A stretch of 64,000 nt of DNA from NCBI GenBank assembly GCA_043802485.1, contig JAZDKZ010000007.1, forward strand, positions 50,457-114,456, in the 5' to 3' direction. The position numbers and the translations under genes are program-made. The notes beneath the pieces were generated by a model, which had not been told where the DNA came from, searched no databases, and saw only the letters and a program-made list of their open reading frames with translations. Below are positions 1-64,000 of this stretch, one piece after another. Every line of letters starts with the position of its first letter. Within the stretch, counting starts at the first letter, position 1. Origin of the DNA: Candidatus Aenigmatarchaeota archaeon. Lineage in GTDB: Archaea > Aenigmatarchaeota > Aenigmatarchaeia > Aenigmatarchaeales > Aenigmatarchaeaceae.

Positions 1-222
1 TGTATGCACATTTCTTGGCGCCAATTGTGCGCTTACGCGCCAAAAGGATGAAATCGATGTTGTATCGATATTTCTAGGCGCCTTATTTGTAAAAAGTAAT
101 GCGCAAAATTAGGATATATATATTCATAGAAACAGTTTCCAGCCATGCTTTGTATTGTTTCTGGGTACAATTTCAATCAAAAATAACTAATTTTATATTA
201 TCTAATTGTTTCTAAAGGTGTT

Positions 223-1122
223 TTATGGCTTCTTTTGAAAATCCTTGACTATATATACCTTGTTTGACCTGCCGATTCGTTCAAGTTTGACAAGTCCTCT
301 TTCCTTCAAAGAACTCAGCACCTTTGACACTTTTGCCTTGGAATAGCCGCTGTCGCGCACAATAATTTTCTGATTGACACCGCTTCCGTGCTTCATTATG
401 GTGTTGAAAATTGTTTTCTCGTCTTTTTTCAGGACAGGAATAATAAATTTTATTCCTTTGCCTTTTAGATAGAACTGATAGAAGAGAACGAAGCCAGAAA
501 AAGTTATGACAACAATGACCAAAAGGTACTGCATGGGTAATCCTGCAATAACTTCGCCTGTACTATCGAAAGCAATGGAAACATCAAACCTTTCCCCGAC
601 ATCCAGATCATTCTTCAGCCAGTTTATTATCAGCCTTCTCCCGTCAGATCCCTTCAGAGCGTCAGAAGGACTGTAGGAATTCTCTATCGGCTCTCTCAGT
701 CCGGTTGCTTCTGGCAATTTTACCAAAACGGAAAGTGTGTTTACATCGTCGTCTAAAACGAAAGAGTCAGAAAAAAGAAGATAACCTTCCCTCTTCTTGA
801 CGTTCTCATCAGAACTGTACAAGACCTGTATGTCTGTCCTATTAGAAGCATCCATATCACATGTGACAACTGTTCCCAAGACCCTCTTAACAATCTTACA
901 ATCAGCCTTTGTCTCTATGCTTATGTTCGATGGGCTTCCAAGAGTGAAGGAAACATTCTGTTCAGGATTATTGACATATATTAAATTAATCTTGTAATTC
1001 ACAGTATTGTTCTCCAGAATATCTGCGTCAACACTGTACTGAAATATCTGGCAGAACCCTGGCATTGAGAATAGAATAAAACCTAGCAATATTGTTAGCA
1101 ATACCTTTTTCATGCGTATCAT
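223..1122 (-). CDS. Membrane-tethered winged-helix (MarR/PadR-like) DNA-binding protein: N-terminal signal peptide, extracytoplasmic domain, one TM helix, C-terminal wHTH
   Basis: N-terminal hydrophobic signal sequence (MIRMKKVLLTILLGFILFSMPGFCQ). TM segment LLVIVVITFSGFVLFYQFY near the C-terminus. C-terminal ~80 aa (TIFNTIMKHGSGVNQKIIVRDSGYSKAKVSKVLSSLKERGLVKLERIGRSNKVYIV) looks like a wHTH recognition helix plus wing. Confidence 0.5.
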   Translation of the reverse strand: MIRMKKVLLTILLGFILFSMPGFCQIFQYSVDADILENNTVNYKINLIYVNNPEQNVSFTLGSPSNISIETKADCKIVKRVLGTVVTCDMDASNRTDIQVLYSSDENVKKREGYLLFSDSFVLDDDVNTLSVLVKLPEATGLREPIENSYSPSDALKGSDGRRLIINWLKNDLDVGERFDVSIAFDSTGEVIAGLPMQYLLVIVVITFSGFVLFYQFYLKGKGIKFIIPVLKKDEKTIFNTIMKHGSGVNQKIIVRDSGYSKAKVSKVLSSLKERGLVKLERIGRSNKVYIVKDFQKKP

Positions 1123-1574
1123 TTTCCTCTAACCAGAACCATGCCGCCGGTTCCAGCTGCTGCGAACTGGTGCATGACATGGGAAACCGTGTTAAGGATC
1201 GACTGGGCCTCTCCTGCATCTGTCTCGAACTTTTTGGGCTCAAGAACCTCAATCGCAGACGGGCCATACTCTATGACTATCTGGACCAGGTTGTCAAAAT
1301 TGCTCGAAACAAGCTCTATCTCGCTGGTCATAGAATAACCTTTCTCAACGTTCTTTATCGGCTTTTCAACCTCTTTGGTCTCCCCGAACTCCTTCTTGCA
1401 CATCTTCACCCTACTGTCATTATCCAAGCGGTCAAGAAGACCTTCCAAAGACTTTTTGGTAGTTTCCTCGCTAACAGCCAAAACCTCAAACATCATCCAG
1501 GCTCTTATGTTCCCTTCCTTGACCTTTGCATCTGCCTCTTCCTTTGTAATCATAAGAACTAATTTCATTTTCAA
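1119..1574 (-). CDS. Hypothetical cytoplasmic protein (151 aa)
   Basis: Clean ORF with balanced, charged composition. The overlapping plus-strand ORF 1092..1562 is Cys/Leu-rich and looks spurious. No recognisable motif. Confidence 0.4.
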   Translation of the reverse strand: MKMKLVLMITKEEADAKVKEGNIRAWMMFEVLAVSEETTKKSLEGLLDRLDNDSRVKMCKKEFGETKEVEKPIKNVEKGYSMTSEIELVSSNFDNLVQIVIEYGPSAIEVLEPKKFETDAGEAQSILNTVSHVMHQFAAAGTGGMVLVRGK

Positions 1575-1584
1575 AGCTTTAAAT

Positions 1585-2619
1585 TTATTTCCATAGCCTG
1601 CTAGGAACCCATTTCAAACCCCTGACAGGCATTTTCTCTCCGCATTTGGGGCATTTCAGGTCCTTTTTGAGCAAGAGCCTTTTTACGCCCATGATGCTTC
1701 TTTCAATGGCCAGTTCTCCGCATTCCGGGCAGTATGTGTTCTCCAGCTTGTGGCCATGAACGTTACCGACATAGACATATTTCAGGCCCTGTTCCTTGGC
1801 TACCTTGTAGGCCTTTTCCAAAGTTTCCACGGGTGTCCTAGGCAATTCTGTCATCTTGTGTGTTGGAAAGAACTGCAGAATATGAAAAGGCATCTCCTCC
1901 CCCAGATTGTCAACAATCCACTTGCACAGCTTTTTCAAATCCTCCATATTGTCGCCTATTTCCGGAACTAACAGGTCGGTTATTTCAGTGTAGACCTTGC
2001 TCTTCTTGTAGGCCAGCAAGGCATCGAATATGGGCTCGACTTTTGGTACTTGGGATAACTTGCTGTAAAAGTCCGGATTTGCAGAGCCCTTGAAATCCAC
2101 GGTGGCGGCGTCAAGGTATCTTGATATCTTATTTATCGCTTTAGGAGAGGTGTAGCCGTTGGTCACAAACATGTTGTACAGGCCCTGCTCTGATGCTATT
2201 TTGGCTGTGTCATAAGCGAATTCATAGAATACAGTAGGCTCGACATAAGTGTAGGAGATGCCTTGCACTCCATTTTTCTTTGCCAGTTCCACGACTGCTT
2301 CTGGTGTATAGTCCTCGCCCGAGATATCAGCCTCCTGTGATATCTGCCAGTTGCAGCAAAAATCACAGCGAAAGTTACAGCCAACGCTGGATATGGACAA
2401 GGTCTTTGAACCGGGAGCAAACATGTACAAAGGCTTCTTTTCTATAGGATCCACAGCCACGGAATAGAGCTTTCCGTAGACAAGCGAATAGAGCTTTCCC
2501 TTTACGTTCTTTCTGACCCTGCAAAACCCGGTCTGGCCCTCGGGTATATTGCAATTTCTAGCGCACAAGCCACAGCTAACGGCATTTTCCAGCTTTTTGT
2601 AGAACAAGGCTTCCTTCAT
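1585..2619 (-). CDS. Radical SAM enzyme, AmmeMemoRadiSam-system / PFL-activase-like
   Basis: Radical SAM cluster motif C-NFRC-DFC (CxxxCxxC) preceded by a GxC motif. A C-terminal CPxCG...CPKCG zinc ribbon and the overall layout are typical of the AmmeMemoRadiSam radical SAM family. Confidence 0.65.
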   Translation of the reverse strand: MKEALFYKKLENAVSCGLCARNCNIPEGQTGFCRVRKNVKGKLYSLVYGKLYSVAVDPIEKKPLYMFAPGSKTLSISSVGCNFRCDFCCNWQISQEADISGEDYTPEAVVELAKKNGVQGISYTYVEPTVFYEFAYDTAKIASEQGLYNMFVTNGYTSPKAINKISRYLDAATVDFKGSANPDFYSKLSQVPKVEPIFDALLAYKKSKVYTEITDLLVPEIGDNMEDLKKLCKWIVDNLGEEMPFHILQFFPTHKMTELPRTPVETLEKAYKVAKEQGLKYVYVGNVHGHKLENTYCPECGELAIERSIMGVKRLLLKKDLKCPKCGEKMPVRGLKWVPSRLWK

Positions 2620-2658
2620 GATAGTTATTTAATTTTCAAAGCATTTTATACTTATTAT

Positions 2659-2744
2659 GCCCTAGTAGCTTAATCTGGTGAAGCGTTCGCCTCGTATAAG
2701 TTCGGGAAAGCGAAAGATTGCAGGTTCAAATCCTGCCTAGGGCT
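2659..2744 (+). tRNA. tRNA-Thr(CGU) with a ~12-nt canonical (37/38) intron at about 2697..2708
   Basis: Hand fold: acceptor GCCCTAG/CTAGGGC, discriminator U. D-stem GCTT/AAGC. Anticodon stem TTCGC/GCGAA with loop CTCGTA+A (anticodon CGT) interrupted by TAAGTTCGGGAA. Variable loop AGATT. T-arm GCAGG-TTCAAAT-CCTGC. No encoded CCA. Confidence 0.75.
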
Positions 2745-2799
2745 CTTTACCACAGCAAGTGGTAAAAAAGCACAAGCACTGTAAATACATACTATTTAC

Positions 2800-3635
2800 A
2801 TGCACTTAGAAACTAAATACCTAAAAGAGCTTTCCAAAAATGAAAGGGATAAGATTTTTGTTAAAATTGGTATTAAGAAAAATAAATTGAAATGCATAAG
2901 AAAATTGCCGCCAAAGCAAAAACTAATAGAATCTGCCAAAATAGCACTTCAAATAGACCCTACCACAAATGAGGATTTCATTGAGTGGATAGCCGGATAT
3001 GAATGGAGAGGAATTGTTCATAATTACTTTGATAATTTAGATGCTCTTCTTTCTTTTGCCAAAAAGGAGTTGCCTGTCATTAGAAAGAGTTTTGTATACA
3101 AAAACAATCCTAAAAAGATAGATATCCTTAGAATATTGCCATCAAAAATAGATATTCTGGATTTACATTGTGATATCAATGAGGATGAAATTCATATCTG
3201 GCAAAAAAATAATAGCCGCATCAGAAGCGTTAAATTAAGAAGAGAAATAGACAAAAAATCTTTCTTGTTGGCATGTCTCTCTACGCGGGAGAGGGAACAA
3301 AATCCAAAGGAAGGCATGATGTAGAAATAGTAAATTCCAACTTCTCTTTAATAAGAATATTTATTAAATTTCTTTCGGCACTGGGCATCAAAAAAGATGA
3401 AATAGGAGCTAGAGTGCATGTGCATGATAAAAAAGACGTAGAACATGCAACCCAGTTATGGATGGAAAATGTCGGATTGACTAGAAAACAATTTAAGAAA
3501 CCTTTGATGAAGAAAAGAGGCCGCAAAGTGAACAAGAGGTGTTTTACCTTGGATTTACGCGTCTATAATTCCATGTTACAAAATCTATTATTATACTGGC
3601 TATCTGATTTGGAAAGAATAATAGACTATATTTAA
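2800..3635 (+). pseudogene. Free-standing LAGLIDADG-family homing-endonuclease-like gene, split by a frameshift at an A6 run (two ORFs: 2800..3324 and 3273..3635)
   Basis: ORF2 begins ...KIFLVGMSLYAGEGTKSKGRHDVEIVNSNFSLIRIFIKFLSALGIKKDE when read through in its own frame. This closely parallels the intein block FCRLVGYYLAEGYTQGNEAITFTFNKKEKGYVFDVCFLMRKIFGLK at 7090-7200. ORF1 has a second degenerate motif (FIEWIAGYEWRGIV) about 100 aa upstream, the usual spacing in double-motif LAGLIDADG enzymes. The frames switch at the homopolymer acaaaaaatc (3253-3258). Confidence 0.35.
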
Positions 3636-3677
3636 TCTCCCTCGGGGCTTTTTATTTCTATTGTCTCAATTATCATT

Positions 3678-3869
3678 ATGGCCGAACTAAGAGGCTATAA
3701 AAAAATCATGAACTCAATAGAACATGATAGAATGAGAATGGCTGTAACTGGTGAATCATTTGATGATATTGTGAACGAGGGCATTTCTCCGGAAGACAGA
3801 AAATATTTGGATGATATAGATCGAAAAGTTGCTGCTGATCTCGGAAGAAAAAGAGGATATAACAAATAA
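3678..3869 (+). CDS. Small hypothetical protein (63 aa)
   Basis: Short charged ORF in an intergenic gap; no motif. Confidence 0.3.
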   Translation: MAELRGYKKIMNSIEHDRMRMAVTGESFDDIVNEGISPEDRKYLDDIDRKVAADLGRKRGYNK

Positions 3870-3947
3870 TAAGAAGATAGTATATTTCTCTTAGCAGAAA
3901 GCTATAAATTTGTCAACATAATAATTAAAAGAGTAAAGGGTGATGAA

Positions 3948-4418
3948 ATGGAAGTTAGAATATACGAGATAGAAAAGAACGCTGTTTCAAAGGTGAAGAG
4001 TATACTGGAAAGTACGGACAAAAGTGACATAGAACTCAAATGTCAAAAGTGCGAAAAAACTGAAACTAAAACAATAGACGCTGGTAGACTTACATCAGAT
4101 GAGAGCAACGAAAGGTTTGAGAAAGCCAATCCTTGTACATGTGGAGGACCAACAAAAATAGTTTCCAGTAAAATTTCTTATATAAATGAACTTGTTAGAA
4201 ATGGGTATGGTTTACATGGTGCTCAGGCAATCGAAGTTGAAAAGGATTCATCATTCCTCTACATAAAAGCAGACGAAGATTTTTTCAGAAAGAATGAAAA
4301 ATTGTTAATGATTGAGGGTGTAAAGAAAATGGAAGGAAATGAGATGGAAAAAATAAAAAACAAAATAGAGGAACTCGAAGAAAAGGCCTTAGAAGGCTTT
4401 GGAGGCATATTCGGATGA
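3948..4418 (+). CDS. Hypothetical protein with Cys4 zinc-ribbon (CQKC...CTCGG)
   Basis: CxxC ... CxC spacing typical of a zinc ribbon; Lys/Glu-rich C-terminal helix; preceded by an A-rich leader. Confidence 0.4.
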   Translation: MEVRIYEIEKNAVSKVKSILESTDKSDIELKCQKCEKTETKTIDAGRLTSDESNERFEKANPCTCGGPTKIVSSKISYINELVRNGYGLHGAQAIEVEKDSSFLYIKADEDFFRKNEKLLMIEGVKKMEGNEMEKIKNKIEELEEKALEGFGGIFG

Positions 4419-4675
4419 TGGCTGTCTTCACGATTGGGGCTGACGAAAGAAGGGTGGCCCAGATGATGGAGATTGCCCAGGCATGGGGCTTTATTGGCAA
4501 GTATTCTGATTCCAAGAGGCTCTTGGACGACGTGATAAAGAAGAAGATTGCCTATGTCCTGGTAGTCGACCCAGAGGCAATAGAAGAAAACGTAAAAAAA
4601 CAGCTCCAAACCATGAACGTCAAGATAGTCAACTTCAATGACAAGAAAAGGCTCGAAGGCCTTATAAGAGTCTGA
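4415..4675 (+). CDS. Hypothetical protein (86 aa)
   Basis: ATGA start/stop overlap with the upstream gene suggests translational coupling. No motif recognised. Confidence 0.35.
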   Translation: MMAVFTIGADERRVAQMMEIAQAWGFIGKYSDSKRLLDDVIKKKIAYVLVVDPEAIEENVKKQLQTMNVKIVNFNDKKRLEGLIRV

Positions 4676-4691
4676 TTCTTAATTATTTTAG

Positions 4692-4779
4692 GCGCCGATA
4701 GTCTAGCCTGGTAGGACATAAGCTTCCCAATTATCCAAGGAAACAGCTTAGGACCCGGGTTCAAATCCCGGTCGGCGCA
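4692..4779 (+). tRNA. tRNA-Gly(CCC) with a ~15-nt canonical intron (about 4730..4744)
   Basis: Acceptor GCGCCGA/TCGGCGC, discriminator A. Typical archaeal Gly D-arm GTAGTCTAGCCTGGTAGGAC. Anticodon stem TAAGC/GCTTA with loop TTCCCAA interrupted by ATTATCCAAGGAAAC. T-arm CCGGG-TTCAAAT-CCCGG. Confidence 0.7.
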
Positions 4780-4811
4780 CTATCATATTGATAAAAATTT
4801 CTGACATCCGA

Positions 4812-5477
4812 TTATATAGCCCCAATAGCCATCAGGTTACGACAAAAGGCGAAAATTTTATCCGTCAGGCTTAAGGTTAGAGGCTGGATGTCGTGGCTGA
4901 CATAGAGGTAGTACAGAACAACAATGGTCAAACCGATTAATTCTATGGCAGCACCTAAAGAAAATATGAACTTTTTCTTACTTACACCGTAATAAATCAA
5001 GTAGTAAATAGTTATGGCCTGCCATAAAAAGGCTACTATATATCCGATGGCGGATCTTGACAGCAGAAAACTGGAAAAGGCCGTGTTGGTCAAGATTGTA
5101 GCAAATAGCATTATAAGGTTGGCATAGTTCAAAGCAGATTTCTTAAAGTAAAGAAAGCAACCCACTGAGATAACTATACGATGCAGGCCCGCCCACATGT
5201 TCATTCCCACACCCGCACCAGCTGTTTTCGGAATAATAAAGCTGAACGAGGGTATGAAATAAAGGTCTGATATGAACATAGGAACAGTACTGGCTAGCAT
5301 TATCAACCAGAACTTGTCCTTTGTCTTGTAAAAGGCGTAAGAGAAGGCTAGGAAGGCAATGGCATCGCCTGCCAAGTAGGCTTGAGTTGCCGGTGTACGT
5401 ATCAACATGCTCCTAATGATTAGAATAAACGAGACTATCGCTACTGTGTAAACAAGCAGTCTGACCTTGTCCGCCAT
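4812..5477 (-). CDS. Polytopic integral membrane protein (about 6-7 TM), function unknown
   Basis: 221 aa, almost entirely hydrophobic helices separated by short loops. Confidence 0.5.
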   Translation of the reverse strand: MADKVRLLVYTVAIVSFILIIRSMLIRTPATQAYLAGDAIAFLAFSYAFYKTKDKFWLIMLASTVPMFISDLYFIPSFSFIIPKTAGAGVGMNMWAGLHRIVISVGCFLYFKKSALNYANLIMLFATILTNTAFSSFLLSRSAIGYIVAFLWQAITIYYLIYYGVSKKKFIFSLGAAIELIGLTIVVLYYLYVSHDIQPLTLSLTDKIFAFCRNLMAIGAI

Positions 5478-5588
5478 AGTAATATTTTTTTGTCCAGCTA
5501 TTTATCTTTTCTAGAAATATGATGCTCACAAACCATGTTCAAACCCCGCCAGCCGCACCATTTTATTAAAGAAAAGTAAAGATTTAGT

Positions 5589-6071
5589 ATGGCAGAGAAG
5601 ACGTATCTGGTGTTCCATCCCACAAGGCTGGCATTCATCAAACTGTATATTTTATTCTTAATCTTCATTGTAACAGGAGCAGCGTTGCTGCTTTCCATGT
5701 TCGGATTGCTGCCGTTTGATGTGCCGCTTCCTGAGGAATATTCACTCTATGCAGCAGCGGTTTCTATTGTCATTGGGATTGTTTTGCTGATAGTAGCGGA
5801 AATAAAGCATAGAATCGACACCTACATAATGACCAATTACAGGATAATAGAAAGACGAGGAATAGTGAGCATAAAGGAGGACTCTGTGGAATGGAATAAC
5901 ATAGCCAACTACACTTTTACGCAGAGCTTCCTGGAGAAGCTGCTGAACATAGGAACCATCAGACTGTATTCTTCGGGCGGGGTAGAGCATGAAGCAGAGG
6001 TTTTAATCAAGAAAACGCCTCACATAAAGAAAATAAGATTTCTTTTGGACAAATTGATACAGAGAGGGTAA
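5589..6071 (+). CDS. Membrane protein with bacterial-type PH domain (bPH_2 / YdbT-like, DUF304 family)
   Basis: Two N-terminal TM helices followed by ...YIMTNYRIIERRGIVSIKEDSVEWNNIANYTFTQSFLEKLLNIGTIRL, which matches the YdbS/YdbT membrane-flanked PH-like fold pattern. Confidence 0.5.
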   Translation: MAEKTYLVFHPTRLAFIKLYILFLIFIVTGAALLLSMFGLLPFDVPLPEEYSLYAAAVSIVIGIVLLIVAEIKHRIDTYIMTNYRIIERRGIVSIKEDSVEWNNIANYTFTQSFLEKLLNIGTIRLYSSGGVEHEAEVLIKKTPHIKKIRFLLDKLIQRG

Positions 6072-6076
6072 TGTCT

Positions 6077-6084
6077 TATAAATA
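6077..6084 (+). promoter_or_regulatory. Putative TATA box (TTATAAAT) about 25-32 nt upstream of tRNA-Val(GAC)
   Basis: cttataaatatt is centred about 28 nt before the mature tRNA 5' end, with an AT-rich BRE-like stretch upstream. Confidence 0.35.
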
Positions 6085-6108
6085 TTCATGTTTTAATTAA
6101 ATTAGCAA

Positions 6109-6180
6109 GGGCCCATGGTCTAGCGGTATGACGCCACCTTGACAGGGTGGAGGCCGAGAGTTCGAATCTCTCTGGGCCCA
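6109..6180 (+). tRNA. tRNA-Val(GAC), 72 nt, no intron
   Basis: Acceptor GGGCCCA/TGGGCCC, discriminator A. D-arm GTCT-AGCGGTA-TGAC. Anticodon stem CCACC/GGTGG with loop TTGACAG. Variable loop AGGCC. T-arm GAGAG-TTCGAAT-CTCTC. Confidence 0.85.
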
Positions 6181-6194
6181 CTCATAGTGTTTTG

Positions 6195-8591
6195 ATGAAA
6201 ATCTTTGCGGACTTGCATTTGCACAGCCATTACAGCAGAGCCACTTCCAACAGGATGAACATAGAGAACCTGGAGAGATACGGCAAACTGAAAGGATTAA
6301 ATCTCATAGGCACAGGAGACTTTACCCATCCGCTCTGGCTGAAAGAGCTTAAGGGAATCCTAAAAGAAGTGGACGGCTTCTACAAGTACAAGGAAAGCAG
6401 CGTCTCTTTTGTTCTTCAGGCAGAGGTCGCCATTATCTACAGGCAGGATGAAAAGTCAAGAAGGGTGCATCTTGTCCTTCTTGCGCCAAGCTTTGGTGTT
6501 GTCGACCAGGTTAACGATTTTTTATCAAAATATGGAAAGCTAGCATCAGACGGCAGGCCCATTCTTACAAAGATAGACTGCGCGGAACTGACGGAAAGGC
6601 TGATGCAGATATCAAAGGATATTATGGTTATACCCGCACACTGTCTATTACCGAACACAAAAATTATTGCCAATCCAGAAGTCAAAAGCATAGAAGATGT
6701 TAAAAGGGGGGATTTTGTATATACGCACACGGGACTGAAGAGAAAAGTAACAAAGGTCTTTTCCCATAGGTATAGAGGAAAACTGCTCAAAATCACACCC
6801 TGGTATTTTTCTGTTGAAACCCCTTCAACACCTGAACACCCTTTCCTAGCTATAAAAACCAAAAAAAACTGCTCTTGGACCAGTGGAATTTGCAAACCGT
6901 CAGAAACTCATTTGAAAAGGTGTAATTCAGAGGAGCACAAAAAGTATCATCCCGAATGGATACAAGCTAAGAATCTAGAGATTGGGGATGTTTTGGTTTA
7001 TCCAAGATTCAGAGAGAAAAACATAGATGTCGGCCATATAGCGTTTGGAGACAGAAAAATTGAATTAGATAGAGATTTCTGCAGGCTTGTTGGATATTAC
7101 CTTGCGGAAGGCTACACTCAAGGCAATGAAGCGATAACATTTACGTTCAATAAAAAAGAGAAAGGCTATGTTTTTGATGTGTGTTTTCTAATGAGAAAAA
7201 TATTCGGTTTGAAACCATCTAAAGGAAAAACAGAAAGTGATGCCATATTCTATTCCAAGGCCATAACTGAAAAATTTAAAGAGCTGTTTTATACTAGAAA
7301 GCCGTATAGGGCGTTTAACAAAAAATTGCCAGAGGACTTTATTTACCTGCCAGAAGAAAAGCAAGTCGAAATTCTCAAAGGCTGGTGGAGAGGCGACAAA
7401 GGAAGCACATCATCCAGATTATTGGCGAATCAAATGAAAATTGTCTGTTTAAGATTAGGCATAATACCATCCTTTACAATCGACACTGTGCAGTCCCATA
7501 AAGAAAGGGGCAAACATTTAATAGGGGATAGAGAAATCCGAGCAAAGCATGACAATTTCATACTTCACCGATTGAGCTTTTTTGAAGACAGACTCAACCT
7601 GCTGAAGGATCCCGCATTTAAAAAATGCGTATCAAAAACAAAGATGAGGCATGGGTGGCTGGATGGAAGGTTTATTTACATACCCATAAGAAAAATAGAC
7701 ATTGCTTTTTACGACGGCAATGTACTAAATTTAGAGGTCGAGAAAGATAATTCATACTTGACTGAATCTGCTGCTGTTCATAATTGCTGGACGCCGTGGT
7801 TCGCGCTTTTTGGCAGCAAGTCAGGCTTTGACAGGATAGAGGACTGCTTCAAGGACCAGACAAAGAACATATTCGCCTTGGAGACAGGCCTTTCAAGCGA
7901 TCCGGCAATGAACTGGCGCCTGTCCGCCTTGGACAAATACACGCTGATAAGCAACAGCGACTCTCACAGTCCCTGGCCGTCAAGGATAGGTAGGGAGGCG
8001 AATGTCTTCAATGCTGAAATGACCTACAAGGACGTGTTAGATGTTCTGAAGAAGAAGGACCCTAAAAGATTCCTTTACACGATAGAGGTCGACCCGTCAT
8101 GGGGTAAGTACCACTGGGACGGCCACAGGGCATGCAACGTCTGCATGAGCCCGAAGGAATCGCTAAAGCACAAGAACATTTGCCCTGTCTGTAAAAGGGA
8201 ACTGACCATAGGCGTTGAGCACCGCGTCGAGGAATTAGCAGACAGGGAAGATGGCTTCAGGCCTGATGGAGCGATACCATTCAAGAAGATTATACCCCTT
8301 TCTGAATTGATAGCAACAGTGTACAACACCCAATCTTTCGCGAAAAAGGTGTGGGCAGAGTCATCCAAATTATTGAACGAGTTCGGCTCAGAGTTCAAGG
8401 TCCTTTTGGAGACGCCGGAGGAGAACCTGAGAATAGTGACGCATGAGAAGATTGCCAAGCTGATAATAAAGAACCGGAACGGCGATTTGAAAATACACCC
8501 TGGCTACGACGGCGAATACGGCAAGCTTATCCTCGAAGAAGAGGGCTACATCAAACAGCCACAAAAGAGACTGGACTCTTTCACAAAATAA
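6195..8591 (+). CDS. PHP-domain nuclease, EndoQ-like (TIGR00375-like), interrupted by a 381-aa intein; the spliced host protein would be about 417 aa
   Basis: N-terminus MKIFADLHLHSHYS is the PHP-domain metal-binding signature. The C-terminal part has a zinc finger (CNVCM...CPVCK) and a size near the roughly 420-aa P. furiosus EndoQ. The ORF-track start at 6147 lies inside tRNA-Val; the first plausible ATG is 6195. Extein junctions are VIPAH|C...HN|CWTPWFALFG. Confidence 0.6.
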   Translation: MKIFADLHLHSHYSRATSNRMNIENLERYGKLKGLNLIGTGDFTHPLWLKELKGILKEVDGFYKYKESSVSFVLQAEVAIIYRQDEKSRRVHLVLLAPSFGVVDQVNDFLSKYGKLASDGRPILTKIDCAELTERLMQISKDIMVIPAHCLLPNTKIIANPEVKSIEDVKRGDFVYTHTGLKRKVTKVFSHRYRGKLLKITPWYFSVETPSTPEHPFLAIKTKKNCSWTSGICKPSETHLKRCNSEEHKKYHPEWIQAKNLEIGDVLVYPRFREKNIDVGHIAFGDRKIELDRDFCRLVGYYLAEGYTQGNEAITFTFNKKEKGYVFDVCFLMRKIFGLKPSKGKTESDAIFYSKAITEKFKELFYTRKPYRAFNKKLPEDFIYLPEEKQVEILKGWWRGDKGSTSSRLLANQMKIVCLRLGIIPSFTIDTVQSHKERGKHLIGDREIRAKHDNFILHRLSFFEDRLNLLKDPAFKKCVSKTKMRHGWLDGRFIYIPIRKIDIAFYDGNVLNLEVEKDNSYLTESAAVHNCWTPWFALFGSKSGFDRIEDCFKDQTKNIFALETGLSSDPAMNWRLSALDKYTLISNSDSHSPWPSRIGREANVFNAEMTYKDVLDVLKKKDPKRFLYTIEVDPSWGKYHWDGHRACNVCMSPKESLKHKNICPVCKRELTIGVEHRVEELADREDGFRPDGAIPFKKIIPLSELIATVYNTQSFAKKVWAESSKLLNEFGSEFKVLLETPEENLRIVTHEKIAKLIIKNRNGDLKIHPGYDGEYGKLILEEEGYIKQPQKRLDSFTK
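6642..7784 (+). mobile_element. Intein (381 aa) with LAGLIDADG homing-endonuclease domain
   Basis: Begins with Cys (CLLPNTKI...), ends ...AAVHN, followed by extein Cys. Internal DOD blocks LVGYYLAEGY and ILKGWWRGDKGS. Splicing-domain blocks flank the endonuclease domain. Confidence 0.7.
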
Positions 8592-8629
8592 AAAAGAAGT
8601 AGAGAAACCATAGCTTCTCCAAAAAAAGT

Positions 8630-9598
8630 CTATCTTCCAGAAACACTAACGCTAGCTGTTCTCTCAGCCATGTAACCGTATGTTGCGGTTACTGTGAGCT
8701 GATACGACTGCATTGTTGTCGGCGCGCTGTCAATTGTCAAATCACAGGACAGTGTTATGTCTCTTCCTGCTACCAGTTCCTGCTCGCCTTCGCAGCTTTC
8801 GAAACCGGAAAGACCAGATGCCTCTATGTCAATCTCAACTCTGTTGAGCTCTGTGTCTGCGTCCAATGACAAGTCAGGACTGCCGCTCGAATAGTCTATC
8901 GAACCAGCCTTGTATAGTGTCGATCCACCTACATTGCTAATCTTTATCTGTAGCGTGACAACGTCAGAATCCGATGCGATTATAATCGGGTCTGGAATGG
9001 CCTTTACGTACAAAGCGACAGGTCCTCCTGTTGAAGACAGGGCTGCGCTGTTAAGTGCCTTTTCAGACGCCCTTGCGGCATCAGCTTCTGCTTGTGAGTA
9101 AACCCAAACGTTTCCCGAAACAGTTGTTGAATAGTCATAGTAGACTCTACCTATGAAGATATCGTTCCTAATAGTTCCCTTTGATATCCCCGTCGGTGAT
9201 GAGAGTGTATATGTAACGGTCTGCTCTCCTGCAGGTGTTCCCCTCACAGGGTCCTCAGGATTGAGAGCCTTTGTCAATGCAGTGTAAACGCTATCAGTTG
9301 TTCCCCTACCGCTCCAGTACAAACCGTCTGACAAGTCGTCCTTGACACCAGAACCTGTAAGGTATATTATCGCGTCATCCATGTCAACTGCTGCCCCGCC
9401 CAGGTTGCTCACCGTCATCATCACTCTTCCTGATGAAGTGGTGTAAACCTCGGTCGGATCCGCAGTAAACTCTGTTATGACTAGGCCGTTACCCCCAACA
9501 ACCGTTGTCGTTGTCTGCAGCCAAGAAGACATGTCTCCTTGTATACATCCAGCTACAAGCATGGTGGATAAAACTGCCAATAAAATTGCTTTTCTCAT
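8630..9598 (-). CDS. Lipoprotein-type surface protein with CARDB-like beta-sandwich repeats (paralog of 9660..10595)
   Basis: Signal peptide plus lipobox MRKAILLAVLSTMLVAGC. Segments such as ITEFTADPTEVYTTSSGRVMMTVSNLGGAAV resemble CARDB/DUF11 Ig-like repeats. About 45% identity to the adjacent paralog over the full length (shared NDIFIGRVYYDYST...NVWVYS...EADAARA and C-terminal ELVAGRD..C motifs). Confidence 0.5.
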   Translation of the reverse strand: MRKAILLAVLSTMLVAGCIQGDMSSWLQTTTTVVGGNGLVITEFTADPTEVYTTSSGRVMMTVSNLGGAAVDMDDAIIYLTGSGVKDDLSDGLYWSGRGTTDSVYTALTKALNPEDPVRGTPAGEQTVTYTLSSPTGISKGTIRNDIFIGRVYYDYSTTVSGNVWVYSQAEADAARASEKALNSAALSSTGGPVALYVKAIPDPIIIASDSDVVTLQIKISNVGGSTLYKAGSIDYSSGSPDLSLDADTELNRVEIDIEASGLSGFESCEGEQELVAGRDITLSCDLTIDSAPTTMQSYQLTVTATYGYMAERTASVSVSGR

Positions 9599-9659
9599 TT
9601 GTTCACCTTTACTATGAAGAATTGTAAAGTTGATATTTATAATTTGTGGTAGAAGGCAA

Positions 9660-10595
9660 CTATCTGCCCTGGACTGTCACGGAAGCGGTCCTTTCGGTGT
9701 AGTAGCCATAGTCTACGGTGACATCAAACTGGAACGACTGGAAGGTTGATACATCAGTAGTGACGTCTATATCACAGACTATTGTCATGTCCCTTCCTGC
9801 TACCAGTTCCTGGTCATCCAGACTCTGGCATTCTGAATCCAGAGTCAAACCAGACCCAACATCTATGCTCACATCCACCCTGTTTATTTCTTCCATGGTT
9901 AATGTGACATCACTACTGTCACTACCATAGGGTATGGCACCTGGCGAATATATCGTACCTGACGCGAGGTTGTTTATTTTTATAAAAACAGTGAACGTGT
10001 TGCTTCCCTCATATACTATCAGGGGTGTGGGAGAGACTGAAATGCTTAGACCAACAGGACCCTTGGTATAAGTGAATGAAGGCGTGTACAACTGCCTTCC
10101 TGCTGCCCTTGCGGCATCAGCCTCAGACTCGGAATACACCCAAACGTTCCCGTTTGCGCTAGTAGAATAATCATGATAGACTCTTGCTATGAAAATGTCG
10201 TTTCTTGTCTGTCCTGGGTCCAAATCAGGCGCAGTCAGAGTTTCTGAGTACCTGTAAGTAGACGGTGGGACACCTCTCACAACGTCCTCAGCCCTCATTT
10301 CCTTGTCAAGGGTCTCGAAATCGGCCACCGAACCAAACCAGTCAACAAAGTTCGAACCTGTGACATATATCTTTGAACCACCGTCAGCAACGGTTGTTCC
10401 TCCGCGGTTTTCAATTTCCATGACAAGCCTGACAGAACTGCCACTGAATATGGATGTTGGCTCTGCCGTGAAGCTGATAATCTCCAGCCCGCTGCCGCCT
10501 GTTAAAGAACTACCGCCCAGATTTCCCATGTCAATGTCTACACAACCGGCTACAAGAAGCACTGATAAAACTGATAGCAAAATTTTTGATTTCAT
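9660..10595 (-). CDS. Lipoprotein-type surface protein, tandem paralog of 8630..9598
   Basis: MKSKILLSVLSVLLVAGC lipobox and the same domain layout; conserved C-terminal DQELVAGRDMTIVCDIDV. Confidence 0.5.
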   Translation of the reverse strand: MKSKILLSVLSVLLVAGCVDIDMGNLGGSSLTGGSGLEIISFTAEPTSIFSGSSVRLVMEIENRGGTTVADGGSKIYVTGSNFVDWFGSVADFETLDKEMRAEDVVRGVPPSTYRYSETLTAPDLDPGQTRNDIFIARVYHDYSTSANGNVWVYSESEADAARAAGRQLYTPSFTYTKGPVGLSISVSPTPLIVYEGSNTFTVFIKINNLASGTIYSPGAIPYGSDSSDVTLTMEEINRVDVSIDVGSGLTLDSECQSLDDQELVAGRDMTIVCDIDVTTDVSTFQSFQFDVTVDYGYYTERTASVTVQGR

Positions 10596-10656
10596 CTTTT
10601 CACTCTAAAATAAGATTATCAAATTGGTATTTATAATTTGCAGTAAACACACTACA

Positions 10657-11706
10657 TCATGTACTGCAACAACATTTGCCTTCATCTTGGCAATCAATTG
10701 CCATAAAATTGCAGGTTCCACCAGTACAATCTCCTGTATCGATACACCTACCTGTACTAAGTGTGAACATTTCAGAGCACAGTGTTCCTTCTTCAGTCCC
10801 AGTTTCTTCGCTAGAACCACCAGAAGTTTCAGTGACCAATCTGCTTGGTTTAACTTTTACAGTAACAGACTTGTCTATCATGTATGTGTATTCTGCGGTT
10901 ATGTTCATGGTCTCTATGCTTATGGGCTGGCCTATATTGTCAGTTGTAAAGTAGCAGGTCTTCCTCGGCGCCTTGTTGTTTATGAAGTTCAACTTGTCGC
11001 CACTGGAGCCACCAGCGCATGATGTAATTCGCATGTTTCCGGCACCATTGACTTGTATGCTGTTGTCGTTGTTGTAGACTGTCAGGAAGCCATCCCCAAC
11101 GTTGTAATAATCAATGTAAAAGCTGTATTCGCTAGTATCCGCTAAAAAGGGCTGCTTTTCAGGAAAGGTCAGCACTATGTTAAAGGGCGATTTCGAAGAG
11201 CTTTTCTGCACAGGAATGTTGTACAAAGTACCCTTTACCTGCCTCGACAAGTACTCGTCCTGGGACAGCACCACAATGTCATTATAGAGCGTTAAATCGC
11301 TCGTGAAAGTAGCACTTATCTTGATTTCACAGTCCTTCTCAAGGCGCGTATAACCTGTTTCCCATTCCCATCTCCAACTATCAGACTGATTAGGCTTCAG
11401 AGTACCGATATTTCTGACTGAAGCAGTTCTCTCAGAACCTTCATCAGTTATAAAAACGCAAGTGTCATAAGCCTTCACACTCAAACCCCTTATTTCAAAA
11501 GCATTGTTGTTTGTCACATCAATTATCAGATTCAATGTTCTGTATGGAACGACCTCGGTAGGTATTGTTTGAACATTAAAGTCAAGATACTGGACTTGGC
11601 TTAGACTCTGACCGCTGGGAAGCGACGGCAACGGCAGGTCAAATGGCATGCCAGCGCACATAGAAGTAAACAACAATAGCAACAGCAAAGCATAGAGATA
11701 CTTCAT
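10657..11706 (-). CDS. Secreted protein with CARDB-like domain and a C-terminal Cys-rich tail
   Basis: Sec-type signal peptide MKYLYALLLLLLFTSMCAG. Last 40 aa contain 10 Cys (CSEMFTLSTGRCIDTGDCTGGTCNFMAIDCQDEGKCCCST). Confidence 0.5.
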   Translation of the reverse strand: MKYLYALLLLLLFTSMCAGMPFDLPLPSLPSGQSLSQVQYLDFNVQTIPTEVVPYRTLNLIIDVTNNNAFEIRGLSVKAYDTCVFITDEGSERTASVRNIGTLKPNQSDSWRWEWETGYTRLEKDCEIKISATFTSDLTLYNDIVVLSQDEYLSRQVKGTLYNIPVQKSSSKSPFNIVLTFPEKQPFLADTSEYSFYIDYYNVGDGFLTVYNNDNSIQVNGAGNMRITSCAGGSSGDKLNFINNKAPRKTCYFTTDNIGQPISIETMNITAEYTYMIDKSVTVKVKPSRLVTETSGGSSEETGTEEGTLCSEMFTLSTGRCIDTGDCTGGTCNFMAIDCQDEGKCCCST

Positions 11707-11736
11707 AAAGAATAATTAGAGCCTATTAAAATAAGT

Positions 11737-12657
11737 TTATGCTGTCAACGGGTTGACATTCACGCTAACTTCCTTCAACACCTCGTACACATAACTGTGG
11801 AAATAGGCGTTCAAAAAGTACGTCTGCTCTATGTCCACTTTGTCCTCTCCTGGAACCATCAAGGAGCACTTTATTTTGTATGTCTTCTTCCCGACAAGCG
11901 GAATTGAATCAATGTTAGTATAATAACCAGCATAACCAGACGGCCCCATAGCTGCGCAATCACTTTCAATCACATCAAACCCACCAGGAATTCCGAGAAA
12001 AAGCTCTCCCTGAGCAACCTCATCAAAAAGACCACTGCCTTTGTTCTGAACTGTGATATAGACAGGCAGGATGCTTCCTGTCCTAATTGGCAAGGCAGCG
12101 CCCAGCTCCATGTATATCTTGATAGGTCCTCTGCCAACAGTCAGTGTCGGGATGAAGGTCGTGAACTCTCCTGCCTGCTGCAGCTGTGTGTACCTTTCAC
12201 TGCTAATCACATTCACCTCTATCTCAGACTCTGAAAAATAGCTATAGCTGACTTTGAACCTAACCGGACAAGCTGTCTTTATGTAGGCGATATCCTGACT
12301 TATAGGGGTCTTGAAGGTCCATTCGACGAATTCTACCTGGCCCGGAACAAAGGGATCAACGAATGTTCTACTTTTCAAACCTGTTATCGGGTCTCCGCAC
12401 AGACCAGCGTCCAGAACACGGTAACTGACATCATAAACAGGGTCATCTTCCTCGTAATTGACTATATTGAACGACAAAGAAAATTGGTCTCCTGCAATTA
12501 TGGGCGGTGCTGGGAGGACGTTAATATTCTCGACGCTTATCACATCCTCGGGCATCTCCTTCACTTCTTCCTTTTGCCCAAAGATGTTAAAGCCTGGCAG
12601 TCCCGTGCAACCCGAGACTAGCAAAACCAGAACCAAAAGCGCGATTATTTTTCTCAT
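11737..12657 (-). CDS. Lipoprotein-type surface protein
   Basis: MRKIIALLVLVLLVSGC lipobox; beta-rich extracytoplasmic domain with a CARDB-like segment PIIAGDQFSLSFNIVNYEEDD. Confidence 0.5.
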   Translation of the reverse strand: MRKIIALLVLVLLVSGCTGLPGFNIFGQKEEVKEMPEDVISVENINVLPAPPIIAGDQFSLSFNIVNYEEDDPVYDVSYRVLDAGLCGDPITGLKSRTFVDPFVPGQVEFVEWTFKTPISQDIAYIKTACPVRFKVSYSYFSESEIEVNVISSERYTQLQQAGEFTTFIPTLTVGRGPIKIYMELGAALPIRTGSILPVYITVQNKGSGLFDEVAQGELFLGIPGGFDVIESDCAAMGPSGYAGYYTNIDSIPLVGKKTYKIKCSLMVPGEDKVDIEQTYFLNAYFHSYVYEVLKEVSVNVNPLTA

Positions 12658-12688
12658 CTTATCATTCCTTTTTTGTTAGATTAAACCC

Positions 12689-15172
12689 TTATGTCCCAAA
12701 GGGGGCAATAGCAACCTGTATATTGACGTTCTTAGTGTCCATGTATTCGTACGAGGCCACGCCTGTTATCAGCCTTGTTATTATGCTTTGATCATCAAAA
12801 CCGTCGAGGTTAGGCTTTATTAAAAAGACCACGGTCCTGTATTCACCAGGACCTATCTGAGGTATTCTATTATCAATATCAGAAAAGTAAGTACATGTTA
12901 TTTCACCGCTACCAAATGTATCACCTTCTGTACAACCACTAAATGTAGACGCTTCTATTTCTATTGGTTGTTCATCATTGAGTATCTGTGGAACGTATAT
13001 TTTCAAATCATCTACAAAAGTTATGTTTCCCCTGCCTTCGTTCTTGAGAGAAACTCTTATCAAAGTCTCTTCACCATCCCTTATGGGCTGGCGCTGGCAG
13101 TATATGGTAGCCTTGACAGGACCGCCCGTGTACTCTGAAATCAGTTCCTCTAGCTTTATCTCCCTCGCCTGAAGCAATCTATAATATTCATTCAAAGGTA
13201 TGACATCAATCGGTATCGAGACATTGACATTGTAATTATAATTGTAAGACGCCCTGACCTTCACAGTTTCACCGGAATGAGCGTATACAGCTCCAGGTGA
13301 ACACGATGATGTAGGAGTGTCACAGTTCTCTGCATCAACAGGACAACAATAGCCAAGTTCTCCCCAACCATCTCTGCTGAATTTGAACGTAGCGAATTTT
13401 ATCTCAGTCGGATATATTACTCTGCCCCAATAACAAGAATCAGTTGATTCCACAGGACTACCAGAATCACTACTACAGGTAATCGGTTCCAAAGACCCTA
13501 CGGATGTTTCAGGTTCAACGTTTGAAGCAGTCGTTCTTTTCCAGAAGGCCTCAATGTCAAGATTGATATAGTCAGCATTAAATTCACCACTATTTTCAAG
13601 CTCAATATTACCAATCAAGGTCTCCTGATTAGGATCTAAAAGAGCGGAAAACAGCTCAAACCTACTTACCTCTATAGATCTCTTCGAACCTGTGGTTTTA
13701 CTCACAGACGCCTGCTTGTCCTGCTGCTGCTTTGCTATAGCTGCCTGAGGGTTTGTTATCATCAGCCAAGCGTCTGCCATTCCTGTCTGGGCCTGGAAGA
13801 GCATATCATCCAAAGGCACAAAAATACTTTCAGTAGCGCTCTGCACCTGAGGCCACCAGTAACCGAATATAGCCTGGCCGACGACTCCTGTATACGTGGT
13901 TGAGAAGATGAAAAGCGCTATCATTATCGTCATCACTCCCATGGCAGGCCTTGCCTCTGGACCAGCGCTTATCCCGACAAGCAGAGAAAGGGCGAAAATA
14001 AGATAAAACACAATATGAATCATGTCACCTAGATTTCCCCCGCCGGAGACAAAGAACCACATTGAAAGCATCATGCAAACCAAGAAAAAACCTCTGTCGA
14101 AAACTTTGAAAGCCCCGGAGTCTGTCATGCTCTTGTATTTCCCTACGACAACTGTAATTTTACTTTCATCCTTATCCCCCTCAACCTGTATGGGGAATGT
14201 GATGAAGAACGCGGCCCCCATCCAGCCCAGCGCACTGGCAATATTGTTCCCGCTTAATCCCATGCCGCCAAAAGTGAGGAAAAACAGATATGCCAGATAT
14301 GCACCAAAGCCCAACTTGGCCCATGCCTCTATAGCCTTGGCAGGCTGTGTGGTCTTGTAGCGTCCTGGCAGAGCAGTGAAATAGAAGAAGAACGCGATCA
14401 CCAGGGAGATTAAACGATTGAATGCGAAAGTTTGTGCTATTATAAGGATGTATGCGGTTATCTTGAAGGCAGATTTTGGTACTAGCAACCAGCCTCTTCC
14501 GGATACATCTCCTCCTTCTTTTATCGAACCTATGATGTCGTTTTGACTGGGGAATATGATATAGGCCGGGAAACAGAAAATAAACGCCATCCCTATCAAG
14601 GGGAACGAGGGCAAACCAAAAAGCGGCGTGCCGACCATGAAGAATACGCCTATCAGAATAGAGATAAAAATCTCATACAGCCTGGCATGGGCTCTTTTGC
14701 CAAAGTTTTCATGAAGAGGTGTGGTATCTTCTGGTGTTTCTTGCTTAGTACCTGCTTTATAGTATTCTATTTCCTGACCACTTTGAGTCCTTGTCAATGC
14801 ATGTCCTCTGACCTTGTTTTTCCAGTGTTTCATGCTCTTATTGGCTCTTATCAAAGCGACCCTGTCCCCACTTGCTCTAGCAGCATCAATATCAAACTGA
14901 ATTTTTTTCATTTGTTCATTTGCTCTATGTAGAATTCCGCCTTGTCTAGCCTTTCTAACAGCGGTGTTGAAATCCATGCCATTAGCTCTGTACTCATAGA
15001 ACCTTTGACTCATATACTGGTGCATTTCCGAGCCTTTAGCAGCCATTCTCTCGATGTGGGTAAGCATCTTTTGATATTTTTCCCTGCCTTCAAGCTTTTC
15101 TAGACTCTTATCTCCTTTAAGCCATCTCTTGCCTTTTGTTGCTCTTCTCTTTGCCCAGTCCTTTACACCCAT
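12689..15172 (-). CDS. Large membrane protein (827 aa): about 170-aa basic cytoplasmic N-domain, about 8-10 TM helices, about 330-aa extracytoplasmic Cys-containing C-domain
   Basis: Hydropathy by eye: TM block from about aa 170 to 480. The C-terminal domain has paired Cys residues and beta-rich repeats similar to the neighbouring secreted proteins. No AglB WWDYG motif, so not an oligosaccharyltransferase. Confidence 0.5.
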   Translation of the reverse strand: MGVKDWAKRRATKGKRWLKGDKSLEKLEGREKYQKMLTHIERMAAKGSEMHQYMSQRFYEYRANGMDFNTAVRKARQGGILHRANEQMKKIQFDIDAARASGDRVALIRANKSMKHWKNKVRGHALTRTQSGQEIEYYKAGTKQETPEDTTPLHENFGKRAHARLYEIFISILIGVFFMVGTPLFGLPSFPLIGMAFIFCFPAYIIFPSQNDIIGSIKEGGDVSGRGWLLVPKSAFKITAYILIIAQTFAFNRLISLVIAFFFYFTALPGRYKTTQPAKAIEAWAKLGFGAYLAYLFFLTFGGMGLSGNNIASALGWMGAAFFITFPIQVEGDKDESKITVVVGKYKSMTDSGAFKVFDRGFFLVCMMLSMWFFVSGGGNLGDMIHIVFYLIFALSLLVGISAGPEARPAMGVMTIMIALFIFSTTYTGVVGQAIFGYWWPQVQSATESIFVPLDDMLFQAQTGMADAWLMITNPQAAIAKQQQDKQASVSKTTGSKRSIEVSRFELFSALLDPNQETLIGNIELENSGEFNADYINLDIEAFWKRTTASNVEPETSVGSLEPITCSSDSGSPVESTDSCYWGRVIYPTEIKFATFKFSRDGWGELGYCCPVDAENCDTPTSSCSPGAVYAHSGETVKVRASYNYNYNVNVSIPIDVIPLNEYYRLLQAREIKLEELISEYTGGPVKATIYCQRQPIRDGEETLIRVSLKNEGRGNITFVDDLKIYVPQILNDEQPIEIEASTFSGCTEGDTFGSGEITCTYFSDIDNRIPQIGPGEYRTVVFLIKPNLDGFDDQSIITRLITGVASYEYMDTKNVNIQVAIAPFGT

Positions 15173-15231
15173 AAAATCATTCTCTCTTTCTCTATAGATA
15201 TTTCAGAAGCCGTAGATAAAACTTTTGGTGT

Positions 15232-16476
15232 CTAATCGTCTAGAGTCTCTTCAAGCTCTTCTTCTCCTAACTGCTCTTCTTGGTCTTCTTCAAGCTGCTC
15301 TGCTTCAACATCACCGATAGCATTCTCCAGCTCCTTCTCGTCTTCCTTCTCGAACTGCTCATATTCCTTGTTCAACTCGGCTGTTGCTGCTTCAATATCT
15401 CTTTCTTCCTCTCTTTTGAACTGCTCTTCCTCCTCTTTTGTCAGTTCATTTCCCCTTCCATAATCTTCATAGCCAGCTTCCTTAGCAGCATTTTTTAAAA
15501 AATTACCACTTTGCTCCAAAACGTCTTTTCTTTTTGTTCTCAGATCCGACATATATTTTATATAAGAACTTTCTTCTTTTGTTAGAATTTTATTGTCTCC
15601 TTTTTTTCTTAAAAAAATACGCCTTTCTATAGGAAATTTTTGCTTTGTACCTGGACCGTAATTGAATTCTTTTCCAAAAAGTTCAAATGTCACATGAACT
15701 TGATTTACATTATCAGGACTACGAATTACAAAACAAGCTTCTGACGGTTTATCATAAAAAGACTGTGTTTGACTACCCCATCCCAATTGTCTTCCTTTAC
15801 TGTCAAAAATTATATCTGTTAATTCTTTCCTTGTTTTAGGGTGTTCATAGCCATATTTATCAGCTAAATAGCATGCAAGTTCGAAACAGTTATCATCTGT
15901 TTGATAGTAACGTTTTATTTGTTTTTCAAAAACAACATGTCCTTGATTTTTTAATTCTTTACCTATTTGTTCTGCATTCTCTTTCCTTTTAGAAAATTCG
16001 TTCCCTCTGCCATAACCTTCATAATCGGCCTCTTTGGCTTGTCTATCGAAGAATTTTTTAACAAAATCAAAAGTATTGCCTTTTTTATTATTCTCTGTTT
16101 TTTTGCGTCTTGGAAAGGAACCACTCTTATCTTTCAAAAGCGAACCCAAAGGAATAAACTTATCTTCAGCTTCCCTTTCCTTCATTGTCTTTTCTACAAG
16201 TCTCCTGAAATCTGGAAAATCTGAACTTAAAGAGGTTTTAGTATCTGAAAAATCTGAACCAGCAAAACCCCTTGGTATTACGAAAGACTTGTCCATAATC
16301 TTTAGAAAGGTCCTCAACTCATCTTCGCTCAAGGTTTTCAGATAAGAAGACTGTATAGATTCGTGTCTTTCAAACATAATGTTATTCAACTTTTCAAGTT
16401 TTCTAGGCTCAAAACTTCTTATAAGGTCTTCTCGGCTTTCTTCTTTATTTTTTCTAAACCTATTAAACAATCCCAT
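15232..16476 (-). CDS. Cytoplasmic acidic protein with an internal duplicated motif (A/E)(D)YEGYGRGNE and a poly-Glu/Asp C-terminal tail
   Basis: Repeat EADYEGYGRGNEFSKRKE / EAGYEDYGRGNELTKEEE; C-terminal 60 aa are over 50% D/E. First gene-proximal partner of the surface operon. Confidence 0.45.
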   Translation of the reverse strand: MGLFNRFRKNKEESREDLIRSFEPRKLEKLNNIMFERHESIQSSYLKTLSEDELRTFLKIMDKSFVIPRGFAGSDFSDTKTSLSSDFPDFRRLVEKTMKEREAEDKFIPLGSLLKDKSGSFPRRKKTENNKKGNTFDFVKKFFDRQAKEADYEGYGRGNEFSKRKENAEQIGKELKNQGHVVFEKQIKRYYQTDDNCFELACYLADKYGYEHPKTRKELTDIIFDSKGRQLGWGSQTQSFYDKPSEACFVIRSPDNVNQVHVTFELFGKEFNYGPGTKQKFPIERRIFLRKKGDNKILTKEESSYIKYMSDLRTKRKDVLEQSGNFLKNAAKEAGYEDYGRGNELTKEEEEQFKREEERDIEAATAELNKEYEQFEKEDEKELENAIGDVEAEQLEEDQEEQLGEEELEETLDD

Positions 16477-16506
16477 GGTTTAGATTTGTTAAAGTCAGCA
16501 TATAAA

Positions 16507-17286
16507 TTATCCAAAGAACAAAACAACCTGGGCAGACGTGATGTTATACGTCGTGTCAACCTCTGTCGACAAATCCAGCTTATTGGTGCCTACTTTCAGA
16601 GTGTCAATGGCAAAGTCAGTATACACGGGCGTCCAGCCAGAATATATCTCCACTCCATTTATCATGACATTAATATTGCCCTTGCCATCTCTAGTACCGA
16701 ATATGAGCAGCCTTGCCCTGCTCAGGCTCTCTGCCTCATGCTCGGTCACTTCAAAGTCAAAGGACTGGGTCTTCTTGCTCTCATAATTGACAGAAACATC
16801 CATGTCCAGTATGTAGACGGTCGGCGCCCACATCTTCCAGCCGGAGCTCTCGGCAACAACCTTGATGTTATTGTTGCTCTCAATGATAGAACCATCAAGA
16901 CTTATCGTCTTCTCCCCTATGCCAGGCGCTCCCTTGTAGACCTGCTCGTCGTTCACATAGACGAACAGGTTACCGTAATAGTTGGAGTTCCATATCTTCA
17001 TCTTCAGAACGCCCTCTGTGACATCCCCGGCATTGTCGACATCAAAATCCTTCATCTGCTCTAGATGTGAGAACAATCCGTTGTTGACCTCGCCGCCAAA
17101 AGACAGTATATCCTCATGCCCGACATTGTAGGAGACAGTAAAGTCCATGCCCAACATCTCTGTCCTGCTTGATTGGGATATGCCTGTACTTCCGGCTGCA
17201 AAAAAGTCGAAACCACCACCGAAGGCCAGCAGCAGCACTATGAGTCCCAACACTGCTGCTACCAGAACAGGAATAAAGTCAGGCAT
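16507..17286 (-). CDS. N-terminally membrane-anchored extracytoplasmic beta-rich protein; first gene of the surface operon
   Basis: MPDFIPVLVAAVLGLIVLLLAFGGG signal-anchor, then a 230-aa Asn/Gly/Val-rich domain. Confidence 0.45.
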   Translation of the reverse strand: MPDFIPVLVAAVLGLIVLLLAFGGGFDFFAAGSTGISQSSRTEMLGMDFTVSYNVGHEDILSFGGEVNNGLFSHLEQMKDFDVDNAGDVTEGVLKMKIWNSNYYGNLFVYVNDEQVYKGAPGIGEKTISLDGSIIESNNNIKVVAESSGWKMWAPTVYILDMDVSVNYESKKTQSFDFEVTEHEAESLSRARLLIFGTRDGKGNINVMINGVEIYSGWTPVYTDFAIDTLKVGTNKLDLSTEVDTTYNITSAQVVLFFG

Positions 17287-17336
17287 AAATGTATTTAAAA
17301 TATCTAAGAATAAAAATATACCTTATGCTCTCTTCC

Positions 17337-18332
17337 ATGGACTTGAAGCACAATATGGTCAAAGTCACGCCGCAGAACAGGAACGACCTTTTCATACTCA
17401 ACGAACTGATAACGCCGGACAGTCTTGTCACTGCCCGCTCTCCAAGGAGCATCAAGGTGAGGAGGGGCGACAGGATGGAACGGGCAAAGACTGGTAGAAA
17501 AGAAGTCCTGATGAAGGTTGTCGTGGAAAAGACCGAAATAAAGGAGCACCTGAGGCTCACAGGCAAGATTCTTGAAGCGCCGGACATTGTTGACAAGGGA
17601 TATCACACCATTGACGTCGAGCCGGGTAAATTGCTGACGATTGAGAAGGAGTGGAGGTCCTGGGAGATAGACAGATTGAAAGCTGCCGAGATAAAGTCAG
17701 AACCTGTTCTTGTCTGCGTTCTGGATGACGAAGAGGCTGATTTCTATTTCCTGAAGGAAAGATACAAGCACCTGCTCAGCATGAGATCTGAAGTTTCTGG
17801 CAAGGCATTCGACACCAGGAATGCTGAAAACAAGAGAAAGGAATACTATGAGAACCTGATAAAGAAGCTAAAGGTAAAATCATCCAATGTGAAGAAGATA
17901 ATAATAGCAGGCCCTGGCTTCACCAAAGAGGACCTGCAGAACGTTATCAAGGCAAAGGAAAAAAACATGCTGGAAAAGATAATGGTAAAACCAACTTACC
18001 AGACAGGTAAATTAGGTCTCCAGGAGCTGCTCCGCCAGGGCTTGCTGGAGAAACTGGGCAAGATGAGCAGGGTTGAGGAAGAGTCCAAGGCTGTTGAGGC
18101 CATAATCGAGGGCATTGGCAAAGGCAAGACCATACAGGGGATTGACGTAAAGGATGCTATTGAAGCAGGCAAGGTCAGCATGCTCCTTGTCTCTGACAAC
18201 AAGATAAGGGACTATGAGGAACTGCTGAACCTAGCAGACGAGATGAAGGCAAAGATAATGATAATTTCTTCCAACCATCCGGCAGGAGAAAGATTGCTGG
18301 ATCTGGGCGGAATAGCCGCTTTATTGTCCTAG
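17337..18332 (+). CDS. pelA: Pelota / Dom34 mRNA-surveillance (no-go decay) factor
   Basis: eRF1-like three-domain layout; C-terminal ...SSNHPAGERLLDLGGIAALLS is the eRF1 domain-3 signature. No GGQ or NIKS, so Pelota rather than aRF1. The ORF-track start 17289 lies in the AT-rich divergent promoter region; ATG at 17337 (MDLKHN) or 17355 is more likely. Confidence 0.75.
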   Translation: MDLKHNMVKVTPQNRNDLFILNELITPDSLVTARSPRSIKVRRGDRMERAKTGRKEVLMKVVVEKTEIKEHLRLTGKILEAPDIVDKGYHTIDVEPGKLLTIEKEWRSWEIDRLKAAEIKSEPVLVCVLDDEEADFYFLKERYKHLLSMRSEVSGKAFDTRNAENKRKEYYENLIKKLKVKSSNVKKIIIAGPGFTKEDLQNVIKAKEKNMLEKIMVKPTYQTGKLGLQELLRQGLLEKLGKMSRVEEESKAVEAIIEGIGKGKTIQGIDVKDAIEAGKVSMLLVSDNKIRDYEELLNLADEMKAKIMIISSNHPAGERLLDLGGIAALLS

Positions 18333-18895
18333 TCAACGACAGGATAGACATAGTTGGTGAAGCACAATGCTACCAGAGCAGTGCCGAATTTTTTCTCCGG
18401 CACAAAGCTTCTTGATATCACTTTGATGTCCCTCAAATCATACTTGTCGTCAAAGCCGTTGGTATAGAGCTCTTTCAGGCTTGCCCTTAGACTTTGCACA
18501 GCAAAGTCTTCAGTGTCATGCCCGTTGTATTCACATACAAGACCGCCGTACTTTTCACCAGTCGTCCTGTCATACAGCCAGCCGAAGATGATTCCCACTG
18601 TAGCTGTCTGGCCCTTTTCTGCGTTGGCGCAGGCCATTATCGTCTCCATCACAGAGCCGTGCACGAAATCAGCTGGTCTGGGCACCTCTTGGGCGATGGC
18701 AGGAAGTATGGAAGAATAGGTCATTATGTTGAAGCTCTCTATGCCAGCATCCTTCAAGGCAAGATGATAAGAGCCTGCATGGACAGTTATGTCGCTCTGG
18801 CCGACGCCAGTTGTTATGAAAAAGTCCTTTGGAACTCTGTTGCCTATCTTTATCTGCTTTACAGCGAGCTGGCTTTGGAGGAAGTTTTTTATCAT
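18329..18895 (-). CDS. pdaD: Pyruvoyl-dependent arginine decarboxylase
   Basis: FFITTGVGQSDITVHAGSYHLALKDAGIESFNIMTYSS|ILP matches the PdaD family, including the Ser-Ser self-cleavage site; 188 aa. Confidence 0.75.
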   Translation of the reverse strand: MIKNFLQSQLAVKQIKIGNRVPKDFFITTGVGQSDITVHAGSYHLALKDAGIESFNIMTYSSILPAIAQEVPRPADFVHGSVMETIMACANAEKGQTATVGIIFGWLYDRTTGEKYGGLVCEYNGHDTEDFAVQSLRASLKELYTNGFDDKYDLRDIKVISRSFVPEKKFGTALVALCFTNYVYPVVD

Positions 18896-19020
18896 ATTAT
18901 CACACGATTGTCTTAGAAAAAGTATCTATGAAAACAATTCTGCTATTTTTAATTTGGTACTCCGCTTTTAATTTTTATTAAAATAGATAATCTGCCCAAG
19001 TTTATAAAAATATCACTGAG

Positions 19021-19123
19021 TGGACCGGAGGGGACTCGAACCCCTAACCTCTTATGGCCCTGAAGGGTTTCCATTTTGGTTTAGATTGCCAAGGAAGCGA
19101 TCTTCCAGTTGATCTACCGGCCC
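19021..19123 (-). tRNA. tRNA-Ala(GGC) with two putative introns (about 13 nt at 19073..19085 after the anticodon loop; about 17 nt at 19052..19068 inside the 3' strand of the anticodon stem)
   Basis: Reverse complement: GGGCCGG-TA-GATC-AACTGGAA-GATC-G-CTTCC-TTGGCAA-[TCTAAACCAAAAT]-GGAA-[ACCCTTCAGGGCCATAA]-G-AGGTT-AGGGG-TTCGAGT-CCCCT-CCGGTCC-A. G3:U70 Ala identity pair is present. The spliced product is nearly identical to Methanocaldococcus-type tRNA-Ala (GUAGAUCA..GAUCGCUUCCUU.GCAAGGAAGAGG). Confidence 0.55.
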
Positions 19124-19162
19124 TGTTATTTAGAATAAAACTTTCCTAAATTTATAAATGAG

Positions 19163-19272
19163 TGGGCCGGGCAGGACTCGAACCTGCGATATTCACCGTG
19201 TAAGGGTGACGTATGCCATTGTTCCAAGGGCTCAACCCTAAGAAACAATCATAGCCGCTAGACCACCGGCCC
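19163..19272 (-). tRNA. tRNA-Val(UAC) with a 37-nt non-canonical intron between D-arm and anticodon stem (about 19210..19246)
   Basis: Reverse complement: GGGCCGG-TG-GTCT-AGCGGCTA-TGAT-T-[GTTTCTTAGGGTTGAGCCCTTGGAACAATGGCATACG]-TCACC-CTTACAC-GGTGA-ATATC-GCAGG-TTCGAGT-CCTGC-CCGGCCC-A. D-arm is almost identical to tRNA-Val(GAC) at 6109. Textbook anticodon stem-loop with anticodon TAC. Mature length 73. Confidence 0.5.
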
Positions 19273-19390
19273 TTGCTTATTTAATTAATTCAAATCAATT
19301 TAAAAGTTTACTGTAGGGCTTAAAGAAAAGAAATACTAGCCGGAAATTTAAATCCTTTTAACTTATACAAAAAGAAAGAAAAAAGTGGAT

Positions 19391-19530
19391 GTGGGCGAGG
19401 GGAGATTCGAATTCGGTAGCTCTCATCCACAAGAGCTTCTCCCGACCTCCAGTTTCTACAGAACACAGCCAACAAAAAGGACTGACGTCCTCTTATAAGA
19501 CTGGCGCTCTGCCAGGCTAAGCTACCCGCC
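19391..19530 (-). tRNA. tRNA-Ile(UAU) with two introns (39 nt canonical at about 19454..19492; 27 nt between T-stem and T-loop at about 19411..19437)
   Basis: Reverse complement: GGGCGGG-TA-GCTT-AGCCTGGCA-GAGC-G-CCAGT-CTTATA-[39 nt]-A-ACTGG-AGGTC-GGGAG-[AAGCTCTTGTGGATGAGAGCTACCGAA]-TTCGAAT-CTCCC-CTCGCCC-A. Anticodon loop CTTATAA fits the CTNNNAA pattern. Mature length 74. Confidence 0.5.
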
Positions 19531-19557
19531 CGTTAAGGATTTATTTTGTCTTCAGCA

Positions 19558-19565
19558 ATTTAAAA
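19558..19565 (-). promoter_or_regulatory. Putative TATA box (TTTTTAAA on the minus strand) about 30 nt upstream of tRNA-Ile, in the divergent region shared with the HTH regulator gene
   Basis: Minus-strand sequence ...catatttttaaattgctgaagacaaaataaatccttaac|GGGCGGG; the TATA-like element is centred near -30. Confidence 0.3.
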
Positions 19566-19567
19566 AT

Positions 19568-20461
19568 ATGTTTAATGTAAGGCAACAAGTCAAAATGTTC
19601 CTTGAAAAGAGCGACTATGTGATTTGTGAGTACAGGGGATGCTTTGACATAGCCGCGCAGAAAAACGTATTATTGTTGCTGAAAATTCTATTGAACGTGG
19701 ACTCGTTCCAGCAGGAGCAGGCCAGAAACCTGAAGATAATCTCGAACAATCTTGACGCGCATCCCATGCTGATAGGGGTTCAGACAACCAGGGAGAAGCT
19801 AAAGCATGGCATAGTGTACGAAAGGTATGACTTGCCGACATTATCATTAAAGACGTTCGAGGACTTGATATGCAGTTCAATCTATCCAAGAATATACAGG
19901 GACCGCGGAGGCCTGTATGTTGAGATAGATTCTGACGTGCTAAAGGACTCCAGAAAAAGGAAAGGTTTGACACAAAGAGAATTGGCAGAGGCTGTAGGCA
20001 TAAACAAAAAAGCGATATATGAGCACGAGAAGAAGCAGCTGAGGATGATGCTTGACATTGCCGAGAAGCTGGAAAGGATACTCGACAACAGGATTATAAC
20101 AAAGACCGAGGTCTTCAAGAAATATGAGGAACACGGCAAGCCTGAAGGCACCTTGGAGAAAATGGTTGGCAATAATCTGGAAAAACTGGGCTTCAAGACA
20201 GACTATGTCAAGCAGGCGCCGTTCGATGTCTTTGCCAGAGAAAGGGCGCTGGTCATATCCAACATCGAGATCAACAAAAGGAAGATGATAAAGAACGCCG
20301 CAGACCTCAGGGACTTTATCAAGGTGGTGAAAAAACCTGCTGTTATGATAACCGACAAGACTGAAGAAGAGGAGATACACGGAATCCCTGTTATCGACAA
20401 AGCAGAACTGGAAAGCATGGAAAAGAAAGACCTGATAAAGAAGGCGAAAAAAGCGATTTAA
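19568..20461 (+). CDS. Archaeal HTH (XRE-type) transcriptional regulator, about 300-aa conserved family
   Basis: Central HTH LTQRELAEAVGINKKAIYEHEKK (XRE/Cro-like). Domain layout matches the conserved euryarchaeal putative HTH-type regulator family. Confidence 0.55.
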   Translation: MFNVRQQVKMFLEKSDYVICEYRGCFDIAAQKNVLLLLKILLNVDSFQQEQARNLKIISNNLDAHPMLIGVQTTREKLKHGIVYERYDLPTLSLKTFEDLICSSIYPRIYRDRGGLYVEIDSDVLKDSRKRKGLTQRELAEAVGINKKAIYEHEKKQLRMMLDIAEKLERILDNRIITKTEVFKKYEEHGKPEGTLEKMVGNNLEKLGFKTDYVKQAPFDVFARERALVISNIEINKRKMIKNAADLRDFIKVVKKPAVMITDKTEEEEIHGIPVIDKAELESMEKKDLIKKAKKAI

Positions 20462-20491
20462 TAGTATAGAAGACCAATTATTATTGATTCT

Positions 20492-20719
20492 ATGGTAGTA
20501 GAATGGATAAAAAACCTTACAATAACCTTTGTGACCACTGTTCTCGTAATCGCGCTGAGCATAGTCTACTTTGGCTTGTTGTTATGGGTAGTGAAAATAG
20601 CAAGCGAGGCGTTTTTCGGACCAGGCTTGGATGCCAACTGGGCAGTTTTTGCAGCTGCAATAATGTCAGCAGCCACTGTCATAGCAGGCGCCTTGGAAAA
20701 GAAGCCTTCTAAGAAATAG
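20492..20719 (+). CDS. Small two-TM membrane protein (75 aa)
   Basis: Two hydrophobic helices; no motif. Confidence 0.3.
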   Translation: MVVEWIKNLTITFVTTVLVIALSIVYFGLLLWVVKIASEAFFGPGLDANWAVFAAAIMSAATVIAGALEKKPSKK

Positions 20720-20759
20720 GCTTTCCTTTTTTTTAATTTTATTAACTACATAATGGATA

Positions 20760-21590
20760 ATGATTATTATGGCTCTGTCTGAAATCCTAACACCAATAAA
20801 CATGTTGGAATCTGTGTTAGTGATAGTTTCAGCATACTTGATAGTCAAATTCTTTGAGAAAAACCTCATCAACCCCATGGCAAAAAGGGGAGAGAAGAGA
20901 AGCGTCGTAATACCGCTGAAGAGGGTAATATCGATAATAGTATACCTGATAGCGTTTGTCCTGATTCTGATAATTTTCAATATTGACGTCACTGCTGCTT
21001 TAACAGGTTTGGGTGTGGGGGCCATAATCTTAGGCTTCGGCCTGCAGGACATAGTCTCCAACTGGGTCTCTGGAATAATAATAACAGCAGAGAGGATATA
21101 CAAGATAGACGACGTCATCAAAATCGGCGACATCACAGGCACTGTCAGGGACATAAGCCTCAGGTCGACCAAATTGACCACCTATGACAAGAACGACGTG
21201 ATAATACCCAACTCCCAGATAATAAAGGAGAAGGTGGTGAACCTCACCGGAGGCAGCAGCGAGTCTGTTTCTTCCATAACGTTCATGATAGACTACACAT
21301 CTGACACGGACAAGGCAAAGAAGGTCATGGAAAAGGCCCTGAGAAAGGACGAAAACGTCGTTTTCGATGAGAAAAGAAAGAGGGAAATAAGGTTCATAGT
21401 GAGGAGCAAGGAGTGGACAACAGAAGTAGAGGCGCTTTTCTGGATAAACGTGCCAAGAAGCGAGGAGTTCATAAAATCAAGGCTGACGCAGGCAATCAAA
21501 AAGGAGTTCGAAAGGGAGAACATAATACCTACAATACCGGCTTTCTTGAGAAAGGGCTACATACACGCCAGGAAAAGGCCCAAAAGATAG
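20760..21590 (+). CDS. mscS: Small-conductance mechanosensitive channel (MscS family)
   Basis: Three N-terminal TM helices, then LTGLGVGAIILGFGLQDIVSNWVSGIIITAERIYKIDDVIKIGDITGTVRDISLRSTKLTTYDKNDVIIPNSQI, which matches the MscS pore-helix plus beta-domain signature. Confidence 0.75.
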   Translation: MIIMALSEILTPINMLESVLVIVSAYLIVKFFEKNLINPMAKRGEKRSVVIPLKRVISIIVYLIAFVLILIIFNIDVTAALTGLGVGAIILGFGLQDIVSNWVSGIIITAERIYKIDDVIKIGDITGTVRDISLRSTKLTTYDKNDVIIPNSQIIKEKVVNLTGGSSESVSSITFMIDYTSDTDKAKKVMEKALRKDENVVFDEKRKREIRFIVRSKEWTTEVEALFWINVPRSEEFIKSRLTQAIKKEFERENIIPTIPAFLRKGYIHARKRPKR

Positions 21591-21633
21591 CATTAAAGGG
21601 GGTTATAGACGTACTAATTCTTAAGGTGTTTAA

Positions 21634-21918
21634 TTGGGAATGATAAAAGAATTCATGGATTTCGTGAAAAAACAAAACATCGTATCAGTTGCGCTGGGTT
21701 TAATAATCGGTTTTGCAGCCAAGACATTGATAGACGCTTTGGTAGCAGACATTATAAGTCCTTTATACACGCCGTATATGGGATTAGACGCTGAAGCGGC
21801 GGTAACAGTGGGCTTGTCAACGTTCAAGATAGGCCATTTCATAGAAGCATTGGTCAGTTTTCTAGTGATTATGTTGGTAGCATTCTTAGTCGCAAAGAGT
21901 ATGAAGAATAAGTTATAA
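21634..21918 (+). CDS. mscL: Large-conductance mechanosensitive channel MscL (short, 94 aa)
   Basis: MIKEFMDFVKKQNIVSVALGLIIGFAAKTLIDALVADIISP parallels the E. coli MscL N-terminus ([37 protein letters not shown]). Confidence 0.7.
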   Translation: MGMIKEFMDFVKKQNIVSVALGLIIGFAAKTLIDALVADIISPLYTPYMGLDAEAAVTVGLSTFKIGHFIEALVSFLVIMLVAFLVAKSMKNKL

Positions 21919-22017
21919 ACGCGCATACTCTTTTTTTCTTTATTTTAATTAGCTTTAAATAATTTAGAGATATACTTACATACACATATTTTTGTAATAA
22001 AAACGAGGTGGTAAAAA

Positions 22018-23670
22018 ATGAGTAACGGACAAATGCAAATGGGAGGACAGCCTATTCTGGTTTTGCCTGAGGGCACATTTAGAACATTGGGCAAGGGAGC
22101 CCAATACACTAACATATCAGCGGCAAAGGCAGTGGCAGACGCTGTTAGGACAACCCTGGGTCCAAAAGGCATGGACAAGATGCTTGTGGACAACATGGGA
22201 GACATTGTAATAACGAACGATGGAGTCACAATTCTTGAGGAAATGCAGCTAGAGCATCCAGCAGCTAAGATGCTTGTGGAAGTCGCCAAGACGCAGAACG
22301 AAGAAGTGGGCGACGGAACGACTACAGCAGCTGTTTTAGCAGGCGAGTTGCTGAAAAGGGCAGAAGAACTCTTGGAACAGAACATACACCCGACTGTCAT
22401 AACAAAGGGTTACAAGCTGGCAAGGGAAAAGGCACTGGTAATTCTTGAAAAAATTTCAGAAAAGGTCACTACAGATGATATCGACGTTCTCAAAAAGATA
22501 GCAATAACATCAATGACAGGCAAGAGCTCTGAAAGGGCCTCAGATCAATTGGCAAAGCTGATAGTAGACGCAGTCAGAACTGTCATGGAAACAGTGGATA
22601 ATAAAATAGAGATAAACAAGGATAATATCAAGCTGGAAAAGAAGGGGGGTGGCTCATCCGAAGATACAGAACTGATCAGAGGCGTCATAATAGACAAAGA
22701 AGTCGTGCACCCAGGAATGCCAAAACGTGTCAAGTATGCAAAAATCGCTCTGATGGACGCGTCGCTTGAGATAGAGAAGACGGAGACAGACGCGCAGATA
22801 CAGATAACATCGCCCAACCAGCTGCAGGATTTTCTTGACCAGGAAGAGAATATACTAAAGAATATGGTAGAGAAGGTAGTATCGTCTGACTGCAACGTTT
22901 TGTTCTGCCAGAAAGGCATAGACGACGTTGCGCAGCACTTCCTTGCAAAAAAGGGCATACTGACAGCAAGAAGGGTGAAAAAGTCCGACATGGAAAAGCT
23001 TGCAAGAGCGACAGGCGCAAAGATAGTGTCAAACATCTCTGACCTTTCTGTCAACGACCTTGGCAACGCAGGCCTTGTGGAAGAGAGGAAGATTGCAGGC
23101 GAGCAGATGATTTTCGTCAGAGAGTGTAAGAATCCAAAGTCTGTTTCAATCCTGATAAGAGGCGGCACAGAACATGTCGTTGACGAGGTGGAAAGGGCAA
23201 TGGAGGACGCGCTCGGAGCTGTGGTTTCTGCTTTGGAAGTCGGCAAGGTTGTGGCAGGCGGAGGCGCTCCAGAAGAGGCAGTCGCAAAAGGCCTGAAAGA
23301 GTTTGCTCAGAGCTTCTCTGGAAGGGAGCAGTTGGCTATACTGGCCTTTGCAGACGCGATGGAGATAATACCAAGGACCCTGGCAGAGAACGCAGGCCTT
23401 GACCCGATAGACATTCTGGTCGAACTGAGGTCTGCCCATGAGAAAGGCAAGACCACGGCCGGAGTCAACGTGTACACCGGCAAGATTGTCGACATGAAGG
23501 AGCTCGGTGTCATCGAGCCTTTGAAGATAAAGACGCAGGCGATAAAGTCTGCGGCAGAAGCAGCTGAGATGATCCTTAGAATCGACGACATAATCTCTGC
23601 AGGCAAGCTTGACAAGGGCGGAATGCCGTCAATGCCTCCAGGCATGCCTGGAATGGGCGGAGGATACTAG
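22018..23670 (+). CDS. ths: Thermosome (group II chaperonin) subunit
   Basis: [18 protein letters not shown]-terminus, [10 protein letters not shown]-binding motif, C-terminal GGMP/GMGG tail. Strong SD GAGGTGGT at -12. Confidence 0.9.
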
Positions 23671-23732
23671 TCCCCCGTTTCTTTTCATTTTTTTCTTAAA
23701 CATTTATATATCGGTTCATTAAAACTATCTTT

Positions 23733-24227
23733 ATGCCAGACGAACGTTCTGACGAATCTTACGAAATCATACCAGTCACTCCATTGAAGAGGATGGAGAA
23801 GAGATTGGATGCGATTGAGAGTTCTAGCGCTGTTCCGCAGCTGCAATCGCTGATTAACCAGATAATAGAGCTCATAAGGAGCAACCAGAAGATTGTTAAC
23901 GATGTTATTCAAGCAAACGTCGAATTAAGGAACGCACTTTCCAAGATGCCTTCAAAGATTGACGAGATGACAAGCACGATGAAAAGCTTCATCTCTTTGA
24001 TAGAGACTGCTGGCAAGGAAGAGATGTCGACTCCAGGCCCTGAGCTGATGAGGCCTGTGACAGATGAACTAAAGAAGATGGTTGACCAGAACCAGAAGAT
24101 ACTTGAGACCAACCAGTCCATGATAGACAAGCTAGATATTCTGGGCAGAAAGGCGAGGAGAGGAACGCCTGTCTCAGAGTTGCTGTCGTCCTACCCGAGC
24201 GTCAGGATGAAAAGGGACAGACAATGA
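23733..24227 (+). CDS. Coiled-coil hypothetical protein, first gene of the pilus locus
   Basis: 164 aa, heptad-rich, no TM. Confidence 0.4.
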   Translation: MPDERSDESYEIIPVTPLKRMEKRLDAIESSSAVPQLQSLINQIIELIRSNQKIVNDVIQANVELRNALSKMPSKIDEMTSTMKSFISLIETAGKEEMSTPGPELMRPVTDELKKMVDQNQKILETNQSMIDKLDILGRKARRGTPVSELLSSYPSVRMKRDRQ

Positions 24228-24311
24228 CAGTCTAATGATAACAGAAGAATTATATACTGGAAATACCAAACACATTTATATAAGGAAGTCGAAGAATAAA
24301 GAGGTGAAAAA

Positions 24312-24719
24312 ATGAAGGGAGTAAGCGCAGTAATTGCAGTTATTTTGATTTTAATGATAGTTGTTGCTATGGCTGCATTGGCTTATACCTGGTTCACATC
24401 AATGACTACAGACCTCATGACAAGCACGGGCCAGAGCATAAATAAAACAACAACACAGATGGCAAAGGGCTTTTCCATATCATCTGCTGGCTGCAACGCC
24501 GGTGCTCTGCAGTTTGCCATAGTAAACACTGGTACAGGTGTGTTGCAGGCTGATCAGGTCGAAGCGTCTTTGGACGGCTTGGATGCTAGCACAAGCAACC
24601 CAGGCGGAACAATACCAGAAGGTGGTTCCCAGGTTTACACGGGCGGTTCTTGTGTCGGCGGTGAGACTCTGAGAGTAGTCATAGAATCTGGTTTAGCAAT
24701 GACAAAAACTGTAGAGTAA
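24312..24719 (+). CDS. Archaeal type IV pilin-like protein (class III signal peptide)
   Basis: MKG|VSAVIAVILILMIVVAMAALAY: short basic leader, G at -1, about 20-aa hydrophobic stretch (prepilin peptidase PibD/FlaK-type site). SD GAGGTG upstream. Confidence 0.6.
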   Translation: MKGVSAVIAVILILMIVVAMAALAYTWFTSMTTDLMTSTGQSINKTTTQMAKGFSISSAGCNAGALQFAIVNTGTGVLQADQVEASLDGLDASTSNPGGTIPEGGSQVYTGGSCVGGETLRVVIESGLAMTKTVE

Positions 24720-24802
24720 ATGACCTAGCAACAAGAGACTAGACTTTTTTTATTATTTTTATAATTTTATTTCTTTTTTATTCAATCTATATATTCTGGG
24801 GA

Positions 24803-25318
24803 ATGAATTTATCTATAATGAAGGGCCAGGCAGAGGTAATAGTCTTCATTCTTCTGTTTCTAATAGGCATAAGCCTTTTCGCGTCAGCTACAATATGGGG
24901 CAGGAAGATTTTCGAGGATAACATGGACTTCACAAAGCTGGAGGCCGCTGAAAAGATTATGATTGACATTGACAATGGAGTGTCCAACGTAATAAAGTTC
25001 GGAGGCATTAAGGAAATAGCGTATCCTCTAGACGGGACCGTAGAGATAGTAGACACTAAAACCATAGAAATCAGGACGCCACTGAAAATAGAAATACAGG
25101 AAGAATGGATAAACATCTCTGAAGGGAATTCCTATATCAGGGAAAAGAAGGACGGCGACGACCTTGTTCTACAACTAATCTATCCTGACGGCGACTACAT
25201 AGTAGAATTCTTCACTGACGGTTCAAGCCTTGACAGTCCCAACTACATAAAGCTGGAAAAGAACGAGACGTTCACCAATCCGACGTCTAGGATTAAAATA
25301 AAAATAACCTTTATGTAA
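24803..25318 (+). CDS. Pilin-like protein (class III signal)
   Basis: MNLSIMKG|QAEVIVFILLFLIGISLFA. Confidence 0.5.
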   Translation: MNLSIMKGQAEVIVFILLFLIGISLFASATIWGRKIFEDNMDFTKLEAAEKIMIDIDNGVSNVIKFGGIKEIAYPLDGTVEIVDTKTIEIRTPLKIEIQEEWINISEGNSYIREKKDGDDLVLQLIYPDGDYIVEFFTDGSSLDSPNYIKLEKNETFTNPTSRIKIKITFM

Positions 25319-25327
25319 TTATCTCTT

Positions 25328-25750
25328 ATGAAAGGTCAGTATCTGACGCTAGAGTACGTCATATTCTTCGTTATCGGCTTAATACTAATCGTCTCAGTCT
25401 ATCACATATTCTCTGACCTTAATCTAGAATACGAGAAGCATACCACAGAGTACCAGCTCAGAATGACAGGCCATATGATAATGGGGACGGTAATAAGGGT
25501 GTTTGAGACATCGGAGCACACCAACACCAAGATAAGCTACGACCTGAAGATACCTGAAAGGCTTTCAAACTGCATATATTCCGTGACCCTTGCCGGCGGT
25601 CGTCTGAGACTTGACTGCGTAGAAGGCATAGACCTCGGGGTTGATTTAACATCGTACAACTTTAATATTGAAATAAAAAATAATATAATATACAGCAGCA
25701 ATGGCTTGATTCATGTAGCTGCTGAAAACGGAGAGATTGATTTAGAATGA
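25328..25750 (+). CDS. Pilin-like protein (class III signal)
   Basis: MKG|QYLTLEYVIFFVIGLILIV. Confidence 0.5.
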   Translation: MKGQYLTLEYVIFFVIGLILIVSVYHIFSDLNLEYEKHTTEYQLRMTGHMIMGTVIRVFETSEHTNTKISYDLKIPERLSNCIYSVTLAGGRLRLDCVEGIDLGVDLTSYNFNIEIKNNIIYSSNGLIHVAAENGEIDLE

Positions 25751-27498
25751 GTGTCAAACTTAGAAGGCCTGTGAAGAGAGTAAACCTTTACAAAGTCTTC
25801 ACAAAAGCTGTCATCGGCTACAAGGAATTGGAAAGTCAGAGAAGAAATGAAAGGTCTGGAATTCCCCAAGGTTACATTCCCTACCCATTTCCGGCACCGA
25901 GCCTCAAAGTAGAGAAAATGGAAGTGGAAAAGCTTGAAGAAAAGGAAAAGAAATCCTCTATACTAGAAATGGGGTCCACTATAAGGATGAGGGAACCTGA
26001 AATGGACCTAAAGTCTATAAACATCGTTTACACTCTGATACCTTCAAACGACAAGACGCCGTTCGCAAGCGCCAACATAAAGTGGAGCAGAAGGGAATCA
26101 GGCCTTGTATATTATCTCATCGAGCCTGTTCTTTCCGACGAAGAGAAGAAGCTGCTAAACAACATAAAACTGGCATTGGTAGAGAAGCTTGACGTGGACT
26201 TTAAGACCCTGAGAAAGGATGATGCAAAGTCCTTCCTGGCGAAAAAGTTTGAGGACACGATAAACCTTATGGCAGCTGAGCTGCCATATCAAAAGAGACA
26301 GGCTCTTTTCTATTATGTGCAGAGGGATTTTGTCGGGATGGACAAGATAGAGCCGATGATGCAGGACCCGAACATAGAGGACATATCATGCGACGGTGTC
26401 GGCATACCTATTTACATATTCCACAGGAACCCGCTGATAGGAAGCATAAGGACGAACGTGGTCTTTGAGGACTGGGATGAACTGGACACGTTCGTGAGCA
26501 AGATGGCGCAAAGATGCGGCAAAAACATTTCGATCGCAACCCCCATGATAGGAGGCAGCCTGCCAGACGGTTCTAGAGTTCAAGCCACGCTTGGAACAGA
26601 CATAGCAAGAAGGGGAAGCAACTTTACGATAAGGAAGTTCACAAAGAAGCCCCTGACACCAGTCAACCTGATAAATTTCAAGTCAATGGACCCCAAAATC
26701 GCGGCCTACCTCTGGTTGGCGATAGAATATGGAAGGTCTGTTCTTGTAAGCGGCGGAGTGGCAACAGGAAAGACAACCATACTCAACGCCATGTCCTTGT
26801 TCATAAAACCTGAATTGAAGATAGTGTCGATAGAAGACACTGCGGAACTTGTACTGCCGCACCCTCACTGGGTGCCTGGCGTTGCAAGAACAGCGATAAC
26901 AGAGGTTGCAGGCAAGAAAATCGGAGAAGTGGACCTGTTCGACCTGCTGCGAGAGTCGATGAGGCAGAGACCAGACTACCTCATAGTAGGAGAAGTCAGA
27001 GGAAGGGAAGCATACGTATTGTTCCAGCAGATAGCAACAGGCCACCCAAGCATGTCCACCATACACGCGGACTCCATGGAAAGGCTGGTAGACAGGCTGA
27101 CAACGCCGCCAATCAACCTTCCGGCTTCTCTGATAGAAACATTGGACATAGTAGTGTTCATTGTTAAGATGAAATACGGCCAGACCTATGTAAGAAGGAT
27201 AAAGAGCATATACGAGGTTCTAGGCTTTGACAGGGAGAAGAACGTACCCTTAGTAAACGAGGTCTATAGTTGGGACCCTCTCAGCGACACGTACAAAAAA
27301 GTCAACAAATCAAACGTGATAGAGAAAATAAGCCTGCAGTTCGGCATAGCAAAGAGCTCCCTTGATATGGAGATAGCGAACAGGACCAAGATAATGCAGT
27401 GGATGGTCGAGAACAAGGTGGATGACTACATAGATGTGGCAAAGATAATCAAGCTCTACTACACGAGAAAGCAGGACCTACTAGACGAGATCGGATGA
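25747..27498 (+). CDS. Type II/IV secretion-family ATPase (FlaI/TadA/CpaF-like) for archaeal type IV pilus assembly
   Basis: Walker A VSGGVATGKTT, Walker B/Asp box DYLIVGEVRGREA, His box ATGHPSMSTIHADS; 583 aa. Overlaps upstream and downstream genes by 4 nt. Confidence 0.85.
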   Translation: MSVKLRRPVKRVNLYKVFTKAVIGYKELESQRRNERSGIPQGYIPYPFPAPSLKVEKMEVEKLEEKEKKSSILEMGSTIRMREPEMDLKSINIVYTLIPSNDKTPFASANIKWSRRESGLVYYLIEPVLSDEEKKLLNNIKLALVEKLDVDFKTLRKDDAKSFLAKKFEDTINLMAAELPYQKRQALFYYVQRDFVGMDKIEPMMQDPNIEDISCDGVGIPIYIFHRNPLIGSIRTNVVFEDWDELDTFVSKMAQRCGKNISIATPMIGGSLPDGSRVQATLGTDIARRGSNFTIRKFTKKPLTPVNLINFKSMDPKIAAYLWLAIEYGRSVLVSGGVATGKTTILNAMSLFIKPELKIVSIEDTAELVLPHPHWVPGVARTAITEVAGKKIGEVDLFDLLRESMRQRPDYLIVGEVRGREAYVLFQQIATGHPSMSTIHADSMERLVDRLTTPPINLPASLIETLDIVVFIVKMKYGQTYVRRIKSIYEVLGFDREKNVPLVNEVYSWDPLSDTYKKVNKSNVIEKISLQFGIAKSSLDMEIANRTKIMQWMVENKVDDYIDVAKIIKLYYTRKQDLLDEIG

Positions 27499-27502
27499 TA
27501 AG

Positions 27503-28375
27503 ATGGACCTATGGCAGACACTCAAGCAGCTATCCTTCAAGTTCTTTGGAAGAAGTCTAGAACCCTTTATCAATTATTTTGACAGCATAAAGCCTGACCT
27601 GATAAGAGCAAACATCGGCCTGAGCCTCCAGGAATACGTATACATAATGTTCTTTGTGATACTTGCCACATTCATTGTGGAGTTCCCGTTCATAGTCATA
27701 ATAACATCGCTTCTGCTCCGTGACGCAATAAATGCTTTCCTGCTATCATTCACACTTACTGTGGTCATACTGATAGTCCAGTTCTTTATTTTCTATACTT
27801 ATCCCAGCATGGTTGCTGGAAGGAGAAAAAAGAACATAGACTCGTCTCTGTCTTTTGCGACAACGTACATGGCGACTGTGGCCGCGTCAGGTGCCCCTCC
27901 CATCACAATGTTCAAGGTGATGGCAGAATTCAAGGACTATGGCGAGATATCACAGGAAATGGGCAAGATATACAGGGATGTTGAAGCTTTCGGGATGGAG
28001 CTTGTAGAGGCAATAAGGAAAACGGCAAGCAGGACGCCTTCTGAGGAGCTGAAAGAATTGTTGTGGGGCCTGGAGACAACACTGTCAAGCGGAGGGAACG
28101 TCGGAGACTTTCTGCACGAGAAATCAAGACTCTTCATAGCAGAGTACAGAAGAAGGCTGGAAAAGTATTCAAATACACTGTCGATGCTAATAGAAGTTTA
28201 TCTTACTGTTGTGCTCATCGGTTCCATTTTTTTCATAATCATGACAGCGCTCATGTCAATCATAGGAGGAAGTTCGGGCACGTTCATGATGTTTTTGCAG
28301 TTCGCAGTAATTTTCCTAGTGCTGCCATTCGTTTCAATAGGGTTCATTTTATTGGTTAAGACGATATCGCCTTAA
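27503..28375 (+). CDS. Pilus platform membrane protein, TadB/FlaJ N-terminal-half-like (T2SS-F domain)
   Basis: Polytopic membrane protein with the cytoplasmic helical T2SSF-like domain (SLSFATTYMATVAASGAPPITMFKVMA...) immediately after the ATPase gene. Confidence 0.6.
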   Translation: MDLWQTLKQLSFKFFGRSLEPFINYFDSIKPDLIRANIGLSLQEYVYIMFFVILATFIVEFPFIVIITSLLLRDAINAFLLSFTLTVVILIVQFFIFYTYPSMVAGRRKKNIDSSLSFATTYMATVAASGAPPITMFKVMAEFKDYGEISQEMGKIYRDVEAFGMELVEAIRKTASRTPSEELKELLWGLETTLSSGGNVGDFLHEKSRLFIAEYRRRLEKYSNTLSMLIEVYLTVVLIGSIFFIIMTALMSIIGGSSGTFMMFLQFAVIFLVLPFVSIGFILLVKTISP

Positions 28376-28377
28376 GC

Positions 28378-29364
28378 GTGAGAAAGATGAAAAAGAAAAG
28401 CGACAAAAAGTTCGATGTCAAGGAAATCGTGTCAAACATAAAGCCGACGCAGATACCGTTCATAGTGGCCGGCTTTATCATACTTCTAGGGCTGGCTTTC
28501 TACCAGAACGTCGGTGTGATGTGGAACCTGATTGTGCTGGGCATAATAATCGCAGTGGCGCCCTACGCTCTCATAACCTATTTCGAGTATGCAAAGATCA
28601 AAGCGATAGAAGACCAGCTGCCAATATTCCTGCTAGACCTAGCCGAATCGCAAAAGGTCGGCCTAACTCTGCACGAGTCCCTGAAGCAGGCATCCAAAGT
28701 GGACTATGGCAAGCTGTCGCCCGAGATAAAGAAGGTCTACCACCAGCTTTCGTGGGGCATAAGGGTGCAGGACGTGTTCGAAAACTTTTCAAAGAGGATG
28801 AAAAAATCAAAGCTGATATCAAGAGTAGTGAGCATAATCAACGAGACGTATATTTCTGGGGGCGACATCGGAAGGACAATGGAATCCACTGCCTCTGACA
28901 TAACAGCCATAAACGAGGCTGAGAAGGAAAGAAGGTCGGTGACATCACAGCACACTTTCATCATGTACGCGATATACTTCATCTTCATAGGGATAGTCGT
29001 GGGCCTATCCCAAACGCTAATACCTCTCCTCAGCATCGGAGCTGAAGGGCAGGCGGCAGGAGGCATTGGAGGCATATTCTCTTTCGAGGACCCATGCATA
29101 CAGTGCGAGGGCTCCAACGATATACTCTGCATAAACTGCCCTATCTTCTCTGTAGTATGCCAGATGCTGGACCTTGAGTCTGGAGGAACTTGCTACTACA
29201 ATGCCCTGTTCGTTCTGATGGCAGTGGTCCAGGGCATATTCTCGGGCCTGGTCGCAGGACAGATAGGGGAAGGCTCTGTATCAGCCGGCTTGAAGCACAG
29301 CCTGATAATGACAATATGCGGCTTCAGTGCTTTGGTGATACTGCTGAAATTCGGGTTTATGTGA
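28378..29364 (+). CDS. Pilus platform membrane protein, TadC/FlaJ C-terminal-half-like, with a 6-Cys inserted loop
   Basis: Second T2SSF-like domain (IPIFLLDLAESQKVGLTLHESLKQASK...). Unusual Cys cluster EDPCIQCEGSNDILCINCPIFSVVCQ in a predicted loop. Confidence 0.6.
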   Translation: MRKMKKKSDKKFDVKEIVSNIKPTQIPFIVAGFIILLGLAFYQNVGVMWNLIVLGIIIAVAPYALITYFEYAKIKAIEDQLPIFLLDLAESQKVGLTLHESLKQASKVDYGKLSPEIKKVYHQLSWGIRVQDVFENFSKRMKKSKLISRVVSIINETYISGGDIGRTMESTASDITAINEAEKERRSVTSQHTFIMYAIYFIFIGIVVGLSQTLIPLLSIGAEGQAAGGIGGIFSFEDPCIQCEGSNDILCINCPIFSVVCQMLDLESGGTCYYNALFVLMAVVQGIFSGLVAGQIGEGSVSAGLKHSLIMTICGFSALVILLKFGFM

Positions 29365-29368
29365 TGTT

Positions 29369-29788
29369 ATGAAAGGCCAAATGAGAATCGAGTTCATTGC
29401 AGGGATATTGATATTCGTCATAATAATAGTCTTCATTGTCAACCAGACCAACATAACTTTCTCAAACCTCCTGACCGATTCTAGGGCAGACATACTGAAA
29501 GCAAAGGCTTTGAACTCGATAACAATACTCACGGAGGACGTAGGAAACGATAGGATCGGTCTGGCAACAGCGCCGCTGGAACTTTCGATGGTAAAGATAA
29601 ACAATCTTGATGCAAACTGCCAACTGCTGGAAGACTTTGAACTGGGATCATACAGGCTAAAGATTTACAATTCCACAAGCATGATACTTTTCTGTGGCTA
29701 CGAAATGTCATCGCCGCCAAGGTCGATAGAAACCAGGTACGTAAAAATAGGGAACGATTATGGAAACGTAACATTGGAGTTGTGGTAA
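29369..29788 (+). CDS. Pilin-like protein (class III signal)
   Basis: MKG|QMRIEFIAGILIFVIIIVFIV. Confidence 0.5.
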   Translation: MKGQMRIEFIAGILIFVIIIVFIVNQTNITFSNLLTDSRADILKAKALNSITILTEDVGNDRIGLATAPLELSMVKINNLDANCQLLEDFELGSYRLKIYNSTSMILFCGYEMSSPPRSIETRYVKIGNDYGNVTLELW

Positions 29789-30913
29789 ATGAAAGGCTTT
29801 GTATACCTGCTGGAGATAGCCGTGACGTCCATACTCATAGTGGTGATACTAAGCACGTTCTTCGGGATAAGAGTGAAGCAGAACTGGGACACCTCTGACT
29901 TGATAGGCGTAGGCAACAACATAATAAACTACCTAGACAAGGACGAAAGCTTCTTCCTGAAAGTTCTTGAAAAGAATTTCACCTACATCGAAAGCACAAA
30001 GCCTGCCAACATAGGCTACGGTGTTAAGGTAAGGGGCTCCCCAAAAACAGAGATAATCGTTGGATGCACGCAGTCTCCTCTCTACCAATACACAGAAAGC
30101 ATTCTTACTCCCGCATATGTCAACAACAGGTTCATCACATTCATTATGGAGGATTATGACATAAGGAATGACATACCAAACCATCTTGACGCCATTGTCC
30201 TTATCAACTTTACAAACTATACGATAGAGAAGGATAAGATACTGAAATATCTTGACGAGGGCGGTGTTGTCATCGGGATAAATGCAACCAATGTAAACAA
30301 CAACGCTGATTTCAACGAAATATTCGGTCTATCATCTCCGGGATTCCCGAGCGGTGCGAACACATTCGTTCCATATAATCCTTCAAAAGAGGATGTGGAA
30401 AAGTACTTTATGGGAATAGGCTTCGATGTTACGGATGAATGGTACATATGGGAAGAGCGATGGACAGTCACATATGGTTCAAATTACATAAATGTATCAA
30501 AGGGTGGCGAGGAAAGAAACTTCCTGAATAAAGGAGAAACGTTTGACTTGAACGGCCACACGTTCAAGGTGAACAGAATAGGTTCTGGAGAAGCCAACAT
30601 CCAAGCTACCAGAACAGGATTCATCTTTGAAGATTTTTCTGATTTAAATGATGTGCAGGGCAATAAGATAGTGGGACCTGGAAGCGCAGCATCAATGGCG
30701 TCCAACGGGAAGGCGATATGGATATCTGACTTTCCCTGGAGCGACGAGTACAGAACCCTGGTAAAGTCTGCCATAATCTCGAGAAACGACGAGTGGACTG
30801 CCAGAGGAGTTTACACGACAAGGGAAACCACGACAGTTTCATCGTTCTTTTCCCTTTGCTGCGACATGACCGAGGTCTCGGAACTAGAGTTAACATTGTG
30901 GTATGTGGTATGA
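29789..30913 (+). CDS. Large pilin-like or pilus-associated protein (class III signal + 340-aa extracellular domain)
   Basis: MKG|FVYLLEIAVTSILIVVILSTFFG; several NxT/S sequons. Confidence 0.5.
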   Translation: MKGFVYLLEIAVTSILIVVILSTFFGIRVKQNWDTSDLIGVGNNIINYLDKDESFFLKVLEKNFTYIESTKPANIGYGVKVRGSPKTEIIVGCTQSPLYQYTESILTPAYVNNRFITFIMEDYDIRNDIPNHLDAIVLINFTNYTIEKDKILKYLDEGGVVIGINATNVNNNADFNEIFGLSSPGFPSGANTFVPYNPSKEDVEKYFMGIGFDVTDEWYIWEERWTVTYGSNYINVSKGGEERNFLNKGETFDLNGHTFKVNRIGSGEANIQATRTGFIFEDFSDLNDVQGNKIVGPGSAASMASNGKAIWISDFPWSDEYRTLVKSAIISRNDEWTARGVYTTRETTTVSSFFSLCCDMTEVSELELTLWYVV

Positions 30914-31542
30914 AATTCTGTTTCGTATGTGGGAAGAAGACTAACGAGCTTGTAGACGGGTACTGTGAAGACTGCTACAATGACAAGTTTAGCCTGCTGA
31001 AAGTGCCGAAGGAATTGACTGTCAAGATGTGCACCAGGTGCAACATGATAAAGCACAGGAACAGGTGGATGGATATAAAGGTAGAGGACGTCCTGAGAGA
31101 CAAGATAGAAGTTCTTGGTAGGGCGGTGGACCTGAAGATAGATATTGATGACAATATAACGATAAAGGCTAAAGGCTTTCTAAAGGATTGCAAGAAATCA
31201 AAAAAGGAAAGCTATGACATAAGGCTGAAAATAAACAAGATAGTATGCCCCACATGCTCCAGAGCCTCTGGAGGGTACTATGAGGCAATAATACAGTTGA
31301 GAGGAAAAACAGAAGAAGCCATGGATTTCCTGGTCGACCAGGCTGTCAAGGAACAGAAAAACTACAGAGCAGAACAGAAAGGCAGATGTTTCGACGTGTA
31401 CATCATGGACAAGCACTTTGCCAACAGCGTAGCAAACGCGATGATAAAGAGATTCAAGGCCAGAATCAAGAAGAGTTTCAGGATTGTCACGAAAAAAGAA
31501 GGGAAAGATATTTATAGGAGCGTAATTGTAGTAAGGATTTAG
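30910..31542 (+). CDS. NMD3-family protein (archaeal homolog of the 60S export adaptor), short form
   Basis: N-terminal double CxxC zinc-binding MKFCFVCGKKTNELVDGYCEDCY ... CTRCNMIK ... CPTCSRASGGYYEAIIQLRG is typical of the NMD3 N-domain. Start chosen at the ATG that overlaps the upstream TGA (ATGA); the ORF-track N-terminal extension is unlikely. Confidence 0.45.
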   Translation: MKFCFVCGKKTNELVDGYCEDCYNDKFSLLKVPKELTVKMCTRCNMIKHRNRWMDIKVEDVLRDKIEVLGRAVDLKIDIDDNITIKAKGFLKDCKKSKKESYDIRLKINKIVCPTCSRASGGYYEAIIQLRGKTEEAMDFLVDQAVKEQKNYRAEQKGRCFDVYIMDKHFANSVANAMIKRFKARIKKSFRIVTKKEGKDIYRSVIVVRI

Positions 31543-31549
31543 TGTTTGA

Positions 31550-31852
31550 ATGGAAGAGGAAGTAATAAGAGTAAGAACGCCTAGGGAAGGGGAAGTACTG
31601 GGAATAGTTCTGGCTCTTTTAGGTGGCGGCAGGATGGAAGTCAGCTGCAACGACGGCCTGACAAGAATCTGCAGGATACCGGGGCGCATGAGGAGAAGAA
31701 TGTGGATAAAGCCAGGCTATCTTGTCCTTGTGCAACCGTGGGTGGTCCAGGCAGATGAGAGAGCCGACGTGATATGGAAGTACTCCAAGGCGCAGTCCGA
31801 ATGGCTGCAAAAGAAAGGCTTTCTGAAGAAGATATCGCTTGACAGCGTCTGA
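31550..31852 (+). CDS. eif1a: Translation initiation factor aIF-1A
   Basis: EVIRVRTPREGEVLGIV...LGGGRMEVSCNDGLTRICRIPGRMRRRMWIKPGYLVLVQPW is the canonical S1-like OB fold of aIF-1A/eIF-1A. Confidence 0.85.
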   Translation: MEEEVIRVRTPREGEVLGIVLALLGGGRMEVSCNDGLTRICRIPGRMRRRMWIKPGYLVLVQPWVVQADERADVIWKYSKAQSEWLQKKGFLKKISLDSV

Positions 31853-31889
31853 TTTTTTAATAATCAATTCTAAATAACTTTGTGGTCAT

Positions 31890-32177
31890 TTGCCCAAAAA
31901 AATCTACGATTATCCTGAAGAGGACAAGCTGGAAATTCTGATTCTGACGAATTCCCCCTGCACCCCGTCCGATATTCTGAAGCTGAGAAAAATACCGGTA
32001 AAACCGGACACGCTGGAGACTATAAAGAAAAGGATGGACGCCCTTTGCAGCAAGGGATTAGCAAAGAAGCGGACAATCTCAAAGGCCAACGTCTACTGGC
32101 ACATTAGCATAGAGGAGTACAAGAAAAAGGTCCTCTCGGAAGCGATAAACAAACTGATAAAGGCCAGAAGCAAGTGA
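31890..32177 (+). CDS. Small hypothetical protein, possible wHTH
   Basis: 95 aa, basic; no confident motif. Confidence 0.3.
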   Translation: MPKKIYDYPEEDKLEILILTNSPCTPSDILKLRKIPVKPDTLETIKKRMDALCSKGLAKKRTISKANVYWHISIEEYKKKVLSEAINKLIKARSK

Positions 32178-32672
32178 TCATGTCTTTGCCTGCTGAAGGA
32201 AGCCGTAGACTTTGGAGTGCTTCGAGCCCCTTAATATCATGCTGACCGCTTCCCTTGCTACGCCAATCTGCTCATACTTTCCTATTATGGATATGGTCTT
32301 GCCGTAGACAGAGACTGAGCAGCCGCTGAAGCGTTCTATCATTCTCCTGGCCTTGCCATTGGTTCCGATCATCCTAGACCTTATCAGCTTTATCTTGTTG
32401 TCCCTCATGCCTGAAAGCTCTACAATATCAAGAGCCTCGTCCTCGTCGAACAGCCTAAAGGCCTTCTTGGGAGAAAACCCCCTGGCAATAGCCTTTGTTA
32501 CAGTCTTTGCCTGGAAAAGGTTCAGACCCTCGCCGTTGATTTCAACAAGGTTGCCATCAAAACTGAACTTTACGTCATACTCCTTCTCTATCGCCTCCCT
32601 GGCAGGCTTGTCCTTGATGACACGTATCCTGTCCATGGGAACCAGCAAGGTCTCTAAAATTTTTATCACCAA
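32178..32672 (-). CDS. KH-domain RNA-binding protein (aDim2/Pno1-like)
   Basis: Two KH-like segments with GxxG-type loops (IGTNGKARRMIE; VIGKYEQIGVAREAV); 164 aa. Confidence 0.6.
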   Translation of the reverse strand: MVIKILETLLVPMDRIRVIKDKPAREAIEKEYDVKFSFDGNLVEINGEGLNLFQAKTVTKAIARGFSPKKAFRLFDEDEALDIVELSGMRDNKIKLIRSRMIGTNGKARRMIERFSGCSVSVYGKTISIIGKYEQIGVAREAVSMILRGSKHSKVYGFLQQAKT

Positions 32673-32830
32673 TTAAACTTTTTCTTTCACACCTATTAAA
32701 ATGTTGATATTAACGCAAAAACTAATTTATACTAGAGACGAGTATATCTATTAGAAAACAAAACTTGGCTTCTAGAGTCGGAAAAACTTTAAAAGTAACA
32801 ACTCCAAAATAAATTGAATCAAGTGATAAG

Positions 32831-34393
32831 ATGGAAGGAAAGACGGTAGGCGCTGACGAGCTCTCAAAGAATCTCAAAGAGATATCTGTTGCAGAATTCT
32901 TCGAAAAGAACAGGCACCTGCTGGGCTATGAGAACACCACTAAATCCATGCTCACCGTGATAAAGGAGCTGGTGGACAACTCCATCGACGCATGCGAGGA
33001 GGCCAGGATACTTCCTGACATAAAGGTTTCTGTCAAACCGACAGAAGAAAACAAGTACCGAATAGAAGTAGAGGACAACGGACCTGGCATAGTTGAGGAG
33101 AAGCTGCACCTGGCATTCGGCAAGCTGCTGTACGGCAGCAAGTTCCACAGGTTGAGGCAGGCAAGGGGAACGCAGGGCATCGGGGTCTCAGGAGCCATAT
33201 TATATTCGCAACTCACGACAGGAAGGACGACCAAACTGATTTCAAGCACAGGAAAGGACATCATAGAGCTGGACATGACCATCGACGTCGTGAGAAACCA
33301 GCCTCACATCATTTCTTCCAAGAAGACGAAGAACCCTGACAAGTGGCACGGCATAAAGATAGAACTGGAGATCGAGGGAAGGTACATTGAAAAGGGCCAG
33401 TCCATTCCAGAGTACCTGAAGCAGACAGCCATAATGAACCCTTATGCTAAAATAGTCTATGACGGACCGAACGGCAAGACTGTATTCTCAAGAGCAACGC
33501 AAGAGATGCCCAAGCTGCCGAAGGAGATAAAGCCGCACCCATACGGGGTGGAGCTGGGCATCCTGAGAAGGATGGCAAGGACATCAAAAGACAAGAACAT
33601 GAAGACTTTCTTGAGAAAGAACTTTTCAAGAATAGGCAGCTCTTCCGCCGACCAGATACTGAAGCTGGCAAAGATAGACGAGAAGATAAAGCCTTCAGAA
33701 CTCAGACACCAAGACATCGTCGGCCTGCACAAGTCCATGCAGAAGGTAAAGCTAATTGCTCCCTCAACCGACTGCCTATCGCAGCTGGGAGAGAACCTGA
33801 TAGAGAAAGGCCTGAAGAAGGAAATACAGGCAGAGCACTTTGTGTCAATAACAAGGTCTCCCACAGTCTACCAGGGAAGACCCTTTGCAGTAGAGGTCGG
33901 CCTGGCCTATGGCGGCGATCTCAATGCAAAGAACTCTGCAGAGCTGCTCAGGTTTGCCAACAAGGTCCCACTCATGTACCACCAGGGCGACTGCGCAATA
34001 TCAGATGCTGTGAAAAGCCTTGACTGGAGAAGGTACGGTCTACAGCAGTCATCCGGCTCGATGCCCAACGGCCCTATGATAATTCTAGTTCATTTCGCAT
34101 CAGTCTGGGTGCCCTTCACATCAGAAGGCAAGCAGGCAATAGCAAGCTATCCGGAAATAATAAAGGAGATCAAACTGGCCCTGCAGGATGCAGGAAGGAA
34201 GCTGAAGACATTCATCTCTAAAAAGAGAAGAAACAAAGAGATTGCGATGAGGCAGAACCTCTTCGAAAAGTACATACCAGAGGTTGCGGAGAGCCTGGAA
34301 AAGCTGTCAGGAGAGAAGAAGGAGAAGATAATAAAGGGTCTGGAAAAGATTCTAAAGAATGAGGATGAAAATGGTGAAAAAAAGAAAAGCTGA
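32831..34393 (+). CDS. top6B: DNA topoisomerase VI subunit B
   Basis: Bergerat GHKL ATPase motifs ELVDNSIDA, DNGPGI, GTQGIGVSGA; transducer domain; 520 aa. Confidence 0.9.
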   Translation: MEGKTVGADELSKNLKEISVAEFFEKNRHLLGYENTTKSMLTVIKELVDNSIDACEEARILPDIKVSVKPTEENKYRIEVEDNGPGIVEEKLHLAFGKLLYGSKFHRLRQARGTQGIGVSGAILYSQLTTGRTTKLISSTGKDIIELDMTIDVVRNQPHIISSKKTKNPDKWHGIKIELEIEGRYIEKGQSIPEYLKQTAIMNPYAKIVYDGPNGKTVFSRATQEMPKLPKEIKPHPYGVELGILRRMARTSKDKNMKTFLRKNFSRIGSSSADQILKLAKIDEKIKPSELRHQDIVGLHKSMQKVKLIAPSTDCLSQLGENLIEKGLKKEIQAEHFVSITRSPTVYQGRPFAVEVGLAYGGDLNAKNSAELLRFANKVPLMYHQGDCAISDAVKSLDWRRYGLQQSSGSMPNGPMIILVHFASVWVPFTSEGKQAIASYPEIIKEIKLALQDAGRKLKTFISKKRRNKEIAMRQNLFEKYIPEVAESLEKLSGEKKEKIIKGLEKILKNEDENGEKKKS

Positions 34394-35456
34394 TGAACAG
34401 CTCGTAAAGCTGGGTAAGGATATTGTAAAGGATATCGACCAGAAGAAGAACCCGTCGTTGGAGATACCTGTGAGGTCGTTGTCTAATACTATCTTCGACC
34501 AGAAGAGTAGGATACTGACCTTGGGGAACAGTACTTCAAAGAGATATTTCTTTAATGTTGCTCACATCAAAAAGTTCGTGCAGACCATAGAGGCTGCTGC
34601 AACTGCCAAGGAACTGGTGGAAGTTCAAAAGCACCTCAGCCTGAGAGAAGTCTACTACAGGATAAAGAGGACCCTGCCTGGTTCCAACATAGACCTTGTC
34701 GAGCATCAGGACGAGTCCAACAAGGCGATAGAGGACCTGGAGCTGATAACTTCCTTGTCAAGGGAGCAGATGCACATCAACGCCAACAAGATGGGCTCTG
34801 TTGCAGGCAATGTCATAGTAAAGGACAAGGGAGACCTCGTGAACTGGGCAAAGCTGGGCAGCGGCGGATGGTCTATACCTTCCAATGTGGAGGAGATAGA
34901 GTTCAAGAAGGTTGACGCCAAGTTCGTGATATACATGGAAAAGGCGGCCGAATGGGAGAGGCTGCATGAAGATAAGGTTTGGCAGAAGCTGAACTGCATA
35001 ATAATGTCATCCCAGGGCCAGTCGACAAGAGGCGTGAGAAGGCTGCTGCAGAGATTGAACCTGGAGCACAAGCTGCCCGTCTATGTGCTGACCGACTTTG
35101 ACCCGTGGGGATTCTACATCTACTCTGTCCTCAAGTTCGGGTCTATATCTTTGGCTCACATATCGGACAGGCTGACCATACCCAATGCAAGGTTCCTCGG
35201 TCTGACAGGAGAGGACATAAAAAACTTTGGCCTGGAGAAGCACATCATAAAGTTCAAGGACGTTGACGCCAAGAGGCTGAAGGACATGGGCAAGTACGAC
35301 TGGTTCAAGGACCACAAGGCATGGCAGAAACAGTTCCAACTCATGAAGAACATGAACGGCAAGGTGGAACTGGCAGCGCTGTCGTCAAAGGGCATATCGT
35401 TCATATCAGACGTCTACATCCCGAAGAAAATCAAGAACAATGAATGGATAAATTAG
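34359..35456 (+). CDS. top6A: DNA topoisomerase VI subunit A (Spo11 homolog)
   Basis: Toprim region YVLTDFDPWGFYIYSVLKFGS and the wHTH with catalytic Tyr region; overlaps top6B by 35 nt as usual. Confidence 0.9.
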   Translation: MRMKMVKKRKADEQLVKLGKDIVKDIDQKKNPSLEIPVRSLSNTIFDQKSRILTLGNSTSKRYFFNVAHIKKFVQTIEAAATAKELVEVQKHLSLREVYYRIKRTLPGSNIDLVEHQDESNKAIEDLELITSLSREQMHINANKMGSVAGNVIVKDKGDLVNWAKLGSGGWSIPSNVEEIEFKKVDAKFVIYMEKAAEWERLHEDKVWQKLNCIIMSSQGQSTRGVRRLLQRLNLEHKLPVYVLTDFDPWGFYIYSVLKFGSISLAHISDRLTIPNARFLGLTGEDIKNFGLEKHIIKFKDVDAKRLKDMGKYDWFKDHKAWQKQFQLMKNMNGKVELAALSSKGISFISDVYIPKKIKNNEWIN

Positions 35457-35517
35457 AATTTTTTTCTGAGAAAATTTTAGACATAATTTTATATATCAAA
35501 AAATGTTATTCTTAATT

Positions 35518-35539
35518 ACGAATAATAAAAATTATTCGT
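35518..35539. repeat. Perfect 9-bp inverted repeat ACGAATAAT-AAAA-ATTATTCGT downstream of top6A
   Basis: Arms are exact reverse complements; followed by a T-rich stretch (GATATTTTTC). Candidate operator or transcript 3'-end structure. Confidence 0.4.
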
Positions 35540-35569
35540 GATATTTTTCAAAAAATTGAGGTGTAAAAA

Positions 35570-35620
35570 ATGGCAGCAAAGAAGAAAGCAAAGAAAACAA
35601 CAAAGAAAAAGAAGAGATAG
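35570..35620 (+). CDS. Tiny ORF encoding a 16-aa poly-Lys peptide (MAAKKKAKKTTKKKKR) with a strong Shine-Dalgarno site
   Basis: ttGAGGTGtaaaaaATG has the same SD and spacer architecture as the thermosome and pilin genes in this window; extremely basic product. Confidence 0.3.
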   Translation: MAAKKKAKKTTKKKKR

Positions 35621-35739
35621 TGTTTCGTGATTTTTGACCCGATGCAAAGATGACGGTCCTTGACTTGTTTTTAACTTCCTTTTTTCTCGTCTTGATTTTT
35701 ACTCTTGTTCTTCGCTTGGTAAACAACATTAAAAAGCTT

Positions 35740-35747
35740 AAATATTA
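35740..35747 (+). promoter_or_regulatory. Putative TATA box (TTAAATAT) about 25 nt upstream of tRNA-Phe
   Basis: aagcTTAAATATtattatttc is centred near -26 relative to the tRNA 5' end. Confidence 0.35.
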
Positions 35748-35768
35748 TTATTTCTTTATCAGTTGTAT

Positions 35769-35842
35769 GGGACAGTAGCTCAGCCTGGGAGAGCGCACGG
35801 CTGAAGACCGTGATGTCGCGTGTTCAAATCACGCCTGTCCCA
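35769..35842 (+). tRNA. tRNA-Phe(GAA), 74 nt, no intron
   Basis: GGGACAG-TA-GCTC-AGCCTGGGA-GAGC-G-CACGG-CTGAAGA-CCGTG-ATGTC-GCGTG-TTCAAAT-CACGC-CTGTCCC-A. Confidence 0.9.
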
Positions 35843-37466
35843 CTTTTTTCTTTTTCAAGGCAGCCTTGACCAAACCGTCGAACATAGGAGAGGGCTTTGT
35901 GGGTCTTGACTTGAACTCTGGATGGGACTGTGTGGCAACAAAAAAGGGATGGTTCTCCAATTCCAGAAACTCCATGAGAATCCCATTAGGAGATATCCCG
36001 GAAAAAACAAGACCATTCTTCTCAAGAGCCTCGATATAGTCAGGGTTGACCTCGTACCTGTGCCTGTGCCTCTCGAAGATATTCTCGCTGCCGTAAAGGC
36101 TTTTCACTATTGTTCCTTCCTTTAGAAGAGCTGGATAAGAACCGAGACGCATGGTACCGCCGTACCGAGAGTCCTTTATTATGCTGGCCTGCTCTGGTAT
36201 AAAGTCTATGACAGGATATTCCGTATCAGGGTTGAACTCTGTAGAATCGGCACCATTCAGATTGCAGATGTTCCTGGCAAATTCAATAACAGCAAGCTGC
36301 ATGCCTAGGCACAGACCAAGGAAGGGTATCTTTTTCTCCCTTGCGTATTTTATCGAAAGTATCTTGCCCTCGATTCCAGACTTGCCGAAACCGCCCGGAA
36401 CTATCAGACAGTCAACATCGTCAAGAAACGAAAGTCTTTGAGAACTGTCCTCGAACTCTTTGGAGTCTATCCATAGAATATCAGACTTTACATTGTTGTT
36501 GAAGCAGGCGTGCTTGACAGCCTCTATGACAGAGATGTAAGAATCCTGCAGGTTAAAGTCGCCTATGTCAAAGTACTTGCCGACAATGCCTACTTTCAGT
36601 TTCTTTTCAAGGCCCTTGACTTTTCTGACAAACTCTCTCCATTCAGTCATGTCATTCTTCCTTGCTTTCAGACCAAGCTTTTCCAGCATCCTGTCTCCCA
36701 TGTTCTGCTCCTCAAGAACCAGCGGCACCTCATAAATGCAATCAACATCATGGTTAGATATTACGTCCTCCTTCTTTACATTGCAGAACATGGCTATCTT
36801 CTCTTTCCTGACATTGTCTACTCTGACCTCTGACCTGCCTATGATAAAGTCAGGTTGTATGCCAATCTCTAGCAGCTGCCTTGTAGACGTCTGGACCGGC
36901 TTGGTTTTCTGCTCGCCGACATTCCTCAGTATCGGCAGGTAGCTGACGTGGACAAAAAGAACATTGTCCCCATCTAGTTTCATCTGCCTTGCGGCCTCAA
37001 AATAGATTATGTTCTGATACTCGCCCACTGTCCCGCCTATCTCGACAAGAACGACATTAACCTTGGTGTCGTCAGCCACTTTCCTTATCCTCCTCTTCAC
37101 CTCATCCGTAACATGGGGTATCATCTCGACTGTCTTCCCCAGGTACTCGCCCTTCCTCTCCCTCTTTATTACCATTTCGTATATCTGGCCTGTTGTTATG
37201 TTCTGGCATTTGGGTATGTTGACGTCAAGGAACCTCTCATAGTTGCCCAGGTCCTGATCAATCTCACCGCCGTCTTCGGTAACCCACACCTCTCCGTGCT
37301 CTGTCGGCCTCAGCGTTCCGGCATCAACATTGAGATACGGATCTATCTTGATGGCTGTGACGGAAAAGCCTCTTGACTGGAGAAGCTTTCCCATAGAAGC
37401 TGTCGTGATGCCTTTGCCCAGACCGGAAAGAACGCCGCCAATCACAAAGATGAAACTACTGGGCAT
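35829..37466 (-). CDS. pyrG: CTP synthase
   Basis: N-terminal IFVIGGVLSGLGKGITTAS (P-loop of the synthase domain) and C-terminal class-I glutamine amidotransferase domain (GLCLGMQ, H-x-E). The stop codon overlaps the 3' end of tRNA-Phe on the opposite strand by about 14 nt. Confidence 0.9.
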   Translation of the reverse strand: MPSSFIFVIGGVLSGLGKGITTASMGKLLQSRGFSVTAIKIDPYLNVDAGTLRPTEHGEVWVTEDGGEIDQDLGNYERFLDVNIPKCQNITTGQIYEMVIKRERKGEYLGKTVEMIPHVTDEVKRRIRKVADDTKVNVVLVEIGGTVGEYQNIIYFEAARQMKLDGDNVLFVHVSYLPILRNVGEQKTKPVQTSTRQLLEIGIQPDFIIGRSEVRVDNVRKEKIAMFCNVKKEDVISNHDVDCIYEVPLVLEEQNMGDRMLEKLGLKARKNDMTEWREFVRKVKGLEKKLKVGIVGKYFDIGDFNLQDSYISVIEAVKHACFNNNVKSDILWIDSKEFEDSSQRLSFLDDVDCLIVPGGFGKSGIEGKILSIKYAREKKIPFLGLCLGMQLAVIEFARNICNLNGADSTEFNPDTEYPVIDFIPEQASIIKDSRYGGTMRLGSYPALLKEGTIVKSLYGSENIFERHRHRYEVNPDYIEALEKNGLVFSGISPNGILMEFLELENHPFFVATQSHPEFKSRPTKPSPMFDGLVKAALKKKKVGQA

Positions 37467-37532
37467 AATATATTATGTAATCAGAAAAACTTAAAGGTAT
37501 TTAAATTTAAGATGTGAAATATTTTTGATTAT

Positions 37533-38162
37533 ATGGGATTGAAGGAATTCAACTCACTCGTATTGGACGAAAATTACAAGCCTAACATAGAAAACAGTAC
37601 AACGTACAGATTAGAGGAATTAGATTCTCTGACGTTGGATGAGAAACACAAACCCGACATAGAAGGCAGTACAACGGATGGTCTGAAAGAAATAGCTCTT
37701 TTAGGGTATAATGACAAGTGGATATACGTATACAAACTGGATAATTTCATCGATGTTTTCTCTGATATTTTCCAATGCCGTTTCAGCGATTACGATCCAA
37801 GACCAGATAGCATGATGCATGAAAAGTACAAAAAAATGGAGCGCGGCAGCGACTTGCAGTTTAGGATGCTGTTCAAAGAAGGAAAGCACAGGATAAACTG
37901 CCTTGAAATGGGCTTGTTGCCCGAATATGTCGAGATAAAAGACGAAAAGCGTAGAGTGAACATAGCCGGCTGGCCTGTTAAGAGAAAGATGTACAGCGGT
38001 TCGCTCAACAAAAGAGAACCAGAAGAAATAGATTTGTTAACTTTAATCTCGAATTATCTGGGTGCTGTAAACCAGAAAGAAGTTCTAGAGAGGCTAGATA
38101 AGCACATGAAAGAAGAGTGGCAAAAGCTTCATGGAAACAAAAAACCGATCTACAGGGTATAG
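37533..38162 (+). CDS. Hypothetical protein with an N-terminal tandem about 22-aa repeat
   Basis: LVLDENYKPNIENSTTYRLEELDS / LTLDEKHKPDIEGSTTDGLKEIAL duplicated at DNA level (about 66-nt units). Confidence 0.4.
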   Translation: MGLKEFNSLVLDENYKPNIENSTTYRLEELDSLTLDEKHKPDIEGSTTDGLKEIALLGYNDKWIYVYKLDNFIDVFSDIFQCRFSDYDPRPDSMMHEKYKKMERGSDLQFRMLFKEGKHRINCLEMGLLPEYVEIKDEKRRVNIAGWPVKRKMYSGSLNKREPEEIDLLTLISNYLGAVNQKEVLERLDKHMKEEWQKLHGNKKPIYRV

Positions 38163-38193
38163 ACTTTTTAACATACTTGACCAATTATCTATT

Positions 38194-38742
38194 ATGTTTC
38201 TTCGTATAGTGCCGGTAAGCATTATACCACAAAGGGTTCTGGACATGGTACAAAGCGAGATTGAAACCGTCCTCAGGATAAAGTGCAGGATAATGCCAAA
38301 GCTGGCCATACCAGAGGATTCTTTCAACAGGTGGAGGAAGCAGCACAACGCCGGAACTATCCTAACCAAGCTATCTAGCGAGTCAGCAGTAAAGTTCATA
38401 GACAAGAGCATACCGACTGTGATGTTGATAGACTCTGACCTTTACTATGAAGGGCTGAACTTTGTCTTCAGCCTTGAGAACCCGACCATCAGCTGCTTTA
38501 TCGTTTCGATAGCAAGGATGAGACCAGAGTTCTACGATGAAAAGCCTGATATTAACTTGCTGGCCGAACGAGCCACGAAGGAGGTCATCCATGAGATAGG
38601 GCATCACCTAGGATTGAGGCACTGCACCAACATGGAATGCGTGATGTGCTTCTCGCCTTCGGTGGGCGACATCGACGCAAAGCAAAAGTATTTTTGCGAG
38701 AGCTGCAAGATTAGCCTGATGACAATGGGAGTGAGATTGTGA
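38194..38742 (+). CDS. amzA: Archaemetzincin (AmzA-type zinc metalloprotease)
   Basis: HEIGHHLGLRHC...C...CVMC...CESC matches the archaemetzincin HExxHxxGxxHC plus CxxC signature. Start moved to ATG 38194 to avoid overlap with the upstream gene. Confidence 0.7.
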   Translation: MFLRIVPVSIIPQRVLDMVQSEIETVLRIKCRIMPKLAIPEDSFNRWRKQHNAGTILTKLSSESAVKFIDKSIPTVMLIDSDLYYEGLNFVFSLENPTISCFIVSIARMRPEFYDEKPDINLLAERATKEVIHEIGHHLGLRHCTNMECVMCFSPSVGDIDAKQKYFCESCKISLMTMGVRL

Positions 38743-38778
38743 TACCAATTTTAAATAGTGTAAAAATATAGTGATTAT

Positions 38779-39327
38779 ATGCCCAAGAAAACAGTCAAAG
38801 CAGAACTGCAGGACAACAGAGCTGTGATATGGAACAGGGACGATGCCAACCGTCTATTCAATGAAGGCTGGTATGGCGAACTGTTCGATGACCGCTTGGA
38901 GCTTTCTCTTGTCGAAGCAACCTTCCTTCTAGATAAGGATAAGATCGATATCAAGAAGGACGGGAAGAAGGTCATGCTCAAGAGCATATACAAGCATGCC
39001 CAGAAGATAGACCCTAGATTTGTCATACGCTACACTGTCTACAAGGACATGAGGGAAAGGGGCCTGCCTGTGAGGACAGGCTTCAAGTTCGGCTGCGATT
39101 TTCGAGTATACGAGAGGGGCGTCGCTCCTGTGAAGAAGGGGCCGAAAGCGCCGCACGAGCACACGAAATGGATAGTGTTCTGCGTGCCAGAGGATTACGC
39201 ATGCTCCTTCCAGGAGCTGTCAAGAGCTGTTCGGCTTGCCCATAACATAAGGTCCAGCATGCTCTGGGCCATAGTCGACAACGAGAATGATGTTACCTAT
39301 TACAACATCAATTACCTTAGCCCGTGA
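38779..39327 (+). CDS. endA: tRNA-splicing endonuclease (EndA), short homo-oligomeric-type subunit (182 aa)
   Basis: N-domain AVIWNRDDANRLFNEGWYGEL...LELSLVEATFLL and catalytic C-domain GFKFGCDFRVYERG...HEHTKWIVFCV (Tyr/His/Lys triad region) match archaeal EndA. Confidence 0.7.
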   Translation: MPKKTVKAELQDNRAVIWNRDDANRLFNEGWYGELFDDRLELSLVEATFLLDKDKIDIKKDGKKVMLKSIYKHAQKIDPRFVIRYTVYKDMRERGLPVRTGFKFGCDFRVYERGVAPVKKGPKAPHEHTKWIVFCVPEDYACSFQELSRAVRLAHNIRSSMLWAIVDNENDVTYYNINYLSP

Positions 39328-40472
39328 TCATGATGAAAGTAAAAGATATAATGTCAACCGACATAGCGTACGTTTCTCCGGAGGACAACGTGTCAAGCGT
39401 CATCTCCCTGATAGAGAAGAACTGCTTCAGAGAGATATTGGTCTTGGAGGACAACAAACTGAAGGGAATCGTCTACTCCAAGGAAATAGCAAACAAGGGT
39501 ATAAACGACCCGTCGAGGATAAAAGTCAGGACGATAATGGGCCACATGCCAGCAACATTGAAAGCAGACCATGAAGCCGACGAGGCAGCAAAACTTATTC
39601 TGAGAACAGGCCTCAGGGCATTGCCTGTGCTAGAGAACCAAAAGGTAGTGGGCGTGGTGTCCATGCACGATATCGTGGATATGGCAGCAAAGGGAAAGGC
39701 TTTCAGGCAGACAAAGGCAGAGGCAGTAATGTCAACTGCAGTGATAGTCGGCGAAGAGGATGATATGGGGACTGTAAGGCTCCTGATGAGAGAAAAGAAC
39801 ATATCAAGGATACCTGTTGTTGACGGGAAGAAGAAGCTTTCAGGCGTTGTAACGATATTCGATCTGCTAAAGGCAGTGAAGCCAAAGGAAAGGATGACCT
39901 TCTATTCGATGGCAGCAGAAAAGGTGACTGTTATGGGTATTCCTCTGTCTGTTGTTATGAACAAGCATCCGACAACAGTTGAAAAGAAAAATCCTCTGAA
40001 CGATGCTGTCAGTCTCATGAGAAAGTATGAAACAGACGGCGTGATTGTCGTTGAGGACAATGTTCCAATAGGCGTTGTGACAGAAAAGGACCTTTTGGAA
40101 TTCTATGTTTCAGGCTTGAAGCAGAAAGGCATGAACTACCAGATAAGCGGCCTTGTGGACGAGGATGATTTCGTCGTGAACACGGTGGACAGGATGATAA
40201 GAGACAGCTTGCAAAAACTGTCCAAGATGGTGAGGGCAGAGTTCTTCTTCCTGCACGTCAAGCGATACGACAAGGGTGGCAGGATAAAGTACTCGATAAG
40301 AACAAGGCTGAGGGCAGAAAAAGGCTTCTATGTATCAAAGGCGTATTCGTGGGACCTAAGATCGGCTGTGGACGAGGCGATGGACAAGCTGGATAAAATA
40401 GTGATAAAGAACAAGAAAACCAAGAGAGACAGATTAAAAGAAATGTTAAGGTTTAAGAAGTTGCTAAGATAA
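39324..40472 (+). CDS. Four CBS domains fused to a C-terminal ribosome-hibernation-factor (HPF/RaiA, S30AE)-like domain
   Basis: Four CBS repeats (..VSPEDNVSSVISLI..; ..PATLKADHEADEAAKLIL..; ..TAVIVGEEDDMGTVRLLM..; ..HPTTVEKKNPLNDAVSLM..). C-terminal 90 aa FFFLHVKRYDKGGRIKYSIRTRLRAEKGFYVSKAYSWDLRSAVDEAMDKLDKIVIKNKK align to HPF ([53 protein letters not shown]). Confidence 0.6.
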   Translation: MIMMKVKDIMSTDIAYVSPEDNVSSVISLIEKNCFREILVLEDNKLKGIVYSKEIANKGINDPSRIKVRTIMGHMPATLKADHEADEAAKLILRTGLRALPVLENQKVVGVVSMHDIVDMAAKGKAFRQTKAEAVMSTAVIVGEEDDMGTVRLLMREKNISRIPVVDGKKKLSGVVTIFDLLKAVKPKERMTFYSMAAEKVTVMGIPLSVVMNKHPTTVEKKNPLNDAVSLMRKYETDGVIVVEDNVPIGVVTEKDLLEFYVSGLKQKGMNYQISGLVDEDDFVVNTVDRMIRDSLQKLSKMVRAEFFFLHVKRYDKGGRIKYSIRTRLRAEKGFYVSKAYSWDLRSAVDEAMDKLDKIVIKNKKTKRDRLKEMLRFKKLLR

Positions 40473-40624
40473 GATATAGAAAGGTGAATTCTATTCAAGT
40501 TATCTGCGATCGTTGCAAAAAGTCAGTCAAGGAAGTCGGAAGGCTTACGAACGTCAAGTGGAAGGGCGTGAACCAGAAGATTTGCAAGTTCTGCAGAAGG
40601 AAGCTAAAGATTAGAGTAAGATGA

Positions 40625-41242
40625 TTACATCCAGTCTTCTTCCCATTCTTCCATTCTGTCTTCATCAATGACAGGCGTTTTTCTTCTTTTGATTATGTGC
40701 TCTCCGTACTTTTCTCTCAGCTTTAGACCCACAATCAGACCGAATGCGAGTCCAAAAAGGTGAGCAGCATTTGCAACACCTGACGGAGCGAAAAACCCGA
40801 TTATATCACCAATGGCCCAAAGGACAACAGCAACAGCCATAGGCATAGGAATATATGAAACGTATACAGTCATTCTTGATCTCAAAACACCAAGTGCTCC
40901 CAGAACACCAAATATTGCTCCCGAAGCTCCTATTGATGCAGCATAGAAAGGAATAGTTCCCAGTCCGGCTATTACTCCTGAGACAAAGTATAGAATTAGG
41001 AATTTCTTTCCGCCTATCACCTTCTCAAGCACCGAACCGAACAGACCTAGCGCAAACATGTTGTAGAAAAGGTGCTCAAAACCTCCGTGAAGGAACATAC
41101 TTGTTATTAATGTCCATGGTCTTGCGAAAACGTCAGCAGAGACAAGAGCATATTCATCTGTTATTGATGGGTAAGCAAGCTGGAAGATGAAGACGATTAC
41201 ACAAATCGCTACCAGTTGAAAGGCAAACCATCTGTATTTCAT
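40625..41242 (-). CDS. Rhomboid-family intramembrane serine protease
   Basis: HGGFEHLFYNM (L1/TM2), catalytic GASGAIFG (GxSG) in TM4 and H in AAHLFGLAFG (TM6); 6 TM. Confidence 0.75.
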   Translation of the reverse strand: MKYRWFAFQLVAICVIVFIFQLAYPSITDEYALVSADVFARPWTLITSMFLHGGFEHLFYNMFALGLFGSVLEKVIGGKKFLILYFVSGVIAGLGTIPFYAASIGASGAIFGVLGALGVLRSRMTVYVSYIPMPMAVAVVLWAIGDIIGFFAPSGVANAAHLFGLAFGLIVGLKLREKYGEHIIKRRKTPVIDEDRMEEWEEDWM

Positions 41243-41247
41243 AAAAA

Positions 41248-42726
41248 TTATTCTATTTTATTAGAAATGAACTTTTCCAGATCATCTATTTTAACCCTTT
41301 GCTGCTCTGTGGTGTCCCTGTCCCTGACTGTAACGGTGCTGTCATCCATAGTGTCATAGTCGATGGTGACGCAGAACGGCGTTCCTATCTCGTCTGCCCT
41401 GGCATATCTCCTGCCTATCGAGCCAGACGGATCGAAGAAAACGTCGAAACTCTTCTTTAACATTTCAGAAACTTCCCTTGACTTTTCCTGCAAGCCGTCC
41501 TTCTTCACCAACGGGAATACACAAACAGTGTAAGGAGCTATCCTTGCAGGGAACTTGAACCAGTCCCATCCTCTTTCCTTATCCTCTACAAAACAATTCA
41601 AAAGTATTCCATAAATTGTTCTCTCAAGACCAAAACTCGGCTCTATAACATGCGGTAGAACCTTCTCATTGTCGTCCATTATGGTCATGTCCTTTCCCGA
41701 GCTTTGTGAATGGTTCTTCAAATCATAATCAGTCCTGTAAGCATTACCAACAGTCTCCTTCCAGCCAATGTCAAGCTTTATCTCCAAGTCAAAGTTGCCT
41801 TTCGAATAATGCGGGGTTTCCTCCGGCGTCATGTGCCTGTGTCTCAATGCTTCGAAAGGTATTCCCAATTTCTGGTAGAATATCATCTGCTTTGCCATAA
41901 AGTAAGCCATCCACTTGTTCGGAACGATTCCTTTGTCTACAGCTTCAGCGGCCGTCATCTCTTCTATGTCACCTTTTTTCTTCTGCGCTTCCTGTGTCAT
42001 CATCCTCAGCTTTTCTTTAGAAACTTTACCAAATTTGGAACAGTCGTTCATTTTTTTTGGATTGATGAACATCTCTATCTCCATCTGGTTAAACTCTCTA
42101 ACGCGAATAATCCACTGCCTGGGTGATATCTCGTTCCTGTAAGAAGTTCCCATCTGGGCAATGCCAAAAGGCAGCTTGGATCTGGCAGACCTAGCAATGA
42201 AGCTGAAATTAGTAAATATTCCCTGCGCTGTCTCCGGCCTTAGGTAAGCAATGTTGCCTTCCACCGGGCCGACGGTTGTCTTGAGCATTAGGTTGAATAC
42301 TTTGGCATCATCCAGCTCTCCCTTGCACTTGGGGCATCTGACATTGTTCTCCTTGATGACCTTTGTCAATTCTTCCGTAATCATGCCCTCGACGAACTTT
42401 CCTGTCTTTTCCTCTATAAGGGTGTCCGTCCTGAACATGCCCTTGCATTTTTTACATTGCGTCAGAGGATCAACAAAACTGTCCAGATGTCCCGATGCCC
42501 TGAACACAGACTCTGGAGCTATTGTTGTGGACTTTATCTCAATTATGTCGTCCTGCTTCAGGAAGAACTCTCTCCAGAAATTTTCTATCTTCGTCTTCAG
42601 CTTGAAACCAAGATGACCGAAATCGTAGAATCCTGAAAGGCCTCCGTATATCTCTGCCGACGGATAGATGAATCCTCGCATCTTTGCTATCTGCTCTATC
42701 TTTTCTATGTTGGCCATACAAATCAT
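41248..42726 (-). CDS. glyS: Glycyl-tRNA synthetase (archaeal/eukaryal alpha2 type)
   Basis: RGFIYPSAEIYGGLSGFYDFGHLG...RASGHLDSF is the GlyRS N-terminal signature; class II motifs 2 and 3; 492 aa. Confidence 0.8.
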   Translation of the reverse strand: MICMANIEKIEQIAKMRGFIYPSAEIYGGLSGFYDFGHLGFKLKTKIENFWREFFLKQDDIIEIKSTTIAPESVFRASGHLDSFVDPLTQCKKCKGMFRTDTLIEEKTGKFVEGMITEELTKVIKENNVRCPKCKGELDDAKVFNLMLKTTVGPVEGNIAYLRPETAQGIFTNFSFIARSARSKLPFGIAQMGTSYRNEISPRQWIIRVREFNQMEIEMFINPKKMNDCSKFGKVSKEKLRMMTQEAQKKKGDIEEMTAAEAVDKGIVPNKWMAYFMAKQMIFYQKLGIPFEALRHRHMTPEETPHYSKGNFDLEIKLDIGWKETVGNAYRTDYDLKNHSQSSGKDMTIMDDNEKVLPHVIEPSFGLERTIYGILLNCFVEDKERGWDWFKFPARIAPYTVCVFPLVKKDGLQEKSREVSEMLKKSFDVFFDPSGSIGRRYARADEIGTPFCVTIDYDTMDDSTVTVRDRDTTEQQRVKIDDLEKFISNKIE

Positions 42727-42767
42727 TAGTTATTTTGATTTATATCTATATTTAGAAAAAGTATTTA

Positions 42768-43361
42768 TTATTCTTCCATGAACAGCCTGATGCCTATACA
42801 GTCGCTAGAAAGGGGCGGCGTCATGTAAGCAGCATATACCTTGCTATCCTTGTCGAAAGAATAGCCTCTGACGATAGCGGCCCTGTCGTGCTGATCCCTG
42901 TTTATTCCCAACCAGTGCATGTTCCCGTTATTCCTCTGCGGCAGGGAATTAAGAATCCTCAAAGGGCCTTGAAAGTCATACTCTCTCTTGTTGTCAACTT
43001 TCCTCACTTCAGGATTAGTCATAAGAAAGCTGCCGTCAAGATATTCAGCCTTCCATTCGAAAGGGAACGACAGGGCGATTCGCCTGAATTTGTCATCTAA
43101 ATTCCTAAAAGCCATGTAATCCTCTCTAAGCGTCGGCAGTCTTATCTTGGTTCCGTTATTACTCAATTTCTTTGTTAACAGTTGGGCTTCGGCATAGTTG
43201 AGACATGTGACAGCAAACCCGTCGAAATACCTTAATTTATCCGGCGCTATCCTGCCATCAAGTCCGTCCACCTTTAGGAACTTATCAAAATCCAGCGGCT
43301 CAAGCTTTGAAATTGTCTTTTCAATCTTGCTCTTCCTGAAGAACATGATAATAGTAATCAT
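42768..43361 (-). CDS. Hypothetical protein (197 aa)
   Basis: No motif; soluble. Confidence 0.35.
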   Translation of the reverse strand: MITIIMFFRKSKIEKTISKLEPLDFDKFLKVDGLDGRIAPDKLRYFDGFAVTCLNYAEAQLLTKKLSNNGTKIRLPTLREDYMAFRNLDDKFRRIALSFPFEWKAEYLDGSFLMTNPEVRKVDNKREYDFQGPLRILNSLPQRNNGNMHWLGINRDQHDRAAIVRGYSFDKDSKVYAAYMTPPLSSDCIGIRLFMEE

Positions 43362-43377
43362 GACAGAAGCATCTAGA

Positions 43378-44547
43378 TTATTTCCTACTTGGGGTGGTCA
43401 AAAGGGAAATAACTGAAAAGGCAATCACTATCAAACCGAAAGTTACAAAGCCCCAAGTAAGGTCCCCTACCTGGGAAACCAAACCGAAAACAGCTATCAG
43501 GCCTATGGCCAATCCCTCTGACAGGAAGGACTTTATCGACATTATAGTGGCTCTCTGGTGCGTCCTGATCTCTCTCTGAAGCTTGGCATCGGAGAAAACC
43601 AGACCAACAGAAGTGAAGAAGAATGCCAGAATGAAGAAAGGCATGAGCAGTAGTGTCTTGAAAGAAACTGATATGATAAGGAAGATTCCTGAAAGCGATG
43701 ACAGGATGTAGATGAAGTCGACATTATCAAAGCGCTTCTTGAACTTGTAGGCAAACCTGCTGCCTATAGCATCGACAGCTATTATTGTCACGGCAGCAAC
43801 ACCGAAGAAGGAGACAGGTATATCCAGCCAGCTGAAATAAAGCTGCTCATACTCGTTAAGGGTTCCTATGAAAGAAAACACAACAACAGAATAGAACACC
43901 ATCCTCATCAAAGTTCTGTTGTTTAAGGATGCCTTCACTGCTCTCTTTATCAGTTGGAAATATTTCAGCTCCTCGCTAGGCGTCTTCTTTGCCCTTATCT
44001 CCCTGAACGAAAGCACAGGCACTATCGCAGCCAGCATCATCAATGAAGAAAGTATCAGCACCAGATCAAAGCTGTAGGAAGCAATGAAACCTCCTAAAAG
44101 TACAGAAGTTCCTATAGCCAAGTTAGAATAAAACCTTGCCCGACCAATAACCTTTTCGTATGAGCCGGTCTTTCTGAATATCCTGAGGTTGTCGAAAAGT
44201 AGGGCCTCTTGAGTACCTGAATAAAACGCACTGCCCAAGCCCCAGCAAACAAAGCCTAAAGCGAACATAACGAAATTGTTGGCAAAAATCCAGATGCCGA
44301 AACCAACAGCCTTTGATATCAAACCTAGGATGAGCATATACTTCCTGTTCCATTTGTCCGCAAGCGCTCCGGACGGAACCTCGAAAACAAGGGTGAAACC
44401 GCTCCATATAGCAAGCAGCATGGATATGTCCATCAGGGTCAGGCCTGCCATCTTGAAAAGCAGGACATAGACTGCATAGATGAAGGCAAACTCCTTGAGA
44501 AACCTGTAAGCATAATAGTTCCTGATAAATTTCTTGTATTTGGGCAT
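43378..44547 (-). CDS. MFS-type transporter (12 TM)
   Basis: Two 6-TM halves, with GRARFYSN/ADKWNRKYM-type loop motifs between TM2-3 and TM8-9. Confidence 0.6.
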   Translation of the reverse strand: MPKYKKFIRNYYAYRFLKEFAFIYAVYVLLFKMAGLTLMDISMLLAIWSGFTLVFEVPSGALADKWNRKYMLILGLISKAVGFGIWIFANNFVMFALGFVCWGLGSAFYSGTQEALLFDNLRIFRKTGSYEKVIGRARFYSNLAIGTSVLLGGFIASYSFDLVLILSSLMMLAAIVPVLSFREIRAKKTPSEELKYFQLIKRAVKASLNNRTLMRMVFYSVVVFSFIGTLNEYEQLYFSWLDIPVSFFGVAAVTIIAVDAIGSRFAYKFKKRFDNVDFIYILSSLSGIFLIISVSFKTLLLMPFFILAFFFTSVGLVFSDAKLQREIRTHQRATIMSIKSFLSEGLAIGLIAVFGLVSQVGDLTWGFVTFGLIVIAFSVISLLTTPSRK

Positions 44548-44627
44548 ATAGCTAGAAGTTGGAATTTCTGGCTTAAATCAATATCATAGTGGTAAAACAT
44601 TAAATAAAATATAGACGAATATCTATT

Positions 44628-45437
44628 ATGAGCCTTTTTGTCAATCCTTCAGTTCTAGAGCAAACATTCCTGCCAAAGCTTCTTCCCTTTAGGGAGGGGC
44701 AGCACAAGTACCTGGCAGAGTGCATCAAGCCCTTGTTCGAGAGGAGGAGCGGCAGCAACCTGATGATATCAGGCCCTTCTGGCATAGGCAAGACTGCTTG
44801 TACAAAATACATACTAAGGGAACTACTGGAAGAGACGGACAACATAATGCCGATATACATCAACTGCTGGAAGCGTGATACAAGTCCAAAAATAATAAAC
44901 GAGATAGCCAAGAAGATGGACATCAAGCTCATCGAAAAGACTTCATCAGACGAAATATTCGACAGGATAATAGAAAAGCTCAGCAAGTATGATGGCGTGG
45001 TGTTCGCCTTCGACGAGCTGGACAAGGTAAAGGACTTTGACTTTCTCTACAGGATACTGGAAGACGTCCCCTACAAGACCATGTTCCTGATAACCAACAT
45101 AAAAGACATTGTCACAAAGATGGACAGCCGACTGCTCTCGAGGATGCTCCTGGAGAAAGTTGAGTTCAAACCGTACAACTTTGAGGAGACACGCCAGATA
45201 CTGTTTGAAAGGCAGAAGTACGCCTTCTCTCCAGATTCTTGGGACTATGACGCTTCTGAAATTATAATGAGAAAGGCCTACGAGGCAAAGGATATCAGGA
45301 CAGGACTGTTCCTGATGAAGACCGCCGGCGAGCTGGCTAACAAAGAGAACGCACCCAAGATAGTCATGAAACATGTTGACAAGGCGATGGAGAAGATTGA
45401 CGACGTCGGCAAGTCCAAGCTCGGCAACTTTATCTAG
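44628..45437 (+). CDS. Orc1/Cdc6-family AAA+ module without the C-terminal winged-helix domain (269 aa)
   Basis: LPFREGQHKYLAECIKPLFERRSGSNLMISGPSGIGKTA (Walker A), FAFDELD (Walker B), sensor motifs. Ends right after the lid domain. Confidence 0.6.
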   Translation: MSLFVNPSVLEQTFLPKLLPFREGQHKYLAECIKPLFERRSGSNLMISGPSGIGKTACTKYILRELLEETDNIMPIYINCWKRDTSPKIINEIAKKMDIKLIEKTSSDEIFDRIIEKLSKYDGVVFAFDELDKVKDFDFLYRILEDVPYKTMFLITNIKDIVTKMDSRLLSRMLLEKVEFKPYNFEETRQILFERQKYAFSPDSWDYDASEIIMRKAYEAKDIRTGLFLMKTAGELANKENAPKIVMKHVDKAMEKIDDVGKSKLGNFI

Positions 45438-45493
45438 TCTTCAAAATTCAAGCTTAAATCTTTAATGTTTCTATTATTTAACAGCGTGTTGTT

Positions 45494-45892
45494 ATGGCAC
45501 TAAAAGTTGACAAAAAATTTTCTTATTTGACTGACTTGACAGACCATAATGAGGAATTAGGTTTCTATAAAAAACTAACTTCTAAAATAGGTGGTATTTT
45601 CAAGAAAAAAACAAGAGATACTAGTTACCGAAAACACGTTTCTGATATAATTTCCAGCCCACCAAGACTTTACATATTATGGCGAATATGTGAAGGTAGT
45701 AAATCTGTCGGTGAAATAAAAAAGAGTATCCCTGAATCTGAGAGTTTAATAAGTAAAAGGTATTTCAAAAAACTAGAAGACGATGGATTAATAACTTTAG
45801 ATGAAAATGGTTATGCCCCGACAGAAATGGGACAGAAGGTAAACAAGGTACTTAGAAACATATCTGAAGCTTCAGATAAGGTCAAGTTCTGA
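45494..45892 (+). CDS. Small winged-helix protein (132 aa); possible detached DNA-binding partner of the upstream Orc1/Cdc6 module
   Basis: RLYILWRICEGSKSVGEIKKSIPESESLISKRYFKKLEDDGLITLDENGYAPT is a wHTH pattern. Confidence 0.35.
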   Translation: MALKVDKKFSYLTDLTDHNEELGFYKKLTSKIGGIFKKKTRDTSYRKHVSDIISSPPRLYILWRICEGSKSVGEIKKSIPESESLISKRYFKKLEDDGLITLDENGYAPTEMGQKVNKVLRNISEASDKVKF

Positions 45893-45932
45893 AAACAATT
45901 TAAATTTTAAATGTCAATTAATATCGGTTCTA

Positions 45933-46301
45933 ATGAGTTGCTATCCTGCATACATAGAGGCACCTGATGGTTATACCAAGCCTGTAGAAATCTGCACAAA
46001 CCAGAATCTCCCCAAAAAAATCAAGGGTAGAACCGATGGTTATCGGATTGAAATAAGTAAAGATCTCGACGATTTGTACGGCCTTGGAATTTCTGACCCA
46101 GAAACTTATGTCCTTATACACGAATGCTTCCACATAATACACCCTAAAAAAAACGAGTATGAAATCAGGATTTTATCGGACATCGAATATGAAATACAGA
46201 CGGGTGAAAGGGTAGACACGACATGCTATTTCAAGCATGAAGGTTCAAGCTCTTATTCCAATTTTTTGAAAGAAATAAAAAAGTCAGGGCGCTTTGATTG
46301 A
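45933..46301 (+). CDS. Small protein with HExxH motif (HECFHIIH), putative minimal zinc metallopeptidase
   Basis: Single HExxH in a 122-aa soluble protein. Confidence 0.3.
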   Translation: MSCYPAYIEAPDGYTKPVEICTNQNLPKKIKGRTDGYRIEISKDLDDLYGLGISDPETYVLIHECFHIIHPKKNEYEIRILSDIEYEIQTGERVDTTCYFKHEGSSSYSNFLKEIKKSGRFD

Positions 46302-46440
46302 TTTTAAATATTTTCTGCTCTAATTAGTATTAAGGCGATTTGATGGACTGGGATTCACTCCAATTTATTTAGAAGTTTTGTCTAGTTCTAAGAATATTAA
46401 TAAAGATAAGGAGAGTTATCTATATTTTAAGAGTGATTAA

Positions 46441-47544
46441 ATGGCTGAAAGAATAGACCCCTGGGGCTCGGTCCTGATAGAGGACTACAGCAAGATCATA
46501 GAGAACTATGGTATGGAGAGCTTTGACGAGAAGATTCTCAAAAAGCTGCCAAAACCCAACAGGCTCATGAGAAGGTTTGTGGTGTTCGGTCACCAGAATC
46601 TGGAGAGAATTGTTGACGCCATAGTCAACAAGAAGGAGTTTGCCATACTCACGGGTATAATGCCCTCTTCTGAAAAGCTGCACTTAGGCAACAAGATGGT
46701 GATAGAGATGGTAAAGTACTTCCAGGAACATGGAGGCAAGGCCTTTGTTCTGGTAGCTGACCTCGAATCCCTAGCAACCAGAGACATATCTTTGGAAGAT
46801 GCTGAGAAAAGGGCTCTGAGCTTCCACATCCCTGCTTACATAGCATTGGGGCTGGATCCGAAGAAGACGGTGTTCTACTTCCAATCAAAGAACAAAAGAG
46901 TGAGGGACATGTCTGTAGAGTTGTCACCAAGGCTTACGATAAACGAGTACAGAGCTTTGTACGGAGAGCCTAGCGCGCCGAAGATAATCTCTTCACTGAC
47001 GCAGATATCGGACATTCTCTTTCCACAGTTTGACAAGGTCAAACCGGTAGTCGTACCGGTCGGTCCTGACCAGTCACCACACCTTAGGGCGACCAGGGAC
47101 GTGGTAAGAAGATACAAGAAGGTAAATTTCATACCGCCTTCAGCAACATATCACAAGTTCACACCCAGCCTTGATGGCAGCATGAAAATGAGCAAGAGCA
47201 ATCCCAAGAGCTTCATATCAATACCAGAGGACCCGAGCAAAGTGGGGAAGAAGCTGATGAGCGCAAAGACAGGCGGCTGTGAGACTATCGAGGAACAAAA
47301 AAAGAAGGGTGGTAAGCCTGATGAGTGCATAGTCTTTGAGATGTTCAAACAGCACCTGATAGAGGATGACAACGAACTGAATGATATTTACAAAAGCTGC
47401 AAAGGCGGCAAGATAATGTGCGGCGAATGCAAGAAGAAGGCGGCAGACCTTATGAAAAAATTCATGGAGGACTTTATACAGAAATTCGACAAGGCGAAGA
47501 AGAACGTTGACAAACTGAACATACTGAAATTCGAGTGTGAATAA
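46441..47544 (+). CDS. trpS: Tryptophanyl-tRNA synthetase (archaeal type); TyrRS less likely
   Basis: Class I HIGH-type motif (KLHLGN) and KMSKS. N-terminal DPWGSVLIEDYSKIIENYG matches the TrpRS (V)TPW..DY.KLI..FG signature. Confidence 0.7.
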   Translation: MAERIDPWGSVLIEDYSKIIENYGMESFDEKILKKLPKPNRLMRRFVVFGHQNLERIVDAIVNKKEFAILTGIMPSSEKLHLGNKMVIEMVKYFQEHGGKAFVLVADLESLATRDISLEDAEKRALSFHIPAYIALGLDPKKTVFYFQSKNKRVRDMSVELSPRLTINEYRALYGEPSAPKIISSLTQISDILFPQFDKVKPVVVPVGPDQSPHLRATRDVVRRYKKVNFIPPSATYHKFTPSLDGSMKMSKSNPKSFISIPEDPSKVGKKLMSAKTGGCETIEEQKKKGGKPDECIVFEMFKQHLIEDDNELNDIYKSCKGGKIMCGECKKKAADLMKKFMEDFIQKFDKAKKNVDKLNILKFECE

Positions 47545-48862
47545 AATGTACAAGCTTACAGAAGAGGGAAAGGACTATCTGAAGAACGGCCTGCCTGAAA
47601 AGCAGCTGCTGAATTTCATAGGCAATGAAAAGCCTATGCAGGATGTCGTAAATTTTTCCAATTCCAAAATAGCCATAGGCTGGGCAAGGAAGAGCGGCTG
47701 GATAAATATCGAGAACGGAATGGTTTCCCTGACAGATTCTGGAAAAAGGGCAAAGAACGACAAGAGCAAAACCGAAGCCGCCTTGGAGATAGTCGACAAA
47801 AAAGGAGAGGACGAACAGGAAATTATCAAGATTCTTCTGAGCAGAAATTTGATAGTCGAGACAAAGCAAGTTGTGGTGAAGCATATCAAGAAAAAAAGGT
47901 GCTCATTCTTCAAGAAGCTTTTCAAGAAGAAGGAAAAGAAAGAGGAAGCAAAAGAAGAGGTAAAAGAGATTGCCCAGCTGACACCGGACATGCTAAAAAC
48001 CGGCACATGGAAGAACGCCAACTTTAGAAGGTACGACGTCAATGCACCAGCGCCAAAGTTGTACGGCGGCAAGAAGCAACCTTGCGTTCAATTCCTGGAG
48101 GACATAAGAGAGAAATTAATAGGTATGGGTTTTCAGGAGATGCAAGGGCCCATGGTAGAGACCTTGTTCTGGAACTCTGACGCTCTGTTCATGCCGCAGG
48201 ACCATCCTGCCAGAGGCATCCATGACGTATTCTACTTGAAGAATCCGTCTACTGGAGATTTGCCAGACGAGAATTTAGTTGCTAAAGTAAAGGCTACTCA
48301 TGAGGGCGGCTGGATAACAGACAGCACCGGCTGGGGAGGGACATGGAACAAGGAAGACGCTAGAAAACTTATACTGAGGTCACAGACAACAGCCGTATCC
48401 GCCAGAACCCTTTTTGAAGTGGGCGACAAGCCAGGAAAATACTTCACAATAGACAGGAACTTTAGACCTGATGCTATAGATGTGCATCATTTGATGGAAT
48501 TCGCCCACTGCGAAGGCATAGTGGTAGGTGAGAACCTAACTTTCAGCCATCTGTTAGGATTCTTGAAAGAGATTGCAGAGACAGTGGGGGTCGAACACGT
48601 CAAATACAAACCAGGATTCTTCCCGTTCACCGAGCCCTCTGTAGAGCTGTTCGGCAAAGTTGAAGGCAAGTGGCTCGAGCTGGGCGGGGCCGGTATGTTC
48701 AGACCAGAAGTGCTAAAGCCGCTGGGCATCAACAACTCACAAGTTTTGGCATGGGGCCTTGGCATCGCAAGGCTGGCTATGATCAAGCTGGGCATCAATG
48801 ATATTAGGATGCTCTATTCAGACGATTTGGAATTCTTAAGGAACGTTCCGATGGTGAGATGA
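47537..48862 (+). CDS. pheS: Phenylalanyl-tRNA synthetase alpha subunit
   Basis: Class II motifs: HPARGIHDVFYL (motif 1 region), FRPD..D..H...EF.Q.EG (motif 2), GLGIARLAM (motif 3). Confidence 0.85.
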   Translation: MNKMYKLTEEGKDYLKNGLPEKQLLNFIGNEKPMQDVVNFSNSKIAIGWARKSGWINIENGMVSLTDSGKRAKNDKSKTEAALEIVDKKGEDEQEIIKILLSRNLIVETKQVVVKHIKKKRCSFFKKLFKKKEKKEEAKEEVKEIAQLTPDMLKTGTWKNANFRRYDVNAPAPKLYGGKKQPCVQFLEDIREKLIGMGFQEMQGPMVETLFWNSDALFMPQDHPARGIHDVFYLKNPSTGDLPDENLVAKVKATHEGGWITDSTGWGGTWNKEDARKLILRSQTTAVSARTLFEVGDKPGKYFTIDRNFRPDAIDVHHLMEFAHCEGIVVGENLTFSHLLGFLKEIAETVGVEHVKYKPGFFPFTEPSVELFGKVEGKWLELGGAGMFRPEVLKPLGINNSQVLAWGLGIARLAMIKLGINDIRMLYSDDLEFLRNVPMVR

Positions 48863-48863
48863 T

Positions 48864-50468
48864 ATGGTTGTAATAGAGATAAGCAAAAACGACTTGTTGA
48901 ACCTGGTCGGCAAGGACTTGCCGGACGAGGAGTTAGAAGAATTGTTATTCTTGATAAAGCTGGAGCCCGAGTTCGACGGGGACACCATCAAATGCGAGAT
49001 GCATGCTGACAGGCCGGACATGTTCTCTGTCGAGGGAGTGGCAAGGGAATTGAAAGGTTTCCTCGGCCTTGAGACAGGAATAAAAAAGTACGACATAACT
49101 GATTCCAAAATAGTTGTCAGTCTGAAGGACCCGCAGGTCAGGCCATACATAGCATGCGCTGTTGTCAAGGATATTATACTATCGGATGAACTGGTAAAGA
49201 GCCTCATGCAGATACAGGAGAAGCTGCACGACACCCTGGGCAGGGGAAGGGAGAAGGTAGCCATAGGCGTTCATGATTTCGAGAAGGTTGTTCCGCCGCT
49301 AAAGTACATGGACGTAGAGAACGAGACCTTCATACCGTTGGGCGGAACGCAGGAGATGGACGTGGACCAGATACTGACGCAGCATCCAAAGGGCATAGGC
49401 TATGCTCATCTTGTAGGGAAGATGCGGCCCATGCTTTATGACAAGGAAGGCGTGATAAGCTTCCCGCCGATAATCAACTCGGAAAGGACCAGAGTGACAG
49501 TCGCGACAAGCAGCCTTTTCATAGACGTTACAGGAACCGACGAGAAGGCAGTGAACGAGGCTATGAACATAATGGTCTGCAACATTGTTGAAAGAGGCGG
49601 GAAGATAGAAACGGTCAATATCGGAAGGAAGAGGACACCTGACCTGGCGCCCAGAGATTTTATGGCAGAGGTCGAGAACATTGACAAAGTATTGGGCCTG
49701 GGCCTGTCAGAAAAGGACATTGCAGAAATACTGGAAAGGATGAGATACAGCATCACCAATCAGAGAGGCGGGAAGATGAAGATAGCGATACCTCCCTACA
49801 GGACATCCATACTGCACCTGGTCGACATAATAGAGGACGTTGCCATAGGCTACGGCTACAACAACATCCATCCCATACTTCCAAAATTGCCCTCAATCGG
49901 AAACCAGAGCGTCTTGACAAAGTTGACTTCAAAGACAAGAGACCTGATGATAGGGCTGGGCTTCCAAGAGATACTGAACTTTGTCCTGACCAACAAGGAG
50001 AACAACTTTAACAGGATGCTGACTAACGGCGAAGCTGCGGAGATTGCCAACCCCTTATCTAGCGAGTATACGATATGCAGGACTTGGCTTTCACCCTCGT
50101 TGATCAAGAACCTTTCATCAAACATGCACAGGGAATACCCACAGAGGCTTTTCGAGATAGGCAACTGCGTGCTTCTGGATGAGACGCAGGAAACCAAGGT
50201 AAGGATTGTCAAAAAGCTGTGCGGCGTTGTGTCTCATGATGCCGCCAATCTGACAGAGATGAAGTCTGTAGTTGATTCAATCGTGAATTATCTCGGTTAT
50301 GATTATCAGATAAGAGAATCCCAGCACCCGAGCTTTATTGACTCAAGAGTAGGGGAAATAGTGATGGATGACAAACCAATAGGCTTCTTCGGCGAAATAT
50401 GCCCGCAGGTATTGGAGAACTGGAAGCTGGAAAAGCCTGTGATAGCTTTCGAGATAGAACTAGTCTAA
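48864..50468 (+). CDS. pheT: Phenylalanyl-tRNA synthetase beta subunit (archaeal form)
   Basis: B3/B4 and B5 domains; follows pheS with a 1-nt gap; 534 aa. Confidence 0.8.
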   Translation: MVVIEISKNDLLNLVGKDLPDEELEELLFLIKLEPEFDGDTIKCEMHADRPDMFSVEGVARELKGFLGLETGIKKYDITDSKIVVSLKDPQVRPYIACAVVKDIILSDELVKSLMQIQEKLHDTLGRGREKVAIGVHDFEKVVPPLKYMDVENETFIPLGGTQEMDVDQILTQHPKGIGYAHLVGKMRPMLYDKEGVISFPPIINSERTRVTVATSSLFIDVTGTDEKAVNEAMNIMVCNIVERGGKIETVNIGRKRTPDLAPRDFMAEVENIDKVLGLGLSEKDIAEILERMRYSITNQRGGKMKIAIPPYRTSILHLVDIIEDVAIGYGYNNIHPILPKLPSIGNQSVLTKLTSKTRDLMIGLGFQEILNFVLTNKENNFNRMLTNGEAAEIANPLSSEYTICRTWLSPSLIKNLSSNMHREYPQRLFEIGNCVLLDETQETKVRIVKKLCGVVSHDAANLTEMKSVVDSIVNYLGYDYQIRESQHPSFIDSRVGEIVMDDKPIGFFGEICPQVLENWKLEKPVIAFEIELV

Positions 50469-51224
50469 CCAAAAGAAGAGCCTTTCCCACCAAGCCCTTT
50501 TCTCGATCTTTCTCCACGGCTCGCCGATTATCTTAAGGGCTAGCTTCTGGAACTCGACAGACGACTTGCTCTTGGGCTTGTGATGAACTACAGGAATCTT
50601 CCTTGCAATGGATTTCGGAACTGAGATATCCTCCGGGATAAGGGATATTATGGGAACCTCCAGCATAGAGCGTATCTCGTCAATGGACATCTCGTGTTTC
50701 AAGCCGCGCACTCGGTTTACCACAACTCCCATAATTTTCTTGCCGTTCCTCTGGGCAACCCTTATGGTCTTCAAGGCATCAGTAACAGCAGGCAGGTCCG
50801 GATTAGTAACTATCAGCAGTTCGTCCGCAACGTTCATGGCAGCCATTGCCTCCTTTCCCAAGCCGGCGGCAGAATCGACTATTATTATGTCGGTGCTGTT
50901 CAATAGGCCTGACATAGCCTCCTCCATCCTGTCCAGATCAACCCCTTCCAAAGATTCTATGGACAGGGAAGCTGGTATCACCTTCAGGCCAGAATGATGA
51001 TTGTATATAGCAGACTCTATGGGCATGTCGTTCCTAAGGGCGTCATGCAGCGTTACAGGATAGAAAGGTATGCCCAAATGAAGGCTCAGGTTGGGTGTTG
51101 TGAGATTGCCGTCTATTATGACAACGTTCTTACCGTGCTTTGTCAGAGCTGAGCCCAAATTCGACACAACGGTCGTCTTGCCGACGCCGCCCTTGCCGGA
51201 TATGACAGATATTATTTTAGACAT
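50460..51224 (-). CDS. minD: MinD/ParA-family ATPase (archaeal MinD-like)
   Basis: Deviant Walker A ISVISGKGGVGKTT; 254 aa. Confidence 0.8.
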   Translation of the reverse strand: MSKIISVISGKGGVGKTTVVSNLGSALTKHGKNVVIIDGNLTTPNLSLHLGIPFYPVTLHDALRNDMPIESAIYNHHSGLKVIPASLSIESLEGVDLDRMEEAMSGLLNSTDIIIVDSAAGLGKEAMAAMNVADELLIVTNPDLPAVTDALKTIRVAQRNGKKIMGVVVNRVRGLKHEMSIDEIRSMLEVPIISLIPEDISVPKSIARKIPVVHHKPKSKSSVEFQKLALKIIGEPWRKIEKRAWWERLFFWLD

Positions 51225-51295
51225 GTTATAGAGTTTATTTTGATTATTGCAGATAAAAAGTTTGCTATTTAAGATTTTGAAAACAATTAATTATT

Positions 51296-51484
51296 ATGGC
51301 ACTAGGAGACATATTGGGTTTGTTCTTACTTTCGCAGGAGGCGAGGCAGCTATCGTCTGCTTTCGGAGTGATGAGCATAATCTTCGGGCTGGTGATTCTA
51401 TGGAAGCCGAACATCATATCATACCTGATAGCATTGTATCTGATACTGACAGGTCTGATGGCAATCGCTGGCGGTATGATATAG
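51296..51484 (+). CDS. Small two-TM membrane protein (62 aa, DUF3096-like)
   Basis: Two hydrophobic helices; the overlapping 51247..51555 ORF looks spurious. Confidence 0.3.
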   Translation: MALGDILGLFLLSQEARQLSSAFGVMSIIFGLVILWKPNIISYLIALYLILTGLMAIAGGMI

Positions 51485-51492
51485 AAATAAAA

Positions 51493-51600
51493 CGCTTCCG
51501 ACGGGATTTGAACCCGCGACCCCTTGATTTCTTCATCTTGAATCAGATCTTCTAAGTTATTTAGAAGTCAAGTGCTCTATCCAAACTGAGCTACGGAAGC
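51493..51600 (-). tRNA. tRNA-Arg(UCU) with a 33-nt canonical intron (about 51529..51561)
   Basis: Reverse complement: GCTTCCG-TA-GCTC-AGTTTGGATA-GAGC-A-CTTGA-CTTCTA-[33 nt]-A-TCAAG-GGGTC-GCGGG-TTCAAAT-CCCGT-CGGAAGC-G. The intron contains a second copy of TCAAG, so an alternative two-intron parse exists. Confidence 0.6.
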
Positions 51601-51657
51601 ATATTGATTTAATTTATTTATACAATTTAAATATATACTGATTAGAAAGGTTGAAAT

Positions 51658-54252
51658 ATGGCAGACATAGAGGAAAAGTGGCAGAAAAGGTGGCAGGAAG
51701 CCAAGCTCTTCGAGGCAAAGGAAGGCAAGGAGAAGAAGTACTATGTTCTCGAGATGTTCCCATATCCTTCAGGAATTACAGGGCATATGGGGCATGTGAG
51801 GAACTATATGATAGGGGACAGCTTCACCAGGTTCATGAGGATGATGGGCTACAACGTCCTTTACCCGATGGGTTGGGACGCGTTCGGTCTTCCGACAGAG
51901 AACGCCGCCATAAAGAAAGGCGTGCATCCTGTAGAGAGCATGGCAGAAAACATAAAAAACTTTAAAGAGCAGCTGAACCAGCTGTCGATAAGCTACGACT
52001 GGTCAAGGGAATTGACTACATGCGATCCTGAATATTACAAGTGGAACCAGTGGCTATTCCTGAAGCTCTTGGAAAAGGGATTGACCTACAAGAGCTTTGC
52101 TTTGGGCAACTGGTGCCCGGCCTGCAAGACTGTCTTAGCTAATGAAGATGTCAAGGAAGGCAGATGCGACAGGTGCGAAACAGAGGTCACGCAGAAAGAG
52201 ATCAACCAGTGGTTCTTCAAGATTACGGATTATGCTGACAGGCTTTTGGATGACCTAGACAAGATTGACTGGTCAGAAAGGTTGAAGGCTATACAGAGAA
52301 ACTGGATAGGCAAGAGCCATGGCATCAATTATATTTTCAAAATTAAAGACAGCGAAAAGGAGATAAAGACCTTTACCACCAGACCCGACACTTTTTTCGG
52401 CATAACCTTCATGGTAATCGCCCCTGAACATCCGATGGTCAACGAATTGATGGAAGAGGCTGAAAACAGAAAGGAAATCAAAAAGTTCGTGAAAGAGGCA
52501 AAGAAGCTTTCAGAATTGGAAAGAACCATACTCACAAAGGAGAAGAAGGGTATTTTCACAGGCAAGTATGTCATCAATCCTGTGACAAAAAAAGAGATAC
52601 CCATATGGCTTGCAAACTATGTTGTAGGAACCTACGGGACAGGGGTTGTGATAGGCGTTCCCACCCAGGACCAGAGAGACTTTGAGTTCGCCAAAAAATA
52701 TGGCATACCCTTGAAGCTTGTGATAAATCCTCCGGGCAAGGAGCTGAAGGAAAAAGAAATGCAGGAAGCTTACACAGAAGAGGGTGTCATGATAAACTCA
52801 GACAAGTTCGACGGCATGAAAAGTTCTGAAGCCATGAAAGCGATAGCCGACTTTCTGGTTGAGAAGGGCCATGCAGAAAGGACTATCAACTATAAGATAA
52901 GGGACTGGTGCATATCAAGGCAGAGATATTGGGGAACGCCGATACCGGTTGTATATTGTGATAAATGCGGAATCGTTCCTGTCCCTGAAAAGGACCTGCC
53001 TGTGGAGCTTCCCCTGGATGTGGAGTTCGGCAAGGAGGGCGCCCCACCGCTGGCAACGAATGAAGGTTTTGTGAACACCAAGTGCCCCAAGTGCGGTGGA
53101 CCTGGCAAAAGGGAGACCGACACAATGACCACTTTCGTTGATTCTTCTTGGTACTATCTGCGCTATACTTCTCCTAAATATGACAAGGCTATGTTTGACA
53201 AGGAAAAAGTTAACTACTGGATGCCTGTTGACCAGTACATCGGAGGGTCCGAGCATGCTGTAGGCCATCTGATGTATTCTAGGTTCATAACAAAGTTCCT
53301 GAAGGACATTGGCTATCTTAACTTTGACGAGCCTTTCATGAAGCTGATGAACCAGGGAATGGTCAACAAGAACGGAGTGAAGATGAGCAAGTCAAAGGGC
53401 AACGTTGTCGACCCAAGGGACGTTATCAAGGAGCACGGCGTTGACACTCTGAGAACGTACATGCTTTTCATGGCCCATCCGACAAAGGAAGTGGAATGGT
53501 CTGACAAGGAAATTGGAGGGGTCGGCAAGTTCCTGGAAAGGGTGATAAGGATGAGAGCGTCTATGAAAAAGGAAAAGAACAAATACATAGAAAGCGTGAC
53601 CCAGAGAAAAATAGAGTCTGTGACAAATTCGATAAAGAAGCTTGAGCCTAATGTCGCCATCATAGAACTGATGGACTTTGCCAACAAGCTTTCAAAGCAT
53701 CCTTCTTTGGAGTGTTATAAGATATTTTTGAAGATGCTCACGCCTTTTGCGCCTCATACCACAGAGGAGATATGGGAAAAACTCGAAGAAAAGGAAATGA
53801 TATCTGTGCAAAAATGGCCAGAGCCTGACGAGTCCAAGATAAATCTGAAAGAGGAAGCAGGCGAGGAACTTATAAGCCAGATTATAAAAGACGTGGGGGA
53901 GATTCAGAAACTATCCAAAATAGCTTCCCCGAAGAAAATAACTATATTTGTCTCGCCTTCCTGGAAAAGCGATGTCTATGACAATGTGCTTCAGGAAAAG
54001 GACCTGAAAGAATTCATCAAGGATTTCAAGGGCAAGGAGAAGGAAGTTGCTGACTATTACAAAAAGCTGGTAAAGAAAAGACCTACAGAAGAAAAGTTCC
54101 TGAAAGGACATGAGATAAAGCATCTGGAAAATAACAGGGATATTCTGGAAAAAGAATTCGGCTGCGAGATAGAGATTGTTCCAGCAGAGAAAGAAAAGCA
54201 TCCCAAGGCGAAGATAGCAGAACCTGAGAAACCCGGTTTATTGGTTGACTAA
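51658..54252 (+). CDS. leuS: Leucyl-tRNA synthetase (archaeal type)
   Basis: HMGH (HIGH variant) in FPYPSGITGHMGHVRNYMIGD, CP1 editing domain, KMSKS (VKMSKSKGN); 864 aa. Confidence 0.9.
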   Translation: MADIEEKWQKRWQEAKLFEAKEGKEKKYYVLEMFPYPSGITGHMGHVRNYMIGDSFTRFMRMMGYNVLYPMGWDAFGLPTENAAIKKGVHPVESMAENIKNFKEQLNQLSISYDWSRELTTCDPEYYKWNQWLFLKLLEKGLTYKSFALGNWCPACKTVLANEDVKEGRCDRCETEVTQKEINQWFFKITDYADRLLDDLDKIDWSERLKAIQRNWIGKSHGINYIFKIKDSEKEIKTFTTRPDTFFGITFMVIAPEHPMVNELMEEAENRKEIKKFVKEAKKLSELERTILTKEKKGIFTGKYVINPVTKKEIPIWLANYVVGTYGTGVVIGVPTQDQRDFEFAKKYGIPLKLVINPPGKELKEKEMQEAYTEEGVMINSDKFDGMKSSEAMKAIADFLVEKGHAERTINYKIRDWCISRQRYWGTPIPVVYCDKCGIVPVPEKDLPVELPLDVEFGKEGAPPLATNEGFVNTKCPKCGGPGKRETDTMTTFVDSSWYYLRYTSPKYDKAMFDKEKVNYWMPVDQYIGGSEHAVGHLMYSRFITKFLKDIGYLNFDEPFMKLMNQGMVNKNGVKMSKSKGNVVDPRDVIKEHGVDTLRTYMLFMAHPTKEVEWSDKEIGGVGKFLERVIRMRASMKKEKNKYIESVTQRKIESVTNSIKKLEPNVAIIELMDFANKLSKHPSLECYKIFLKMLTPFAPHTTEEIWEKLEEKEMISVQKWPEPDESKINLKEEAGEELISQIIKDVGEIQKLSKIASPKKITIFVSPSWKSDVYDNVLQEKDLKEFIKDFKGKEKEVADYYKKLVKKRPTEEKFLKGHEIKHLENNRDILEKEFGCEIEIVPAEKEKHPKAKIAEPEKPGLLVD

Positions 54253-54615
54253 TCTTCTATAGTCATTGAAAACTTTTTCTACAGTTCTTTTCGTGACATA
54301 GGGTCTGTGGTTCCTAAAGCCGCCGCCGAAGCATTTGGGTATGTGCATCAACTCATGTATTATTGTCTTGGTCTTCTCGTCATTGTCCAGCTTGTCAAAG
54401 TTCTCGGAGATGAACTCGATGGCATAGAAAGCCTTGGTCTGCATGGCCTTTTGCATTATCTTTGAAAGGCCCTGTATCCTGGCAAGTATCCTCTTGCTCT
54501 TCGATCCCCTGCTCCTTATGCACACGACCCTGTCGGCCCTGACGTGGCACATTTCCAATCTTTCGACAACGTCGTCCATTATTTCCTGTATGTCATCGGC
54601 TATCTCGTACTTCAT
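54238..54615 (-). CDS. YgjP/DUF45-like metal-dependent hydrolase (HExxH...NH motif)
   Basis: IIHELMHIPKCFGGGFRNH matches the WLM/YgjP-type HELxHxxxxxH zinc site. Confidence 0.45.
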   Translation of the reverse strand: MKYEIADDIQEIMDDVVERLEMCHVRADRVVCIRSRGSKSKRILARIQGLSKIMQKAMQTKAFYAIEFISENFDKLDNDEKTKTIIHELMHIPKCFGGGFRNHRPYVTKRTVEKVFNDYRRLVNQ

Positions 54616-54700
54616 AATTATCTATGATTGCCCGGATTATTAATTGCTTTCACCTTGCGTGGTGAGATAGAACAATAAGCATTGTTGGACATTTCATTTT

Positions 54701-55135
54701 ATGAACAAATCAGTCAAGGTGTTCTTCATAATTCTCGCCATAGCCTTTGTTACCACCAATTATATGGAGCAATATAAGGAGCAGCGCGTCACCGACATCA
54801 TAGACGGGGACACGATAAAGATCGGCTACAACTCGATAAGGCTCATAGGCATCGATGCTCCTGAAACGAATGAACAATGCTACGAAGAAGCGAAGGAAAT
54901 GTTGGAAGATTTGGTGAAGCATGAACTTGTAAGGCTTGAGAAAGATACCAAAGACAAAGACGATTACGGAAGATTGTTGAGGTATGTCTATGTTAACGAC
55001 ATACTTGTCAATAAAGAGATGGTTAGATTGGGTTTGGCAAAGTTCAATGAGATGCAACCTAACACAAAATATTCTGAAATTATTTTGGAAGCTGAGAACA
55101 ACGCGAAGAATGCTGGAAGATGTTTGTGGGAATAA
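54701..55135 (+). CDS. Thermonuclease (staphylococcal-nuclease-like, SNc domain) with N-terminal signal/anchor
   Basis: VTDIIDGDTIKI...IRLIGIDAPE...GRLLRYVYV plus conserved Arg/Glu catalytic residues of SNase. Confidence 0.75.
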   Translation: MNKSVKVFFIILAIAFVTTNYMEQYKEQRVTDIIDGDTIKIGYNSIRLIGIDAPETNEQCYEEAKEMLEDLVKHELVRLEKDTKDKDDYGRLLRYVYVNDILVNKEMVRLGLAKFNEMQPNTKYSEIILEAENNAKNAGRCLWE

Positions 55136-55143
55136 TTAATCCA

Positions 55144-55422
55144 TCATTCATCTTCTTCATTCTTGCCCCAAAAATCATCGGCTTCCTTTTCCATTTTATA
55201 AAGCCTAGTATAATAGTCAGGGAACTCGTTCAGGTGCGCAAGAGCAATCTTGCCTGTCATCAAAGAATCGTCGTCTGTCACATTGGTGTTAGAATCAACC
55301 AACCCATGCTCCAATTCGACATCCATGCCCATTCTTAATTGCTCGACATCGAACTTGGTCCAGTCAATGCCCAGCATCTCTCCGATTTTTTTGGCCTCTT
55401 CAGCAGTAAATTTTTCTCTCAT
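55144..55422 (-). CDS. Hypothetical acidic protein (92 aa)
   Basis: No motif. Confidence 0.3.
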   Translation of the reverse strand: MREKFTAEEAKKIGEMLGIDWTKFDVEQLRMGMDVELEHGLVDSNTNVTDDDSLMTGKIALAHLNEFPDYYTRLYKMEKEADDFWGKNEEDE

Positions 55423-55444
55423 ACTAGAAATATGGAAGCAGAAC

Positions 55445-56197
55445 TTAAATAGCGTGCGCCTTGTTCCAGAATTCCTCGAACTTGTCCTTGTAATCTGTCT
55501 TGCAGTTCAGGAACCATATGCCCTTCTCGTTCTCGTCCATGGTCATGCCGTGCTTCTCATCAACAACTATCAGGTAAGGCAGAGCCCTTCCCAACCGCAT
55601 CTCTATGTTTATCTTCCTAAGCTTCTCTATCATGGGCGGGAACATCTCCGACGCTATCACTCGTATCTTGACTCCCCTTTCCACAGCACGCTTGATCGCC
55701 TCTAGCAGAACAATGTCTTCAAAGAACTTTTTGGTGGTAATCAGTATCTCATTAGTGGCAACATCAAAAAGAAAAGCAGCCCTTCTTTCAAACCCTTCAT
55801 CATACTGCTCGTAGGCCTTCTCTCCCTGCCATATGATCTTGCCCCTGATGTCAATGAATTCGTCATAGGTTTTTTCTATCTTTGAAAACAACTCTCTTAA
55901 TCTTATGTAATCCTTTGAAACATAGCTCATTATCCTTGGGAAAGGGTTTGTTGACATTGTCAGCCAGAAGACCTTGTTCTTGTCCTGACCGGATTCGACC
56001 AGCCCCTTTTTTTCCAGAGAATAAAGGTACTTGTAGGCGTTGGTTACAGACATGCCTGCCTCGATTGCTATGGTGTTGGCAGTGGCCTTTACCAACTCCC
56101 TGTTGGCAAGCTTCAGCATGGATCGAACAATCCTTATCTCCAGATCATCGAATTGCTTGCTGTCTTTGAGCATGGAACAGAACTCGTTTGTTTCCAT
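55445..56197 (-). CDS. TrmB-like transcriptional regulator (N-terminal wHTH + C-terminal effector-binding domain)
   Basis: wHTH TIAIEAGMSVTNAYKYLYSLEKKGLV; 250 aa layout typical of the TrmB family. Confidence 0.45.
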   Translation of the reverse strand: METNEFCSMLKDSKQFDDLEIRIVRSMLKLANRELVKATANTIAIEAGMSVTNAYKYLYSLEKKGLVESGQDKNKVFWLTMSTNPFPRIMSYVSKDYIRLRELFSKIEKTYDEFIDIRGKIIWQGEKAYEQYDEGFERRAAFLFDVATNEILITTKKFFEDIVLLEAIKRAVERGVKIRVIASEMFPPMIEKLRKINIEMRLGRALPYLIVVDEKHGMTMDENEKGIWFLNCKTDYKDKFEEFWNKAHAI

Positions 56198-56248
56198 GTT
56201 TTATAATTGAGGTTATAAATATATAAATAACTTCTTGCAATTAATGGC

Positions 56249-56875
56249 ATGAAAGACAATGATTTCGCAATAGTAAGCTATTCTGCAAAGGTTAAGGAAA
56301 CCAACCAACAGGTAGACAAAGCTGACAAGGTGCCTATGATAGTGAAGACAGGTTACCTGTTAAAGGGACTGGAAGAGCCTTTGAAAGCCATGAATGTCGG
56401 TGACAAGAAGACAGTCGAGATAGCCCCTGAGAACGCGTTCGGCAAGAGGGACTTTAATCTTATCAAGCTGATTTCTATAGCAGAGTTCAGAAAGCACGAC
56501 ACCAAGCCCACGCCCGGCATGTTCGTCGAGGCTGACAGGATGAGGGGCAAGGTGCTCTCTGTCTCTGGAGGAAGGGTAAAGGTGGACTTTAACCATCCGT
56601 TGGCAGGCAAGACCATAGTATACGATTTGGAAATAAACGAGAAGCTTGAGAAAAGCGAGGATAAGATGATGGCGCTGTTCCAGATGTACACACAGATTGA
56701 CAGAAGCAAGATGAGCGTTGTCATCAATGACAAGCAGGTGGACATCGACGTGCCGCCCATGGTCAACCCGATAGTCAAGAAAAGGATATCAAACGACATA
56801 ATCGACCTTCTGGGCTTTGATAAGGTGAGATACATCGAGACATACGAGAAGCCTAAAGAAACGAAACAGGCCTGA
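56249..56875 (+). CDS. FKBP-type peptidyl-prolyl cis-trans isomerase (archaeal long-type, with IF/flap insertion)
   Basis: FKBP core ...GDKKTVEIAPENAFG...VDFNHPLAGKTIVYDLEI. Confidence 0.8.
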   Translation: MKDNDFAIVSYSAKVKETNQQVDKADKVPMIVKTGYLLKGLEEPLKAMNVGDKKTVEIAPENAFGKRDFNLIKLISIAEFRKHDTKPTPGMFVEADRMRGKVLSVSGGRVKVDFNHPLAGKTIVYDLEINEKLEKSEDKMMALFQMYTQIDRSKMSVVINDKQVDIDVPPMVNPIVKKRISNDIIDLLGFDKVRYIETYEKPKETKQA

Positions 56876-56877
56876 TT

Positions 56878-57234
56878 CTAAGCTTTAACCCAATGGTTTT
56901 CTTTTACTTTTTTCATTTCTATTGGTAAAGCATTTTTACTGACCGTTTTATAGTGTTCGCAGATTTTTCTGCACACATTGTCATCTATTTCTTCACCAGA
57001 AACGTTCCCAAGGCTTTTAATCACATCGCTATAAGGACAGACCGCACCTTCTCCACCTGTCAACAAAAAATCATATTGCGTATTAATAGCCTGTATCAGG
57101 CCTTGACCTTTCTTAGTTCTCAATAACTCGGAGATAGCGGTATTATATTCAAGAGGAGGATATGGGCAATAGATAATTTTTTTTTCTTCCTTCCTTATCA
57201 CTCTCTTCAGTTCAAGTTCTTCTATTAAAGGCAT
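56878..57234 (-). CDS. Hypothetical Cys-containing protein (118 aa)
   Basis: CPYPP...CPYSD...CRKICEHY could be a metal site. Confidence 0.3.
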   Translation of the reverse strand: MPLIEELELKRVIRKEEKKIIYCPYPPLEYNTAISELLRTKKGQGLIQAINTQYDFLLTGGEGAVCPYSDVIKSLGNVSGEEIDDNVCRKICEHYKTVSKNALPIEMKKVKENHWVKA

Positions 57235-57338
57235 AGAACAAGTTGCACCGAAAGCTATTTAAATTATATTTTGGGTTATAACAGCATCAATCAATTATAA
57301 AAATTTAACATGCCAATCATATTACAAGGGTTTTACTA

Positions 57339-58418
57339 ATGGCTTTTAGGAACATCAACGGAAGGGAAAAGATTTCTGATACTGACGAGGACTTGAGGAA
57401 ATTATTGGAGACTAGAAAGGCTGTCATCAAGGTTGTTGGAGTGGGCGGAGCAGGGAACAACACGCTTTCCAGGATGATGCAGGTCGGAATCGTCGGAGCA
57501 GAGATAATAGCAGCCAACACTGATGCCCAGGATTTGCTTTATACTGATGCTGATGAAAAGATTCTTCTCGGCAAGGATTTGACAAGAGGCCTTGGAGCAG
57601 GAGCCGACCCCAAAGTTGGGGGCGAGGCTGCAAGGGAGAGCAGGGAAATGATCAAAGAGTCCTTGCAAGGAGCTGACATGGCGTTCATCACATGCGGCCT
57701 TGGCGGCGGAACCGGAACAGGCGCATCACCTGTCATTGCAGAGATTGCCAAGAAATTAGGCTTACTGACCGTGGGCGTTGTCACGCTTCCATTCACGATG
57801 GAAGGTAAATGCAGGATGGAGAACGCGAGATTCGGCTTGGAAGAGCTGGAGAAGAATGTTGATACTTTAATTGTTATACCCAATGACAAATTGTTGGAAG
57901 TTGTTCCTGATGTTTCTATCATTACTGCCTTTAAAATCTGCGACGAGATTCTGGTGAACGCTGTGAAAGGCGTGACAGAGCTGGTGACAAAGCCTGGTTT
58001 AGTAAACCTGGACTTTGCAGACATAAAGGCTGTGATGTCAACCGGCGGCCTGGCCATGATCGGTCTGGGCGAATCAAACACAGAGAACAGGGCGGTCGAG
58101 GCAGTTGAGAAAGCCCTTAACAATCCATTGTTGGACGTGGACATAGAGGGAGCATGCGGAGCTTTGGTCAATGTGTCTGGCGGAACCGATGTTACGATAA
58201 GAGAGTGCCAGGAGATTGTCGAGGCCATATCATCAAAGATATCCAACGATGCCAAGATCATCTGGGGAGCTCAGATAGAAAAGGAATTGGGTGACATGGT
58301 CAGAACCCTGATAATCGTGACAGGCGTGAAGCCGAACCAAATATACGGGACAGGTGATTTCTTCTCGTCAGAAAAGCAGCAGCAAATAGAAAAGATACTG
58401 GGCATAGAGTTCCTGTAA
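57339..58418 (+). CDS. ftsZ: Cell division GTPase FtsZ
   Basis: Tubulin signature GGGTGTG in ITCGLGGGTGTGASPV; T7 loop NLDFAD; 359 aa. Confidence 0.9.
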   Translation: MAFRNINGREKISDTDEDLRKLLETRKAVIKVVGVGGAGNNTLSRMMQVGIVGAEIIAANTDAQDLLYTDADEKILLGKDLTRGLGAGADPKVGGEAARESREMIKESLQGADMAFITCGLGGGTGTGASPVIAEIAKKLGLLTVGVVTLPFTMEGKCRMENARFGLEELEKNVDTLIVIPNDKLLEVVPDVSIITAFKICDEILVNAVKGVTELVTKPGLVNLDFADIKAVMSTGGLAMIGLGESNTENRAVEAVEKALNNPLLDVDIEGACGALVNVSGGTDVTIRECQEIVEAISSKISNDAKIIWGAQIEKELGDMVRTLIIVTGVKPNQIYGTGDFFSSEKQQQIEKILGIEFL

Positions 58419-58468
58419 AAACAAAAGCATTTAAATAATGTTCTTTACATAGTTTTATTCTAGGTGCT

Positions 58469-58723
58469 TTGATGGAAAATTCTGAACAGCAAAAAACTGA
58501 AGAAAAGCCTAAACATGAAAAGGTCCGCAAGCCAAAGGGGCCTGGCATAGGCTCAAGGATAAAGGGCAAGATAGCCAGCTACAAGAGGGTAATTGACATC
58601 GCGAGAAAACCTGAGAAGGACGAATTCATCAGCTCGGCAAAGATAACCGGTGCTGGCATAATTTTGCTGGGTTCGATAGGCTTTTTAATATTCCTACTAT
58701 ATTTCTTAGTTAGGGCTTTGTGA
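58469..58723 (+). CDS. secE: Preprotein translocase subunit SecE (Sec61-gamma)
   Basis: Basic N-terminus and a single C-terminal TM (ITGAGIILLGSIGFLIFLLYF); conserved position immediately upstream of spt5/nusG and rpl11. Confidence 0.6.
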   Translation: MMENSEQQKTEEKPKHEKVRKPKGPGIGSRIKGKIASYKRVIDIARKPEKDEFISSAKITGAGIILLGSIGFLIFLLYFLVRAL

Positions 58724-59172
58724 TAATGATGATTTATACTGTAAGAACAACGGTCGGAAGGGAGAACGCTGTCATCGAGACGCTTGTCAGCAAGACAAGA
58801 AGCAGCTCTCTCAACATAAAGACCGTGTTCCATCCAGGGGAGCTGAAGGGCTATGTTTTCGTGGAAGGGGACGAGGAAGCCATAGACGAAGTGGTGAAAG
58901 CAGTGCCCCATGTGAAGGGCATAATCAAAAAGGAAGTAAAGATAGACGACATTAAAAAGTTCCTGGAGACAAAGAAGTTAGAGATAAAGATCAACAGAGG
59001 GGACGTCATCGAGGTCACAAGCGGTCCTTTCAAGAACGAAAAGGGCAAGGTGACCAGGGTCGACGAGGCAAAGGAAGAGGTTACGATAGAGCTTTTGGAA
59101 GCCGCCATACCCATACCTATTACCGTTCCTATCGAGTCTGTCAGGGTGACAGAAGCCATAGAAAAGGCATGA
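58720..59172 (+). CDS. spt5: Transcription elongation factor Spt5 (NusG homolog)
   Basis: NGN domain (IYTVRTTVGRENAVIETL...GYVFVEG) plus KOW (GDVIEVTSGPFKNEKGKVTRVD). Confidence 0.85.
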   Translation: MIMMIYTVRTTVGRENAVIETLVSKTRSSSLNIKTVFHPGELKGYVFVEGDEEAIDEVVKAVPHVKGIIKKEVKIDDIKKFLETKKLEIKINRGDVIEVTSGPFKNEKGKVTRVDEAKEEVTIELLEAAIPIPITVPIESVRVTEAIEKA

Positions 59173-59675
59173 TGATTATGACAACAATAAAAGCAGTGGT
59201 TCAGGCAGGCAAGGCCAGCGCAGGCCCGCCGCTAGGGCCGAGCCTTGCAACAGCAAAGCTCAACACGAACGAGGTCATTACAGCGATAAACGAAAAGACC
59301 AAGGACATGGAAGGGTTGCAGGTCCCTGTGACAATAGAGGTCAATTCTCCCACAGACTACAAGATATCTGTTGGAACGCCTTCGATAACAGCATTGGTAA
59401 GAAAGGAGCTGAAGGTCAAGAAGCTGGCAAAGGCGCCTTTCAACGTCTACGAGAAAGAGGAAGTCAAGGAGGAGTTCAAGGAAAGCCTGACTTTTGACCA
59501 GGTCGTAAAGGTGGCAAAGGTAAAGATGGAGAGCATGAAGACAGATGACCTGAAGAATGCTGTGAAGCAGACTGTCGCTTTCTGCGTAAGCGCTGGCGTC
59601 TATGTCGAGGACAAAAAACCCAAGGATATTTTAGTAGAAATTGACGAAGGCAAGTGGGACGAGAAGATTGTTTAA
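59169..59675 (+). CDS. rpl11: 50S ribosomal protein L11 (uL11)
   Basis: VVQAGKASAGPPLGPSLATAKLNTNEVITAINEKT...VPVTIEV is the L11 N-domain signature. Confidence 0.9.
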   Translation: MMIMTTIKAVVQAGKASAGPPLGPSLATAKLNTNEVITAINEKTKDMEGLQVPVTIEVNSPTDYKISVGTPSITALVRKELKVKKLAKAPFNVYEKEEVKEEFKESLTFDQVVKVAKVKMESMKTDDLKNAVKQTVAFCVSAGVYVEDKKPKDILVEIDEGKWDEKIV

Positions 59676-59706
59676 GGCTTAAATCTTTTTCTGTCACATA
59701 ATACTT

Positions 59707-60186
59707 ATGAATTTATCCAAATTGTTTTTCCTGGTGACAGCATTCACGCTGTTCCTGACAGTTGTGCAGCTGTTCGGCTACTGGGTTCTTGAATTACTGA
59801 TTATCATGCTCATAATCGACTTTCTCACGCTGACAGCAAGCGTGCAATTGGGCAGCAGAAACCACCCAAAAGGCAACCCGAACGGCAAGGACGTTGCCAC
59901 AAAGCTGGACGCCATAGACAAGAGGTGCACAGAAATCTTCGACAAGGTGAACAATTCTACGCTGGAGACAAAGCTTCAGAAGCATGGAGAGGACATTACA
60001 TATATCCTTGACAAGATGGCCAGAAAGACCATGGATCTGGAGGAGAAGATAATAAAGTTCGGCAACGGCATGGTTGACTCAATGGCAGGCCTGAAGGAAA
60101 AGGTTAATGACATTGAAACCAAGAAAGATGGAGATTCTTTCTCCCTAGGCGAGCTGGTCTATGTCAAGGATGAAGAAGATTCTTAA
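59707..60186 (+). CDS. Membrane protein (2 TM + coiled-coil), hypothetical
   Basis: Occupies the position where L1/L10/L12 genes usually follow rpl11. Confidence 0.4.
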   Translation: MNLSKLFFLVTAFTLFLTVVQLFGYWVLELLIIMLIIDFLTLTASVQLGSRNHPKGNPNGKDVATKLDAIDKRCTEIFDKVNNSTLETKLQKHGEDITYILDKMARKTMDLEEKIIKFGNGMVDSMAGLKEKVNDIETKKDGDSFSLGELVYVKDEEDS

Positions 60187-60481
60187 AGCTTTTCTTCCAA
60201 TTAGTGTTATGAAGTATTTTTGGGCTGCCTTTGGGCTGGTGATAGCAGTTTGCATAGCTCAGCTGCTCACCCACATGAGCCTTGAGCTCACAATAGTGCT
60301 TTTTTCAATAGATTTCATGATTCTGGGGGCAGAACTGCTGAAGAACAGGGCCAACAAGTCGCTAGTAATAATCAAATTGGAAGGCATAGAGATGGCCTTT
60401 AATGACGCTGCAAGCAGCTTGGTTTCCCCTTCTTTGAAGGCAAAGGGCCAGGAAATCATAGAATGGCTGAACAAATTCTAG
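60161..60481 (+). CDS. Small membrane protein (106 aa)
   Basis: Two TM helices. Confidence 0.35.
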   Translation: MSRMKKILKAFLPISVMKYFWAAFGLVIAVCIAQLLTHMSLELTIVLFSIDFMILGAELLKNRANKSLVIIKLEGIEMAFNDAASSLVSPSLKAKGQEIIEWLNKF

Positions 60482-60542
60482 TTTTTTGTACGCCAGAAGC
60501 CTTGTTCCTATCTATAGATGACAAAATTCCCAAAGTGTCGAC

Positions 60543-60941
60543 CTATTGTCGAAGACTGTAGAACTTTTTTCGACTATCAACCCTTGACAGCATCATGCCT
60601 TCGTCTTCCATCTGCTTCAGGTACTCGTTGCACCTTGTTCTCGACAGTTTGATCAGTTGACTCAACTGGGAAGGCGTGATCTCATTGTACTTTTGCAGTA
60701 TCATCTTGATAGCCTCCTTGGTCTTGACGGCTATGGTCCTCTGCTGCAGCTTTATACCTGTCGAAGAAATGGTGTCATCAATATTGAGTACTTTGGCCTC
60801 TATTCTGTCGATTTTCTGGCCTAAATTCTTCAGTCTCTCAATCTCTAAAGCCATCTGCGCGTAACGCATGTCGAGAAGCTTGACGATTTTCCTCAGATTT
60901 TCCTCTTCGTCATTCTTCGACCTAAAAACAGATTTGAACAT
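60543..60941 (-). CDS. Coiled-coil + C-terminal wHTH DNA-binding protein (133 aa)
   Basis: C-terminus ITPSQLSQLIKLSRTRCNEYLKQMEDEGMMLS is a wHTH. Start moved to the internal ATG (MFKSVFRSKNDEE); the ORF-track 100-aa N-terminal extension is non-protein-like and overlaps an obvious TATA region. Confidence 0.4.
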   Translation of the reverse strand: MFKSVFRSKNDEEENLRKIVKLLDMRYAQMALEIERLKNLGQKIDRIEAKVLNIDDTISSTGIKLQQRTIAVKTKEAIKMILQKYNEITPSQLSQLIKLSRTRCNEYLKQMEDEGMMLSRVDSRKKFYSLRQ

Positions 60942-60965
60942 GATATATATTCTTTCATTTCCCGA

Positions 60966-60973
60966 TATATAAA
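60966..60973 (-). promoter_or_regulatory. Putative TATA box (TTTATATA, minus strand) about 28 nt upstream of the 60941 start codon, consistent with a leaderless mRNA
   Basis: Minus-strand sequence gagaaatTTTATATAtcgggaaatgaaagaatatatatcATG. Confidence 0.35.
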
Positions 60974-61116
60974 ATTTCTCGACAATTGATTTTTTCTCGT
61001 ATTGTCGATTTTCTGACGGTTTCCTTCTCTTGTCGCCTATAATACCATCGACAGAAAGATTTGTATTACAAAATCTTGGCCAAACGTATTGTACAATACT
61101 GTATATGTGATAGTCG

Positions 61117-62130
61117 ATGGTTAAAAAGGACCCTATAAAATCTATAATTGAAGCCTTGAGGATGAATCCTGAAGGCTTGACGCTTCTTTCTCTGGCAAGT
61201 GTGACAGGGCTGCATCGACACACATGTACAAAATACATCAATGAATTGTTGAAAGCAGATGTTGTCTACCAGCGAGATGTCGGTGTGGCAAAGCTTTGCT
61301 ACCTAAAAAAGAAAGTCGAGAATAACGCAGAAGAGGACAGGCTGGTGGCAAGCCTCAAAAAGAAGAGAAGGGGGAAAACCCAGCTAAAGCTCATGGTTGC
61401 TGTCGTTATCCTGACTTTCCTGCTGAGCGAGACAGCAATCATAGCCTACGCAAACAACACCATCCTAAACATGACGAACACGTCGAACATAAACACAAGC
61501 CCCATGACAAGCACATCGAATGTGTCGGATCTTACAGCCTTTTTCAATGAGACATCTGACCTGAATGAGACCGGAAATATTACTGTCGAACCGCCGTCAG
61601 TTCCGAACCTAACGGATTCTGTCGGAACTGTCGATTATACTAACTATAGCTCAGAAAGCCAAAATAACGGCGAAAATACCACTTTTAACGCAACTTTTTT
61701 GACGGAAAACGTCACCATTTCTAACCAAACAGACGACATGAACACAACTGAGAACCAAACGAATGCGACCGATTTAGGCGCTTCGAACGCGTCTGACAAC
61801 CAAAACCAAACAATTGACATCGAAAACCTGCTCAATGGGACATCCATAGGAACTGTCGACCCGACATTTGATGTTCAGTTGGTGTATCCCCAGAGGATAA
61901 CCAGAGGCGAACTGATTGGGATAAGGGCCGAAGCCTCAACAGACACGTTTGCCAAGAACGTATACCTGAAATGGTTGCTGCCTAAGGGCTTTGAGATAGT
62001 CTCTGGCAATGCCATAGAGGCATGTGATGACATGAACGCCAGTTCCTGCATATCAGAGATAGAGGTTAGGACTGATTTGACTGACATTGGCCTGAATGAC
62101 ATAAGAGTTGTGATGGAATATGAAAAGTAG
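61117..62130 (+). CDS. Membrane-tethered wHTH regulator: N-terminal cytoplasmic wHTH, one TM, about 230-aa extracellular Asn/Thr/Ser-rich domain with about 25 N-glycosylation sequons
   Basis: wHTH LTLLSLASVTGLHRHTCTKYINELLKADVVYQRDVGVAKLCYL; TM LKLMVAVVILTFLLSETAIIAYA; then NMTNTSNINTS...NETSDLNETGNITV...NQTNATDLGASNASDNQNQT. Confidence 0.5.
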   Translation: MVKKDPIKSIIEALRMNPEGLTLLSLASVTGLHRHTCTKYINELLKADVVYQRDVGVAKLCYLKKKVENNAEEDRLVASLKKKRRGKTQLKLMVAVVILTFLLSETAIIAYANNTILNMTNTSNINTSPMTSTSNVSDLTAFFNETSDLNETGNITVEPPSVPNLTDSVGTVDYTNYSSESQNNGENTTFNATFLTENVTISNQTDDMNTTENQTNATDLGASNASDNQNQTIDIENLLNGTSIGTVDPTFDVQLVYPQRITRGELIGIRAEASTDTFAKNVYLKWLLPKGFEIVSGNAIEACDDMNASSCISEIEVRTDLTDIGLNDIRVVMEYEK

Positions 62131-64000
62131 TGCCAAAACAGGACAGAGCCAGCTGCTGATACCTCTGCTGGTCATAATAACCTCTGCAGTGGTATTCGCT
62201 ACCAACGTGACCATGAACTGGACCAACCAGACGCCTATAACAGGCTATTACATGGGAATTCCCAATTCTTCTTCGCAGGAATTCTCGTTCACGATAGAGG
62301 TATGGGCTAACACTTCTATTTCTCTTTCTAAGGAGGGCGACCTCATAAAATCCGTGCTTCTGATGGACAACGGCTCTGCTGTTCCTGGCCAAAAAATCGA
62401 TTTCTTCCTGAACAACAGTCCTATTTATTCTGACACAACTGACAAGAACGGTCTGATTGATTTTCCCTTACCTTTCAACGGAACTGCCAGGGCTGTTTTC
62501 TCTGGTGGAAATTATCTGAACCCATCCGAAAACGAGATGGTTTTTGGTGGAAAGGCTGAATCTGTTGTAAAAAGGACTGATTCTTTTGTTCTCGAGGTTT
62601 TGGAGGTAGAGCAGGGCGAGATAAAGATAGGAGAACCTGTCAAATGGATTAGAGAATTCAAACTAACTAACCCGAAAGACAAAGACTCATTGGCAGAGCT
62701 TATCTTGGATATCCCTGACGAGGCCTTCAACATAACAGTTTCTGAGAAGGGTTCGAAGAAGCTGGTGAACATAGCCAAGAAAATCATTAAAGAGAATCTC
62801 AAAGCAGGTGAGAGTAGGGAGTATTTGCTTGAATATTATACAGATTCTCCTGTACTGAACGAGAATCTGATAAGCAGATACAGAAAACTAATCAATGTCA
62901 GCTCACCCATCCACTACAGCAACGTTCCGGCTTATACTGACATCGAAGAGTCTCCTATAGATTCGATAAGGCTCTACTGGATTAGCGACGGGCAGAGAAT
63001 AGACGTCACAGGAGATCCTTTGTACAATGTCAGCTTTGTCGATTCAGACGGGGACGGCCTGATAGACAGGCTGGAATGGAATGTTCCGCATCTTTCCGAA
63101 CAGCTGTTCGAAGTATCAATCACTGTTTTGAATCCATATACATATCTTAAAGATGGAGATAACTGGATAGTAGCCTTTGAAACTGTTGGAACTGCGAACC
63201 TGACGATTAACTCCACCAACGCAGGCTGGATAGAATTTCTTACCGACAATCTGGAAACCTTTGACGAGATGAGTTTCCTAGATATAAGATGCGGAGACGC
63301 ATCTTTGAAGGATTCGCTCCAATTAATTGATTTTTATGGCAATGTCTACAACTACTCTGATTTGTCAGATAACAATTCAATAGAGATAGAACATCTATTC
63401 ATCCAGAATTATTCATGTGATGAAACAGGTTATATCACAAACAACATGATAAGATCTGGTTATGCCACTCTCCAATTTACTTTTGGTGATCAGACAGCTT
63501 TTGCATACGACCCTGCAGTTGTCTGCAACTGGTCTACAGATACTGTGAACTGGGCTGACCAACAGGGTGGTGGTGGTTCTGCATGGGGAGTTGCGAACAC
63601 CACTTGGAATGTGGGCACTAACTGTAGCCAAGCTGGTGGTCCTTCTACAGGATGCTATATTGCTAATATATCGATAAACATGTACGGTGCTTCGGCAAGC
63701 CCTGCTTCTGGTGGATTGGGTTTTGTAATATTCAGCAACAATTCGACGCAGTTCTTTCCCATGGCAATAGATAAGACTGGTGCATATACATATGGTCCTG
63801 TAGATTCCTGTGGAGCCAGTAACAATCTCACTGGGTCAGGATGGCCGAGTGGTCCACCAAACGCAACTCCAAATACATGCAACCTGAGTTCTACTAGCCG
63901 GTTTAATGTAACAAGGTACACGGTCAATTGGTATATACCAGGTAAAGGTTCGATATCGATACCTACAATTAAATATCAATGGTGCTGGGAAGACGCGTTT
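62120..64000 (+). CDS. Large secreted/surface protein, 5' partial in window (over 626 aa, runs off the right edge); absent from the ORF track because no stop lies in the window
   Basis: Open frame from ATG 62120 (MKSSAKTGQSQLLIPLLVIITSAVVFA signal-anchor) to the window end. Many NxS/T sequons. DSDGDGLID calcium-binding-like loop, Gly-rich GGGGS linker, multiple Cys pairs. Start overlaps the upstream gene by 11 nt. Confidence 0.5.
   Translation, partial: MKSSAKTGQSQLLIPLLVIITSAVVFATNVTMNWTNQTPITGYYMGIPNSSSQEFSFTIEVWANTSISLSKEGDLIKSVLLMDNGSAVPGQKIDFFLNNSPIYSDTTDKNGLIDFPLPFNGTARAVFSGGNYLNPSENEMVFGGKAESVVKRTDSFVLEVLEVEQGEIKIGEPVKWIREFKLTNPKDKDSLAELILDIPDEAFNITVSEKGSKKLVNIAKKIIKENLKAGESREYLLEYYTDSPVLNENLISRYRKLINVSSPIHYSNVPAYTDIEESPIDSIRLYWISDGQRIDVTGDPLYNVSFVDSDGDGLIDRLEWNVPHLSEQLFEVSITVLNPYTYLKDGDNWIVAFETVGTANLTINSTNAGWIEFLTDNLETFDEMSFLDIRCGDASLKDSLQLIDFYGNVYNYSDLSDNNSIEIEHLFIQNYSCDETGYITNNMIRSGYATLQFTFGDQTAFAYDPAVVCNWSTDTVNWADQQGGGGSAWGVANTTWNVGTNCSQAGGPSTGCYIANISINMYGASASPASGGLGFVIFSNNSTQFFPMAIDKTGAYTYGPVDSCGASNNLTGSGWPSGPPNATPNTCNLSSTSRFNVTRYTVNWYIPGKGSISIPTIKYQWCWEDAF

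Follow-up and report, generated by a model that had tools for sequence, protein, structure and literature searches.

Results

A split gene downstream of an intron-containing tRNA-Thr gene

The window, that is, the whole stretch of 64,000 nucleotides of Candidatus Aenigmatarchaeota DNA analyzed here, carries close to its start an intron-containing tRNA-Thr gene, a protein-coding gene split between two reading frames, and, directly past the stop codon of the latter, an orphan tRNA 3' end. The features are as follows.

2659..2744, + strand: resident tRNA-Thr(CGU) gene, B-type allele (Rfam tRNA, 60.1 bits, full model 1-71)
2697..2708, + strand: tRNA intron of 12 nt at the canonical 37/38 position (14 nt in the Rfam alignment versus 2 in the model)
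2745..2799, + strand: spacer of 55 nt
2747-2753/2759-2765: perfect 7-bp hairpin in the spacer, TTACCAC...GTGGTAA
2778-2788: spacer box ACTGTAAATAC, 12-22 nt ahead of the ATG
2800-3324, + strand: ORF1, the 5' ORF of the split gene, 174 aa (ORF list, translation)
2800..3258, + strand: 5' gene part, codons 1-153, collinear with intact homologues
3234-3635, + strand: second frame, open throughout by translation, with an ATG-initiated ORF of 120 aa at 3273-3635
3253-3258, + strand: A6 run, the site of the 1-nt deletion, read in the zero frame as GAC AAA AAA TCT
3258..3635, + strand: 3' gene part in the -1 frame, codons 154-278, with the LAGLIDADG-like domain and the stop codon TAA at 3633-3635
3258..3299, + strand: single LAGLIDADG-type motif, IFLVGMSLYAGEGT, with a putative catalytic Glu165 encoded at 3291-3293
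3630..3651, + strand: orphan tRNA-Thr 3' end

The B-type allele comprises the acceptor strands GCCCTAG/CTAGGGC, the T-arm GCAGG-TTCAAAT-CCTGC, and the discriminator T. Its identity as tRNA-Thr(CGU) was confirmed by the Rfam alignment, which puts C-G-U at positions 34-36 and gives U33, A37, and U73 as the discriminator; judged by this anticodon placement, the ARAGORN calls of Arg(TCG) and Ser(CGA) are register errors. Intron-bearing tRNAs of this kind are mislabelled by tRNA callers. The exact splice sites of the intron are predicted ones, and a possible bulge-helix-bulge, with helix CUCG/CGGG and bulges UAU and AAA, was read by eye. The gene starts 55 nt downstream of the tRNA (tRNA end at 2744, ATG at 2800) and is free-standing, lying neither in an intron nor in an intein, both as proposed in a preliminary description of this DNA. 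The spacer box is kept in three homologous loci (L001, L006, and L007) and partly in a fourth (L005), and more distant homologues carry a BRE/TATA-like GGGG(C)-TTAAAT element 22-27 nt ahead of the start codon; from sequence, we infer a promoter role for the box and the BRE/TATA-like element.

The reading frame is broken by the loss of one nucleotide at an A6 run

The preliminary description had taken the two ORFs for one gene broken at the A-run, whose position it gave exactly, and this was borne out, as adding one A restores a 278-aa product collinear with intact homologues. The intact relatives that it called for do exist; they are 276-285 aa long and have the same junction without the A-run or the shift. 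At this junction, the repaired protein reads ...EIDKK|IFLVGMSLYAGEGT and the intact proteins P0001, P0002, and P0003 read VDKKIFLAG, IDKKIFLVG, and VDKKIFLIG, respectively. Homologues carry GACAAGAAGATT, GACAAGAAAATT, GATAAAAAGATT, and AAAAAGAATCTT at the shift site, their codons being GAC AAG AAG ATT, GAC AAG AAA ATT, or GAT AAA AAG ATT, all in one frame and interrupted by G, and in the DNA alignment the window shows a 1-nt gap against L001 and L005. Because the homologues are unshifted at this site, the shift is lineage-specific, and because none of them has the A-run or the shift, a 1-nt deletion is favored over a conserved recoding site. The ancestral state would have been an A7 run (AAA AAA A), which in turn would go back to AAR AAR A.

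This comparison also bears on the idea that the A-run directs synthesis of the full-length protein, through programmed -1 ribosomal frameshifting or through transcriptional slippage, which we find most improbable. It is true that on AAA AAA tRNA-Lys can shift back by one base and pair again, that Saccharolobus fucA1 provides a known archaeal case of -1 frameshifting, on A-AAA-AAT, and that the downstream frame is perfectly preserved. However, neither shift nor A-run is conserved at the site in any homologue, the zero-frame sequence is C-AAA-AAA rather than an X-XXY-YYZ heptamer, no stimulatory RNA structure was found downstream (fold of 3245-3345, z -0.32), and, for transcriptional slippage to be efficient, A6 is a short run. 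Low-level -1 slippage on the run, with no sign of programming, could yield traces of full-length protein.

After repair, the protein retains 38 of 38 family-invariant residues; dN/dS past the shift (0.14-0.21) is not raised compared with that between intact copies (0.22-0.24), and no stop, indel, or other damage is visible in the split gene besides the lost A. The lesion is thus either very recent or a read-level error. A sequencing or consensus error, with the true genome having A7 and the gene being intact and active, would agree with a single-base lesion in a homopolymer within an otherwise undamaged gene, but an independent Logan assembly of SRR27458548 (L169) is identical to window positions 2272-4421 over 2150 of 2150 nt and has the same frameshift and A6 run. 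Moreover, the 174-aa product is recorded by both NCBI and Logan, the 120-aa product is present in the protein library (P0010), and homopolymers of 6-7 nt are seldom miscalled in short-read consensus; we consider such an error distinctly unlikely. Among the three options raised in the preliminary description, a decaying homing-endonuclease gene fits best, whereas sequencing error and a slippage-dependent gene fit less well. The broken copy itself is ordinary, being, on this reading, a further case of selfish-gene decay in a metagenome-assembled genome.

The gene belongs to a family with a single LAGLIDADG-like motif

Proteins of this family are ~280 aa long and consist of a helical N-terminal domain (approximately residues 1-90 in the AF2 secondary structure), a beta-rich region (approximately residues 105-151), and a C-terminal domain with a single LAGLIDADG-like motif. 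The motif is of the LAGLIDADG type in being a helix that ends in an acidic residue followed by Gly, and this pair, E165-G166, is invariant among 40 diverse relatives. The LAGLIDADG assignment made in the preliminary description is partly supported, by profile matches and not by the single sequence: the repaired protein scores 13-16 bits, under the Pfam cut-off of 22.5, and on its own gave nothing over threshold against Pfam, NCBIfam, and PDB sequences, whereas a profile of the C-terminal domain matched I-DmoI in the PDB (E 4.5e-5, 26.5 bits, 44 residues), aligning the motif with LYVAEGDK, the second I-DmoI motif (chain residues 109-150). Below E 0.3, this search returned only I-DmoI variants, and Pfam LAGLIDADG_3 matched 20 of 40 relatives at E<1 (best E 3.2e-5).

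Structure prediction was less conclusive. A first AF2 model from 4 sequences (pLDDT 69) gave uninformative Foldseek matches; a second from 22 sequences reached pLDDT 87, and above 90 in the domain. With this second model, the 50 PDB matches listed by Foldseek included no solved LAGLIDADG structure, the top ones being RidA-like and weak (E 7e-3, TM 0.2-0.4), and a BFVD fold search returned weak matches, none of them LAGLIDADG. In the model, the elements run alpha, beta(beta), alpha, beta, alpha, beta, alpha; the first half of this order agrees with the alpha-beta-beta-alpha-beta-beta-alpha core, and an additional helix separates strands 3 and 4. An hhalign comparison of the domain alignment with a neighboring canonical LAGLIDADG_3 family gave a probability of 0.6%, and NCBIfam and PHROGs scans of 40 superfamily members returned no LAGLIDADG-named match, the matches being mostly to HTH or transposase families.

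Two further claims of the preliminary description did not survive. The supposed close paralogy to the block of an intein in the window is contradicted by BLASTP against the intein-bearing protein (6147-8591), where the best hit has E 4.9 and leaves the motifs unaligned, and by the family profile, to which the intein motif scores -4.7 bits; an hmmsearch of the inteins and canonical LAGLIDADG genes at these loci with the family profile likewise gave no match. The motif had also been called the second of two, but no first LAGLIDADG motif was found and the protein is single-motif. A candidate first motif, DFIEWIAGYEWRG (residues 59-71), was rejected: it lacks an acidic residue, the strands expected after such a motif do not follow, and it lies in a region that is missing from rRNA-intron relatives and unmatched in bacterial ones.

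The family has no Pfam or NCBIfam model and is annotated at source only as "hypothetical protein". A literature search found no description of it or of tRNA-linked LAGLIDADG-like genes, and no relatives were found in the GTDB representative genomes scanned with close-family motifs or in the viral contigs and phage records of IMG/VR and INPHARED.

Orphan tRNA 3' ends tie the gene to the tRNA gene

The orphan tRNA 3' end consists of a T-loop remnant, ATTTAAT, which holds the stop codon of the gene, the T-stem 3' strand CTCCC, the acceptor 3' strand TCGGGGC, and the discriminator T, followed by TT; the run of T that continues to ~3658 could serve as a terminator. The relation of gene to tRNA, overlooked in the preliminary description, is structural and not incidental. 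With few exceptions, the full-length archaeal homologues examined are located 45-150 nt downstream of a complete tRNA-Thr gene and on its strand; such a gene was found upstream in the window, in L001, L005, L006, and L007, and in nearly all of L010-L025, and this position is kept across Aenigmatarchaeota, Bathyarchaeia, and other archaea. In the wider superfamily, a tRNA lies within 400 nt in 58 of 80 loci. At most loci, an orphan copy of the tRNA from T-loop to 3' end occurs within ~25 nt of the stop codon, and at several the stop codon itself is inside the T-loop remnant. Because pairwise local alignment of the tRNA region with the downstream region was too weak locus by locus, it was replaced by 8-mer and exact-match tests: the last 8 nt of the resident tRNA are copied (<=1 mismatch) within 40 nt of the stop at 10 of 17 loci, against a background of 1.1% per locus. 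L001 has two nested relics and L032 a 17/17 copy; the orphans are individually short, and several are degenerate or absent (L012, L015, and L017).

A direct repeat of the tRNA 3' part thus bounds the insert, a trait common to a homing element and to an integrase-mediated one. Direct repeats of this kind around foreign DNA are the signature of archaeal tRNA-targeted integration, and the orphan might accordingly be read as the attR of a decayed virus or plasmid with the gene as leftover cargo, to which the low-GC stretch from ~2750 to 4400 would also conform. Against this, the insert from tRNA to orphan is only ~0.9 kb and holds this one gene alone in every lineage examined, with at least four divergent lineages among them, the gene lacks a recombinase domain and none is annotated in the homologous loci, there is no further downstream copy of the 3' end of the resident tRNA, and relatives are missing from the viral contigs and phage records. 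Searches for a second att-like repeat further downstream and for repeats within 2500-4900 were likewise negative. We regard an integrase scar as very improbable.

Empty sites and allele differences point to mobility

Sites with the same neighbor genes and the tRNA present but the gene absent were found in related genomes, at two distant loci (L095 and L091) and two closer ones (L172 and L173), the latter having the same gene order and a radical-SAM protein 68% identical to that of the window. The two closer sites carry different alleles.

L172, 35-132: A-type tRNA-Thr(CGU) gene
L173, 235-321: B-type tRNA-Thr(CGU) gene

The orphan at 3634-3651, AATCTCCCTCGGGGCTTT, which is unique in the window, is identical over 18 of 18 nt to the 3' end of this A-type tRNA. 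The orphan thus matches an allele found at an empty site, whereas a different allele now stands ahead of the gene, one that closely resembles the tRNA of L173 and those resident in L001, L006, and L007. L172 and L173 share identical flanks yet differ in their tRNA alleles, as would be left by a conversion tract that did not extend beyond the tRNA.

Divergence and composition of the gene also set it apart. Between the window and L001, its pS is 0.55, compared with 0.72-0.96 for flanking genes, and its GC content is 0.32 in a neighborhood of 0.39-0.47. We count the low pS and the unadapted GC as probable signs of recent gene transfer, although base-composition effects could account for some of the low synonymous divergence. 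Besides the window, L016, L021, and L022 carry degenerate copies, in which starts are lost or ends shifted. The gene is thus polymorphic for presence and absence at a fixed site in a conserved gene and bears signs of both transfer and decay.

These observations weigh on a different reading, in which the protein is a domesticated, tRNA-linked DNA-binding protein that acts as a host regulator or processing factor for tRNA-Thr expression, the orphan tRNA ends are remains of old duplications that came to serve as terminators, and the window has a null allele. A host function would explain the purifying selection seen in all pairs of the family (dN/dS 0.08-0.24) and the position conserved in several archaeal phyla; it would also suit the bacterial relatives, in which an HTH is fused to the domain in a rigid arrangement with tRNA-Asn, and the failure of fold searches to retrieve nucleases. 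On the other hand, it does not sit well with empty sites in relatives as near to L001 as the window is, with an orphan identical to the 3' end of another allele, or with the nested relics in L001, nor with the gene's unadapted GC, its synonymous divergence below that of its neighbors, the invariant acidic residue of the motif, the relatives inside rRNA introns, and the lost-start or shifted-end copies. We judge domestication rather unlikely.

Discussion

The reading that we favor, and consider reasonably probable on the sequence comparisons above, is that the locus is a very recently inactivated free-standing gene of the homing-endonuclease type living in a tRNA-Thr gene. The protein, probably a homodimer, would cut element-free tRNA-Thr genes in or near the T-arm, and donor-templated repair would copy into the cut gene a cassette that joins the ORF and its own promoter to the trailer and to a tRNA part consisting of the T-loop 3' half and the 3' strands of T-stem and acceptor. 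Such an element would act like a T-loop intron that supplies a replacement 3' part instead of being spliced, so that a complete tRNA is retained. The displaced native 3' end would remain as downstream homology and probably as a terminator, and co-conversion would swap part or all of the upstream tRNA. In the window, the run, having become A7, would then have lost one A to give the 174-aa and 120-aa ORFs, a split that would be the expected decay stage of a homing element once fixed.

The closest resemblance in the encoded domain is to I-DmoI and the archaeal rRNA-intron LAGLIDADG enzymes. I-DmoI is the sole solved structure matched by the family profile, the match spans the motif helix, beta-hairpin, and helix 2 of its domain 2 with the Glu aligned, and the target of these enzymes is likewise a highly conserved structural-RNA gene. 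The present family differs in that its proteins have one motif rather than two, carry a further helical domain at the N terminus, and conserve the segment FW...G...QF.KP between strands 3 and 4; moreover, the gene is not in an intron here, and Foldseek and hhalign did not reproduce the fold match. In layout, the nearest counterpart is the Allomyces macrogynus mitochondrial atp6 element, which, as reportedly described by Paquin and colleagues in 1994, carries a replacement 3' end of the invaded gene. The order of an intact gene copy, an endonuclease ORF, and a displaced orphan 3' fragment is the same in both, and as the missing gene end arrives with the element, neither requires splicing. Here, however, the host gene encodes a tRNA and not a protein, the duplicated piece is ~20 nt (T-loop to 3' end), the setting is archaeal chromosomes, and the endonuclease family is another one.

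Other systems share single traits. T4 SegB and the T5 tRNA-region endonucleases are free-standing homing genes of the GIY-YIG or HNH type in phage tRNA clusters and are proposed to cut the tRNA-gene DNA of their competitors, carrying flanking markers along as they spread; like the present genes they adjoin tRNA genes, but they lie between them and are not known to leave orphan tRNA ends. WhiA, a bacterial transcription factor with two LAGLIDADG domains without catalytic acids and a C-terminal HTH, combines a helical/HTH DNA-binding module with a LAGLIDADG-type domain and provides the model for domestication, whereas this family keeps an invariant Glu in its single motif and has its extra domain at the N terminus; a match to LAGLIDADG_WhiA was weak and seen in only 1 of 40 relatives (E 0.094). 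Integrase elements of the SSV and pNOB8 types insert at archaeal tRNA genes and also duplicate the 3' part of the tRNA; unlike these, the present element has no integrase, is a single gene of ~0.9 kb, and has a repeat that begins in the T-loop.

Remote relatives extend the association with structural-RNA genes. The genes of two (L036 and L037) lie within a 618-nt insertion in archaeal 23S rRNA, such insertions being the classical setting of archaeal homing endonucleases, and others abut tRNA-Asn and tRNA-Gly genes. In the HTH-fused bacterial relatives, the ORF ends in U8-A9-G10 of tRNA-Asn, and no tRNA-Asn fragments were found upstream of them. Resident tRNAs with T-loop insertions of 18-25 nt near the point where the orphan starts occur in Bathyarchaeia, L005 and L011, and in L032, where the repeat reaches into the 3' end of the T-loop intron. 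L014 provides a further example of a T-loop-intron allele. We raise as possible, albeit on balance doubtful, that the family as a whole represents unrecognized intron-free tRNA-homing cassettes, which target the T-loop, carry a substitute T-arm/acceptor 3' end, and are historically linked to T-loop mini-introns. If true, this would provide a concrete mechanism for the gain of archaeal tRNA introns at odd positions, and the elements would allow a test of the idea, reportedly put forward by Randau and Soll in 2008, that disruption of tRNA genes guards against selfish DNA. In that case, a superfamily of ~2000 clusters, HTH-fused bacterial relatives included, would constitute a large and untapped resource of nucleases that target RNA genes.

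What is new about the locus is its context, a geometry of complete tRNA, gene, and orphan tRNA 3' end that, as read from the sequences, is fixed and interpretable. It would be a natural example of tRNA-gene homing that sidesteps splicing by carrying the replacement gene end, and it might connect selfish endonucleases with two features of archaea, their non-canonical tRNA introns and the replacement of tRNA alleles. The family also offers a pool of compact, single-motif putative nucleases with add-on DNA-binding domains, the targets of which may be guessed from their context.

The split gene

The gene is divided between two reading frames that meet at a short homopolymer:

2800-3324, + strand: ORF1, 174 aa (ORF list and translation)
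3234-3635, + strand: open second frame, offset -1, containing an ATG-initiated ORF of 120 aa (3273-3635)
3253-3258, + strand: A6 run, zero-frame context GAC AAA AAA TCT

The preliminary description had joined the two ORFs into one gene at the A6 run, and the homologues bear this out. Conceptual translation with one A added to the run gives a 278-aa protein (...REIDKK continuing into IFLVGMSLYAGEGT...) that aligns collinearly with its homologues across the junction, and the protein search returned intact single-ORF members of 278 aa (P0001, 77% identity, full coverage), 276 aa (P0002), 278 aa (P0003), and 285 aa (P0005, 41%). NCBI lists the window's 174-aa product, from a Candidatus Aenigmatarchaeota MAG, as a hypothetical protein. 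In DNA alignments, the window is 1 nt short at the junction relative to the homologous loci L001 and L005, and the homologue codons at the shift site read GAC AAG AAG ATT, GAC AAG AAA ATT, GAT AAA AAG ATT, or AAA AAG AAT CTT. Because these codons are interrupted by G and the window has a 1-nt gap, synonymous changes in the window lineage would appear to have first created an uninterrupted A7, from which one A was then lost.

The window copy retains 38/38 residues invariant across eight full-length family members, and its dN/dS after the shift (0.14-0.21) is not raised over that between intact copies (0.22-0.24); because it is otherwise pristine, the interruption is either a very young lesion or a read-level artefact. 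A sequencing error would bear on the frameshift only; a contig of the independent Logan assembly of SRR27458548 matches window 2272-4421 at 2150 of 2150 positions, the A6 included, and since two assemblies agree, a real, recent 1-nt deletion is most likely. Programmed recoding at the run is unlikely: every homologue compared lacks both a slippery run and a frameshift at this site, the zero-frame sequence at the A6 does not match an X-XXY-YYZ heptamer, and a downstream stimulatory structure is not apparent in the 100 nt after the shift, whose predicted folding is no more stable than that of shuffled sequences (z -0.32). Elsewhere in the family, L021 and L022 are degenerate copies that have lost the start codon (ACG) and whose upstream tRNA is unrecognisable, and L016 is one with shifted ends.

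The resident tRNA and the spacer

The gene starts 55 nt downstream of a tRNA-Thr(CGU), a distance and an identity that the preliminary description had given correctly. ARAGORN, run on 2659-2745, reports Arg(TCG) or, in intron mode, Ser(CGA); aligned to the Rfam model (60.1 bits), the tRNA shows C-G-U at the anticodon columns and 12 inserted nt following position 37, a register that gives U33, A37, and a U73 discriminator, and the intron-free orthologues in L025, L091, and L095 are called Thr(CGU) by ARAGORN itself. In default mode, ARAGORN overlooks four of the eight Rfam tRNAs of the window and assigns others wrongly, which makes automated tRNA annotation unreliable for this genome. Other intron-bearing tRNAs of the window (introns of ~13-70 nt) lie at 19021-19531 (-), 51493-51600 (-), and 4692-4779 (+).

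Directly 3' of the tRNA is a perfect 7-bp hairpin (2747-2765, TTACCAC AGCAA GTGGTAA) common to the window and L006 and absent in L001 and L007. Further on, a box, ACTGTAAATAC (2778-2788, 12-22 nt 5' of the start codon), is kept in L001, L006, and L007 and partly in L005, and is too near the ATG for the TATA box of a leaderless transcript. Distant homologues carry a GGGG(C)-TTAAAT element 22-27 nt 5' of a start codon (GTG or ATG) whose next codon specifies His, a position that would be compatible with a leaderless mRNA, whereas the conserved box of the window group lies nearer the start (-22 to -12).

A LAGLIDADG-like protein family

Searched alone, the repaired protein reaches Pfam LAGLIDADG_3 only below threshold (13-16 bits, cut-off 22.5) and has no match in NCBIfam or PDB sequence searches. 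An exhaustive profile search retrieved 1951 representative proteins at E<=1e-3, of which a handful are full-length (281-285 aa) and the large remainder share only residues ~150-270, many with an N-terminal Pfam HTH such as HTH_23, HTH_28, or Sigma70_r4_2. In a 40-sequence alignment of the shared domain, E165, G166, N179, and W221 are invariant, and Pfam LAGLIDADG_3 matches 20 of the 40 members (best E 3.2e-5). Against the PDB, the domain profile finds I-DmoI at E 4.5e-5 and, below E 0.3, nothing but I-DmoI and its variants; the profile LYAGEGTK...VE.VNS....I..F..FL..LGI aligns with I-DmoI residues 109-150, which comprise the second LAGLIDADG helix of that enzyme, the beta-hairpin, and the helix after it. 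An AF2 model built from 22 sequences (pLDDT 87, above 90 in the domain) predicts the element order of a first alpha-beta-beta-alpha half, and strands 3 and 4 are separated by an additional conserved helix (FW...G...QF.KP). Foldseek with this model listed, among its matches, only weak RidA-like (PDB) and weak BFVD hits, and hhalign against the canonical LAGLIDADG_3 family of a neighbouring gene was negative. From these sequence and model comparisons, we provisionally classify the domain as LAGLIDADG-like, its acidic residue being retained, and because it has a single LAGLIDADG-type motif, the protein would be expected to act as a homodimer.

The window also encodes an 814-aa PHP/MJ0043-type protein with an intein (6147-8591; Intein_splicing E 5e-6, weak LAGLIDADG_3), whose syntenic counterpart in L001 has 786 aa and the same domains. 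The gene had been described as a close paralogue of this intein, which is wrong: BLASTP gives a best E of 4.9 and the family profile scores -4.7 bits on the intein motif, and the two are unrelated apart from the generic motif.

Genes of the family at tRNA and rRNA genes

A tRNA-Thr precedes the gene on the same strand in the window, L001, L005, L006, and L007. A metagenome scan added 16 full-length relatives (32-40% identity; one member is named Bathyarchaeia in its source), nearly all 45-150 nt 3' of a tRNA-Thr(CGU or UGU), and in the wider superfamily, a tRNA lies within 400 nt in 58 of 80 loci. Directly 3' of the stop codon, most family loci carry an orphan tRNA 3' end: among 17 loci, 10 have a copy of the last 8 nt of the resident tRNA, allowing at most 1 mismatch, no more than 40 nt from the stop, against a background of 1.1% per locus. 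The stop codon lies inside or abuts the T-loop remnant (TTTAAT) in the window, L006, L001, L010, and L013. L001 has two tandem relics, the first agreeing with the 3' end of the window's resident tRNA at 21 of 24 compared positions (AATCCTGCCTAGGGCT exact in both) and the second of "native" type with its entire T-arm still present. In L032, an archaeal relative linked to tRNA-Asn, the orphan is identical to the resident 3' exon (17/17), and the 3' end of the intron (TGTTGA) is repeated just before the orphan. A scar of integrase-mediated integration could also leave a tRNA 3' end but is unlikely, since Pfam and NCBIfam searches found no recombinase domain in the gene, a second downstream repeat was sought and none found, and the gene has no relatives in IMG/VR or INPHARED.

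Resident tRNAs of L005, L014, L023, and L032 contain T-loop insertions of 18-25 nt, at a non-canonical intron position and approximately where the orphans begin; deleting them restores a canonical tRNA. Such tRNAs adjoin family genes in L005 (5875-5965), L014, L023, L032 (537-637), and other loci. Speculatively, the insertions may make the tRNA gene immune or have originated from such elements.

In L036 and L037, relatives of 211 aa that contain LYAGEGTK and FEFVNSDP are encoded within a 618-nt insertion in an archaeal 23S rRNA gene, at position 1416 of the Rfam LSU_rRNA_archaea model:

L036 17-688: relative
L037 240-875: relative
L037 172-789: insertion

The insertion is a putative rRNA intron encoding a family member. 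Insertions in 23S rRNA are a classical site of archaeal homing endonucleases, and this context supports a nuclease or homing function.

Bacterial relatives from metagenomes (L042-L088, 63-76% GC, ~216-250 aa) combine an N-terminal HTH with the same C-terminal domain and lie on the same strand immediately 5' of tRNA-Asn(GUU), as in L067 (gene 2794-3444, tRNA 3435-3508). In roughly half of 45 bacterial loci, the ORF ends ...AIPG* at a TAG that is U8-A9-G10 of the tRNA, a 10-nt overlap, such that if RNase P cut a gene/tRNA-Asn co-transcript, the stop codon would be lost. A tRNA fragment was looked for 5' of the tRNA-Asn-linked bacterial relatives, and none was found. In another subgroup of 42-47% GC (L034, L044, L058, L059, and L079), proteins of ~217-244 aa with an HTH and the domain are encoded 43-53 nt 5' of tRNA-Gly(UCC).

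Empty sites and allele replacement

In the distant Aenigmatarchaeota loci L095 and L091, a radical-SAM gene (product 49% identical) adjoins the tRNA-Thr(CGU) and the family gene is absent; L095 runs on into a homologue of window ORF 3948-4418. Closer at hand are L171, L172, and L173, whose radical-SAM proteins have 68% identity with that of the window and 72-74% with that of L001; they and the window are about equally close to L001. All three have the gene order radical SAM, MJ0538, DUF7343 in common. L172 and L173 have the tRNA (52-56 bits) with no family gene after it; L171 has 126 nt of upstream sequence, ending within the tRNA. The window orphan AATCTCCCTCGGGGCTTT (3634-3651), which occurs once in the window, is identical to the L172 tRNA 3' end at 18 of 18 positions, spanning the T-loop 3' half, the T-stem strand CTCCC, the acceptor strand TCGGGGC, the discriminator, and TT. 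The tRNA now 5' of the window gene belongs to another allele, similar to the L173 tRNA, with T-arm GCAGG/CCTGC and acceptor GCCCTAG/CTAGGGC. L172 (35-132) and L173 (235-321) themselves carry very different tRNA-Thr(CGU) alleles, in acceptor stem, T-arm, and intron layout, yet their flanks and radical-SAM proteins (100%) are identical, which looks like a conversion tract or allele replacement confined to the tRNA gene.

Between window and L001, the gene has a pS of 0.55 against 0.72-0.96 for four flanking genes, and its GC content is 32% against 39-47% in the neighbourhood. This lower divergence and unadapted composition suggest that the gene was acquired later than the host split, with compositional effects contributing to the signal. 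The main rival explanation is a domesticated, tRNA-linked DNA-binding protein, in keeping with the purifying selection in the family, its wide conservation, and its rigid bacterial arrangement at tRNA genes; the empty sites, orphan relics, allele replacement, base composition, and rRNA-intron relatives argue against it.

The low-GC stretch (2750-4400, 30-35% against 40-47% around) also covers ORFs 3678-3869 (63 aa) and 3948-4418 (156 aa), whose products have no counterpart in L001 by tblastn; in L001, this position is taken by unrelated ORFs of 181 and 100 aa, followed by a shared 86-aa gene. An unrelated canonical double-motif LAGLIDADG_3/Hom_end gene (268-269 aa), overlapping the radical-SAM start by 4 nt and absent from the window and L001, lies between the same tRNA-Thr and radical-SAM genes:

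L006 201-1010, - strand
L171 127-933
L172 171-977
L173 360-1166

The L006 tRNA, with this gene on its other side, is thus flanked by endonuclease genes of two families.

Proposed mechanism and significance

Starting from the architecture, the empty sites, the orphan identity, the allele replacement, and the decay through loss of one nucleotide, we favour a homing-type cassette in the tRNA T-loop. The protein would cleave tRNA-Thr genes free of the element within or close to the T-arm, an inverted repeat that would suit a homodimer, and double-strand-break repair would copy the cassette, with the upstream tRNA part and the orphan with its flank serving as homology arms, like the exons for a mobile intron. 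Because the cassette would start with its own T-loop-to-3'-end, a complete tRNA would be restored without splicing, and transcription of the gene may stop at the displaced native end and its T-run. By sequence, the nearest known kind is the archaeal rRNA-intron LAGLIDADG enzymes; by architecture, it is free-standing endonuclease genes that supply the invaded gene with a substitute 3' end, of which Allomyces atp6 is an example. The family is annotated on none of its source records and has no curated model, and a full-text literature search found no paper on it. A frameshifted endonuclease homologue is in itself ordinary; what makes the case interesting is the family and the way its members are arranged at tRNA genes.

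Follow-up and report, generated by a model that had tools for sequence, protein, structure and literature searches.

What interrupts the apparent PHP nuclease gene in a stretch of 64,000 nt from Candidatus Aenigmatarchaeota archaeon (contig JAZDKZ010000007.1, positions 50,457-114,456, forward strand; hereafter the window), and is the interrupting element still able to splice and to move? The gene is an open reading frame of 798 amino acids on the forward strand (as are all features given below), which starts with ATG at 6195, ends with the stop codon at 8589-8591 and carries an in-frame insert of 381 amino acids at 6642-7784; removal of the insert leaves an extein of 417 amino acids. A preliminary description had divided the reading frame into these same two parts, and all of its coordinates and counts proved correct. 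In our best explanation, the segment 6642-7784 is probably a canonical class-1 intein with a two-motif LAGLIDADG homing endonuclease, inserted in frame in endoQ between the equivalent of His139 of the Pyrococcus furiosus enzyme and the next residue, and engaged in both splicing and homing. The anatomy of the element, the conservation of its residues, its fold, an empty-site allele and purifying selection were observed here, whereas splicing and DNA cleavage themselves are inferred.

The host gene and the insertion point

A longer version of the reading frame in the mechanical list, starting with GTG at 6147, was rejected because this codon falls within a tRNA-Val (GAC) gene (6109-6181; Rfam tRNA 67.2 bits, ARAGORN tRNA-Val gac), which lies directly upstream of the gene and outside the intein. 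The gene start was therefore placed at ATG 6195, and the alignment with the P. furiosus enzyme starts at residue 3 of the protein begun there. In the public record the protein is named 'hypothetical'. A search of the 64-kb window for further inteins (tblastn and motif scan) found none.

Judged by its sequence, the host gene is endoQ, coding for a PHP nuclease of the EndoQ / MJ0043 / TIGR00375 family, as the preliminary description had proposed. The 417-residue extein matched P. furiosus Endonuclease Q (PfuEndoQ; PF1551, structures 5zb8 and 7k30) with an E-value of 2.6e-62, end to end and colinearly across the junction; the alignment covers residues 3-385 of PfuEndoQ and thereby also the C-terminal helical domain. 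The N-extein (6195-6641; residues 1-149, the first half of the PHP domain) was delimited by alignment to 5zb8/7k30 and a residue check, and the C-extein (7785-8591; residues 531-798 plus stop) by alignment to PfuEndoQ and a residue check. TIGR00375 yielded 275.5 bits (E 8e-82) for the precursor and 228.1 bits (E 2e-67) for the extein only. These scores do not reach the curated cutoff of 326.6 bits, in which the window protein differs from PfuEndoQ, but the E-values point to clear homology.

The metal ligands and essential residues of PfuEndoQ are H8, H10, E76, H84, R114, H139, D193 and H195 (PMC5961232). Their counterparts were all found in the window protein (H8, H10, E77, H92, R121, H149, D589 and H591), and these positions are invariant or nearly so across the homolog alignment (A1). 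T142, W144 and the pocket residues of PfuEndoQ are matched as well, and the 4-Cys zinc finger is kept (C647, C650, C663 and C666).

The insertion directly follows the VIPAH motif, as described earlier, and falls between the residues matching His139 and Ala140 of PfuEndoQ; the junction reads PAH|CWTPW in the window vs PAHAFTPW in PfuEndoQ, which is without an intein and has Ala at the position of the window's Cys+1. The last residue of the N-extein, H149, corresponds to His139 of PfuEndoQ, a Zn2+ ligand that also forms a wall of the lesion pocket and whose replacement (H139A) almost abolishes activity (PMC5961232); the suggestion of an active-site location was thus well founded. Regarding annotation, the gain is an intein-interrupted Endonuclease Q in place of a hypothetical protein, its mature form being expected to be a normal 417-residue repair nuclease.

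Anatomy and predicted fold of the insert

The assignment of the insert (6642-7784, 381 amino acids) as a class-1 intein with an embedded LAGLIDADG homing endonuclease domain draws on residues, profiles, fold and presence/absence relative to a related genome (L002, see below). The same architecture was present in at least 120 database proteins, and residue conservation was counted over 119 homologous inteins. Splicing block A (CLLPNTKIIANPE, 6642-6680) begins with the first nucleophile, Cys1 (codon TGT, 6642-6644), which is present in all 119. Block B (TPSTPEHPFLAI, 6819-6854) holds a TxxH motif reading T63-P-E-H66, both named residues again being found in 119/119. Blocks F and G (GNVLNLEVEKDNSYLTE / SAAVHN, 7716-7784) end with the penultimate His380 and the terminal Asn381 (119/119 each), and the codon of Cys+1 follows immediately (7785-7787), so that the element starts with Cys and ends with His-Asn before a further Cys, just as noted in the preliminary description. 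The two dodecapeptide motifs mentioned there were located at intein residues 146-158 (FCRLVGYYLAEGY, 7077-7115) and 243-255 (EILKGWWRGDKGS, 7368-7406), approximately 100 residues apart; each holds an acidic residue (E156 and D252, respectively, the putative catalytic pair), and the pair is kept in 118 of the 119 inteins.

The Pfam model Intein_splicing matched the intein with an E-value of 1.3e-6 and 28.8 bits (curated cutoff 35.8), and LAGLIDADG_3 matched intein residues 255-292 with 19.4 bits (cutoff 22.5). Since both remain below their curated cutoffs, the profile evidence taken alone is sub-threshold. TIGR01443 (intein_Cterm), compared with the full protein, passed its cutoff (16.5 vs 15.6 bits); the intein also matched intein-bearing profile models for Tes and PolD and, by sequence, PI-PkoII (E 5e-5).

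The AF2 model of the precursor had a pLDDT of 90.8, with low confidence at the two junctions only. When this model was compared with solved structures using Foldseek, the extein part matched 5zb8 (TM 0.87-0.89), whereas the intein part matched TliVMA and PhoVMA (7qsu, 7qss, 7qst), PI-SceI (1vde, 1lws), PI-PkoII (2cw7) and PI-PfuI (1dq3) with E-values from 3e-18 to 5e-10 and target TM values of 0.43-0.65, I-DmoI with an E-value of 1e-3 (target TM 0.55-0.60), and mini-inteins. The insert is thus predicted to combine a Hint fold with a LAGLIDADG domain, and the solved LAGLIDADG inteins share this arrangement of a Hint fold with an inserted two-motif LAGLIDADG domain; they differ in that their sequence identity to the window intein is 11-14% and that their hosts are V-ATPase and DNA polymerase. 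Together with the residue counts, these profile, sequence and fold matches bear out the earlier reading as a LAGLIDADG intein. Coincidence would not account for the extein match to PfuEndoQ, the fold match of the insert and the recurrence of the architecture, all of which greatly exceed chance expectation.

The long-known Mja Hyp-1 intein (Methanocaldococcus jannaschii; InBase, Swiss-Prot) resides in MJ0043, the founding member of the host family. The host family is shared with the window: the Pfam model PF27218, found on the homolog P0002 and on nearly all matches, is MJ0043_C, marking the host as orthologous to MJ0043. Another homolog (P0075; 48% identity, 99% of the query) was deposited as 'Mja hyp1 intein'. 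Given the latter name and the Pfam assignment, the window intein is not new in kind, and it leaves the picture of how inteins work unchanged. TIGR00375 aligns the last 140 residues of the intein to profile positions 2-134 and continues with the C-extein from about position 135, as one would predict were a homologous intein present at this very site in one of the seed sequences. The comparison with the Mja Hyp-1 intein was made via names and profile. The window host is a DPANN archaeon, whereas the Mja host belongs to the Methanococcales.

Inteins within the PHP domain have been reported for bacterial DNA polymerase III alpha (Novikova et al. 2016, PMC4760082). They resemble the window intein in lying within the PHP-fold domain of a protein of DNA metabolism, but host and insertion points are unrelated to those of EndoQ, and neither EndoQ nor MJ0043 is mentioned in the main text of that article. 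No publication linking EndoQ with inteins was found in the literature searched; the same applies to MJ0043, the Hyp-1 intein and TIGR00375/Q60348.

Empty sites, mobility and selection

In a syntenic Aenigmatarchaeota genome (L002), whose extein is 80.8% identical to that of the window, the site is empty (PAH|VWTPW; DNA ATCGCTGTTATACCCGCGCATGTGTGGACGCCATGGTACGG). The blastn alignment of the two stops at window position 6640 and restarts at 7788, a clean presence/absence difference of 1143 bp at the ends of the intein. The search for insert-free homologs in related genomes that had been proposed in the preliminary description was thus successful, the genes of L002 and P. furiosus both being colinear with the extein, and empty sites were also seen in many other EndoQ-family members. 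With the site occupied in one and empty in the other, the two syntenic DPANN genomes offer intein biology a ready-made candidate homing site. Among the best 120 database homologs, all 120 carry an intein at this site (C1...HN|C[WM]TPW), and hundreds of public sequences have an intein of this kind at this position; inteins in the EndoQ family are common in public data, contrary to the initial impression that they might be unusual there.

On the preferred reading, a precursor of 798 amino acids would be made, in which the PHP metal site and the adjoining lesion pocket are split as long as the intein is present. Cys1 would carry out an N-S acyl shift, the resulting thioester would be attacked by Cys+1, and Asn381 would cyclize, helped by His380 and by T63 and H66 of block B; a final S-N shift would leave a normal peptide bond (...VIPAH-CWTPW...) in a 417-residue EndoQ with every known catalytic residue. 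The free intein would then cut the DNA of endoQ alleles that lack it, as an endonuclease specific for a site resembling ...GTTATACCCGCGCAT|GTGTGGACGCCATGG..., and the cut would lead to gene conversion that copies in the intein together with the Cys+1 codon.

Alternatively, the element could splice normally while its homing endonuclease is inactive on any available target, the intein being a passenger that is fixed, is inherited vertically and remains in place only because its loss would need a precise deletion. Empty targets may indeed be rare in these communities given the occupancy of the best 120 matches, and the identities of exteins and inteins, weakly correlated (r = 0.39) and of similar magnitude (54% vs 51%), are compatible with long co-residence. 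However, empty sites do occur, both in L002, a close relative, and in many members of the family, and the window and P0002 are more alike in the intein (78% identity) than in the extein (70%), whereas the closest extein, that of L002, is without an intein, a pattern that fits mobility. Compared with the closest intein (L005), dN/dS was 0.067 for the intein as a whole and 0.047 for its endonuclease part, rough values because dS (about 1.8) is near saturation; at this level, splicing and endonuclease functions both look maintained. With the near-complete conservation of the E156/D252 pair also at odds with an idle endonuclease, we regard the passenger interpretation as unlikely.

Some further indications of mobility were considered and not used. 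The G+C content of the window intein is 37.6% vs 45-49%, but it was rejected as proof of recent transfer since the intein of the relative L005 is low by comparison as well (32.4% vs 40.5%); the dip reflects the composition of the intein lineage and not necessarily a recent arrival. A co-conversion tract at the junction is not claimed, as the difference (87% vs 80% identity in one 30-residue window) amounts to about 2 residues in 30, and the DNA flanks favour L005 no more than L002. A scan of viral contigs for EndoQ yielded a single partial EndoQ C-terminus, located at a contig end.

The Cys/His-rich insert and the role of the intein in its host

A Cys/His-rich insert of 18 amino acids (CSWTSGICKPSETHLKRC, 6870-6923) follows block B and is a feature of the lineage of the window's intein; its residues C77, C84, H90 and C94 may form a zinc knuckle. 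Among the 119 homologous inteins, 76 have the form C-x6-C-x3-C-x5-C and 35 the CCHC form. C147, which is 97% conserved, was considered as an additional, fifth ligand of the metal and set aside: since three homologs have Trp or Tyr there, it looks like a packing residue. In PI-SceI, a DNA-recognition region is found at the position corresponding to the Cys-rich insert. To our knowledge, the insert has no counterpart in the solved structures of TliVMA/PhoVMA, PI-SceI, PI-PkoII and PI-PfuI.

A far-reaching proposal would make EndoQ a hot spot in which inteins at five sites, catalytic or structural, keep the nuclease inactive until splicing, and in which the CCCC/CCHC knuckle and the pair of Cys1 and Cys+1 flanking the Zn ligand render splicing, and hence repair, responsive to zinc or redox state; we consider this improbable. 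In a weaker version, the knuckle may be a zinc-dependent module, of a type so far undescribed, with which a LAGLIDADG intein recognizes DNA.

Very doubtful, in our view, is that the host has turned the intein into a post-translational switch, such that splicing, and with it EndoQ activity, would depend on, e.g., Zn2+, DNA damage or redox state. The idea arises from the position of Cys1 and Cys+1 on either side of a Zn ligand and from the intein's own Cys-rich knuckle; it would agree with the insertion at the metal site, the conserved CCCC/CCHC motif and the presence of inteins at five functional sites of EndoQ, and conditional splicing is documented in other repair-protein inteins, e.g., that of P. 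horikoshii RadA (PMC4513877). Insertion at conserved catalytic sites is, however, the general rule for selfish inteins, given that such DNA varies little and that an inexact loss would kill the gene, and the closest relative (L002) manages without the intein.

A last reading takes the 381-residue segment for an accessory domain native to this EndoQ lineage, which does not splice, and the 798-residue protein for the functional form. In its favour, AF2 joins the extein halves into an EndoQ-like fold despite the insert (TM 0.87 to 5zb8). This reading was rejected on the empty-site alleles, which are colinear over the junction, and has a negligible probability also in view of the invariant splicing residues, the predicted Hint and LAGLIDADG fold, and the separation of a Zn ligand from the next active-site strand by the insert.

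The five intein sites in EndoQ, the range of lineages with the site-a intein and the zinc-knuckle-like insert may be of interest to specialists. EndoQ-family proteins were seen to host inteins at five functional sites, and the site-a intein is common to DPANN archaea, CPR bacteria and Omnitrophota.

Gene extent and host protein

On the forward strand a single long ORF spans the intein region, and the ORF list places its start at GTG 6147 (814 aa). Because this codon lies inside tRNA-Val(GAC) (6109-6181, +; Rfam, 67.2 bits; also found by ARAGORN) and the alignment to the solved Endonuclease Q (EndoQ) begins at residue 3 of the protein starting at ATG 6195, the endoQ gene was set to 6195-8591 (+), so that the 798-aa extent first assigned to it holds. 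An antisense ORF at 6437-6895 is without support and was treated as spurious. The 3' end of the tRNA is located 13 nt upstream of the endoQ ATG, and the homologous stretch is kept at 2911-2988 of L002, a locus from another Candidatus Aenigmatarchaeota MAG. In the translation, the N-terminal part ends with ...DIMVIPAH and is followed by a Cys codon (6642-6644); the intein ends with ...SAAVHN at 7784, and the C-extein opens with Cys-Trp-Thr-Pro-Trp at 7785. The preliminary description of a 381-aa insert with a Cys start, a His-Asn end and a following Cys, leaving a remainder of 417 aa, is exact in both sizes, and its coordinates (6642-7784) are confirmed to the single base. NCBI lists the protein, from a Candidatus Aenigmatarchaeota MAG, as 'hypothetical protein' (P0001, 100% identity).

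The extein-only protein (417 aa), made by deleting 6642-7784, yielded a single colinear alignment with EndoQ of P. furiosus (PfuEndoQ; 5zb8, 7k30-7k33; E 2.6e-62; residues 3-402 versus 3-385), which crosses the junction unbroken ('dimvipahcwtpwfalf' in the extein versus 'dILIGPAHAFTPWTSLY' in PfuEndoQ). The assignment to EndoQ also agrees with NCBIfam model TIGR00375 (E 2e-67 for the extein and 8e-82 for the precursor, both scores under the curated cutoff). Counted along the alignment, the residue before the intein is PfuEndoQ His139; the +1 Cys stands in place of Ala140 and is followed by Thr142 and Trp144. In PfuEndoQ, His139 is, together with His8, His10, Glu76, His84 and Asp193, a ligand of two catalytic Zn2+ ions, and the H139A exchange almost abolishes activity (PMC5961232); the suspected active-site location of the insertion is thereby borne out. 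His139 and Thr142 also line the predicted pocket for the flipped-out deaminated base, and a proposed role of Trp144 is insertion into the duplex DNA (PMC5961232). A residue check found all Zn ligands, Thr142, Trp144, Arg114, His195 and the four cysteines of the zinc finger in the window extein, and in an alignment of 102 sequences all of them are invariant or nearly so.

Identity of the intein

Regarding profile searches, intein models do match the insert, and TIGR01443 (intein_Cterm), searched with the full protein, scores slightly over its cutoff, whereas Pfam Intein_splicing (E 1.3e-6; 28.8 bits, cutoff 35.8) and LAGLIDADG_3 (19.4 bits, cutoff 22.5) remain under theirs. The Tes and PolD intein-containing models and the sequence of PI-PkoII (E 5e-5) match as well. 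Profile and sequence comparison thus give positive but modest support for an intein. Structural support is strong. The full-length precursor was modelled with AF2 from 102 homologs (mean pLDDT 90.8), and low confidence is confined to residues 148-150 and 531-536, i.e., the two splice junctions, and to the C-terminal tail. In Foldseek searches of the PDB with this model, the extein part matched PfuEndoQ (E 4e-27, target TM 0.87-0.89) and the intein part matched the endonuclease-bearing TliVMA (E 3e-18), PhoVMA, PI-SceI, PI-PkoII and PI-PfuI, with free LAGLIDADG enzymes (I-DmoI) and mini-inteins ranking lower. Residue conservation was counted in 119 homologous inteins extracted from database matches. 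All 119 keep Cys1, Thr63 and His66 (block B), His380 and Asn381, and 118 keep E156 and D252, the acidic residues that each close one of the LAGLIDADG motifs. The interpretation as a LAGLIDADG intein in EndoQ is supported.

Most likely, standard class-1 protein splicing would restore the EndoQ active-site strand with its Zn ligand, and the element would subsequently spread into empty endoQ alleles by standard LAGLIDADG homing; here we infer both splicing and cleavage.

This intein lineage carries an 18-aa Cys-rich insert after block B (window 6870-6923, intein aa 77-94). It has the form C-x6-C-x3-C-x5-C (CCCC) in 76 of the 119 homologous inteins and a CCHC form in 35, including the window (CSWTSGICKPSETHLKRC), in which the third Cys is swapped for a His a few residues later. 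Such an exchange is typical of zinc sites, and by its sequence the insert looks like a putative zinc knuckle. As its position corresponds to the DNA-recognition region of PI-SceI, the insert could plausibly take part in target binding. Outside EndoQ, the closest inteins (28-33% identity; L004, P0294-P0300) have Fe-S proteins as hosts, namely SufB, NifU/IscU-like (PF01592) and 4Fe-4S ferredoxin-domain proteins (PF00037); the knuckle is absent from the SufB intein of L004, the one non-EndoQ intein examined.

Occupied and empty sites

A locus scan with one genome per species found four loci. L002 encodes a 417-aa-type EndoQ, 80.8% identical to the window extein, with an empty site (...VIPAH/VWTPWYGLFGS...), as the preliminary description had asked of relatives. 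The two genomes are syntenic over approximately 10 kb, and the DNA alignment stops at 6640 and resumes at 7788 (L002 3446/3451); the intein is therefore a clean 1143-bp presence/absence difference. The +1 codon is Val (GTG) in the empty allele versus the obligatory Cys (TGC) in the occupied one. L001 (Methanosarcinales MAG) carries an intein of 399 aa at exactly this site, no intein is present in L003 (Desulfotignum), and L004 2302-4866 (Woesearchaeota) is a SufB with a 28%-identical intein.

The next intein-bearing relatives, P0002 and P0003, have lower extein identities than L002 (70% and 69%), and their inteins are 78% and 73% identical to that of the window, above their extein identities. 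Compared with L005, the gene of P0002, both non-synonymous and synonymous divergence of the intein are below those of the exteins, and dN/dS is approximately 0.07 (endonuclease part approximately 0.05), rough values as dS is near saturation. Taken together, these observations fit an element selected for both of its activities that has moved between lineages, not a decaying relic. The G+C content of the inteins is 8-12 points under that of the exteins (37.6% versus 45-49% in the window, 32.4% versus 40.5% in L005).

The same site (site a, after His139) is occupied in all 120 best precursor matches (C1...HN/C[WM]TPW; 47-74% identity, about 770-1340 aa), with named sources including Aenigmatarchaeota, Woesearchaeota, Micrarchaeota, Nanoarchaeota, a Njordarchaeales MAG, Parcubacteria, Paceibacterota and Omnitrophota. 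Among them, P0075 bears the depositor's label 'Mja hyp1 intein', and the precomputed Pfam family of the extein is PF27218 (MJ0043_C). MJ0043 of M. jannaschii hosts the Mja Hyp-1 intein, which InBase has listed from the late 1990s on. Positions 2-134 of TIGR00375 match the last 140 intein residues (aa 240-380; 43.7 bits, E 2e-11) before the match runs into the C-extein, and the model scores the precursor above the spliced protein. TIGR00375 thus seems to include intein sequence of a seed member, probably MJ0043, one indirect sign of the same site there. The kind of intein is already known.

An exhaustive search with the extein yielded 3381 EndoQ representatives. The best 150 comprise 118 with a C-terminal extension (EndoQ-UvrD type), 20 plain EndoQ and 12 intein-bearing proteins. 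The extension proved to be a UvrD/REP helicase in all three proteins checked (P0126, P0138, P0143), which makes them fusions of EndoQ and UvrD. The 12 use five insertion sites: site a; site b (ETGLS/C, P0130), right after lesion-pocket residues 167-170; site c (SDAH/C, after His195; P0123, P0139, P0192, P0254); site d (EVPP/C, before the GKYH motif; P0122); and site e (P0121), inside the second zinc-finger CPxC. Two inteins interrupt P0139. The C-terminal residue of the site-d intein is apparently Gln, not Asn. Possible value for specialists lies in this multi-site invasion, in the putative zinc knuckle and in the spread of the intein through DPANN, CPR and Omnitrophota.

Further features of the window

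The short interval between the tRNA-Gly and tRNA-Val genes (4780-6107; L002 2277-2911) varies between the two syntenic genomes: the window has genes for a membrane protein of 221 aa (-) and for a protein with a bPH_2 domain (+), and L002 has a different 203-aa ORF. Two tandem paralogous genes (8630-9598 and 9660-10595, -) encode proteins of about 310-320 aa with a lipoprotein-like N-terminus (...LVAGC...) and without a Pfam match; L002 has one copy at the same position and L005 four similar-sized genes in a row. Among Rfam tRNA matches on the reverse strand (19021-19123, 19163-19233, 19392-19531 and 51493-51600), those of 103, 140 and 108 nt (versus 71 nt) were missed by ARAGORN and are probably intron-containing archaeal tRNAs. 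Long tRNAs on the forward strand are tRNA-Arg (2659-2745, 87 nt) and tRNA-Gly (4692-4780, 89 nt).

Follow-up and report, generated by a model that had tools for sequence, protein, structure and literature searches.

Organization of the tRNA gene cluster

The analysed DNA (hereafter the window) is a stretch of 64,000 nucleotides from a MAG of Candidatus Aenigmatarchaeota (DPANN), and on its minus strand it carries a trio of tRNA genes with five short introns in total, three of which are placed away from the usual anticodon-loop site (Table 1). The exons are colinear in each of these three genes, and no split or permuted arrangement was seen among them. The cluster is neighbored by an arginine decarboxylase gene.

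Table 1. Features of the tRNA cluster and the splicing endonuclease gene (positions refer to the window).
Feature	Position	Strand	Length	Description
TATA-like box TTTTTAAATT	19557..19566	-		about 26-35 nt upstream of tRNA-Ile; by sequence inspection
tRNA-Ile(UAU) gene	19392..19531	-	140 nt	2 introns; Rfam tRNA 33.7 bits
Ile intron 1	19454..19492	-	39 nt	anticodon loop; BHB-like register 38/39
Ile intron 2	19412..19438	-	27 nt	T-stem 53 / T-loop 54
TATA-like box TTTTAAATT	19297..19305	-		upstream of tRNA-Val
tRNA-Val(UAC) gene	19163..19272	-	110 nt	1 intron; Rfam 30.1 bits on the 3' part
Val intron	19213..19249	-	37 nt	D-stem 3' strand, between G23 and A24 (23/24)
TATA-like box TTTATAAATTT	19148..19158	-		upstream of tRNA-Ala
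tRNA-Ala(GGC) gene	19021..19123	-	103 nt	2 introns; G3:U70; Rfam tRNA 44.3 bits
Ala intron 1	19074..19086	-	13 nt	canonical 37/38 site
Ala middle exon UGGAA	19069..19073	-	5 nt	positions 38-42; follows from the two junctions
Ala intron 2	19052..19068	-	17 nt	anticodon-stem 3' strand, 42/43
EndA, tRNA-splicing endonuclease	38779..39327	+	182 aa	PF02778 and PF01974

The use of Rfam indicated matches to RF00005 (tRNA) above the gathering score at all three loci, the match in the Val gene being confined to 19163-19233. With a permissive E-value, the region 18900-19700 yielded only tRNA and sub-threshold chance matches (such as YrlA and HPnc0260). ARAGORN at default settings called none of the three genes within the window, while its intron option led to forced parses, in which a long variable arm was wrongly assigned to the Ala gene, and the Val gene was named "Leu(tag)". 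The same program miscalled a Thr(CGU) gene as Arg or Ser. When the introns were removed in silico, the three sequences were recognized by ARAGORN as Ile(tat), Val(tac), and Ala(ggc), with scores of 120.7, 119.9, and 122.8, respectively. These spliced products are canonical cloverleaves of 73-74 nt with a 7-nt anticodon loop and the anticodons UAU, UAC, and GGC; the mature tRNA-Ile(UAU) counts 74 nt including the discriminator A, and CCA is not encoded. The original prediction, made from the letters of the sequence, had correctly named the three isoacceptors, the number and lengths of their introns, and the G3:U70 pair of the canonical spliced tRNA-Ala.

If the parses of ARAGORN were right, the Ala gene would contain a 13-nt intron and a long extra arm, and the Val locus would be a "Leu(UAG)" gene with a 17-nt intron and an extra arm. 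The scores of 108.3 and 107.8 obtained with the intron option speak for them, but the splicing proposed here scores 120-123, orthologues of the "Leu" gene that have no intron read as plain Val(UAC) with the same exons, and the "extra arm" sequences are bounded by bulge-helix-bulge (BHB) motifs. Ala and Val tRNAs have no extra arm. We consider that these parses have practically no chance of being correct.

A TATA-like box precedes each of the three genes at about -30, and each gene appears to have its own TATA-box promoter. Similar boxes are found at about -31 in front of other tRNA genes of the window.

BHB motifs at the intron junctions

The junctions were judged against a fixed BHB geometry, in which a helix H of 4 bp is flanked by two bulges of 3 nt, each cut after its second nucleotide, with helix h on the outer and helix h' on the inner side. 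As a calibration, the same register was applied to three ordinary 37/38 introns of the window (in the tRNAs at 2659, 4692, and 51600), where it gave strict hBHBh' motifs. The intron solver worked for the Ala and Val genes, and its output was used for them; with the Ile intron in its common "UGAC" form it gave no solutions or spurious multi-intron ones, since h' is interrupted in that form, and these lines were left out.

All five junctions coincide with a BHB or a relaxed BHB, the motifs for which the original prediction had proposed to look, and the placements rank among the best 0.03-0.3% of those possible per gene. Strict motifs were found at the Val 23/24 and Ala 37/38 sites (intron 1), and relaxed HBh' motifs at the Ala 42/43 (intron 2) and Ile 53/54 (intron 2) sites. 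Self-splicing was considered as well. Group I and group II introns possess a ribozyme core of hundreds of nucleotides; the introns analyzed in this work are only 13-39 nt long, the region has no Rfam match besides tRNA, and this possibility was rejected.

The comparison with approximately 100 related loci revealed that these three genes contain from zero to three introns each, at a dozen or more positions, and that introns of nearly the same sequence recur at other sites or in other genes. The closest relative (P0002) shows 87% identity, and L001, a sequence without upstream DNA, 80%. The nearest relatives have one or two introns versus five in the window. For four of the five introns there exist intronless orthologues, whose exon regions flanking the junction are identical to the predicted spliced product.

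The Val intron is bounded by a strict hBHBh', with an h of 3 bp, GCUA/UGGC as H, UG|A and AU|A as the bulges, and an h' of 7 bp; its junction ranks first among the 3916 BHB placements in the gene. The intronless Val genes of L002 and L003 differ from the spliced product by a single compensatory pair (6:67), and their sequence GGCUAUGACGUCACC, together with the hBHBh' motif, fixes the junction at 23/24 in the 3' strand of the D-stem (UG|AC). The insertion had been predicted between the D-arm and the anticodon stem, which was wrong by 2-3 nt; the positions of the remaining four introns were predicted correctly. A blastn-short search with the introns of the window against all loci revealed no homologue of the Val intron or of the T-arm intron of tRNA-Ile at any related locus.

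Intron 1 of the Ala gene has a strict BHB core, in which h (4-5 bp) is the anticodon stem, H = UUGG/CCAA, the bulges are CA|A and AA|U, and h' is minimal (one pair). Its homologues, 11-16 nt in length, are present in many orthologues, and intronless orthologues were found too. The earlier statement that no cloverleaf is obtained with plain 37/38 introns is true only in part, as this intron is a plain and strict 37/38 BHB, and the anticodon-loop intron of tRNA-Ile by sequence occupies the canonical site. In intron 2 of the Ala gene, which is of the HBh' type, the H helix reads AUGG/CCAU and the bulges AA|A and AA|G, and h' consists of four pairs, CCC(U)/(A)GGG; this motif is included in the MFE fold of the Ala pre-tRNA. 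The 5-nt micro-exon between the two introns was also found in L012, L044, L084, and L035, and across these loci the h' of intron 2 covaries, reading CC/GG, CU/AG, or CUA/UAG in place of CCC/GGG, i.e., with compensatory change at the 42/43 site. Intron 2 is absent from L107, L112, L002, L003, and L008, and Ala orthologues lacking introns of the window, with otherwise identical exons, are those of L107, L003, L008, and L055. It should be stressed that the two Ala BHBs share G39 and G40 of the 5-nt exon and so cannot form simultaneously, which suggests that the introns are removed one after the other.

Intron 2 of the Ile gene is also of the HBh' type, with three of the four H pairs formed (there is a G.A mismatch in the window) and both 3-nt bulges in register; h' comprises nine pairs according to the counting script, with a 6-bp AGCUCU/AGAGCU core, and the placement belongs to the top 0.09% in the gene. 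Introns at the same 53/54 site are present in L055, L056, L058, L059, L084, L060, and L018, where H is a perfect CGAG/CUCG; in the window it reads CGGG/ACCG and in Ala genes UUCG/CGAA, which constitutes a compensatory change, as does the replacement of A50-U by G50-C at the Ile 53/54 introns. The closest relatives L107, L110, and L112 lack this intron, and their T-arm equals the spliced product.

The splicing reading has to be weighed against the possibility that the insertions remain unspliced and that the three loci are pseudogenes or decaying copies, with functional copies elsewhere in the genome. Splicing is deduced here from sequence, standard ARAGORN misses the genes, their Rfam scores are modest (30-44 bits), and the insertions at this locus are far fewer in the closest relatives, all of which would suit decay. 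Against it, the exons show perfect conservation and fold into canonical cloverleaves once the insertions are removed, and every insertion is delimited by a properly registered BHB, for which the random chance is about 1 in 300-3000 each. Moreover, insertion at the same sites is seen in independent lineages, together with compensatory changes, and both the synteny of the locus and the promoters are retained. Decay is, in our opinion, highly unlikely, and the cluster very probably comprises three functional tRNA genes, whose primary transcripts would contain five BHB introns removed by splicing.

The anticodon-loop intron of tRNA-Ile(UAU)

The search for orthologues of the Ile gene gave 51 loci, and nearly all of those from Aenigmatarchaeota retain its intron 1. 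The registers 38/39 and 37/38 lead to the same mature sequence. The motif is relaxed, with H = UUAU/GUAG (including two G.U pairs), an h' of 7 bp, and no h, and its placement is in the top 0.13% in the gene. Among 36 sequences H is paired in all, but it is invariant; h' is 84.7% paired and has a mismatch at its second pair in 25 of the 36 relatives. The BHB of this intron is therefore weak and not strict, and the fold supported by covariation is a different, competing one (fold B), which counts against the BHB reading of this particular intron.

In fold B, the 5' splice site carries a hairpin of 8 bp, and the 3' half of the intron forms a helix of 12 bp with exon nucleotides 21-32. This structure opens the D-arm as well as the anticodon stem, and the 5' splice site lies hidden within a helix. 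Over 36 distinct sequences fold B is 97.5% paired, with seven pairs changed on both sides, and positions 28 and 29 exhibit a triple covariation, both with their true 3' strand and with the intron strand; this support is stronger than that for the BHB-like fold. None of 500 shuffles reached the observed values. RNAalifold yields fold B unprompted, and it is the MFE structure of the Ile precursor of the window, 6-7 kcal/mol below the cloverleaf-constrained folds. Furthermore, in the distant relative L096, which has a different intron sequence, the intron also pairs to exon nucleotides 21-33.

These observations raise the tentative and rather doubtful idea that the intron is a conserved cis-acting element and not a passive BHB intron, with fold B holding the precursor in a non-cloverleaf state; splicing would then need a switch to the cloverleaf with its BHB, perhaps once a step that depends on the intron (e.g., U34/U36 modification) has taken place. 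The tRNA-Ile(UAU) genes of Korarchaeum and ARMAN-2 also bear introns (PMC6000648, PMC3239211), and in yeast the intron of tRNA-Ile(UAU) is needed for pseudouridine at positions 34 and 36 (PMC4090602), which agree with the idea. On the other side, the case for fold B is purely computational, the shuffle control leaves the phylogenetic signal in, the complementarity involves partly near-invariant D-stem sequence, and the short intron of the L011 type does not clearly adopt the fold; box C/D or H/ACA features and Rfam matches were not seen in the intron either.

Two further models of this intron were rejected. A box C/D or H/ACA guide is not compatible with the alignment, which contains no conserved boxes; the UGAC segment, a candidate for such a box, shows covariation typical of a hairpin stem, and there is no Rfam snoRNA match. 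A pseudoknot of fold B with the H helix was dismissed by inference, on grounds of geometry.

The splicing endonuclease and the proposed pathway

The window encodes a tRNA-splicing endonuclease, EndA, formed by one alpha-type unit with N- and C-terminal domains, i.e., of alpha4-like architecture. Its best solved relative is the alpha4 EndA of M. jannaschii (1a79, 6.5e-34), followed by the alpha protein of N. equitans and the epsilon2 enzyme of ARMAN-2. Between the catalytic Tyr and His it possesses a 7-residue insertion, PVKKGPK, which is conserved in homologues, aligns with the insertions of the N. equitans alpha and ARMAN-2 enzymes, and is missing in M. jannaschii. A loop in DPANN alpha4 enzymes was linked by Kaneta et al. 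(2018) to more disrupted tRNA genes (PMC5829648). EndA forms of broad substrate specificity are (alpha-beta)2, epsilon2, or alpha4 with the L3 loop, an insertion close to the active site with conserved lysine(s), and the PVKKGPK segment may be a loop of this kind. The Lys of the catalytic triad is replaced by Ser, and it is also missing in 119 of the 120 best homologues; either the chemistry is compensated, or a further catalytic subunit is encoded elsewhere in the genome. Neither an EndA beta subunit nor RtcB was found among the 60 ORFs of the window that were scanned.

It is presumed that this EndA, encoded 19 kb away from the cluster, is the enzyme that cuts the five introns. It would read the local shape of the RNA (two 3-nt bulges and a 4-bp helix) irrespective of the position within the tRNA and would cut after the second nucleotide of each bulge, whereupon the exons would be joined by an RtcB-type ligase, presumably encoded outside the window, and CCA would be added. 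The two Ala introns would be excised sequentially. Relaxed motifs would call for an endonuclease of broadened specificity, and this fits the loop insertion of the EndA described above. The genes, their junctions, the BHB geometry, the covariation, the intronless orthologues, and the EndA gene are seen in the sequences themselves; cleavage, ligation, splicing order, and enzyme specificity are what we infer.

A bolder model, which joins the Ile intron and the enzyme and which we regard as improbable, assumes that the Ile(UAU) intron is a functional cis-element for an anticodon step (e.g., U34/U36 modification) and that the Aenigmatarchaeota EndA works without the canonical catalytic Lys by means of the lysines of its inserted loop. 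If it were true, the intron would pair with the 3' strand of the D-stem and the 5' strand of the anticodon stem, giving a rod-like precursor with U33-U36 in an internal loop, and it would leave only after a conformational switch. The modification of U34/U36 would then prevent misreading of AUG, and it would parallel, in archaea, the pseudouridylation of tRNA-Ile(UAU) that depends on the intron in eukaryotes.

Comparison with known tRNA splicing systems

Multiple and non-canonical BHB introns in tRNA genes of Thermoproteales were reportedly described by Sugahara and coworkers in 2008, and Fujishima and coworkers are said to have reported transposition of tRNA introns in 2010. As in Thermoproteales, the introns presented here are short (11-40 nt), occupy many positions of the cloverleaf, with up to three per gene, have strict or relaxed BHBs, are patchily distributed among close relatives, and include near-identical introns at different sites or in different genes. 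In contrast to Thermoproteales, which belong to TACK and have an (alpha-beta)2 enzyme with the crenarchaeal loop, the genes analyzed in this study come from DPANN Aenigmatarchaeota with a single alpha4-like unit and a Nanoarchaeum/ARMAN-type insertion. The crenarchaeal multiple and non-canonical introns have been reviewed elsewhere (PMC4090602, PMC4033280).

Among other DPANN archaea (ARMAN/Micrarchaeota, Nanoarchaeum, Pacearchaeota, and Woesearchaeota), an anticodon-loop intron in tRNA-Ile(UAU) and introns at non-canonical sites are likewise known (PMC3239211, PMC5829648), and the EndA has a lineage-specific loop insertion thought to relax its substrate specificity; however, those studies left out Aenigmatarchaeota, split or permuted genes were not seen here, and the enzymes described in them keep the catalytic Lys, which the EndA of the window lacks. 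The assignment of the trio to a DPANN-type archaeal lineage with non-canonical and multiple introns, made in the original prediction, agrees with the BHBs at the junctions, with the intronless orthologues that equal the spliced products, and with the flanking genes, which are those of Candidatus Aenigmatarchaeota. Its list of lineages with such introns should read "TACK and several DPANN lineages"; more disrupted tRNA genes are already reported in several DPANN groups (Kaneta et al. 2018, PMC5829648).

Two further systems resemble the Ile precursor. In yeast, the same isoacceptor is always intron-bearing, the intron pairs with the anticodon region, and pseudouridines 34 and 36 are formed by Pus1 in an intron-dependent manner (PMC4090602), but the archaeal intron also pairs with the D-stem 3' strand, which is undescribed for yeast, and its link to modification is hypothetical. 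The box C/D intron of euryarchaeal pre-tRNA-Trp is similarly conserved and has a long complementarity to its own exon; the Ile intron differs from it in having no box C/D or C'/D' motifs, in its length of 39 nt, which is too short, in the covariation of UGAC within a hairpin, and in the lack of an Rfam match. In an intron-encoded box C/D guide, box C (RUGAUGA) and box D (CUGA) flank the guide.

Non-canonical and multiple tRNA introns are a known archaeal phenomenon, and what is new here is their presence in Aenigmatarchaeota, a lineage without earlier description in this respect. Default tRNA finders miss or misname such genes, and MAGs of Aenigmatarchaeota will seem to lack essential isoacceptors unless BHB-aware searches are applied. 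The lineage offers a natural system outside Thermoproteales for the gain, loss, and copying of BHB introns, and two testable leads on archaeal tRNA splicing and AUA decoding, i.e., the Lys-less EndA family and the conserved Ile(UAU) intron with its covarying alternative fold.

Structure of the intron-bearing tRNA genes

Three tRNA genes are located on the minus strand between positions 19531 and 19021. The Rfam tRNA model matches them at 44.3, 33.7, and 30.1 bits, in each case exceeding the gathering threshold. ARAGORN at default settings detected none of the three, and its parses with the intron option were rejected as forced, with long extra arms. In-silico splicing gave canonical cloverleaves of 73–74 nt for all three genes (ARAGORN scores 120–123), and the spliced tRNA-Ala, whose introns are separated by a 5-nt exon (UGGAA), contains G3:U70. 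Each gene is preceded by a TATA-like box (approx. 25–35 nt upstream), and none encodes CCA. Overall, six of the eight tRNA genes of the window contain introns, eight in total.

Features of the analyzed region, with the bulge-helix-bulge (BHB) motif of each intron (H, central helix; h, outer helix; h', inner helix) and the intron placements scoring at least as well
Feature	Coordinates	Strand	Description	BHB motif	Placements at least as good
tRNA-Ile(UAU)	19531–19392	minus	two introns		
Ile anticodon-loop intron	19492–19454	minus	39 nt	H4 with two G.U, h'7, no h	9/7000
Ile T-arm intron (53/54)	19438–19412	minus	27 nt	H 3/4, h'9 (6-bp core)	6/7000
tRNA-Val(UAC)	19272–19163	minus	one intron		
Val intron	19249–19213	minus	37 nt	h3-H4-h'7	1/3916
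tRNA-Ala(GGC)	19123–19021	minus	two introns		
Ala intron 1	19086–19074	minus	13 nt	h4-H4-h'1	3/3321
Ala intron 2 (42/43)	19068–19052	minus	17 nt	H4-h'4	10/3321
tRNA-Thr(CGU)	2659–2745	plus	12-nt 37/38 intron	strict hBHBh'	
tRNA-Gly(CCC)	at 4692		37/38 intron	strict hBHBh'	
tRNA-Arg(UCU)	at 51600		37/38 intron	strict hBHBh'	
HTH protein	19568–20461		neighbor of the cluster		
EndA	38779–39327	plus	182 aa, PF02778 and PF01974		
Leucyl-tRNA synthetase	51658–54252	plus	PF13603 (E = 9e-74)		
Small ORF	54238–54615	minus	PF18894 (E = 5e-24)		

Within each gene, all conceivable intron placements were scored with a single fixed BHB geometry (H of 4 bp, two 3-nt bulges, each cut after its second nucleotide, outer h and inner h'). 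For all five introns, the junctions required by the cloverleaf coincided with high-ranking motifs. The model is calibrated by the three ordinary 37/38 introns of the window, for which the same register yielded loops of exactly 7 nt and motifs of the strict hBHBh' type. BHB-guided splicing of the Thr gene yields Thr(CGU); ARAGORN named it Ser(cga) when introns were allowed and Arg(tcg) when they were not.

The original prediction of three intron-bearing minus-strand tRNAs (Ala, Val-UAC, and Ile) proved real and rightly interpreted, with cloverleaves after splicing and BHB motifs at the junctions, save for the exact Val junction. The 37-nt insertion in tRNA-Val is present, but it had been placed after the D-arm and before the anticodon stem, whereas the hBHBh' motif (cut sites UG|A...AU|A) puts it within the 3' strand of the D-stem, so that the mature strand reads U22-G23|A24-C25, followed by G26.

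Intron presence and absence among related loci

A MAG assigned to Candidatus Aenigmatarchaeota encodes a protein with 100% identity to the divergently transcribed HTH protein adjacent to the cluster. About 100 syntenic loci (designated here with L numbers) emerged when an alignment of the HTH protein was used to search collections of genomes and metagenomes, and eight further ones came from look-ups of its closest homologs. With a purpose-built search anchored on the acceptor stem and T-loop, orthologous tRNAs were retrieved for Ile (51 loci, with 38 distinct sequences of the extracted anticodon region), Val (35 loci), and Ala (32 loci).

Intronless orthologs were found for several sites. The intronless Val(UAC) genes of L002 and L003 differ from the predicted spliced product only at the 6:67 pair, where the change is compensatory, and the Ile genes of L107, L110, and L112 (protein identity 80–81%) have no T-arm intron and carry the predicted spliced T-arm, bar one T-loop base. 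In intronless Ala genes (L107, L003, L008, L055, and others), the central sequence is exactly as predicted without both introns.

Introns at 53/54 also occur in Ile genes (L055, L056, L058, L059, L084, L060, and L018) and Ala genes (L036 and L092), and H at this site follows the sequence of the T-stem (CGAG/CUCG, CGGG/ACCG, and UUCG/CGAA). The Ala genes of L012, L044, L084, and L035 likewise have the two-intron form, and their h' helices covary. Across the orthologs, a dozen or more intron sites are used (including 9/10, D-loop, 23/24, 28/29, 29/30, 33–35, 37–39, 42/43, 45/46, 53/54, and the variable region), with up to three introns per gene. Additional Ile(UAU) introns were observed at 9/10 (L012 and L054), in the D-loop (L057, L092, and L060, the last with three introns in total), in the variable region (L009), and at 29/30 (L006).

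Introns are distributed patchily among the loci, in a pattern that does not track the tree. The cluster has five introns in the window versus one or two in the nearest sampled relatives (L107, L110, L112, and L113; 80–81% identity of the neighboring protein). The T-arm intron of the window is shared with the more distant L060, and the Ala 42/43 intron with the more distant L012. Moreover, near-identical introns (ACCUUU..GG CCAUAU) are found at Val 45/46 (L050, L059, and L084) and at Ala 42/43 (the window, L084, L044, and L035), in both cases after the exon sequence GUGGAA, which suggests that introns have been copied between genes.

Position 33 of tRNA is almost universally U. In seven loci (L028, L031, L037, L042, L048, L049, and L053), the anticodon loop of Ala-GGC is U-C-G-G-C-A, with C at this position.

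Predicted alternative fold of the pre-tRNA-Ile(UAU)

All recovered orthologs of tRNA-Ile(UAU) have the anticodon-loop intron, and its sequence is conserved in the main clade. Its BHB is weak, and a competing intron-exon fold, mutually exclusive with the cloverleaf and BHB, is better supported. It comprises an 8-bp hairpin starting from A37 and a 12-bp helix between the 3' half of the intron and exon nucleotides 21–32, i.e., the 3' strand of the D-stem and the 5' strand of the anticodon stem (19454–19519, minus strand; alignment of 36 distinct sequences from 36 loci). In this alignment, 97.5% of cells form a standard pair in the competing fold versus 93.4% in the cloverleaf with BHB, and seven versus five pairs are changed on both sides. 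For the window precursor, the competing fold is the minimum free energy structure (−58.6 kcal/mol), predicted to be 6–7 kcal/mol more stable than the constrained cloverleaf with BHB (−52.2 and −51.2 kcal/mol). RNAalifold independently predicts it, and positions 28 and 29 show triple covariation, with compensatory changes in both the true partner and the intron strand. In the distant L096, an intron of different sequence likewise pairs with exon nucleotides 21–33.

tRNA-Ile(UAU) is a rare isoacceptor in archaea. In Korarchaeum and ARMAN-2, it was described as intron-containing (PMC6000648, PMC3239211), and in yeast, pseudouridines 34 and 36 require the intron of tRNA-Ile(UAU) (PMC4090602). Taken together, these observations make it plausible that the archaeal intron may have a functional role.

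Splicing endonuclease and predicted stepwise splicing

The closest solved relative of the tRNA-splicing endonuclease (EndA) is the α4 enzyme of M. jannaschii, and the full-length alignment of the two indicates a single α-type unit. Between the catalytic Tyr and His, a 7-residue insertion (PVKKGPK) is present at the same site as insertions in N. equitans α and ARMAN-2 EndA. According to Kaneta et al. 2018 (PMC5829648), whose genome set did not include Aenigmarchaeota, a Nanoarchaea/ARMAN-2 loop named L3 occurs in α4-type EndAs of several DPANN lineages and is associated with a larger number of disrupted tRNA genes. A surprising feature of the EndA in the window is Ser in place of the third catalytic-triad residue (K156 in M. 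jannaschii). Ser or Ala occupies this position in 119 of the best 120 homologs (63–100% identity), giving the motif AHNIR[SA] versus AHSVRK, while the family retains Tyr and His with the conserved P[VIL]KKGPK insertion between them. All homologs with a source name are labeled Aenigmatarchaeota/Aenigmarchaeota.

Both Ala BHBs use the same two micro-exon nucleotides, G39 and G40, and are therefore mutually incompatible, so the two introns would be removed one after the other; whichever went first, the remaining intron would still have a valid motif.

Among other genes of the window, the leucyl-tRNA synthetase matches the PF13603 editing domain, a model typical of bacterial-type LeuRS, and may thus have been acquired laterally. 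A small ORF on the opposite strand contains a "putative phage metallopeptidase" domain.

The five introns of the cluster belong to a known class, the archaeal protein-spliced BHB introns, here multiple and at non-canonical positions, as already known from TACK archaea and some DPANN lineages. For Aenigmatarchaeota, no description of such introns was found in the searchable literature. The cluster is of moderate interest, somewhat more so given how fast introns turn over at an orthologous locus, the lysine-less EndA, and the covarying alternative fold of the pre-tRNA-Ile.
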